The position numbers and the translations under genes are program-made. A DNA stretch of 36,943 nucleotides, taken from the NCBI GenBank assembly GCA_964385185.1, contig CAYLOA010000011.1, positions 1 through 36,943 of the forward strand, read 5' to 3'. Below, in pieces: positions 1-36,943 of this stretch (positions are counted from its first letter, which is position 1; every line of letters starts with the position of its first letter). Origin of the DNA: an uncultured Methanosarcinales archaeon (GTDB lineage Archaea; Nanobdellota; Nanobdellia; Woesearchaeales; CALCXY01). The notes beneath the pieces are model-generated. The model ran no database searches. It worked only from the letters and a program-made list of their open reading frames with translations, and was not told the origin of the DNA.

Positions 1-312
1 CAAGTTGATTTCTATAATTTCAATACTAGGCATCCTATTTTCACCCTGCATCCAGTAGTATGGAATTTCCATATGCATTTCATCTCCTTGATGGGTGTAG
101 GTCATAAATCATCCACTTAATCCTAAATCTCGAATACCTTGGGTTCCCACCTCAAGGAGACATTGTTGGACATATTCACTAACGGGAGCACTATCCATCT
201 CTATGGAAGGTGCTACCGGAGAATCTACTCGTACAGAAATTAAAAATAAGATACCAATAGCTCCAATAACACCAAACAACATAAACAGTCCTATCTGGCC
301 TTTCTTCACCAT
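1..312 (-). pseudogene. Class III signal-peptide (type IV pilin-like) surface protein, interrupted by an in-frame TGA at 109-111; runs off the window edge
   Basis: N-terminus MVKKGQ followed by a hydrophobic stretch. The frame stays open past the TGA (...LGLSG*FMTYTHQGDEMHMEIPYYWMQGENRMPSIEIIEINL) to position 1. Confidence 0.65.
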
Positions 313-485
313 GATATTTTTTGCCTCCCTTTTTTAACAGGAATAACTACAAAACCTTTACCTTCAGGTGTATCAACTTCACGTATAGTCACTTTAGAAT
401 TTTTATCAAGTTTGAGAGAATCAATTATTTCTTGAGGAATATTCAGCCTATGCTGATAGCCGTTTTTAACTATTTTCCTCTCCAT
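306..485 (-). CDS. Small AbrB/MazE/SpoVT-like DNA-binding protein, 59 aa, below the ORF-track cutoff
   Basis: Translated by hand: MERKIVKNGYQHRLNIPQEIIDSLKLDKNSKVTIREVDTPEGKGFVVIPVKKGRQKISW*. Contains an xxIPxEI pattern, has a TTTTATAAA box upstream, and its stop overlaps the next ATG (ATGGTGA). Confidence 0.65.
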   Translation of the reverse strand: MERKIVKNGYQHRLNIPQEIIDSLKLDKNSKVTIREVDTPEGKGFVVIPVKKGRQKISW

Positions 486-527
486 ATAAGTACTTATAAG
501 TACTTATTTATAAAACTTACCTAAAAT

Positions 528-1601
528 TCATTCACCAGTTATATCCTTCAAAGCAGCCTTTATCTCCTGTTCTGCATCATTAAATTCAACTTCAGCCTTG
601 ATTAAATCATGATTTTCAGTAACTACTTTCCTCTCTTCATCCATATTAATAGAAGGAATACTTTTCTCTTCTTTACCCATCTGTTCTATAAGAAACATCT
701 TGTCTTTAATCTTGGCAGCAACTGCATCAAGATCCTTTCCTTCTCCCGGTTCTCCTAACACATCGATTCCATCATCTTCATATCGTGCCAACACTTCAAC
801 ACTAAATAATCCTTCCTCATTATCGTCACTCAATCCAGTTTTGAGAATAATATTACTTCCTGCAGCCCCTAATCCTTCATAGACGGCTGTTGCACATAGT
901 GAAGCACAACTCCAGAGATGAAAACTACTCATTTCATCTAATTCTTCAGCTTTTAACGGCTCTTGATAATAGATAACAACATGACCTTTAGTTTGAGGAT
1001 TTTTACTCATCATAACCAAAAGTTTTTCATCTTCATAGACAAGTTGTCCTTCTTTTTTTATATCCGTTAAATGATCTGCAGTATCCACCTGTCCTGTATG
1101 CCACTCCATAGGATTTCGCTGAAAATGATTATTCATCATAATGGGAATGTTCTTTGACAGTAATTGATAGGCATCATCCACTTCTTTTTTGTCAGCCTTT
1201 CCTTTTTCAAAACCATATTTATCAAAACCATCCTTATTCTCTCTGGGAAACAAATGAACTAAGAAATGAGGACTTTGCTGTCCAGCAACTCCACCGTTGG
1301 CAATCATCACATTACACCCTGTTGAGAGCATACTCTCCTTCAAGGCGTTAACTAAGGAACTCATCCTGCTAAACATATGTTTGAATGTTTCTGGTGGTAG
1401 AAAGGGTAGAATAGGATAATGTTCTTTAGGCAAAAGTAACATATGACCTTTAATTCTTGGATTGATATCTAAGATCCCAATCATGAGTTCATCTTCATAT
1501 ACTTTCTTAGATTCAATCTCTCCAGAGATGATCTTACAAAAGGGACAATTCTTCTTTTGTTCTTCTAATTGTGCTTGTACTTCAGGTGGAACGTTAGACA
1601 T
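528..1601 (-). CDS. Tandem (two-domain) HIT-family protein with a degenerate histidine triad
   Basis: CPFCKII...VYEDE...LDINP...GHMLLLPKEH; second repeat VYEDEK...PQTKGHVVI; triad region reads HFLVH. Confidence 0.85.
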   Translation of the reverse strand: MSNVPPEVQAQLEEQKKNCPFCKIISGEIESKKVYEDELMIGILDINPRIKGHMLLLPKEHYPILPFLPPETFKHMFSRMSSLVNALKESMLSTGCNVMIANGGVAGQQSPHFLVHLFPRENKDGFDKYGFEKGKADKKEVDDAYQLLSKNIPIMMNNHFQRNPMEWHTGQVDTADHLTDIKKEGQLVYEDEKLLVMMSKNPQTKGHVVIYYQEPLKAEELDEMSSFHLWSCASLCATAVYEGLGAAGSNIILKTGLSDDNEEGLFSVEVLARYEDDGIDVLGEPGEGKDLDAVAAKIKDKMFLIEQMGKEEKSIPSINMDEERKVVTENHDLIKAEVEFNDAEQEIKAALKDITGE

Positions 1602-1642
1602 AGAGATAATTCTAGAATACTAGTATAAAAAGGTTGGTTTGA

Positions 1643-2491
1643 CTAGGCAAGGTAAGGCATTCCAAGATCTGCCAATAGTTTAAAATCTGGATACATTTTT
1701 CGAATATTAATCTCATTAGAAACAGGTGTTCTAGAAAGTCTACTATGGGTTGACAATCCATCATGAAAAATGAGGACATCTCCTCCCCTATACTCTTGGG
1801 GAAAGATATGCTTCGGTGAAGTGTCGAATGCAAATTGAGTGTAATCATTTATGGTAACCTTTCCATCGGCCAAAAAAGGAATTGCTGCTTTAATTTTAGG
1901 GTCATATTTTGCATTTCTATATGCATCAAGTATACGATTCCAGAGTTTGCCCCAATCTAAACTGCCTCCGCTTATTTCTGCATAGTAGTCCATCATGCTT
2001 TCAATGGATATGTAAGGCTGTTCTTTAGAATTTTCAACATTAAACTGTCGTAGTGGATCTATATAGATAGATGCTATTTTCTCAGGTTCTCCAAGAAGAG
2101 TTAAAGGTGCCCCTTCCACAAATTCATTTCCTAATGCATTGCATAAAATAACAATTGCTGGCTTCTCCGTTGAGGAATCTTGATGCCAGAAAAATGGAGA
2201 TATACTAGTTACACTCCTACAATAGTCATAATGGGTAACCCGATGCTTTCCTCCCAAAAATTCTTCTAATGTAACTTCAGTATTAGATACATTTGGGTCT
2301 ACTTCACATTGAGTATCAGAACCACTCACAGAAATAAATCTCCTTGTACCGAGTTCTTGATAGGTTCTCATGGCATTCTCGTTATTAAATAAAGATGCAA
2401 CTATATCTTCACTACAATCTCCAATAATACGAGTACCCCAACCAGGTGGAACATTTATCTCTTCAGTTTCATACTTAATTAACGGATGCAT
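1643..2491 (-). CDS. Putative TauD/TfdA-like Fe(II)/2-oxoglutarate dioxygenase, paralog 1
   Basis: WHQD (HxD) motif plus distal GDVLIFHDGLSTHSR, matching the TauD GDxxxxDN...HxR pattern. Confidence 0.6.
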   Translation of the reverse strand: MHPLIKYETEEINVPPGWGTRIIGDCSEDIVASLFNNENAMRTYQELGTRRFISVSGSDTQCEVDPNVSNTEVTLEEFLGGKHRVTHYDYCRSVTSISPFFWHQDSSTEKPAIVILCNALGNEFVEGAPLTLLGEPEKIASIYIDPLRQFNVENSKEQPYISIESMMDYYAEISGGSLDWGKLWNRILDAYRNAKYDPKIKAAIPFLADGKVTINDYTQFAFDTSPKHIFPQEYRGGDVLIFHDGLSTHSRLSRTPVSNEINIRKMYPDFKLLADLGMPYLA

Positions 2492-2527
2492 AGAAATAAG
2501 GAATAATGATTGATTTATAAAACCTAG

Positions 2528-3385
2528 CTATGCAGCGTCATGATACATATGTAAGGGAAGACCTAATTCCTTCCATACATCAGAATCCGGTTTAAATCGA
2601 AAAACATGCAAGCTGTCTTTCTTGAAGTTGTTACATACTCTTGCGTGTACCATAAAATTATCTACAAAAACCAATGCAGATTCTTGTTTATAAGTTTGGG
2701 GAAATATAAAATCTTTACCGTTTTCACACATATCTTTAAGCATTTTGTTACAATTTTCAGAATTCACAATCCATTCAGGGTGTGGAAAATCTTCTAAAAA
2801 TCTATGGGGAATATTTCCGAAATTTTTCATAGTTGAGCCAAGCCCATCCCAAATTCTTTCAGGGGGGTATGAACCTTGCCTAATGCTTTCAGCACGATTC
2901 AACCAAGCTTTTCTAACATATTTAATAGATTCATGATCTGGTATTTCAATTCTTGCTTTTTGTTCTACTTCATGTATGGGATCTGATATATAATTAAGCA
3001 TTGTTCTACTTGGAGCTAGAATTGTATTTGCACTATTCCGATAACTTCTATCCTGACCGTGTTTGTACAGTACAGTAATTAAGGGAAATTCATGATCACC
3101 ATCATGGTGCCAGGATAATGGTTGATTATTTTTCCCGCTTCGAATTAATTCACTGAATGAATGGCGTATCCTAATTCCATCAAATATTTGAGTATAATCT
3201 ACAAGGGTATAATTTTTCTCAATACTAAAATACCAATATTCTCCTAACCATTCGTAGGTTTCAACAGCATTTTCTTCAGAAAATAACTCTTGTATGATAC
3301 TAGACCCACCAGAACCAACTATCTTTAATCCTTTTCCTAAAGGTACATTTATCTCTTCTGTTTCATATTTATCTAAAGGATGCAT
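2528..3385 (-). CDS. Putative TauD/TfdA-like dioxygenase, paralog 2
   Basis: WHHD and LVFVDNFMVHAR motifs. N-terminus MHPLxKYETEEINVPxGxG is shared with paralog 1. Start moved to 3385 by paralog alignment and TATA spacing. Confidence 0.6.
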   Translation of the reverse strand: MHPLDKYETEEINVPLGKGLKIVGSGGSSIIQELFSEENAVETYEWLGEYWYFSIEKNYTLVDYTQIFDGIRIRHSFSELIRSGKNNQPLSWHHDGDHEFPLITVLYKHGQDRSYRNSANTILAPSRTMLNYISDPIHEVEQKARIEIPDHESIKYVRKAWLNRAESIRQGSYPPERIWDGLGSTMKNFGNIPHRFLEDFPHPEWIVNSENCNKMLKDMCENGKDFIFPQTYKQESALVFVDNFMVHARVCNNFKKDSLHVFRFKPDSDVWKELGLPLHMYHDAA

Positions 3386-3407
3386 TAAAAGAGGATTCCA
3401 CATACAT

Positions 3408-3415
3408 TTATAAAA
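3408..3415. promoter_or_regulatory. Probable bidirectional TATA box
   Basis: Palindromic TTTATAAA lies 22-23 nt from both divergent ATGs (3385 on minus, 3437 on plus). Confidence 0.6.
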
Positions 3416-3436
3416 TTGAGTATTTTACTAATAAGA

Positions 3437-3883
3437 ATGATCAAAGTTGTAATTATAGATTGGGCGAGAACTCTTTTTGAAGTTGAGAATGATGCTCTCT
3501 ACCCAGATGCTATACCTACTCTTGATTATCTAGCAGACAAATACCAACTTGCTGTTTGTTCTTTGGCAAAACGAGAATCTCCCGATAGCAGAAGAAAGTT
3601 AATAGAAGACCTAGGATTAAACAAATACTTTGAACTTATTCTAATCGATCCTGAAGATAAAAACAAGTTATACGAACAAGCTCTAGAACATTTCAAAGTT
3701 CCACCAGAGGAAATAGCCATGCTTGATGATCGAACCGTAAGAGGTATCCAATGGGGAAACGATAAAGGCTGCCAGACTTATTGGATACAACAAGGTAAAT
3801 TCAAAGACGAATTACCAAACGAAGAGACAGGACAACCTACACAAACACTTTCTACAATTGGAGAGATTAAGAAGTACCTATGA
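3437..3883 (+). CDS. HAD-superfamily hydrolase
   Basis: VIIDWARTL motif I, LYPDA, Lys of motif III, MLDDR motif IV. ATG at 3437 preferred over the upstream TTG. Confidence 0.8.
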   Translation: MIKVVIIDWARTLFEVENDALYPDAIPTLDYLADKYQLAVCSLAKRESPDSRRKLIEDLGLNKYFELILIDPEDKNKLYEQALEHFKVPPEEIAMLDDRTVRGIQWGNDKGCQTYWIQQGKFKDELPNEETGQPTQTLSTIGEIKKYL

Positions 3884-4530
3884 CAAACATCCCAGCAATA
3901 TACAACATCTTAGAAAAAGAAGTTCCTAAATGGAATGTTCCTGTTATTGAACTCATAGAATTACAAACAAAAGATCCATTTAAGGTATTAGTAGGCACTA
4001 TCCTATCAGCACGAACTAAAGATCAAACTACTGCAGCAGTATGCAAAAAATTGTTCAAAGTTGTAAAAAAACCTGAAGACTTTAACACACTTTCAGAAAA
4101 ACAGATAGAAAAGCTCATCTACCCAGTAGGGTTCCACATAACAAAAGCTAAACACCTCAAACTCCTACCATCAGTCTTGAAAGAAAAATTCAACAACAAA
4201 ATACCACAAACAATAGACGAGTTAATAGAACTCCCTGGTGTTGGCCGAAAAACAGCCAACCTAGTGGTGGGAGTTGCCTTCAAAACTCCTGCCGTCTGTG
4301 TCGACACCCATGTCCATAGAATATGTAACAGATTAGGATACGTAAAAACATCCTCACCATTCGAAACAGAGATGGCTTTAAGAAAGAAATTAGAAAAGAA
4401 ATACTGGATTCCCTTAAACACCTACATTGTAGCCTTTGGCCAAAATCTCTGTAATCCTATCTCTCCAAAATGTTCTATCTGCCCTATTAAAGAATACTGC
4501 AAACAAATCGGCGTAGAGAAAAAAAGATAA
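3880..4530 (+). CDS. nth: Endonuclease III
   Basis: ILSARTKD, HhH motif LPGVGRKTAN, VDTHVHR, and C-x6-C-x2-C-x5-C 4Fe-4S loop. Confidence 0.97.
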   Translation: MTNIPAIYNILEKEVPKWNVPVIELIELQTKDPFKVLVGTILSARTKDQTTAAVCKKLFKVVKKPEDFNTLSEKQIEKLIYPVGFHITKAKHLKLLPSVLKEKFNNKIPQTIDELIELPGVGRKTANLVVGVAFKTPAVCVDTHVHRICNRLGYVKTSSPFETEMALRKKLEKKYWIPLNTYIVAFGQNLCNPISPKCSICPIKEYCKQIGVEKKR

Positions 4531-4536
4531 AAAAAA

Positions 4537-4938
4537 TTAAGCCCAAGCGGCCAAGATTCCACCCATAAGTGCAAGGTTTACCAAGCTAAAGAGTGTATTC
4601 AAATAATACAATCCTTTTGGTTTACCTTCCCACAATACAGATCCCATTTGAGTGGTTGCTAAAAATCCTAACCAAACCCAAAATCCAACTACAGCTCCGG
4701 CGCTAAACCCAACGGTTCCCAGTTGACCAAGTATCATAGAAAACACATACGCAGTTACTAAAGAACCCACGAAAGCAATAATCATATTCTTTTTGCCTTC
4801 CTTCATTCTTTTATCTGCGTCCGCTTTACTCCAGCCCATAAATCCTAGCCATTGTTTTCCAAAGACAGGACCATACCAAAGCATTCCTAATATTTGAGCA
4901 ACAACTGCTGCTACTATCAATGCAATTGCGTTTGTCAT
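4537..4938 (-). CDS. DUF1761-like four-TM membrane protein
   Basis: LGMLWYGPVFGKQW motif, four hydrophobic helices, GGGTGA SD-like sequence before ATG 4938. Confidence 0.75.
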   Translation of the reverse strand: MTNAIALIVAAVVAQILGMLWYGPVFGKQWLGFMGWSKADADKRMKEGKKNMIIAFVGSLVTAYVFSMILGQLGTVGFSAGAVVGFWVWLGFLATTQMGSVLWEGKPKGLYYLNTLFSLVNLALMGGILAAWA

Positions 4939-4989
4939 ATAAATCACCCAAGAGCTATTTTGAAATTCAATGTTATAAATGTTTGGATC

Positions 4990-5352
4990 TCAATCAGGAA
5001 GATTACCATAATAAAATACTTTTACAGAAGCTTCAAAAGTTTCGATACATTGCTCTTGCGTAAGAAATTCCAGATTATTATTTGTAAAATACAGTGGATC
5101 TCTCTCTACTTGAACAACTAAGAATGAACTATGGCCAGGACCTGCCCAGAACTTTACATTTTCACCAGGAAATGGTTCCCACTCAGTTCCACGATAAACA
5201 GTGAATCGATCTGGTCCTAAATTTTCTAAGGTAGTAACCTCTGTCCGATTGATTCCCCTAAACAAGTACTTTTTTTGAGCAATACCTTCATGATCCAAAT
5301 CTCCAACGTCCAATAAATATGGATATTCTTGTTTTAGTTGATCGAATAACAT
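4990..5352 (-). CDS. Hypothetical protein
   Basis: 120-aa ORF co-oriented with its neighbours; no family recognised. Confidence 0.55.
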   Translation of the reverse strand: MLFDQLKQEYPYLLDVGDLDHEGIAQKKYLFRGINRTEVTTLENLGPDRFTVYRGTEWEPFPGENVKFWAGPGHSSFLVVQVERDPLYFTNNNLEFLTQEQCIETFEASVKVFYYGNLPD

Positions 5353-5377
5353 TAGAAATAAGGTTATACTCTGTTAT

Positions 5378-6292
5378 TTAAATAATCTCTTTTGCCAATT
5401 CTTTAACAGTAGCAATAGCACTCGTAAAACTCTTTTTATCATCATCATTTAATTTCAAAGTTACAATCTTATGAACTCCTTCTTTTCCTAACATAACAGG
5501 TCTTCCCAAGAATACTCCATCATCTTCAGAAAAGACACAGCTACATACAATTTTATGAGAATCCGTCAATATTGCTTCCACCATAATTCGAATACTCTCT
5601 CCAGGAGCATAGTAAGCACTTCCAGATTTTAAGAGATCAACAATTTCAGCTCCACCATTTTTAGTCTCTTCAACAACATCTTCAATCTCTTGAGGAGACA
5701 ACATATCGGGGAGAGTTATTCCTTTAATAGTAGAATACTCAGGTAAAGGTACCATATCTTTTCCATGCATACCCACAACTGTTGTCTGAATATCTTTGTA
5801 ACTGACCTTAATTCTTTTTTTGATTTTTTGAGCAAATCGCAGACAATCTAATTGCCCACCCATCCCCAATATTTTTTTCTTATCTACATCCAAATATCTT
5901 GCAGCAGCTGCAGTAATTAAATCTAAAGGATTAGAAACAGGAATAATAATAGCATCTGGTGCGTATTGTTTTACTTGTTCACACACAGATTTTAGAATTT
6001 TACAATTAACATCAATTAAATCCTCTCTGGTCATGTCTGGCTGTCTCGGTTTACCAGCAGTAATAACCACAATTTCAGAACCTTTAATCTGAGAAAAATC
6101 ATCTGTACCTACGACTGAGGTATCAACTCCAACTGCAGCCATACTTTGTGCTAAATCTACCCCTTTTCCTTTGGTTTGGTCTCCAAGAACGTCTACTAAT
6201 ACGACATCAGCTAAACCTCTTGTAGCAATGGCCTGAGCAGCAGCTCCTCCCACCATACCAGCACCAATAATAGAAACTTTAGGCATATCCAT
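5378..6292 (-). CDS. mdh: Malate dehydrogenase (LDH-like MDH)
   Basis: IIGAGMVG Rossmann motif; TAGKPRQPDMTREDL carries the MDH-type Arg; VSNPLD; G-HG. Confidence 0.9.
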   Translation of the reverse strand: MDMPKVSIIGAGMVGGAAAQAIATRGLADVVLVDVLGDQTKGKGVDLAQSMAAVGVDTSVVGTDDFSQIKGSEIVVITAGKPRQPDMTREDLIDVNCKILKSVCEQVKQYAPDAIIIPVSNPLDLITAAAARYLDVDKKKILGMGGQLDCLRFAQKIKKRIKVSYKDIQTTVVGMHGKDMVPLPEYSTIKGITLPDMLSPQEIEDVVEETKNGGAEIVDLLKSGSAYYAPGESIRIMVEAILTDSHKIVCSCVFSEDDGVFLGRPVMLGKEGVHKIVTLKLNDDDKKSFTSAIATVKELAKEII

Positions 6293-6320
6293 CGGAATAT
6301 CCCATCATTTAAATATATTT

Positions 6321-6842
6321 CTAATGAAAACTAGCTTCAAAGGGTAATTCTTTTTTAGTTTTAGATCTAATCTGACTTTCAGTCATCCAAGGATGGGCAA
6401 TATGATTCAATTCATGTCGTTTCACTTCTTCGAATTGATTACCATGGAGTGTATCTCTAATATATACAACATTAGTTCCCATAAATGCACACCCTAACAC
6501 ATTATATCCTAAAACCGTCTGTGGCACTCTGAATATTTGCACATCTGATGGGACAAAGGTATACCCTGCAGCTAACTCTTTTTTCTTCGAAGGAGAAATG
6601 TAATTGTAATAGACAGGAGCTGGAATTTTAACATTAAACTGCTGTTCTTTCTCTTTTAGTTTATCTTCTTCATCAAGAACATGAAATTCTTCTTCACGTT
6701 CTCGCAAAACAGCTTGATCAATCTCTTGTTCAATGGCTTTCTGAATTTCCCTATGAGGTTTGGGAACTAATTCCAATATTTGCATCACTTCTTCTAATTT
6801 CTTAAGTGATTCATAACAACTTTCCAGAGAGTTAAACTGCAT
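6321..6842 (-). CDS. Hypothetical protein with a C-terminal HEXXH (zincin-like) motif
   Basis: VLGCAF...VYIR...RHELNHIAHP; coiled, acidic N-terminus. Confidence 0.6.
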   Translation of the reverse strand: MQFNSLESCYESLKKLEEVMQILELVPKPHREIQKAIEQEIDQAVLREREEEFHVLDEEDKLKEKEQQFNVKIPAPVYYNYISPSKKKELAAGYTFVPSDVQIFRVPQTVLGYNVLGCAFMGTNVVYIRDTLHGNQFEEVKRHELNHIAHPWMTESQIRSKTKKELPFEASFH

Positions 6843-6875
6843 ACATAATAATCTTAGAATAAACTATAAAAAACC

Positions 6876-7391
6876 CTATGACTTAATTGTCTCAGGTGGA
6901 CGAACCTGAAATGGAGCTCTCCAATCAAAACGGTGATTATTTGCAACATAATCTTTAGAAGCTACATGCATCAGTTTTTTATTTATGTCCATCCAAGAAT
7001 ATGCATCCTCTGTGTCATTATTATCTGGAAGAAATCGATCTTGTGCATATTTCCAAACATCACTTTTTGTACTAGAAATCAACCCTATTCGGGTGATCTC
7101 TTCCACATCAACTAACCAATCCAATAAATTCTTAGTAGCATCATGGATAGTTTCTCTATATCTCACATGATCTTTAGTAAATTGCTCAATAACTTGACCA
7201 GTATATCCAAAAACTTTATCTCGGGTTCTCGTCATAAAAGTATTTTCAACTAAGACTACACCCATACTTTTTTTATTAGAATTATCAGAATTTCTTTTTC
7301 CCATATGATATGTATAATCATCTCCACAGCCTGTCACAACTGTTGATGCTACATATCCAACTATCCCTACTAGAGTAATTTCAGCAAACAT
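6876..7391 (-). CDS. Hypothetical protein with a hydrophobic N-terminus
   Basis: 171-aa ORF; TATA-like box about 25-32 nt upstream of ATG 7391. Confidence 0.55.
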   Translation of the reverse strand: MFAEITLVGIVGYVASTVVTGCGDDYTYHMGKRNSDNSNKKSMGVVLVENTFMTRTRDKVFGYTGQVIEQFTKDHVRYRETIHDATKNLLDWLVDVEEITRIGLISSTKSDVWKYAQDRFLPDNNDTEDAYSWMDINKKLMHVASKDYVANNHRFDWRAPFQVRPPETIKS

Positions 7392-7426
7392 AAACAAAGA
7401 AAAATCAATACTGCTTTTATAACTAC

Positions 7427-9106
7427 CTATTTATGTCCAAACCAGAATACGAGTTCCTTTTTCTTCATATCTTTACTTACTAACCGACAAAATCCAAATC
7501 TTTCTAATTGAACGACAGTTCCCACCTTTACAGATTTCAAACTCATCTCACCTAATCCAGAAATAATCTTATTATCAGGCATTAATACTTCAACGTTGAG
7601 ATGCTCTTCAGGCAACCAATGCATAATGTGTTTTCCAGATTCTTTATAGATTTCATATCCTGGGCTATCAAAGACATACTTTTTTCCTTTCTGTTTAAAA
7701 TTAAGACAATCCATTAATCTATTTAATTCTCCAGATTTAAAACGAGCAACATCATCTTGAGCTAAATGGAAAACATCAGTAGTAGAAAACTTCCTTCCAC
7801 CTTTCTTATGCTCAGGGTGAAGATCTAATTCAATCTCCTCAGAAGGAGCTTTATCTATCTTCACCTTAACAGGATTAGCTACAAAGAAATAACGATAAGC
7901 TTTATCATCAATAAGATCTTTATTAAAAGCATTAATAGATTTAAAATAATCCTCTCCACTCACCTTCTTATCGGTTAAACTGACACCTACATCGTTCGCA
8001 TATTTAATAAAAGTCTCAGGTTGATATCCTCTTTTTTTCAAAGCTTGTAAGAAGGGCAATCTAATATCATCCCACCCTACATACTTTCCTGCATCAATGT
8101 CCTTACGAGTTTGAGAAGCACTCACCGGCATGTCTTGAAAGTTAATCCGTCCAACAAATGAGGTTTCAGGAGCCTTTTTCCCCAAATATCCATACATGAT
8201 CGCTTGTCTCTTAGCATTATCTGCATGATCTTTAGCCCTGATGACATGGGTAACTCCCGATTCAATATCATCTGCTGTAACGGCCATATTCATCAAAGGC
8301 CACACTCGATATTTATTTTTCTGTCGTGCATGCACATCTTCAGATATCCTAAACACAGGAAAATCTCTCATGGCTGGATTTTTATCTTTGAGATCTGTCT
8401 TAATTCGTCCAACAGCTTCACCCATGGCATATCCATCAAACATCTTTCTCCACCGAGAAAGTTGATCATCCATCTCACGACAAGGACATGCTTTACTCTT
8501 ATGTAACATTTCCCTAAACTTCTCAGGATCACAGGTGCAAATATACGCATTCCCTAATCCAATTAATCGTTCCATATAATTGTAGTAAATCTCTAATCGA
8601 TCTGATTGAATTAAAACTTCATTGATTTTATTCCCCGTTAACCATCGAGCATCCTCTTCCAATAACTCATACGCTTGAGGGTAAATATTGGAAGGATTAG
8701 TATCAGCAATTCTAAGTATCATCTTACCTTCATATCGTTTAACATATTCCGCATTAAGTCCCATAACATAGGCATGTCCTATATGCATTGATCCAGAAGG
8801 TGAAGGCTCAAATCTCATAACAACATTGCCAGGTCTTACACCTTTCAATTCAGGCAATTCTCTTATCTTTGGCCCTTCTTTCTTCTCTAACAATTCAGGA
8901 GCTTTTTCCTCTAATTCTTCACGTATTTTTTCTGGAGTTAACTTAGAAATATCCTTGATGACTTCCTGGACTTCTTTTGCTATAGTTTTAATTTTAGATT
9001 TTCGAGAACTATCTTCCGCCAACAATTTACCAATAACTGCTCCAGGGTTAGCTTTCCCAAATTTCAAAGCATTTTGTAGAGCATACTTCCTAATCGTTGC
9101 TTTCAT
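7427..9106 (-). CDS. gltX: Glutamyl-tRNA synthetase, archaeal type
   Basis: KYALQNA..FGKANPG N-terminus, RFEPSPSG.HIGH, AYICTC, THVIRAKDH, QLERFGF. Confidence 0.97.
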   Translation of the reverse strand: MKATIRKYALQNALKFGKANPGAVIGKLLAEDSSRKSKIKTIAKEVQEVIKDISKLTPEKIREELEEKAPELLEKKEGPKIRELPELKGVRPGNVVMRFEPSPSGSMHIGHAYVMGLNAEYVKRYEGKMILRIADTNPSNIYPQAYELLEEDARWLTGNKINEVLIQSDRLEIYYNYMERLIGLGNAYICTCDPEKFREMLHKSKACPCREMDDQLSRWRKMFDGYAMGEAVGRIKTDLKDKNPAMRDFPVFRISEDVHARQKNKYRVWPLMNMAVTADDIESGVTHVIRAKDHADNAKRQAIMYGYLGKKAPETSFVGRINFQDMPVSASQTRKDIDAGKYVGWDDIRLPFLQALKKRGYQPETFIKYANDVGVSLTDKKVSGEDYFKSINAFNKDLIDDKAYRYFFVANPVKVKIDKAPSEEIELDLHPEHKKGGRKFSTTDVFHLAQDDVARFKSGELNRLMDCLNFKQKGKKYVFDSPGYEIYKESGKHIMHWLPEEHLNVEVLMPDNKIISGLGEMSLKSVKVGTVVQLERFGFCRLVSKDMKKKELVFWFGHK

Positions 9107-9173
9107 AAAACTAAAGGTAAAGTTTAGATATTTAAGTCTTGTCTAAAGTGTGTGACGTCTTTGTTAATCGAGC

Positions 9174-9215
9174 CACCACAACAACAGGTGCCCGAAGGGC
9201 ACTGTTGTGGTGACT
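9174..9215 (-). repeat. Bulged-hairpin element, copy 1
   Basis: Minus strand: AGT-CACCACAACA-GTGCCC-TTC-GGGCAC-CTGT-TGTTGTGGTG (10 bp + 6 bp stems, 3-nt loop, 4-nt bulge). Confidence 0.85.
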
Positions 9216-9227
9216 TGAAAATGCTGC

Positions 9228-9269
9228 AGTCAGTACTACTGCACACTGTGTGTGCCAGTAGTAGTACTG
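9228..9269 (+). repeat. Bulged-hairpin element, copy 2, inverted relative to copy 1
   Basis: AGT-CAGTACTACT-GCACAC-TGT-GTGTGC-CAGT-AGTAGTACTG. Confidence 0.85.
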
Positions 9270-9503
9270 CCATCTCCTTCAAATTCAAAAACCACTTACA
9301 GTCGACAAACAATCCCTCTAACAAAACCTTTATAAGTGAGCAATTCATAAAAACAGTATTACTCAAAGACCAAGGGGATTACTTTCTTAATTTGTTGTTT
9401 ATTTGACAACCATATATTCAGATTTCTCTACTTCATTTAAATACAAACGTTTATAAATACCCAAAAAAAGCTTATTTCTATAGAATTTATATAATTTATA
9501 CAA

Positions 9504-10472
9504 ATGGGAGATATCACAGATCTATTAGCAGAACAAATAAAAGGTGTAGTTAGAGTTCACTCCCCTATTGAGGATGTTATTACATCAAGAGTAGTGGTAA
9601 GAATAAAGAAATCGCCTAATGCAAATGCACATATCGAACCAGGGACATATACTATCGGAGGTTATACATTTGATCATTCTGATTCTACATCACGACCAAT
9701 CTATTCAGCTACAAAGGATGGCAAACCAGTATTTCTCAAAGGTGCATATGGATCAAATTTAGAACAACTCAGAACAGAAACGAGTACACTCACTAAAAGA
9801 TTAGGATCTCATGATCACATCTGCAGACCTTGCGATTATATAAGAAATATTGAGGATTCCCCTTTTCAAGGATATGAATTTATGGTGCTACCTCATGGAG
9901 GAGAGACTGTAGAAACAGTTGTCTCAACAGGTATAACTACAAATGATGCCCTCACAATATTGGTCCAAGCAGGAAGTGCAATAACTCATGCTCACAGTAA
10001 AGATGTTATACATCGAGATATTAAACCAACAAATATTGTAGTTGATAAAAATAGGAAATCCAAAGTGATAGATTTTGGTATAGGAGGTCATATGGAGGAC
10101 GTATTCTTAGATCAATTTAGAGGATATGGGACTGTTGTATACATTAGTCCAGAACAAGAAAACCACGATGATCCATCAAAATTATCAGATGTCTATAGTT
10201 TTTGTGCCACAGCAATCTTTGTGTTAACAGGAAATCAACCCTACGCAACAAAACCTACTTGTATCCAAGACGGTATGGTTCAATATATTACAGATAGAAG
10301 ATTTAGAAAATTTGTTCCTGCACAAATTAAGGATATGTATGGCAAATTCGGTACACATATTATCAATGGATTGAGTGAAGATCCAGGAGAAAGACCAGAA
10401 GTAAACCAGCTGTATACTTCTGCTATGACCATTAAAAGAAAACTCGCAAATAAGTTAAAAACAGCTTATTGA
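9504..10472 (+). CDS. Hanks-type Ser/Thr protein kinase, paralog 1
   Basis: VFLK, HRDIKPTN, DFG, GTVVYISPEQ, SDVYSF, DPGERP. Confidence 0.92.
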   Translation: MGDITDLLAEQIKGVVRVHSPIEDVITSRVVVRIKKSPNANAHIEPGTYTIGGYTFDHSDSTSRPIYSATKDGKPVFLKGAYGSNLEQLRTETSTLTKRLGSHDHICRPCDYIRNIEDSPFQGYEFMVLPHGGETVETVVSTGITTNDALTILVQAGSAITHAHSKDVIHRDIKPTNIVVDKNRKSKVIDFGIGGHMEDVFLDQFRGYGTVVYISPEQENHDDPSKLSDVYSFCATAIFVLTGNQPYATKPTCIQDGMVQYITDRRFRKFVPAQIKDMYGKFGTHIINGLSEDPGERPEVNQLYTSAMTIKRKLANKLKTAY

Positions 10473-10480
10473 TGATTAAT

Positions 10481-11464
10481 ATGGGAGAACTAACAGATAT
10501 AGCAAATCGAACAACTTGGGGATGTCCAGAATTAGAAGATTCAAGTAGTTCAACTATAGAATCACAATTAATTGATCCTGAGTTCAGAGATGTGAGACCG
10601 AAAGTAGTCGAACAACCTAAGGACTCGAATAGAAAAGTCTATGAATTAGGAAAATACACATTATTATTTGATAAAAGGGCATCACACAACAGACACTTTA
10701 CAGATATAGGTAAAACCGATAGGAAGGTATATGCAAAAGGATTGCCTATCGGAGTAAATCCTAAGTGTTTAGAAAGAGAATTTAAGATTATGAATGAACT
10801 TGGAGATCATCCCAATCTGTATCAACCGTTACATATTCTTCCAGAATTACCAGAGATGGGTGTATCAGCATTAATGATTATGTCCCATATGGGAGACGCC
10901 CTCAATCAATTATTTAATCCATCATATCCGCTTCCTATGCTTGATGTGGAAATCGTGGCTTCAATTGTCCAGACAGCTCAAGCACTTCAATATGTACATG
11001 AACAAGGATTCCTTCACAGAGACATTAAACCAAGCAATATATTTCTAGGCGAAGATAATTTTACAAGATTAGCTGATTTTGGTCTGTGTATGAAACCAGA
11101 CGATGTCCATTATCTGTTTACGGGGACACCTATGTATATGTCCAGACAACAAGCAAGAGGAGATGGACCTTCTACTGAACAAGATATTTGGAGTTTAGGC
11201 AATACAGCTATCCATATGCTTACTAAAGAATATCCATTCGATATGACAAAGCACCCAAAAATAGCACAAAATACATTACTACCTAATTATGAATCTCCAA
11301 ATCACAATCAAAATATATTTGCAGCTAAATTCTTCCCCTTGGGTGGGGTCTTAAACCAAGTCAACAAAAGAGATCCTAGAACATGGCCAACGCTCTCATT
11401 AATCATACAGGCTGGAAAACAGTATATGTCATTACAAGGGTATGAGCACCCTGCTATATCTTAA
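10481..11464 (+). CDS. Hanks-type Ser/Thr protein kinase, paralog 2
   Basis: HRDIKPSN, DFG, GTPMYMS, DIWSLG. Start MGELTDIA matches MGDITDLL of paralog 1. Confidence 0.92.
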   Translation: MGELTDIANRTTWGCPELEDSSSSTIESQLIDPEFRDVRPKVVEQPKDSNRKVYELGKYTLLFDKRASHNRHFTDIGKTDRKVYAKGLPIGVNPKCLEREFKIMNELGDHPNLYQPLHILPELPEMGVSALMIMSHMGDALNQLFNPSYPLPMLDVEIVASIVQTAQALQYVHEQGFLHRDIKPSNIFLGEDNFTRLADFGLCMKPDDVHYLFTGTPMYMSRQQARGDGPSTEQDIWSLGNTAIHMLTKEYPFDMTKHPKIAQNTLLPNYESPNHNQNIFAAKFFPLGGVLNQVNKRDPRTWPTLSLIIQAGKQYMSLQGYEHPAIS

Positions 11465-11511
11465 TTGATATCCAATTACTTTAAATATAACTTAAAGAAC
11501 CTAGAATCTAC

Positions 11512-11584
11512 GGGCTTTTGGTGAAATCTGGTATCACGTACCCTTGGCTTGGGTGAGTTCCGGATTCAAATTCCGGAGAGTCCA
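11512..11584 (+). tRNA. tRNA-Ala(GGC)
   Basis: Full cloverleaf; G3:U70 pair; anticodon GGC at 11546-11548; A73; TTTAAATA box about 25 nt upstream. Confidence 0.9.
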
Positions 11585-11601
11585 TAATTCTTATCATTTT
11601 A

Positions 11602-11688
11602 GGTGAGTTCCGGATTGTTCACAACTCTGCGTAGCGGAGTTTGAACTTCCAGATACGAAGTATCTGGTAACAAATCTCGGGAGGTCCA
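11602..11688 (+). repeat. Diverged duplicate of the tRNA-Ala 3' half with a 54-nt double-hairpin insertion in the T-loop
   Basis: GGTGAGTTCCGGATT [11617-11670] CAAATCTCGGGAGGTCCA, versus tRNA GGTGAGTTCCGGATTCAAATTCCGGAGAGTCCA. Confidence 0.8.
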
Positions 11689-11778
11689 TTTGTTTTCTCC
11701 ATTGTTATCTACAACACAAATACTTATATACGATTTCTAATACAAACACCTAATGATTATTCTACGGAGGGATACATT

Positions 11779-12165
11779 ATGGGTATAAGAGTAATGATAG
11801 GTGATAGTTCTGCAAGAGCACATGCTTTAGCAGCTAAGTATGCACAAAGCGACAAAGTAGATAGTCTGGTCGTAGCACCAGGGAATGATTTTATTAAATG
11901 GGCTATAGAATCTCAATATGAAAAGGAAGTAATTATAGCCAGTGCCACCCTAGATGACGCTCATAGTTTTCTTCATGTAGCTCAGCAACATAGACCAAAT
12001 TTAATTGATATTATGCAAGATGATGCATTAGCTGCTGGAACAGTCGACAAGCTCCAAGAGTATGGATTTGCAACATTTGGTGCAACAAAAGCAGCTTCAG
12101 AGATTGAACATAGCAAGGGATTTTCTAGAAAGTTGATGGAAGGACTTGGAATTCCCTCCCCCTGA
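11779..12165 (+). pseudogene. purD: Phosphoribosylamine-glycine ligase, N-terminal fragment
   Basis: ARAHALA...[31 protein letters not shown]...GIP; ends at 128 aa, whereas intact PurD is about 420 aa. Confidence 0.85.
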
Positions 12166-12395
12166 AATGTGGAGCTAGAGCCTTGCAAATAAGTTTCAAG
12201 CAATATGCAAGGGAGATACTCAATAAAGAAATGAAGTTCCATGGTCTCCGACATAGTGGGGCAACACATTATCTTAATGTGAAGAAGTGGAACTTAAGAC
12301 AGGTACAACAATTCCTAGGTCACGCTGACATTAGTACAACAACCATCTATACTCACGTGCAACCAGAAGATTTGATTAGTCAGATGTGGGAGTAA
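12159..12395 (+). pseudogene. Tyrosine recombinase/integrase, C-terminal fragment
   Basis: [10 protein letters not shown]...[11 protein letters not shown]...[16 protein letters not shown] (HxxR, H, Y); N-terminal part missing. Confidence 0.9.
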
Positions 12396-12396
12396 T

Positions 12397-12972
12397 TTAT
12401 TGAGAATTTACTCTTACTGTAGGTTCATTTCCTGAATCTGTATCAATATATTCTTGGAATTGTAACTTTAGACCCATAATTTTTTTTACCGTTTGTTGCC
12501 TTTGGTCAGTGTCCTCAATGAGTGATTGTGGAACGCTTAAATGTACCTGGGAAAGATAAACTAACAAAAATGAACTGGCAGGTGCTATGCCACCCACTCC
12601 ATACTTTGACCTACTCTCCATACCCTTGTATGTTACTATGTCATAACCTCGTGGTGCACCACCATCACGACTGCCCCGCATTAATTCTGTATGATACTCA
12701 AAATCTTTATTTGTTACCATAAAAGATTTTGGAAGAATTCTTGCCCAATAAGGACTTAAGTCCCACTTACCTGCAAAAACTTTATACTGTCTACTTCGCA
12801 ATTCACTTAGTTTCAATTCATATTTACTAATTTCTCTACGTGTATTCTCCCTCTCGGAAATGTCTTCAAGTCCAAGCTTTCTGATTCGTTCATCATTCTC
12901 GGCTGCCGCTATAGCATCGGCATCTACATTTTTTTGGTTTTGTCTTCGGACATATTCGTCTATTGAACTCAT
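12397..12972 (-). CDS. Hypothetical protein
   Basis: 191-aa ORF with a TTTTATAAA box about 23 nt upstream. Confidence 0.6.
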   Translation of the reverse strand: MSSIDEYVRRQNQKNVDADAIAAAENDERIRKLGLEDISERENTRREISKYELKLSELRSRQYKVFAGKWDLSPYWARILPKSFMVTNKDFEYHTELMRGSRDGGAPRGYDIVTYKGMESRSKYGVGGIAPASSFLLVYLSQVHLSVPQSLIEDTDQRQQTVKKIMGLKLQFQEYIDTDSGNEPTVRVNSQ

Positions 12973-13124
12973 ATAATTAGTGGGTTTATTGGCATTTATA
13001 AAACCATAGGAAAAAGGGAAAGTTTCTATAATGCTTCACTATAGCACTTATCCCTTTACTTTCCTATTTGACGTAGTATAGGAATGTTTTTATACGTAGT
13101 ACCATTGTGTATTCTTGGTGAATT

Positions 13125-13247
13125 ATGGTAAGAAAATATCGTCGTAAGACAACTAAATTTAATCCAGAGTTTGACAAGTTACTAGATAAAAATATTGAAA
13201 AATTAAGGGAGAAGGGAAGATGGCCCATTAAACAAACTGCCAGATAA
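13125..13247 (+). CDS. Small basic hypothetical protein, 40 aa
   Basis: MVRKYRRKTTKFNPEFDKLLDKNIEKLREKGRWPIKQTAR*; TATA-like TTTTTATA about 30 nt upstream. Confidence 0.45.
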   Translation: MVRKYRRKTTKFNPEFDKLLDKNIEKLREKGRWPIKQTAR

Positions 13248-13248
13248 A

Positions 13249-13371
13249 ATGATTCCCAATGATGAACAATTAATAGAAACCTATTTACATGAGGAGAATA
13301 TTGCCATTACAAGATCTCACTTACATCAAAAAGAAGGGGAAGTAGAATTAAAGAGGTTTGACCATGGATAA
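13249..13371 (+). CDS. Small acidic hypothetical protein, 40 aa
   Basis: MIPNDEQLIETYLHEENIAITRSHLHQKEGEVELKRFDHG*; starts after a 1-nt gap and overlaps the MazG start. Confidence 0.4.
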   Translation: MIPNDEQLIETYLHEENIAITRSHLHQKEGEVELKRFDHG

Positions 13372-13744
13372 AGCATTCAAAGAACTTATAGCAGCTATTG
13401 AATTAAATAGAAAGATGTGTCCTTGGCAAAAAAAGATGACACTAGAGAATCAAACAAAAGAATTTCTATTAGAATCAAAAGAAGTAGAAGAAGCAGTAAA
13501 AAAGAAAGACTACAAAAATCTTAAAGAAGAATTAGGAGATGTCTTATGGGATGTCTTAACCATAGCTCATATTGCTGAGGATAAAGGCCATTTTAAAGCA
13601 AAAGAAATATTCGAAAGTATCAATAAAAAAATAAAAAGAAGAAAACACTACATGTTTGAAGGAAAAACAGTAGACATTCCCACAGCAATTAGAATCTGGG
13701 ATGAAGTAAAAGAAAAAGAAAAGAAAGGAGAGTATGATGAGTGA
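13364..13744 (+). CDS. Single-domain MazG-like nucleotide pyrophosphohydrolase
   Basis: CPW...E..EV.EA...EELGDVL...KIKRR.H...WDEVK; GAGGT before ATG 13364. Confidence 0.9.
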   Translation: MDKAFKELIAAIELNRKMCPWQKKMTLENQTKEFLLESKEVEEAVKKKDYKNLKEELGDVLWDVLTIAHIAEDKGHFKAKEIFESINKKIKRRKHYMFEGKTVDIPTAIRIWDEVKEKEKKGEYDE

Positions 13745-14147
13745 TTGTATTTTTTGTAAGATTGTAAAAGGAGAACTCCCTCTTGCAAAACTATATGAAG
13801 ATGATGACATCTTAGCATTCTTAGACATTGGTCCAATCCATAAAGGACACGCTTTAGTTATTCCTAAAGAACATCATGAAACTATCTTAGACATCCCAGA
13901 TGATTTACTAAAAAAGCAAATAGTTATAGTAAAAAAACTCACAAAAGCAATAAAGACTGCCGTCAAAGCTGACGGAATCACAATAGGTCAATCAAACTAC
14001 AAACATGGCGGACAAGTAGTTCTCCATATCCACTTCCACATCATGCCAAGATTCAAAGATGATGGATTAAAACTCTGGCCACAAGGTAAGTATGAAGATG
14101 GTGAAATGGATACATACAAAAAGAAAATTATTGAAAAACTAGAATAA
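13734..14147 (+). CDS. HIT-family nucleotide hydrolase
   Basis: CIFCKIV, GHALVIPKEH, intact HIHFHIMPR triad. Confidence 0.95.
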   Translation: MMSDCIFCKIVKGELPLAKLYEDDDILAFLDIGPIHKGHALVIPKEHHETILDIPDDLLKKQIVIVKKLTKAIKTAVKADGITIGQSNYKHGGQVVLHIHFHIMPRFKDDGLKLWPQGKYEDGEMDTYKKKIIEKLE

Positions 14148-14157
14148 TCACTAGGTA

Positions 14158-15276
14158 CTATACTGTACGATCTGAGAAAGTAATTTCTCCAGCATATGGT
14201 CTACGAATAATTCTATCCACACTTTCTGGGATTTTATTAGTAGGTACACCCTTTGCCTTAACTCTTCCTAGAGCATACATTAATTTCTGATTTATGGATT
14301 CTGCTGTCATATCTCCTGCTGGTTGTGCTCCAGCTAAAAGTGGAGCTGATCCAACCCCATAGATTCCAGAATCTGCAGCTCCTTCAAGACAATTAGTTAC
14401 AATTAGAACAGGTTTTCCTGCTTGAACTGCTCGTTTAATATCTTCATTATATTTTTCATTAATATTTCCAGCCCCTAATCCTACAAACACGATTCCTTCT
14501 ACATCGTCATTATCCACATAACCTCTTCTGAATGCTGAGGTATTTGATCCTGATTTTGGAGCATATGATTCTACATTATTACAAAAATCTGTAAATAAAA
14601 TGGGATCTCCATCACTTCGAGTATATCTATGATCTTTAAGCATAATATCAATTCCAATTTCACCGATTGGAGCAACTCATGGAGAGTCAAATGCATTAAA
14701 TCCTTGTTCATTTACCTTAATAGCTCTATTACCTCTCACGATCTTGTCACCAAATGCTATAACAACCTCTCCAAGGTCCATAGTCGCAGTTTCAATTGCA
14801 TGAACTACATTAACATCAGCATCACTCCCAGTATTATATATCGATTTTTGAGATCCTGTAAGAACAACTGGTTTATTCAAATTTCTTAACATTAAAGGTA
14901 GAGCGGCACCGCTATCTGCCATACTATCTGTTCCATGAATAACTACAAAACCATCGTAATCATGAGCATTTTTATAAATTATTTTAGCAATATCAGCTCT
15001 TTGACTTGTTTCCATATTTGTACTGTCAATATTTGCAGTTTGTAATGCATCGAAGTGAATTAATGGAGAAGTATTGGTTCCTTTCAGAGAATATGTTCTA
15101 TTTTCATATAGTTTTACCCTATCTTTAGTAGAACTTAGGTTTTGTCCTCGTTTTAGAGAAATTCCCCTAATTAGGTGCAAATAATCTCTTTGAGAAGGGT
15201 TAAGAACACCTTTACTATTCCTCACTTGTCCTATAGTTCCACCAGTTTGTAGAACTAAAATATTCGGAATTGCCAT
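14158..15276 (-). pseudogene. Type I L-asparaginase split by one in-frame TGA at 14677-14679
   Basis: LQTGGTIG, HGTDS, PVVLTGSQ in the 5' part; GLGAGN, TNCLEG, GDMTAE...KL in the 3' part; continuous frame FDSP*VAPIGEIGIDIML. Confidence 0.85.
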
Positions 15277-15397
15277 ATAGTTATGTTGAGAATAATACTA
15301 TATAAATGTATCTATTTTTACTACTATAAAGTAACTACTAATTGAAGACATCATCAATAAAAACGTTTATATACCTTCTTCCAACCTTATTTTTTAT

Positions 15398-15554
15398 GGC
15401 GGTGTAGCTCAGCCTGGTTAGAGCGCTACGCTCATATGTTTTGAGCGATGATCCGAAAGGAGATGATTAAGCAAATCTAACGGGGTTACGTAGAGTAATT
15501 GGGGTTTCCCATTACACGTTAAAGTCAAGGGTTCAAATCCCTTCACCGCCACCA
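15398..15554 (+). tRNA. tRNA-Met(CAT), elongator type (Ile2 not excluded), with two introns: 15437-15487 at 37/38 and 15494-15521 at 43/44
   Basis: Spliced product GGCGGTG TA GCTC AGCCTGGTTA GAGC G CTACG CTCATAA CGTAG AAGTC AAGGG TTCAAAT CCCTT CACCGCC ACCA; BHB-like junctions; encoded CCA. Confidence 0.9.
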
Positions 15555-16255
15555 TTTTTTTTATATTTTGGAAGGCAATAGCCAAACTTTTTCCAATGCA
15601 AGTACTTAGCATAGTGTTTATCATTTGAGAATCCAAATATCTTTATATATTTTTCAAGATTTTTTACTCCATTTAAATTTACATTGTATAATATGTTGGG
15701 CCGCCTATTTCCTATTTTATCCATATGTATTGAGGGTTTCAGTCCAAATTTTATAAATATGCGATGTATTTGATTAATCAACGGCTCAGAAGTATTTGAA
15801 ATCTTGATTTCAGGATACTTGTATAAATTGGATCCAAATGGTTTTCTAAATCTTATACCTCCATCAGTGTCAACGATTCCCCTCACACAATTGATTAGAT
15901 ATGATGATCTACTATAAATCCATTTAGGAATAGTAATATTAATTTTCTTACCCATTGGCAATCCTATTCCATGTTTAAATAATATCAATTCCTTCTTAGT
16001 ATACTTCAATAACACACAATTATTTCGTGAACTTTCACTTGGATAAATATTATACAATTTCTTCATCAAATGTTTTACATAATCTCTGTATAGTTTATCA
16101 TCAATAAGATGGCCACTATGTGTATATACCCAATGATTCTTACCCTTTGATTTATACAGATTCATACTTCCATCACCAATATGGATTCCAGTTTCTTCAG
16201 CAAGCTCATTAGAGAATTCTGAAGGGATTGTTATTTGATTATTTTCATGTACCAT
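15533..16255 (-). CDS. Free-standing double-motif LAGLIDADG (intein/DOD-type) endonuclease-like protein
   Basis: LAEETGIHIGDGS and CVRGIVDTDGG motifs; no intein splicing ends. Confidence 0.88.
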   Translation of the reverse strand: MVHENNQITIPSEFSNELAEETGIHIGDGSMNLYKSKGKNHWVYTHSGHLIDDKLYRDYVKHLMKKLYNIYPSESSRNNCVLLKYTKKELILFKHGIGLPMGKKINITIPKWIYSRSSYLINCVRGIVDTDGGIRFRKPFGSNLYKYPEIKISNTSEPLINQIHRIFIKFGLKPSIHMDKIGNRRPNILYNVNLNGVKNLEKYIKIFGFSNDKHYAKYLHWKKFGYCLPKYKKNGGGEGI

Positions 16256-16426
16256 TTTTCATCACATCTCCCTAGAATGTACTATCTAATTGATTTTATA
16301 AACGCTATCCACACCTGTCGTGTGGTTGTGGTTAGATCTTCCAATTTTAGAGGAGAAATTCCGAATATCTAGAAAATTATTTTTTAATAGTACATTTTTT
16401 CTAAGATGAAAAATGTAAGAAAATAC

Positions 16427-16858
16427 TCACTTCAATCCCTCAAAAAACTCATCAATAATCCCTTCAGTCTCTTCAACATCCTTATATTCTTTAGAAATAA
16501 ATTTTGTATTACCTTTAACCATAGGACTAACTAGTATCCCTTTTTTATGCAGCAAAAGAATCGGAATGCCCCTGGCTTCAGCCACACCAATTTCATAACC
16601 TACTCCTAAGGAAGGTTTAGTAACCTCTGCAACCAACACTTCAGCTCTATCCAATAGTCCTTTATCTTTAAGAAAAACAGATTCATCTGTAATAGGACTA
16701 CCATCATCGTTCAAGGGAATCCAATCAGATAGTGCAACCTCACCAAAAACTTGAGGGGTAAGAATCTCACCATACTTCTTCAAATACTTAGCAATCTATT
16801 TGTAAATAGGCAAATAGTCACGACCACCTGTGATAGAACCTGCAAAATAGATCTTCAT
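16427..16858 (-). pseudogene. Nucleoside 2-deoxyribosyltransferase / DNPH1(Rcl)-like protein with an in-frame TAG at 16796-16798
   Basis: MKIYFAGSITGGRDYLPIYK*IAKYLKKYGEILT...VAEVTKPSLGVGYEIG. Confidence 0.85.
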
Positions 16859-16927
16859 AATGGAGCAAGTCCAATCAGATATATTAAACTTCCCAATATT
16901 TATATACACGAAGACTAAAAATCCTAT

Positions 16928-17248
16928 ATGCAAATACTAAAATTCACAAGACCTCTTCCTCATCTTATACTCACTGGTAAAAAAACTTCGACCTGGAGAG
17001 TTAATGATACAAGAGGTATAAAAAAAGGAGATAAAATTAGTTTCTGTTACAATAATGGAAAAGAATTCGCACAAGTAATTTCAACATCAGTCATTGAAAA
17101 ACAATTCAAAGAATTAACCAAAAAAGACCTAGAAGGACATGAAAAATACTCTTCGGAACAAAAAAAGTATGCAGTATTTTCAAAATACTACAAATACAAA
17201 GTAACTCCCGATAGTAAGGTAAAAATAATTAAGTTTAAGTTACTATAA
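16928..17248 (+). CDS. ASCH-domain protein
   Basis: LKF...ILTGKKTSTWR (GxKTxTxR), GD.I.F, D..GHE. Confidence 0.8.
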   Translation: MQILKFTRPLPHLILTGKKTSTWRVNDTRGIKKGDKISFCYNNGKEFAQVISTSVIEKQFKELTKKDLEGHEKYSSEQKKYAVFSKYYKYKVTPDSKVKIIKFKLL

Positions 17249-17291
17249 TCTACTCAAAACATATATATACTTCAAACCAATACCTTAAGTT

Positions 17292-18005
17292 ATGAAATAC
17301 TCAATCTCTGGAGATAATCTCCAAATAGCAAATATCGAATTAAAGAAAGATGAAGCAATAAATGCCGAAGCAGGAGCATTAATCTACAAGTCTGGTAATG
17401 TCACCATAGACGTTGAATCAAAAGGTGCAACAAAAGCAATAAAGAGACTCCTAACGGGAGAATCATTATTCTTAACTAAGTTCACATCTATAGAAGGTCA
17501 TGGAATTGTAGGTGTAGCTGGAAAACTTCCAGGAAAAATAAAACCCTTCGAGTTAAAAGCAAATAAATCCATAATTGCTCAAAAAGGATCCTACCTAGCA
17601 TCAGATATGGAAGTAGACATGGATCTAACAGTAACTAAAAAATTAGGCGCAGGATTATTTGGAGGAGAAGGATTTCTCTTACAAAAACTAACTGGCCCTG
17701 GAACGCTTCTACTCCACGCAGCCGGAGATTTAATTGAATACAACCTAGATAAAGGTCAAAGATTAGATATCGACACATCACATTTAGTAGCATTCGAAGA
17801 AACCGTAGACTATGACATTCGAAGAGTAGGTTCTATTAAATCAACAGTATTTGGTTCAGAAGGACTTTTCTTGGCACAAATGACTGGACCTGGAAAAGTT
17901 ATCTTACAATCAATGACTAAAGCTATCCTAAGACCCCCAACACAACATCATGGAAAACAAAGTGGCGGTATTATGGGATCGATGTTAGGAGGATTAAGAA
18001 CATGA
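17292..18005 (+). CDS. AIM24/TIGR00266-family protein
   Basis: AEAGA, LTGESLF, GLFGGEGFLLQKLTGPG, IDTSHLVAF, TGPGKVILQSM repeats. Confidence 0.9.
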   Translation: MKYSISGDNLQIANIELKKDEAINAEAGALIYKSGNVTIDVESKGATKAIKRLLTGESLFLTKFTSIEGHGIVGVAGKLPGKIKPFELKANKSIIAQKGSYLASDMEVDMDLTVTKKLGAGLFGGEGFLLQKLTGPGTLLLHAAGDLIEYNLDKGQRLDIDTSHLVAFEETVDYDIRRVGSIKSTVFGSEGLFLAQMTGPGKVILQSMTKAILRPPTQHHGKQSGGIMGSMLGGLRT

Positions 18006-18223
18006 AAACACTCTTTGGTTACCTAAAAGGTCTACCTTTATTATTAGCAATCGCATTATTATTTTTAGTAGTAGGCATTTTCCTAATATTTTTTAATATT
18101 CTCTTCGCAGCTGCTGTAGGAATTATCTTAATTCTAGTAATATTCATCGTACCTTATTACATGGGAAGAGCACATCAACCTGAAGAACCTGGAAGTTATA
18201 AATTAAAAGATATTAAAGAATAA
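18002..18223 (+). CDS. Small two-TM membrane protein
   Basis: ATGA overlap with the upstream gene; long hydrophobic stretch. Confidence 0.7.
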   Translation: MKTLFGYLKGLPLLLAIALLFLVVGIFLIFFNILFAAAVGIILILVIFIVPYYMGRAHQPEEPGSYKLKDIKE

Positions 18224-18226
18224 AAG

Positions 18227-18386
18227 CGCCAGGGACGGGAATTTCGCCCGTGATTCAAATCAGGGATTCGAACCCGCACGGCCTGGTTAAGACCACAGAT
18301 TTTCAATCTGTTGCACTTCCAAGTTATATTGAATAGCGACGCTATTCAATGCTTGTGGAACTTGTTCCACATTATGCTACCCTGGC
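18227..18386 (-). tRNA. tRNA with a Ser-type body (long variable arm, G73) and GAA anticodon; BHB intron at 59/60 (18241-18266) and a 48-nt D-loop insertion (18324-18371); possibly a pseudogene
   Basis: Spliced: GCCAGGG TA GCAT AACTTGGAA GTGC A ACAGA TTGAAAA TCTGT GGTCTTAACCAGGCCGT GCGGG TTCGAAT CCCGT CCCTGGC G. Confidence 0.8.
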
Positions 18387-18431
18387 ACTTGGTGGAAAAG
18401 TTTATAAACTGGTTCCACCAATCCAGTTATA

Positions 18432-18464
18432 CCTGGTTAAGACCACAGATTTTCAATCTGTTGC
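18432..18464 (-). repeat. Exact 33-nt duplicate of the tRNA anticodon arm plus most of the variable arm (18282-18314), next to an 11-bp hairpin at 18466-18490
   Basis: cctggttaagaccacagattttcaatctgttgc occurs at both sites. Confidence 0.9.
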
Positions 18465-18637
18465 TCGACCAGAGTACAATACTCTGGTCGCATTTCTTCT
18501 TAATATGTTCTTACAAAAAATTTCAGCAATATTTCCAACAACTCCAGAAATTATCATCTACCATACAAAATATTCTTCGAAAAGGAAATAAACTTTCCAA
18601 AATTTTACAAAAATCCTAAAAAACAGTATTTTCTCGT

Positions 18638-19522
18638 CTAAGAAATATCATCAACAACATCTTCTGCAGTATTCGCTGGAATGGAAAACCCTAATCCTTC
18701 TCCACCGCCTACTTTCCAATTATTAATTCCAACAATTCTACCCTCATCATTTATCAGCGGTCCACCACTATTCCCTGGATTTATCGGCGTATCAATCTGG
18801 ATATACTTCAAACCATTCTGAGCTTGTCTATTTAATGCGCTTACAATTCCTTGTGTAGCTGTAAAATCTAATCCAAACGGATTACCCAAAGCCACAACCC
18901 TCTGACCAACCTCTAAATCATCGCTATCTCCCCATCGCATACTATCAAATATTTGATCTACAACAACTGGTTTCAAGACAGCAATATCTGCAGTGTCATC
19001 AACACCAATAATTTCTGCTAGATAAATCTGGCCATCCTTGGTCTTAATTCCAATTTGAGATGCTCCAGATATAACGTGAGCATTCGTTACTGTTTTTCCG
19101 TCTATAGAAATAATAACTCCAGAGCCTGCTCCTTTATCAGTCAACACACTGACAGTAGCTTCCAATGCAACCTTAATCACATCTGAAAAATCTCCTGCTA
19201 AATTAGTCTCTAATCCTGTGATTTCATCCTCTAAATTCTGTTTAACTTCTCCTAACTTCTTGTCAGTCTCTTCTTCAACAGTAGTTAAATCTTTACGCAC
19301 TTCATCTAACTCTTCACCACTTTTAGCAATCTCTCCCCGTATTCCACTCGTCTCACTATTGATTTTATTATCCAAAGAAGCAATCTTAGCATCCAATTTA
19401 AATTCAGATTGAGATAACTTCGCACGTAGCTCATCAATTTGATTATTCTGTGCATAAAAAAGCACACCACTTACCACAATAATCAAAACAAACGAAGCCA
19501 TGAAAAGATGGCATTTATCCAT
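18638..19522 (-). CDS. Membrane-anchored HtrA/DegP-like trypsin serine protease with a coiled-coil stalk and no PDZ domain
   Basis: GSG, TNAHV, DIAVL, IQIDTPINPGNSGGPL; N-terminal TM. Confidence 0.92.
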   Translation of the reverse strand: MDKCHLFMASFVLIIVVSGVLFYAQNNQIDELRAKLSQSEFKLDAKIASLDNKINSETSGIRGEIAKSGEELDEVRKDLTTVEEETDKKLGEVKQNLEDEITGLETNLAGDFSDVIKVALEATVSVLTDKGAGSGVIISIDGKTVTNAHVISGASQIGIKTKDGQIYLAEIIGVDDTADIAVLKPVVVDQIFDSMRWGDSDDLEVGQRVVALGNPFGLDFTATQGIVSALNRQAQNGLKYIQIDTPINPGNSGGPLINDEGRIVGINNWKVGGGEGLGFSIPANTAEDVVDDIS

Positions 19523-19613
19523 AGATTCTATCCTACACTTACCAGTATATAAACTTTAGCTCTACAACTCAAATTAAAGATAAATTTATATACACTCACA
19601 CCAAAATAATCAG

Positions 19614-20798
19614 ATGGCAAAGAAATCTGAACATCATGTCTATCATCATCTTCCAAAATCACTTAATATTTTAGTCATTACCATAGCAGTTGTAATCGCC
19701 ATTGTAGGAATTCAATACACAGGGATTGAGATTACACCTATCCAAGGGGCAGTGGTAGCTGAAAACACCCTACCCACTCTCTGTATTGATCAAGATGGAG
19801 ATAATATTTACGTAAATGACAGCGTCGTAGTATCTACTTCTGAAATTGGTTCTGAAGGAAGAATTGAAGGTACAGAAACTAAAGAAAGAATATCAGATTA
19901 TTGTGAAGGAAATACTGTAATTGAAATGACTTGCGGAAGGAGAATACCCATCAAATACACAGCCAATGGAATAAATGTCTACAAACAAGAATCCACAATA
20001 AATAAACATAACTGCCTAGCAGGATGTTTCGAAGGAGCTTGTATCAAAGGAGTAAAAGTAATTCTTACCAATATTGCTACTAATAAGCCTATATACAATG
20101 CTATTATTCAATTTAAGAGAAACAGAGAGATAAAGGATCAACAAAAATCAAACTTAGAAGGTGAAGCTGTTTTCAGAAAAAGAATTATTAACCAAGTGCA
20201 AGAAATTATTGTGCAAGATGATGGATATTTTCTCTACTCTCAAGAATACAGATTAGAAGGAAAAGACGAAGACGAAGTGCACATTGCCTTAACCCCTATA
20301 GTCAATATTCATGTTAAAGATCAAGCAGGCCTTCCTGTTAAAGAAACACTCCTCACCCTTACACATCAAAATCCAGATTTTATTGCAAAAACGACAACAG
20401 ATGAGGAAGGAAAGGCTTCCATAGCACTCAATTACTCTGGACCTTACAAAGTTCAAGACACTGCCCCTTCAGCTCAAACTCAAAATCCTGGAGGACTCCA
20501 TGTAAATAGACTCTCAAACGAAAGACCTTTAATCATTACCATGACAAAAAATCCATTTATTACATTTAACGTTTCAAACAGTGAAGGAAGAAATCTGAGA
20601 AATGCATTGGTTGAATTTTACGATTCAAACGATAACCTTGTGGTAGGTTCAACAAACTACGAAGGACAAGTATCAGTTCATCTTGCACCAGATACCTATA
20701 AGATCAACGTAAAATCAGATATATACCACACTCAATCTCTAACTCATAAAGCAGAAAAGGATACGACAATAGTTGTTGTATTAGAAAAGAGGATATAA
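19614..20798 (+). CDS. Membrane-anchored surface protein with a Cys-rich module and three carboxypeptidase-regulatory/transthyretin-like repeats
   Basis: TM segment; CIDQDGDNIY...DYC...EMTC...C..GC..GAC; repeated PI.NA.I / TTDEEGKA / STNYEGQV. Confidence 0.7.
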   Translation: MAKKSEHHVYHHLPKSLNILVITIAVVIAIVGIQYTGIEITPIQGAVVAENTLPTLCIDQDGDNIYVNDSVVVSTSEIGSEGRIEGTETKERISDYCEGNTVIEMTCGRRIPIKYTANGINVYKQESTINKHNCLAGCFEGACIKGVKVILTNIATNKPIYNAIIQFKRNREIKDQQKSNLEGEAVFRKRIINQVQEIIVQDDGYFLYSQEYRLEGKDEDEVHIALTPIVNIHVKDQAGLPVKETLLTLTHQNPDFIAKTTTDEEGKASIALNYSGPYKVQDTAPSAQTQNPGGLHVNRLSNERPLIITMTKNPFITFNVSNSEGRNLRNALVEFYDSNDNLVVGSTNYEGQVSVHLAPDTYKINVKSDIYHTQSLTHKAEKDTTIVVVLEKRI

Positions 20799-21362
20799 TC
20801 AAAGTCCAAACATTAACTTAACCATAAACTTTCTTCTTCTAAATGCGTGCCAGAACATAAAACTCACAACATATCCTATAACTCCAATAAAGAAACTGGT
20901 GATCATCATATTAAGTAATCCATTAATAAGTTGCCAAGCTAAAGCAGAAGAAATGATTAATCCCATAAATAAGGGAATCATCATCCCAGCTATAGCAGTC
21001 CCACCTAAAATATCCAGCTGAATATCTTTTACTTCCAATTTTAAAATCAAAAAGACAGCTTCAAATACTATTCCTGCTAGTATAAACATAATAAACTTCT
21101 GAAATCCAACCACTCCGATATCTCCAATATGACTCGTCAAAATACTACTCACACCCATAAACAACAAACCAGTCCCTGCTTTCCGAGTAATCTGCACTGC
21201 AAAGGATAACAAAATCAACCCAAATAATAATGATAAGAGATAGGCTAGTTGTGGTTCAAAGGTATTACTAAAGGTTGCCAATATCAACCAAATAAGGCTT
21301 GAAAAAGCAATAACTGCATAATCCATCTTTCTATATTTTTGAAATATTTCAAATGCTATCAT
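20799..21362 (-). CDS. Multi-pass membrane protein, possibly ECF S-component-like
   Basis: About six hydrophobic helices; RKAG.G and AGIVFE motifs. Confidence 0.6.
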   Translation of the reverse strand: MIAFEIFQKYRKMDYAVIAFSSLIWLILATFSNTFEPQLAYLLSLLFGLILLSFAVQITRKAGTGLLFMGVSSILTSHIGDIGVVGFQKFIMFILAGIVFEAVFLILKLEVKDIQLDILGGTAIAGMMIPLFMGLIISSALAWQLINGLLNMMITSFFIGVIGYVVSFMFWHAFRRRKFMVKLMFGL

Positions 21363-21769
21363 TTTATCTCTAACACACCTTTTTTCTTTTCTTTAAGTTT
21401 TCGCACCTTACTTCCAGAGGCTATTGCTTCAAAAACAGGTATCCGTCTTTTAATCGTTCCAATCCGTTTCAAAAAACGTTCATGTCTTACTTTATAGGTA
21501 TCTGCAGACATCTTATGATCTTTAAAGCAAGCTATCTGTGCTTGCTTCAATAAATTCTCAGTAGATTTTAATTCATGACGAATAGTGACTTGTCCTTGTT
21601 CTGCAAATTTTATAGAATTTCCTGCAATTTCAGATATTGCCAGAACTACTTGAGAACACTCTAATTTATCAAACCCGAGTTCTCTTGCTACATCAGCTCC
21701 TAATAAGGAAGCCTCTTTTACATCCCTATCGGATTTAACAATAAGTACCTCAACATCAATTTGACTCAT
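21359..21769 (-). CDS. Chimeric ORF: RsbT-like anti-sigma kinase N-terminal half joined to an unrelated helical C-terminus
   Basis: ARELGF...VVLAISEIAGNSIKFA..GQVTI (N-box) present; DxGxG/GxG boxes absent; sequence character changes near residue 65. Confidence 0.65.
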   Translation of the reverse strand: MSQIDVEVLIVKSDRDVKEASLLGADVARELGFDKLECSQVVLAISEIAGNSIKFAEQGQVTIRHELKSTENLLKQAQIACFKDHKMSADTYKVRHERFLKRIGTIKRRIPVFEAIASGSKVRKLKEKKKGVLEIK

Positions 21770-21793
21770 AGTAACATATTACAGTAGCTCCTA

Positions 21794-22240
21794 CTACATT
21801 CTATCTTGTTGTTGTTGTTGTTCAGTATTTCCATTAATTGGTATTAGCTCCAATCCTTGTAATAAAAACACTTCTTTTAAGGCAGACCTAAAATCTCGAC
21901 TTACACGAAATTTAGTGAAATCAACGCCAGCACTACTCATAGTCTGAGCAACAATGGGGGAAATTCCAGCAAAAACTACTTCCACACCAGAAAGTTTCAT
22001 AGTGTCACCAATTTTTATTAAGTGATTTGCCACTGCCGAATCAATTAAGTCAACGTTTGCCATATCAAGAACAATAATCTCGATACCACTGGCCTGTAGA
22101 AGGTTCAAAATTTTCTCTGTTACAGCTTTCATTCTGGCGGAATCTAAAGTTCCGAAAAATCCAGCGTACAGGCACGTGTCTGTTACCTGAGAAACGACCA
22201 TCGGTGCTTCCCCTCCTATCTTCTTACGGCTCAAGGCCAC
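21794..22240 (-). CDS. RsbR/RsbS-like STAS domain, probably the C-terminal half of one gene with 22244-22642
   Basis: GTLDSAR...IIVLDMANVDLIDSAVANHL...KLSG...GISP.VAQTM. Confidence 0.88.
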   Translation of the reverse strand: MALSRKKIGGEAPMVVSQVTDTCLYAGFFGTLDSARMKAVTEKILNLLQASGIEIIVLDMANVDLIDSAVANHLIKIGDTMKLSGVEVVFAGISPIVAQTMSSAGVDFTKFRVSRDFRSALKEVFLLQGLELIPINGNTEQQQQQDRM

Positions 22241-22243
22241 TTT

Positions 22244-22642
22244 TTATACTCTTTGTCTAACTGTTGCAGGTTTGGCAACAGCTACATTCACATTTCTCAT
22301 ATTAACAACCTCCTTTGTTTTCCTTTTATTTGAATTTCTAGCCACATTTCCTAGCTGTTTAATCCTTTTTTTTACAATACCATGAACATCACTTGCACTT
22401 GAAGCGTTTACCACACTATGTGCTAGTTCATGATCTCCATGTACATCTTTAATCCAATTACTAAAGTCATTTTTATCATCATTTACATAATTGGTAAACA
22501 CATCATCACTCATTTTATCAGTTGCCTGATGCAAATCTTGAAGGCTTTTGAGAGAAGTTCCATCAGACAACCAAAAGGGATTATCTTTGCCACACAGAAT
22601 GGCATTGGCTTCATTTTGACTCAAGTTTTCAACCATTTTCAT
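22244..22642 (-). CDS. DUF5752-like domain protein, in frame with the downstream STAS ORF
   Basis: FWLSDG..LKSL.DL...MSDDVF..YVN..KNDFSNWIKDV. Confidence 0.75.
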   Translation of the reverse strand: MKMVENLSQNEANAILCGKDNPFWLSDGTSLKSLQDLHQATDKMSDDVFTNYVNDDKNDFSNWIKDVHGDHELAHSVVNASSASDVHGIVKKRIKQLGNVARNSNKRKTKEVVNMRNVNVAVAKPATVRQRV

Positions 22643-22842
22643 GAACTCCTCTTTTTTTCTAAATAGATCAATTTAACTTGACCAATCTTCCTTTCTCTTA
22701 GCTTTCCTTCTGCTCTTAATTCTGCTAATCGTATCATAATCGTTGCTCTTCCAGAAAGAGTCTGCCGCACCATATCGGCAATCGTCATGCCATCTGTATT
22801 CTTAGTAAGCATTTCTACAATTTTTGCTTTGAGTTCGTCCAT
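22639..22842 (-). CDS. Small winged-helix DNA-binding protein
   Basis: IVEML...GMTIADM...SGRATI..RLAEL.AEGKL..RKIGQVKL; ATGA overlap with the next gene. Confidence 0.75.
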   Translation of the reverse strand: MDELKAKIVEMLTKNTDGMTIADMVRQTLSGRATIMIRLAELRAEGKLRERKIGQVKLIYLEKKRSS

Positions 22843-23023
22843 TTTAGGTGTAATTCTATACTATAGTCTTATCTTATGGTTCTATGTTACAATACTGTAT
22901 TACTACCTGTTTATAAAGGTTTCGTTTCGAACGGAGTGAGAAACGAAATTGTTGAAATGCCAGCAGGTATTTCATAAGGTTTTGATTAAATTTATTATAG
23001 AATCTACATTAAAAAAGAAATTA

Positions 23024-23123
23024 NNNNNNNNNNNNNNNNNNNNNNNNNNNNNNNNNNNNNNNNNNNNNNNNNNNNNNNNNNNNNNNNNNNNNNNNNNNNN
23101 NNNNNNNNNNNNNNNNNNNNNNN
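23024..23123. other. Scaffold gap of 100 N flanked by an identical 55-nt overlap
   Basis: 22969-23023 equals 23124-23178. Confidence 0.95.
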
Positions 23124-23175
23124 ATTTCATAAGGTTTTGATTAAATTTATTATAGAATCTACATTAAAAAAGAAA

Positions 23176-23475
23176 TTACTCTTCCAACAACACATCAATA
23201 GCTTCTAGAATTCCTTTTTCTTTCTGCGAAAGCACTGCTTCCTTCTCAGCCAATTCAGCTTCCTTCACCAATGCTTGATGCAAAATATCAACATTAGCTT
23301 CATTCAATTCTTCCATTAATCCCAGCTTGGAAACAGATTCTTCAAACTCTTTCTCTCTGGCAATAAGATCAGCTTCTTTTAACTCCAATTCCTTTTCCTT
23401 GTTAAAAACATCTAACTCACGAACGTCTAACTCATGTGCGAGTTCAGAAATAAGTTTAGTATTTGCTCCACCCAT
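23176..23475 (-). CDS. Acidic coiled-coil hypothetical protein, possibly a fragment
   Basis: KEKELELKEADL..REKE heptad-like repeats; TATA box about 24 nt upstream. Confidence 0.6.
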   Translation of the reverse strand: MGGANTKLISELAHELDVRELDVFNKEKELELKEADLIAREKEFEESVSKLGLMEELNEANVDILHQALVKEAELAEKEAVLSQKEKGILEAIDVLLEE

Positions 23476-23558
23476 ACACTCATCTGAGGAAAGCTAGTAT
23501 ATAAGTTTTATGGGAGATTTAATCATATACCATTTAGAATTCATCAGAGATTAATATT

Positions 23559-23834
23559 TTATGACATTAATAAATTATCAATCTCTTTTGCACTCATCTT
23601 AGTATCTGCTTTCACCACTTTCCCTTTAGAAATCTCATCTTCACTTCTTTCAATATTTTCTATCAAAGTGATATCTTCATCTAATTTGTCTTTTCTTACT
23701 TGTTTTAGAAAAATATTGCCACCTCTATTGGTAACAATAAATTTAGTCAAAGGCTTTATGCCTGCATCTTTCATAATCTCAGCAGGAATTACAATTTGTC
23801 CATTTTGCGATATTTTAGTTATTGCTACTTCCAT
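23559..23834 (-). CDS. AbrB/MazE-family antitoxin-like protein
   Basis: MEVAITKISQNGQIVIPAEI; start reassigned to ATG 23834. Confidence 0.85.
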   Translation of the reverse strand: MEVAITKISQNGQIVIPAEIMKDAGIKPLTKFIVTNRGGNIFLKQVRKDKLDEDITLIENIERSEDEISKGKVVKADTKMSAKEIDNLLMS

Positions 23835-24001
23835 TTTATTACCTACAATACATTGTAATATTAAAACAGATTGTATATATAAGTCTTTTAGTTTTTTGGA
23901 CGCTATCCATCTCCCTACGCAAAAGGAGATACGAAGAATAGGGAGTAAGGATGAGATGTGCAAAACCATTTAGAATAAAATAAGTCCTCTGTCATCTCAC
24001 A

Positions 24002-24439
24002 TTAGTTCTTCTCTTTCTTAAGAATTTTCAGCAATTCCTTTGGATTTACAATTTTATCATCAAATCCCAATCCCTTAAAATGCTTATCATTCATCGTTAG
24101 CAAATAGTCAGCATTTTTGTCTAGAAAGGTGGCAGATATAACATTATCTTGATAGTCTACAGGCTTTCCTAACCTTATCCTCTTTGCAATAATTTTCCCT
24201 GTATCCTCTGCAATACTATGATTCATCTCTACCCAAGAAAATGCTGATAAGAATTCTTTTAATTCTACAATATCACTTCTTACATCTTTAAAATACGCAC
24301 CGATATATAATTCTGAAATAGAAATAGCAGATACAAACATCTGGGCATCTAGTTCAGACAACAATTCTACAATCAGAATACTAGTCTCATCTTGTCTTTC
24401 AATTTTAATCAAGCTACTTGTATCTAGTACAACTTTCAT
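24002..24439 (-). CDS. vapC: VapC PIN-domain toxin
   Basis: VVLDTS, SAISISEL, D.VISAT, LLTMNDKHF. Confidence 0.9.
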   Translation of the reverse strand: MKVVLDTSSLIKIERQDETSILIVELLSELDAQMFVSAISISELYIGAYFKDVRSDIVELKEFLSAFSWVEMNHSIAEDTGKIIAKRIRLGKPVDYQDNVISATFLDKNADYLLTMNDKHFKGLGFDDKIVNPKELLKILKKEKN

Positions 24440-24672
24440 TTGCTAAACATATCCCTATATCTTTTTGAAGAATCAGTCCTCAAACTACGAAAATTAAATT
24501 TTTCAGGAAGTACACTATTCCTTTTTCTCCAAAAACTTTTATCTTTTTTTGTGATAATAATCATTTCACCCAATTTGTTAATATTTAAAGGCATACCTAC
24601 TTCAATACCAAGCTCATCCCGAATATGCTTGTCAATGGTGATTTGACCGTTTCTAGTTACAATAGTTCCCAT
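24436..24672 (-). CDS. vapB: AbrB-type VapB antitoxin
   Basis: VTRNGQITIDKHIRDELGI; ATGA overlap with vapC. Confidence 0.85.
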   Translation of the reverse strand: MGTIVTRNGQITIDKHIRDELGIEVGMPLNINKLGEMIIITKKDKSFWRKRNSVLPEKFNFRSLRTDSSKRYRDMFSK

Positions 24673-24695
24673 TTTTCTTCATTATGTTCAATTAT

Positions 24696-24737
24696 TTACT
24701 AATTTTTCTAGTAATTATTTACTAATATAGTTAGTAA
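24696..24737. promoter_or_regulatory. Two tandem palindromic operators TTACTA-N7-TAGTAA, probably VapBC autoregulation
   Basis: At 24696-24714 and 24719-24737, between the TATA box (24738-24745, minus) and the vapB start. Confidence 0.7.
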
Positions 24738-24804
24738 TATATAAATGTTTTGATTTTTTCGCCAAATTGTATACTACATCTAATAATATCCGAAAACTAT
24801 AGAA

Positions 24805-26751
24805 CTAAACAAGCAAAGGAACAATAATCAATGCTACAATACTCATTAACTTTAATAGAATATTCAAACTAGGACCACAGGTATCTTTGAAAGGATCTCC
24901 CACAGTGTCACCAACGACAGCTGCTTTATGAGCATCTGAACCTTTACCACCTAAAGCACCACCTTCAATGTATTTCTTAGCGTTATCCCAAGCACCACCA
25001 GCATTTGCTTGCATGATTGCAAAGACAACACCACTTACTAAACTACCAACAAGTAATCCACCAAGTCCTTCAACACCTAATATTAATCCTACAATAACTG
25101 GAGTAAAGATTCCAATTAAACTCGGTAATACCATTTGTTTTAATGCACTATCAGTAGAAATTTGAACACATTTTTCATAATCAGGCTTAGCAGTCCCTTC
25201 CATTAATCCTTTAATAGAATGAAACTGTCTCCGAACTTCTTCAACCATAGCTTTTGCTGCAACGCCAACTGCTTCCATAGTTAAAGCACTAAATAAATAA
25301 GGCAACATGGCACCAATTAAGATTCCAATAAATGTTGTAGGTTTTAAGACGTCAATAGTAGTAAGGCCAGCAGTAACAGCATAAGTGCTAAATAAGGCAA
25401 GAGCAGTCATAGCAGCACTTCCAATAGCAAATCCTTTACCAATTGCTGCAGTTGTATTACCTGCCATATCTAATTTATCTGTATTCTCTCGAACTTCTTT
25501 AGGTAGTCCTGCCATCTCAGCAATTCCGCCTGCATTGTCTGCAACAGGTCCGTAAGCATCAACAGCTAAGCTAATACCTAATGTTGAAAGCATACCAACA
25601 CCTGCTAAAGCAATTCCGTAAAATCCTGAAATTCCGTATGCAACATAGATAACAGCTGCGATAATCAAAACAGGCAATACTGTAGATTTCATTCCAACAG
25701 ATAATCCTTGAATAATGTTTGTTGCAGGGCCTGTTTTTGAGGCTTCTGCAATAGCTTGAGCATGTTTTCCTTCTTCTGATGTATAATGTTTAGTAATAAG
25801 GCCTATTGCAAGTCCTGCAATTAATCCACTCACAACAGCCCAAAATAAGGTTAAACTTCCAAAGAATAATTGTGTAACAATTCCTCCTGAAATAAGGAAG
25901 AAAAAACTAGCAGCAACTAATCCATATAATAATGCATTCATGGGGCTTCCTTTAACTCGAACAAAGAAGATTCCAAGAACACTTGAAACAATTCCTACAC
26001 TTGCAAGAGCAAGCGGATAAATAAGTCCTCTATCTCCTTCAATAGCAACAAGACCAAGAGCCATGGCAGCAATAAGTGTACCCACATAACTCTCAAATAA
26101 ATCTGCACCCATTCCAGCAACATCCCCAACGTTGTCTCCAACATTATCTGCGATAGTTGCAGGGTTTCGAGGGTCATCTTCAGGAATGTTTTTTTCAACT
26201 TTCCCTACAAGATCTGCTCCTACGTCTGCAGCTTTGGTAAAAATTCCACCACCCACTCTTGCAAATAAAGCAACAGCAGAAGCTCCGAAACTAAAACCGA
26301 ATATATAACTAGGATCTCTAAAAATATAATATACAATTAATACACCAAGAAGTCCAAGACCAACAACGCTGAATCCCATGACACTTCCTGAAAAGAAGGC
26401 AACTCGTAGTGCAGGACCAAGTCCTTTAGTTGCAGCCTGAGTAGTTTTAACATTTGACTTTGTAGCAGTTAACATGCCGATAAATCCAGCAGCAACTGAG
26501 GTAATTGCTCCGAAAAGGAAACTAACAGCTGTTTGCCAATTTAAGAACCAAGCTAACAATACAGCCAGAACAGCTACAACTATTGCGAGAATTTTATATT
26601 CAGATTTAAGAAATGCCAGTGCACCTTGTCTAATTGAGGAAGAAATTTCTTTCATCTCATCGTTGCCAGAATCTGCTTTGTCTATCTGTCTATTCAACAA
26701 ATATACAGTGATAAACGCTAAAACCGGTGCAATAAATAATTCATATGCCAT
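24805..26751 (-). CDS. hppA: Membrane pyrophosphatase, K+-dependent type, probably Na+-translocating
   Basis: [68 protein letters not shown]. Confidence 0.97.
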
Positions 26752-26799
26752 TAAGTATATGATTTCTAAGTTATTTATAAGGTTTTTGCTTCTACAGGC

Positions 26800-27423
26800 C
26801 TATAGGGCGTACTCTGTTTGAATACTGGGTAAAAAATATTTTGGGGTCTCTCCAACTCCTCTGAATTCATAATCATTCATCCTTACCCTATACCTAAAAG
26901 TCGCAACAGGTTTAAACCTTATAGGGATTTCATCGAAATTGTTGTTGCCCATATCATCTACCAAACAACGTAATTTATTATCATTGGAAGCGAATGCAAC
27001 AAATTCACTATGTACACATGATTTTAAAATATTATACGCAACCTGCTTATCTGCAGGAGGTTGCTCTCTATCATCAATTACGGCGTAAAGTTTTGCCAAT
27101 TTGTGTACATGAGAATATATTTGTCTTTCGGCCCAGGTTTCCGGATTGGATCTTGGACACCGTGCATACAATATCTCAGCAATACTATGTCTTTCCTTGC
27201 ATTTTATGAATTCCAATCCTCTCTTCAATTCCTTAATTCCTGATCGGCACATTATGATATTTGAATGAGAATTCAACATAGCCTCAAATTCACTACCTAA
27301 CATTCCATTAATGGTTTTTCGTTTCCGGTTAATTCGCCAGGCAGAAGTATCCATAAATACAAGCGAAAAGGCATCACTAAGAGTTTCCAGTGGAAATCGA
27401 TGAGAAAATCTATAGTCAAACAA
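26800..27423 (-). CDS. Divergent PIN-like hypothetical protein
   Basis: VFMDTS, IKEL, PADKQV and FASNDNKL give PIN-like acidic spacing. Confidence 0.5.
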   Translation of the reverse strand: MFDYRFSHRFPLETLSDAFSLVFMDTSAWRINRKRKTINGMLGSEFEAMLNSHSNIIMCRSGIKELKRGLEFIKCKERHSIAEILYARCPRSNPETWAERQIYSHVHKLAKLYAVIDDREQPPADKQVAYNILKSCVHSEFVAFASNDNKLRCLVDDMGNNNFDEIPIRFKPVATFRYRVRMNDYEFRGVGETPKYFLPSIQTEYAL

Positions 27424-27469
27424 GGTTTCTCCCCATTTTGATAGTTTTAGAATTCATCATAAATCAATA

Positions 27470-28066
27470 TCACTTCACAACACCTTTATCTTCAAAGAAG
27501 TGTCCTAACTTTTCTTTCTTAGTTGCTAAATATTTCTCACTCTCTTTAGAAGCTTCAACAACCAATGGAACACGTTCAACAATCTCAAGGCCATACTTCT
27601 CCAGCCCTTCAATCTTCTTAGGATTATTAGTCAATAGACGAATCCGTTTAACTCCGAGATCACTCAACACTTTACACCCTATAGTATAGTCACGCTCATC
27701 AGCCTTAAACCCTAGTTTGAGATTGGCTTCTACTGTATCCATCCCTTCATCTTGTAAAGCATAGGCCTTAATCTTGTTCTTGAGCCCAATTCCTCTACCT
27801 TCTTGCGCCATATAGAGCAAAACTCCACCTTCTTTTCCTATCATTTGTAAAGCCTTTTCCAATTGATCTCCACAATCACATCGCAAACTGCCTAGAATAT
27901 CTCCCGTTGTACATTGTGAGTGCACTCTAACAAGCACATCACCTTCAAGACTCCCTTTAACCAAAGCCAAATGTTGCATCCCAGAATCATCTTCATATTC
28001 ATAGACGTCAAACTCACCATACTTAGTAGGCAATTTAGCTTTAGTATTTCTTGTAACTGTTGACAT
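27470..28066 (-). CDS. ribA: GTP cyclohydrolase II
   Basis: [52 protein letters not shown]. Confidence 0.96.
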
Positions 28067-28126
28067 AAGAATAAGAACTACTGGCAGTTATATAAAGATT
28101 ATGTAAGAATTTGGTTTTTATTTGAA

Positions 28127-28171
28127 AGTCAGCATCACCGCTCACTGTGTGAGCCGGTGGTGGTGCTGACT
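28127..28171 (+). repeat. Bulged-hairpin element, copy 3
   Basis: AGT-CAGCATCACC-GCTCAC-TGT-GTGAGC-CGGT-GGTGGTGCTG-ACT. Confidence 0.85.
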
Positions 28172-28188
28172 CCGCCAATTTTCCCACA

Positions 28189-28875
28189 TTAAATAATTAC
28201 AAAACCATAATAAAAGGACTTACCACTTACCAAATACTCAGAATCAACCAAAAGAACCAACAATTGATTAGTTGGTAGCACTTGAGTTACCAATTCAATA
28301 TCATCCATAAAGTTCTGCAAAATAATTCCCTCAGAAAATACAGTAGCAACATGTTCCAACATCTCTCCTAATAAAATGGACTTATCAATACTAAATTCAG
28401 AAAGTGTTTGAGTCTGACCGTCTTGAACTACAGAGATAGGATAATCAACATCAACCAATACATTTCTATCTTGAATAATAATTCCTACCTTAGGATCTCC
28501 TGAATATGTAAGAGTTGAATCACTAGACAGACAACTGGGTAAACCAACAGATATAAAATTCTCCAACTGTCCACCTACCTCACCATTACTCAAAGCTCTA
28601 TCCAACAGTGCATAATCAACACTTCCAACACTTACTCTAGCAACATTTTCAATACTTCCTGTACTCAACTTCATCAACCCATCATCTAACACAGTCTCAA
28701 TACAACTATCTACAAACCCTGCAAAACTTACAGGAGTATCAACATCCACTTCTTCAATAACTGCTCGTTGAGCAAATTCATAGAAAGCTGCAGCTCCTAA
28801 AATAACCATACCTAGTAAAAAGAATAACGTCAACTTTTGTCCTTTTTTATTCCAAAGCTTCAAAGGTCTCACCAT
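28189..28875 (-). CDS. Class III signal-peptide (pilin-like) surface protein
   Basis: NKKGQ plus a hydrophobic helix; FVDSCIE motif resembles YVQQCLL of the 1-312 gene. Confidence 0.7.
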   Translation of the reverse strand: MVRPLKLWNKKGQKLTLFFLLGMVILGAAAFYEFAQRAVIEEVDVDTPVSFAGFVDSCIETVLDDGLMKLSTGSIENVARVSVGSVDYALLDRALSNGEVGGQLENFISVGLPSCLSSDSTLTYSGDPKVGIIIQDRNVLVDVDYPISVVQDGQTQTLSEFSIDKSILLGEMLEHVATVFSEGIILQNFMDDIELVTQVLPTNQLLVLLVDSEYLVSGKSFYYGFVII

Positions 28876-31189
28876 TTGTATAATAATTATTTAACATGCC
28901 CAACAGTTTAGTAAAAAATGCTTGACCATCTCCTAACTGAATATGATCAGTATGCTCCAACACTCCTCTGGATTTATCTAACCCAATTACACCATCGCTG
29001 CTTACATATCCTTTAACATATTGCCCACCATTTGTACCAACACTAATCTGAGTTCCTCGAGGAGTTTCTTGAATGAGATACCCTCCAGACAAGGTTGAAG
29101 CTAAAACTTCTTCATCTCCAGTTGATTGCAAAGTTAAAAAATTCACGTCACTCATGGAATCATCCATAGAAAAAACACCTCTATTCTCCTCAGAGTAGGA
29201 GGTATACACATCTGAATAACCATTATCTATCAACCTGCGATAAGAAACAAAACCGTTCAACACTTTAGTTTTATTAAGTGTATTTACAAAACCACAATTG
29301 CTACATAATAATTCTTCATTAATAACTTGGCTTTCATCTCGTTTTACACAGAGTGAATAAAAATGAGGACTTTCTACCTGGAATGATTTCTCCAGATCAT
29401 CATCTGTATAGGTAAATGCAGCCTCAGGAGATAATACCATACACTCCATCCCAACTCGTAAATCAATTTCAGTTGTCGACGCACTTCTCTCACTGGTAAT
29501 CTGGTCAGTAAAGTCTCCTCCAATATACTCAACAATCTCATTCGTCAAACTATACTGGACGGGATCAGCTTCAGTCACAAATATTTTACCTTCACCTGTT
29601 GCCGTTCCTTTAATCTTAACGACATCACCTTCAACAAATTCAATAACCGTACTTCCATCAACCACAAGATTCATCTGTTTGGCAGGTCGCTCAATCACTT
29701 TTTCAATCAACTTACTCTCCACTTCACGCAGAACATCCCTACGAACTCCAGAAATCTGCTGCAAGAATCCTTCTATTGATCCCTGTTGAGCAACCAAATA
29801 AACAAACGCCTTTCTCTCATTAAGTGAATAACTTCCTAAATTTAAATCATAATTCTTAAGCTCGACATATTTTGTCGCCATAGCATCCTGCTCTTCAGGT
29901 GTTAATAGTGAATAAATATCATCTTGTAAATCTTGATTATTATAGAACTCATCAAAGGCGTTTTTAATAATCTGAATTTTAGCAGTAGGTAAGGGCAATA
30001 AATTAATAGTAAACCGTTTATACCCATCTTGCAAATATCTAAAAATAGTTTCTGTTGGAGGACCACTTCTCCCACCAATCTTTCTATCATAATCTCTCAG
30101 GAGTGCTATTTTTTCAGACTCTGTTAATTGCTCCATCACTAATTCCTTCAACAATTTTCTTTCTTTAATCTGAATCGTTTTGATCAGATACAATAATTGA
30201 GCATTTTTATCAAGGGAAGTTCTCACTTCACTTGTTGAACTAGGAATCGGATTGGGAAAGACCATCTGATTGTCAAAAGCTCCACTTCTTAATTCAGAAA
30301 ATAAAATGGTGTTATCAACAATGACAAATTTTCCATCTATGATATTATTATATTGATAATCTCCAACAGTAATCTGCTGAGCACTTGCAAAGGATAATGC
30401 AGGCATATTCACATATTCTTGAGGGATTTCAACATCCAATTCTGCAGATCCCATGGATAGATCGAATACATTAGTACTTTCTGCTCCATCAATAACTATT
30501 CTATCTACTTTATCTGCTATTAAGGTACCATTTTCAAACCGAACATTTACTGCACTTGATAATGAGGTAGACTTCACAGGTAACACTCTTCTTCTAATAT
30601 TTTGATTGTCATCTAAGAATTCCTGAAATCGAGGTCGAGTAATTTCTACTTGTTTCATAAAACCAGCTTCCCAATTACCATCAGGATGGATAACTAAATC
30701 TTGAGCATCTTGAAAGGATGTTTCTGTTGTTGGGGTTTCTGATGATATGGAGCGGGTGACGATGTCAGGGGTCGTGAGAGTTCCTGCTTCTGCTGATTCC
30801 ACGGATGTTGTTCCGTCTCCAGATAGTACTCCATTGTTTACCCCAATAACCTTTACATATCCTCCCAAATCAGTAGGAATTTCTAATTTATCTGCTTTTT
30901 TAACATTAATATTTCCATTTGATTTTACTTCACCCTCTAAACCCTTAGCTTCTTTTCCATTAATTGCAAGATCATTATCACCCGAACCTTTAGAAATTTT
31001 AGTTTTTGCAGGTGCACCTTCTAATCCTATTTGAGAGTTACCAATATTAGCTACGCCATCATCTCCCACAGTTCCTCCCAGATCTCCAATATCGACAACA
31101 ACAGAATTATTTACATCTACCTTACCTGGTGCCCAAACTACAGATGATAAAATTAAGATAATTAAAATAACATGGGTATACCTAGCCAT
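28847..31189 (-). CDS. Large secreted/surface hypothetical protein, 780 aa
   Basis: N-terminal signal peptide; beta-rich regions flank a helical insert. Confidence 0.75.
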   Translation of the reverse strand: MARYTHVILIILILSSVVWAPGKVDVNNSVVVDIGDLGGTVGDDGVANIGNSQIGLEGAPAKTKISKGSGDNDLAINGKEAKGLEGEVKSNGNINVKKADKLEIPTDLGGYVKVIGVNNGVLSGDGTTSVESAEAGTLTTPDIVTRSISSETPTTETSFQDAQDLVIHPDGNWEAGFMKQVEITRPRFQEFLDDNQNIRRRVLPVKSTSLSSAVNVRFENGTLIADKVDRIVIDGAESTNVFDLSMGSAELDVEIPQEYVNMPALSFASAQQITVGDYQYNNIIDGKFVIVDNTILFSELRSGAFDNQMVFPNPIPSSTSEVRTSLDKNAQLLYLIKTIQIKERKLLKELVMEQLTESEKIALLRDYDRKIGGRSGPPTETIFRYLQDGYKRFTINLLPLPTAKIQIIKNAFDEFYNNQDLQDDIYSLLTPEEQDAMATKYVELKNYDLNLGSYSLNERKAFVYLVAQQGSIEGFLQQISGVRRDVLREVESKLIEKVIERPAKQMNLVVDGSTVIEFVEGDVVKIKGTATGEGKIFVTEADPVQYSLTNEIVEYIGGDFTDQITSERSASTTEIDLRVGMECMVLSPEAAFTYTDDDLEKSFQVESPHFYSLCVKRDESQVINEELLCSNCGFVNTLNKTKVLNGFVSYRRLIDNGYSDVYTSYSEENRGVFSMDDSMSDVNFLTLQSTGDEEVLASTLSGGYLIQETPRGTQISVGTNGGQYVKGYVSSDGVIGLDKSRGVLEHTDHIQLGDGQAFFTKLLGMLNNYYTNGETFEALE

Positions 31190-31224
31190 ATCTACATCTC
31201 TAGAAATTGAGTATATAAAAGTTT

Positions 31225-31896
31225 TTACTGAGAAAATTGAAATCGTTTACTCATATAATTTGTTAATTTTTTCGCAACTGTTGATTTGTTACCCTCTTTA
31301 TCCACCTTTAGATAACCTGTTAGAAAACTATGAGCTTGCCGATAGTGAATTTTTGATTCAGCCACATTTTTTGCCTTTTCATGATTTCTTGCCATATTCC
31401 ATGAAGCAATTCCCTTATTATACCTAAGTACGGGATCTGTATCACCCAAGATAATACAAATATCGAATTGATCTAGAGCACCACTATTATCTTGAACACT
31501 TAACAAAGAAACTCCTAAGTTACTATGGACATCGCTATCATAAGGATTCAACTCAATCGAAGCTTCATAAAGTGTTTTAGCTTGCGCATAATTTTTATCT
31601 TTTAATGCCGCCGAACCTTGCTCTGCTAAATCTGAAGCTTTCTTAACATCATCTTTATCCAATCTCTTCACATAAACATCAGGAGAAAATATCTTTTTCT
31701 CAGCAGCATGTTCTTTTGCCAAATGTGTATACAAATCAAGTTCAAAAGGATTCTTAAGAATTTCTGCATGGATAGCACCAATAAGGGATTCATCACTATG
31801 TCCAGCTTCAGTAGTTTCTTCTCCAGAAACTCTATCACAAATGCTAGCACCAGCTAATACAACACCTAATACCATACCTGCAATTCGTCTTACCAT
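31225..31896 (-). CDS. Secreted TPR-repeat protein
   Basis: Signal peptide; A..LYE.SIELNP..S.VHSNLG and YNKG TPR patterns. Confidence 0.75.
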   Translation of the reverse strand: MVRRIAGMVLGVVLAGASICDRVSGEETTEAGHSDESLIGAIHAEILKNPFELDLYTHLAKEHAAEKKIFSPDVYVKRLDKDDVKKASDLAEQGSAALKDKNYAQAKTLYEASIELNPYDSDVHSNLGVSLLSVQDNSGALDQFDICIILGDTDPVLRYNKGIASWNMARNHEKAKNVAESKIHYRQAHSFLTGYLKVDKEGNKSTVAKKLTNYMSKRFQFSQ

Positions 31897-31960
31897 AGTG
31901 ACGAAAGAATCAAACTTTACTTATAAACCTTTACTTTCGTGAGGCGTGTTTTTAGCCGAA

Positions 31961-32584
31961 CTAAATAAGAAAAGCATAATGAAATGGCTGATTAAATAAC
32001 ATATTATCTTTATCTTTTAATAAAATAACACTCTTATCGTCCTTTTGGTAGGCACTAGCCAGATAGTTTGATTGAGCCAAAGCATCAACATCTAATCCTA
32101 AAGACTCATCCTGAATTTTACTTTTCAATTGTAATATTGGCCCCAATGATACAGGAACTTCAACTAAAAATTTCTGCATACTAATCACCTTCTCTCCTAT
32201 CTGAACCGTAAAATCATGATCAATAATAGCTTCAACAGAATCTCCCACTTCAATTCTAACATCATTATTCGTATTAACTATCTCCCGACCTAAAAACACA
32301 GAGAAATTCTTAGGCAAAACATTACCAGTCTTTAGTAAATACGAATCACCTAAACTAGAAATCTTTTCACCACCACTAAACTCTAATTGTCCATCATTCA
32401 TGCCAGCTCGTTGGACAAAACAACCCAATCCTAATTCATAAGAACTTTTGATATAGGCACTAAGTTCACTCATTGGTGCATCAAGTGGTGGCAGAGTTTC
32501 TGTACCCATCCCCAATGTAAGTCCTGCAAATATCAATAATACAATTCCTAATAATGCAAACATAGTCACTTGCGCTTTTCTCAT
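31961..32584 (-). CDS. Class III signal-peptide (pilin-like) surface protein, paralog of 28189-28875
   Basis: MRKAQVTMFALLG; C-terminal VILLKD.....QPFHYAF resembles VLLVD....KSFYYGF. Confidence 0.7.
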   Translation of the reverse strand: MRKAQVTMFALLGIVLLIFAGLTLGMGTETLPPLDAPMSELSAYIKSSYELGLGCFVQRAGMNDGQLEFSGGEKISSLGDSYLLKTGNVLPKNFSVFLGREIVNTNNDVRIEVGDSVEAIIDHDFTVQIGEKVISMQKFLVEVPVSLGPILQLKSKIQDESLGLDVDALAQSNYLASAYQKDDKSVILLKDKDNMLFNQPFHYAFLI

Positions 32585-32616
32585 ACAAACATTTTTAGAT
32601 ACTGATTATATAAACG

Positions 32617-33045
32617 TTATTCCTTCTCAGAATTTTTTAAGTAAAACTTAAATCTATCTCCTGCCCTAAAATTGGAATTACGTATCAAAACTTCTCTCAG
32701 ACCATACACTCTTTTTCTAACATCATCAAGTTTATCCAATAAATATACTCTTTCTTCACTATTGATGTGGTCTAATGCGTGACATAAATTCACAGTTACT
32801 TTTACTTCAGTCGCAGATTTAAATGCATAATTTACATGATTCAAGTAATCTTTTTTTGAAGTGGATGCATTACCTTCTGCTATATTTAATGGAATTGATG
32901 CTGCAGATCTCTTTAATTGAGAAGCTAAATTAGGATCAATCGTGCTAAATTGTTTTACAATTTTATAAACATCCACTACAAAATTAAAACTCAAAGTGTA
33001 GACATCTAATTTTTCATATCCTGACAATTGATTTTTTGTGCTCAT
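32617..33045 (-). CDS. Four-helix-bundle protein (23S rRNA intervening-sequence protein / TIGR02436 family)
   Basis: YEKLDVY, LASQLKRSAASIPLNIAEG, A.KSA.EV. Confidence 0.9.
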   Translation of the reverse strand: MSTKNQLSGYEKLDVYTLSFNFVVDVYKIVKQFSTIDPNLASQLKRSAASIPLNIAEGNASTSKKDYLNHVNYAFKSATEVKVTVNLCHALDHINSEERVYLLDKLDDVRKRVYGLREVLIRNSNFRAGDRFKFYLKNSEKE

Positions 33046-33272
33046 ATAATTTACTGAGCATTTACTCGTTAATTAAATTATGCAAGAATATTTGGTAAAT
33101 TTTCTATTGCTACCGTAATATTTATTGACTTCCTAACTAAATTTTTCGAAAGAAACATCAATATCTCAAAATTTTCTGCAATACTCAAAAATGTGTGAAA
33201 AAATAGACGACAAAAAAATCAAAACTAATTCGTTTGAAAGTTGTCACTAAATTATTGATGGTAAAAAAAAGA

Positions 33273-33293
33273 AAACCATGCATAAACTAGGAA
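33273..33293 (-). other. 3' strand of the pre-23S processing stem; pairs with 36179-36199
   Basis: Perfect 21-bp inverted repeat AAACCATGCATAAACTAGGAA bracketing the 23S. Confidence 0.9.
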
Positions 33294-33300
33294 ATAATGA

Positions 33301-36171
33301 ACTATTGGGTTGCGCGAGCTTAATGCCTCGTTGCCTCGGCACTTACACACCGCATCCATCAAACCCATGTTCTATGGGTATTCCAATGTCTCTTTTTGAG
33401 GAAGACTTCGAGCTTAGATGCTTTCAGCTCTTATCCTCTAAGGCGTAGCTGCCCTGCTTACCTTGTAAGATAACAGGTAGACCAGTGGCCTCGAACTTTC
33501 GTTCCTCTCGTACTAGAAAATCCTTCCTCTCAGACATGTAACATTTCCAGTAGATATTAAACATACTGCCTCACAGCGTACTGAACCCAGCTCACGAACC
33601 CTTTTAATGGGTGAACACCCCCACCCTTGGCGGCTTCTGCACCACCAGGATAGGATGAGCCGACATCGATGTAGCAAGCCGCGCCGTCGATATGAGCTCT
33701 CGAGCGCGACAACTCTGTTATCCCCGGAGTAACTTTTCAGTCATCTCTAGCCCCCATCAATGAGGAACATAGAGGTTCGCTAGACCATGCTTTCGCATTT
33801 GCAACCTCATTTAGTAAGATTACAATCAGACAGACTTTTGCTCTTGCACTCCACTCCTGATTTCTGACCAGGTTGAGTCTATCTTTGGGCCCTGTTGATA
33901 TACTTTCAACAGGGTGCCACCCCAGCCAAACTGTCCACAAATTGGTGTCCTCGTAAAACGAGTGAGCAACGTAAATTTCGAAGAGTGGTGTTACATTGGC
34001 GTCTACACTTAAACTTGCGTCCAAGCTTTAACAACTCCCACTTACTCTGTACAACGAAGTTCACGTCGCAACAACATGCTACAGTAAAGTTTCACGGGGT
34101 CTTCACTTCCCACTGGAAATCTACGGCCTTTGCACCGTAATGGTGTGTTCGGTAGTCTTCGTCTGGGGACAGCGGCGATCTCGTTACGCCATTCATGCAA
34201 GTCGTCATTCAAACGACAAGGTATTACGCTACCTTAAGAGAGTTATAGTTACCCCCGCTGTTTACCAGCTCTTGGCTCCATTGAACTGGAGTTTGAAGTA
34301 CTGGCACTGAGCAGACGTCACCAACTATACGCACCCTTACGGGCTAGCAGTTGGTTATGTTTTTGTTAAACAGTCGAACCGCCTTTGTAATTGCACCCTG
34401 CAACCGCATACATACATACACAATTGCACGGACCCCTTATGCCTAAGGCACGGGGCTAATTTGCCGAATTCCCTCAATTAGATTGTCCTATCACACTTTA
34501 GGCTTCTCACCTAGGGGCACCAGTGCTGGTTCTGGGTATAAGTTTTTAAGATTTTTCACATGTTCATTTTCATGGAGTCTAGGTATCAACCAAACTTACA
34601 CAAGGTAAGCTCATCTTGGATTTCAACAGATTCTCATCGTGACAATACTCCTCTGATGTGTTCCAATTAACAAAACTTGACGTCTTGTTGGTCTATCCCA
34701 AACTGTCAGAACATATGCCTGTGTTACCACGCATACTTAAAAAGTAACGGAATATTAACCGTTTTCCCTTTCCCGATAAACACTTATGATATCGGTTAGG
34801 CTCAACTAACCCTTGACTGATTTACATTGTCAAGGAACCCTTGCCCTTTCAGTGATAGAGATTCTCACTCTACTATGATCCTACTACCGCCAGGATTCTC
34901 ATTCCTATGTGGTCCATATATCTTCGCAGATATAGTTCCGTCCTCACAGGACGCCTATCTACCGTACACTTTTTTAGTGACCTACAGTATCGGCAATCTG
35001 CATAGCTCCGTCCATTTTTGACACCCTTGACCTTGACAAGTAAGTTGTTACACACTTTTTAAAGGATGGCTGCTTCTAAGCCTACCTCCTCGCTGTCTAA
35101 GGCCAAAGACAATCTTCACCCGTTCACACTTAGCAGATATTTAGGAGCCTTAACTGTAGTCTGGGTTGTTCCCCTCTCGGAAGCCAAGCTTACCCCTGAC
35201 TCCCCGTTTCCAAGCTTCTACGATGTATGAATGTTTGGAGTTAGACAGAAGACCGACCAGTTTCCCGGCCTAAATCTTCAATCTGTAACTCTACCCTTCA
35301 TATAATCTCCACTTAGACTTGACTACGGCCAACTTCGATAGGAACCAGCTATTACCGGACTCGATTGGCTTTTCACCCCTAACCCCAAGTCAGAAGAACA
35401 CTTGCTCGTAGCAACTCTTCAGGCCTCCATATGTTTTTACACATACTTCACCTTGCCCAGGGTTAGATCGTCCGGCTTCGGGTCATCTTCTTATGACTCA
35501 CGGCAGATTAGTACCGTCCATCTCATAAATTGCATGGATATTGGTTTCCCTACGGATCCTTTTGTAAATTATCCTTGCCATAAAAAGAAACTCCCTGGCA
35601 CGTTATTCTAAACGTATGGTACAACCCCGAAGGGCCGTACCTTTCTATCACTATTAGATTTCAGACTCTTTTAACTCCCTGTTAAGGGTTCTTTTCAACT
35701 TTCCCTCACGGTACTAGTGCGCTATCGGACTCTGCGAGTATTTAAGGTTAGAAGTTGATGCCTCCTATATTCCTGTTTAATATCAAATAAACAGTACTCT
35801 GGAAATCTCCAGCATCTTAAGGTGACCTATCTACGGGGCTATCACCCTCTTTAGCGTTGCATTCCAGCAAACTTTAACAAATCCACAAAAGATACAATAG
35901 AGCTCCAATCACCACATGTCTTCAATATCACTAAAGAAGATTCAGTTTGCCTTATACTGGTTTCAGTCGCACTTACTAACAGCATCTCAATTGATTTCTT
36001 TTCCTACGGATACTAAGACGCTTCAATTCTCCGTGTTCCCTATCCTTGCGGATTATCTGGGAAGTCCCATTCAGAAATTTTTGGTTCAACGTGTACATTC
36101 CACTTCCCAAAACATTCTGAAGCTTGTCTCATCCTTCATCGGCTGCAGAGCCTAGTCATTCATCTAATAGT
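33301..36171 (-). rRNA. rrl: 23S rRNA, archaeal; ends approximate
   Basis: Reverse-complement conserved motifs (sarcin-ricin AGTACGAGAGGAAC, PTC CTACATCGATGTCGGCTC, AGTACCGTGAGGGAAAG); terminal helix ACTATT/AATAGT. Confidence 0.97.
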
Positions 36172-36311
36172 ATTTCGATTCCTAGTTTATGCATGGTTTC
36201 ATAAAGAGAATAGGTGGAATTGCCTTTCTTTCAAACCCTACATTCAATATCTGTGATATTGAATTGACTTAGGACAATAATCTATTTCTAGATATATCGT
36301 CCATAAAAAAA

Positions 36312-36478
36312 TGGACCCGTCGGGACTTTCGATTCCTGTCTCAGGTCTAACATCCCTGACAGAATGATTCGAACCCGAGGCCCCCGCCTTTCTGAGGACA
36401 ATTGTCCTTGCAAGGGCGGTGCTCTAATGCCTTAATGTGCACATTAATGCAACAAAATCCAGGCTGAGCTACAGGCCC
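36312..36478 (-). tRNA. tRNA-Ala(TGC) in the 16S-23S spacer with three introns: 36427-36458 (D-loop), 36390-36408 (37/38), 36326-36367 (59/60)
   Basis: Spliced: GGGCCTG TA GCTC AGCCTGGTA GAGC A CCGCC CTTGCAA GGCGG GGGCC TCGGG TTCGAAT CCCGA CGGGTCC A; G3:U70. Confidence 0.92.
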
Positions 36479-36575
36479 ACATGAGTAAAAAAAGTACAAT
36501 TGTTTTTCCGACTACACACATAAAGATACTTATGGTAACATGTATCAACATTATTTTTCAAAAAAGAAAAATAAA

Positions 36576-36943
<368 letters not shown>

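Follow-up and report, generated by a model that had tools for sequence, protein, structure and literature searches.

Gene anatomy

The window, a stretch of 36,943 nucleotides, is archaeal according to the 23S and 16S rRNA genes that it carries. On its minus strand, positions 18227..18386 hold a tRNA gene of serine type with a phenylalanine anticodon, in agreement with the original prediction. The gene is made up of the following parts, all on the minus strand.

18227..18386: complete pre-tRNA gene of 160 nt, reaching from position 1 to the discriminator G73, acceptor stem 7/7 bp
18372..18386: exon 1, with the acceptor 5′ strand, U8 A9, the D-stem 5′ strand GCAU and A14 A15 (direct reading and alignment with the orthologous contig L018)
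18323..18371: D-loop insertion, 48-49 nt, which contains one perfect hairpin of 8 bp and another of 11 bp
18267..18322: exon 2, with the remaining D loop (UUGGAA), D-stem 3′ strand, anticodon arm, variable arm, T-stem 5′ strand and the T loop up to position 59
18302..18304: anticodon GAA, within the loop UUGAAAA (18300-18306)
18278..18294: 17-nt variable region, 5-bp stem GGUCU/AGGCC, kept in L018 with a G.U replacing a G-C pair
18241..18266: 26-nt T-loop intron (59/60), the top-scoring candidate of the BHB scan, with a strict hBHBh′ motif
18227..18240: exon 3, with U60, the T-stem 3′ strand CCCGU, the acceptor 3′ strand and G73
18212..18226: T-rich trailer CUUUUAUUCUUUAAU, a putative terminator-like element
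18401..18408: TTTATAAA box, 15-22 nt 5′ of position 1, in the loop of a hairpin (18389-18397/18413-18421)

Direct reading gave the acceptor GCCAGGG/CCCTGGC followed by a discriminator G, the loop TTGAAAA with its GAA anticodon, closed by ACAGA/TCTGT, and the 17-nt variable region GGTCTTAACCAGGCCGT with a 5-bp stem GGTCT/AGGCC, all as previously described. The D-stem 3′ strand is GUGC, followed by A26, and the T-stem 5′ strand GCGGG is followed by UUCGAA. CCA is absent from the encoded 3′ end. Once the T-loop intron and the D-loop insertion are taken out, the mature tRNA has 85 nt and forms a complete cloverleaf with the canonical 7/5 layout. It carries G18 G19, U33, a 7-nt anticodon loop and the T loop UUCGAAU.

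We infer that the TTTATAAA box is the proximal promoter of the gene. It is identical in L018, and similar boxes are found 5′ of the three paralogs described below.

ARAGORN did not call the gene, and did not accept it either with the D insertion left in. Rfam missed it at the gathering score; at a loose E-value, a weak tRNA-Sec-like partial match of 18.8 bits was obtained over the gene. A nested tRNA with acceptor ATTCAAT/ATTTGAAT, considered because of this match, was rejected since, by reading, only 3 T-stem pairs form. The variable arm was also considered as an intron and rejected, being too short and devoid of a BHB motif. Because ARAGORN and Rfam miss such genes, the tRNA inventories of such genomes are incomplete.

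The GAA anticodon in independent assemblies and at the orthologous locus

The recurrence of the same loop in a 33-nt duplicate had been taken to mean that GAA is not an isolated base call. The duplicate is indeed exact, positions 18282-18314 being equal to 18432-18464. The read-level check that had been suggested was run on assembled Logan contigs. The anticodon is the same in all four runs, X2, X4, X5 and X8. The X2 contigs span the whole stretch at a depth of 44.5, and X2 may be the source sample. The X8 contig covers 18199-18349, and X4 and X5, possibly one data set filed twice, cover 18100-18309. The sole difference across the run contigs is 18311 T>C, that is A27>G, with the base pair kept as G.U. 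The stretch was found in 20 DNA runs, which stem from 17 studies and are metagenomes of marine, seawater or hydrothermal-vent origin; the 24 runs retrieved included none of RNA.

Two metagenome contigs carry the locus. L019 is nearly identical and also shows the A27>G change. L018 is a diverged ortholog, its flanking coding DNA being about 70-75% identical to that of the window (by eye). Its anticodon is GAA, and it has G73 and a T-loop intron of different sequence. The D-loop insertion is precisely absent from it.

Paralogs and ordinary tRNAs of the host genome

The genome to which the window belongs (G000) has 1.30 Mb in 85 contigs, with 35% G+C, and is marked 100% complete. It contains four genes of this kind including that of the window, all of class II, with GAA in three and GAU in one. 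The other three are the following.

C5:4937-5048: paralog with anticodon GAA, class II, G73, T-loop intron
C37:6149-6257: paralog with anticodon GAA, class II, G73, T-loop intron
C18:10911-11028: paralog with anticodon GAU, class II, G73, T-loop intron

After removal of the T-loop intron, ARAGORN called these genes Phe(gaa), Phe(gaa) and Ile(gat), respectively, with 85-86 nt. Between these three genes, the stems differ by compensatory changes.

Beside this family, the genome has a canonical set including Phe(GAA), Ile(GAU), Ser GGA/UGA/GCU and Leu(GAG). Thus, the separate tRNA-Phe and tRNA-Ser(GGA) whose presence was to be checked are both there. G37 is a trait of tRNA-Phe. The canonical tRNA-Phe of G000 has G37, a 5-nt variable loop and A73, as anticipated, and A73 is found in the canonical tRNA-Ile as well. 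Compared with tRNA-Phe, the window gene shares the anticodon GAA but neither A73 nor the short loop, having G73, a 17-nt arm and A37. Overall sequence identity of the family genes is 56-71% with the tRNA-Ser of the genome and 52-64% with its other tRNAs. This measure is weakly discriminating, and the C37 gene has no identity preference for tRNA-Ser over other tRNAs.

The neighbours of the family genes are housekeeping genes (LonB, Kae1, MetAP, FKBP, a DEAD helicase, glycoside hydrolases). No integrase, toxin-antitoxin pair or transposase was found among the 30 ORFs scanned near them. One full-length SerRS of 421 aa is encoded in the genome, on contig C7 (TIGR00414, 433.8 bits). Because the GluRS motif RFEPSP has its Phe encoded with UUU, global reassignment of UUY is unlikely, as had been stated from the same motif.

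A family across the archaeal order

A pattern combining a Ser-like D arm, class II spacing, a T loop and the anticodon GAW was run against 150 further genomes of the order. It matched in 14 genomes, and the reversed-pattern control gave 12 single hits. The 14 genomes were filtered by requiring a 5-bp anticodon stem and by reading each hit. Real members were retained in nine of them (G001, G008, G044, G052, G059, G076, G078, G084 and G087), and the hits in G139, G079, G102, G027 and G070 were dropped as chance. G001, which is of the same genus as G000, carries an ortholog of the C37 gene. A second sample added members in three further genomes, G159, G232 and G206. The 28 genomes sampled from the other orders of this class contained no member; the single hit among them (G407) is, by eye, a class I tRNA-Ile with an intron. 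All the related genomes with the family are metagenome-assembled genomes.

A table was made of 18 further genes having both ends fixed, from 10 genomes and one contig, 11 with GAA and 7 with GAU. G73, an acceptor stem of 7/7 and the 7/5 layout are found in all 18. The variable arm ranges from 13 to 20 nt. Only 2 of the 306 stem pairs are non-pairs, while 14 of the 17 stem positions show 2-6 pair types. Most members have A37 in place of G37.

The family exists beside ordinary tRNAs. In G044, which is marked 100% complete, tRNA-Phe and tRNA-Ile of class I are present together with tRNAs of four Ser and five Leu anticodons, and three extra class II genes, two GAA and one GAU, come in addition. 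The order-wide pattern had fixed the anticodon to GAW. When the anticodon was left free, in five genomes, no anticodon other than GAA, GAU and, once, GAG was found in the extra class II genes. GAG belongs to a Ser-like class II gene of G052 (C78:16-66) with a family-type variable arm. It is a Leu (CUY) anticodon, and the gene, at a contig end, is read without its discriminator.

Two arrangements may be mentioned. In G044, the class I tRNA-Phe is followed on its own strand, after about 200 nt, by a class II GAA gene (C13:21160-21496). In G206, GAA genes occur in two tandem pairs (C1:161442-162097 and C10:28523-28840).

Other searches gave chance matches. BLAST of the window locus against 40 relatives returned nothing real, the match in G001 lying in coding DNA, and with the C5 gene as query, G001 yielded a chance match only. 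The exact 15-mer of the anticodon arm had 5 matches in 400 genomes of the order, all by chance and in non-tRNA DNA. For the class I tRNAs, BLAST with tRNA-Phe against 5 relatives was too insensitive, and a class I pattern missed the tRNA-Ile of G000 itself.

These data bear on the alternative reading that the window gene is a decayed tRNA-Ser(GGA), one G>A change away. A single change does lead from GGA to GAA, and the window copy has A37 like tRNA-Ser(GGA). However, the same bases are read in independent assemblies, in L019, in the diverged L018 and in the 33-nt copy. GAA also recurs in the three-paralog set and in many related genomes, with compensatory changes in the stems. Finally, the genome has a separate, intact tRNA-Ser(GGA) with a different body, of which the window gene body is no recent copy. 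GAA as a sequencing or assembly error, or as a recent decay of tRNA-Ser(GGA), is therefore refuted and keeps a negligible probability. Because similar genes with Phe and Ile anticodons recur in related archaea, the window gene can probably be regarded as an oddity of the decoding apparatus that has been maintained, rather than as a gene in decay. That the mismatch is conserved in many families of one order, always as GAA or GAU and together with G73 and the T-loop intron, argues for selection.

The T-loop intron and the D-loop insertion

The T-loop intron of the window gene has a helix H of 4/4 bp (UUCG/CGAA), bulges AAU and AUU, a helix h of 5 bp and a helix h′ of 3 bp. A 4-bp helix between two opposite 3-nt bulges is what defines an archaeal BHB intron. 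An intron is present at the same position in 18/18 tabulated family genes, with lengths from 15 to 73 nt, and in the 14 correctly registered ones 3-4 of the 4 bp of helix H are formed. It is absent from all three canonical tRNA-Ser of G000 and from 4/5 tRNA-Ser read in relatives. In 18 of the 150 relatives of the order, ordinary tRNAs have such introns as well. We consequently rejected the T-loop intron as a family-specific trait.

The D-loop insertion is different. Because an ATAA repeat stands at both of its ends, its junction is ambiguous. The bulge-helix-bulge scan found no strict BHB there. The best relaxed form has h of 5 bp, H of 3/4, bulges of 3 and 4 nt and h′ of 4 bp. With only this form, the window copy may mature poorly. 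The family could be functional while the window copy is disabled by the insertion and is becoming a pseudogene. The insertion is missing in the ortholog L018, its flanking 4-nt ATAA repeat resembles a target duplication, and two other GAA genes of the genome could cover for a lost one. On the other hand, all stems of the window gene are intact, and the only population variant, A27>G, preserves the base pair. In addition, the block comprising the upstream hairpin, the self-copy and the TATA hairpin is about 95% identical between L018 and the window (by eye). Moreover, the relaxed BHB scores equal to an intron in the tRNA-Asp of the same genome, and ordinary tRNAs of this genome also have D-loop introns. 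We regard loss of function of the window copy as very improbable, though not negligibly so.

The genome has one match to PF01974 (splicing endonuclease), a 241-aa open frame on contig C9. This endonuclease would excise the T-loop intron at the BHB and probably the D-loop insertion too, and CCA would then be added to the spliced tRNA.

Heavily interrupted tRNAs were met elsewhere in the genome. C21:9476-9623, considered as a fifth family member, was rejected as an ordinary tRNA-Asp(GUC) with three introns. At this place (C21:9380-9623, minus strand; L025) the tRNA-Asp has introns in the D loop, at 37/38 and in the T loop at 59/60. The next gene, directly after it, is a tRNA-Lys(UUU) whose D loop contains an intron, and ARAGORN either overlooks or miscalls each of the two. 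In the window, a tRNA-Met with a 79-nt intron is found at 15398-15554. A tRNA candidate with acceptor GGGCCTG and A73 lies in the 16S-23S spacer (36312-36478, minus strand) and folds only with a 42-nt T-loop intron.

Upstream self-copy and shared elements

The region 5′ of the window gene contains three further elements, all on the minus strand.

18432..18464: same-strand copy of tRNA positions 24 to about 47, covering the anticodon arm and a portion of the variable arm, conserved in L018
18466..18490: perfect 11-bp hairpin directly upstream of the copy, with a stem identical in L018 and a different loop
18499..18554: distal element, 47/56 identical to C5:5153-5208, upstream of the C5 paralog

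The 56-nt distal element could be a distal promoter or a regulator site. It is also recognisable 5′ of the C37 gene and in L018 (TTGTAAGRAC.TWATTAAG).

Exact self-copies of at least 10 nt of the anticodon or variable arm, within 260 nt upstream, were found for 13 of the 18 family genes. As a control, 30 ordinary tRNAs of G000 were used, and only three tRNA-Ser reached a 10-nt upstream self-copy. Downstream self-copies of at least 10 nt were found for 5/30 ordinary tRNAs (Met, Ala, Ser GGA, Ser UGA and Val), so partial tRNA copies are not confined to the family. An integrated element was considered as the source of the 33-nt repeat and rejected: the copies are 150 nt apart, there is no integrase nearby, and the copy is conserved in L018.

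The tRNA-Ala(GGC) of the window (11512-11584) and a tRNA-Met (C7:14495-14572) have exact self-copies of 15 and 18 nt, respectively, at most 260 nt downstream. The canonical tRNA-Ser(GGA) (C22:8594-8900, minus strand) has three tandem repeats of about 59 nt in front of it. Every repeat begins with a copy of the first ~14 nt of this tRNA and contains, in addition, a stretch complementary to that copy.

Serine identity and possible function

The variable arm and G73 are the main serine determinants, and the anticodon plays no part (PMC9976931). The same source describes G30:C40 as a weaker serine-identity element in archaea and G73 as an antideterminant for archaeal LeuRS (PMC9976931). The serine features originally recognised in the window gene, beside its Phe anticodon, are confirmed and extended. 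The long variable arm and G73 are accompanied by G30:C40 and G1:C72, and the anticodon, which defines the isoacceptor, is GAA in place of NGA or GCU. G30:C40 is shared by 13 of the 18 family genes.

Our main reading is that the window gene is a maintained class II serine-type tRNA gene with a GAA anticodon, member of an order-wide family, whose product would be serylated and would pair with UUY codons. Judging from the sequences, we give it a probability of about one half. The gene would be transcribed from its own TATA box. After splicing and CCA addition, the single SerRS would charge the tRNA with serine, because this enzyme recognises its substrate by the long variable arm and G73, independently of the anticodon. 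On the ribosome, the serylated tRNA would then pair with UUU and UUC, and its GAU relatives with AUU and AUC. Since the window tRNA would compete with the ordinary tRNA-Phe, serine entry would be only low or conditional. Several points stand against this reading. Strict conservation of GAA and GAU is not predicted by SerRS charging alone; such a restriction would fit recognition by PheRS and IleRS, or else a need to read those codons. Besides, serine in place of Phe or Ile should be harmful, and the family genes of G000 are only slightly closer in overall identity to its tRNA-Ser than to its other tRNAs.

The first of these points leads to the possibility that the family consists of spare tRNAs for Phe and Ile. 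PheRS and IleRS would read GAA and GAU and charge these tRNAs correctly, the variable arm being baggage of a tRNA-Ser ancestor. Such tRNAs could simply provide additional capacity to read codons that are very common in an AT-rich genome. The near restriction of the extra class II genes to GAA and GAU (with one GAG) when the anticodon was free in five genomes is in favor of this, as are the class II GAA gene lying 3′ of the class I tRNA-Phe in G044 and a member of G078 with the Phe-like loop CUGAAGA. Nevertheless, G73 is found in 18/18 members as compared to A73 in the canonical Phe and Ile tRNAs of G000, and most members have A37 instead of G37. Furthermore, in G008 and in G044, the GAA and GAU members of the same genome have a common acceptor stem and D arm, which points to one charging enzyme. 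Correct charging with Phe and Ile is thus distinctly unlikely in our opinion.

The product might also be a tRNA-like RNA that stays off the ribosome. It may be serylated, and could act as a donor in a non-ribosomal reaction or as a regulator or decoy, or else be held inactive by its intron. This would be in keeping with the intron being constant in the family and rare in the tRNA-Ser examined, and with the frequent upstream self-copies. There is a precedent in the nev-tRNAs, which are reported to mature with no detectable misincorporation (PMC4300185). However, ordinary tRNAs of the order have T-loop introns too, and the elements for ribosomal use are intact, namely the 7-nt loop with U33, G18 G19 and a canonical T loop after splicing. 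In addition, no partner enzyme was found. A ProRS-like core (C64) was tried as a dedicated partner and rejected, as it occurred in only 1/151 genomes of the order with the C64 query and showed no co-occurrence with the family. We consider a role outside the ribosome unlikely. The C64 gene (C64:616-1368; L030) encodes a 250-aa protein with the ProRS-like class II catalytic core only and adjoins a radical SAM gene of the HemW/ChuW kind.

Serylation and UUY decoding, as in the main reading, could be part of a broader scheme, which is tentative and, to us, rather doubtful. The order, made of small-genome marine archaea, would keep dedicated serine-charged tRNAs for UUY and AUY. Their supply would be gated by the obligatory T-loop intron and the unusual upstream self-copy, resulting in a switchable, statistical Phe>Ser and Ile>Ser decoding. 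Such a switch could serve, for instance, when the costly Phe and Ile run short.

Comparison with known systems

Among known systems, the nev-tRNAs of nematodes resemble the family in several respects. They are class II tRNAs with a 7/5 fold and anticodons of class I amino acids, Ile included; they are conserved in a clade and coexist with a full normal set. They are leucine type and confined to nematodes (PMC4033280), and their main anticodons are CCC and UAU. In contrast, the present family is archaeal, has G73 and is therefore of serine type, carries GAA or GAU and always has a T-loop BHB intron. The window gene has the class II fold with a class I anticodon that characterises nev-tRNAs, but its host is an archaeon, and its G73 should disfavour archaeal LeuRS.

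The original prediction had compared the gene to an allo-tRNA mistranslator. This comparison is useful for the proposed function and fails for the fold. Bacterial allo-tRNAs also combine a serine-type identity with mostly non-serine anticodons, and they insert Ser in E. coli (PMC5389517). They have an 8/4 or 9/3 layout, read 35 codons and are often near toxin-antitoxin genes (PMC5389517). Unlike them, the window gene and 18/18 relatives have the 7/5 layout, two anticodons are used and the neighbours are housekeeping genes. Because of the 7/5 fold, the likeness is limited to function.

The tRNA-Ser(CAG) of CUG-clade yeasts places a serine tRNA on a hydrophobic codon and, in Ascoidea asiatica, competes with a cognate tRNA (PMC6041473). 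This example comes from eukaryotes and affects one rare codon only, whereas here two very common codon pairs would be concerned and the decoding is only proposed. As for the gene structure, archaeal tRNAs with non-canonical introns share with the family a BHB outside 37/38, several interruptions and a tendency to be missed by standard finders. The cases described are ordinary tRNAs, whereas here a mismatch between identity and anticodon comes in addition (PMC4033280, PMC4090602, PMC3239211).

The best reading of these comparisons would be that the family is an archaeal counterpart of the nev-tRNAs and the allo-tRNAs and a member of neither. The table of class II tRNAs with mismatched body and anticodon in the 2014 review has none for Archaea (PMC4033280). 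No archaeal report of such tRNAs was found in the literature searched, with supplements and subscription journals outside its scope.

Should the tRNAs be serylated and used on the ribosome, decoding would be ambiguous at two codons that rank among the commonest in an AT-rich genome, and this ambiguity would be natural and maintained. Should they be charged with Phe and Ile instead, they would to our knowledge be without precedent as class II tRNAs for these two amino acids. If neither holds, they would constitute a new tRNA-like RNA.

A scan of viral contigs gave no match, and a scan of genome contigs gave only two, both bacterial. Two bacterial class II tRNAs of 88-89 nt, one in a Hymenobacter MAG (L005:571-658) and one in JAABUL010014448.1 (L020), are called Phe(gaa) by ARAGORN and have the same 15-nt anticodon arm as the window gene.
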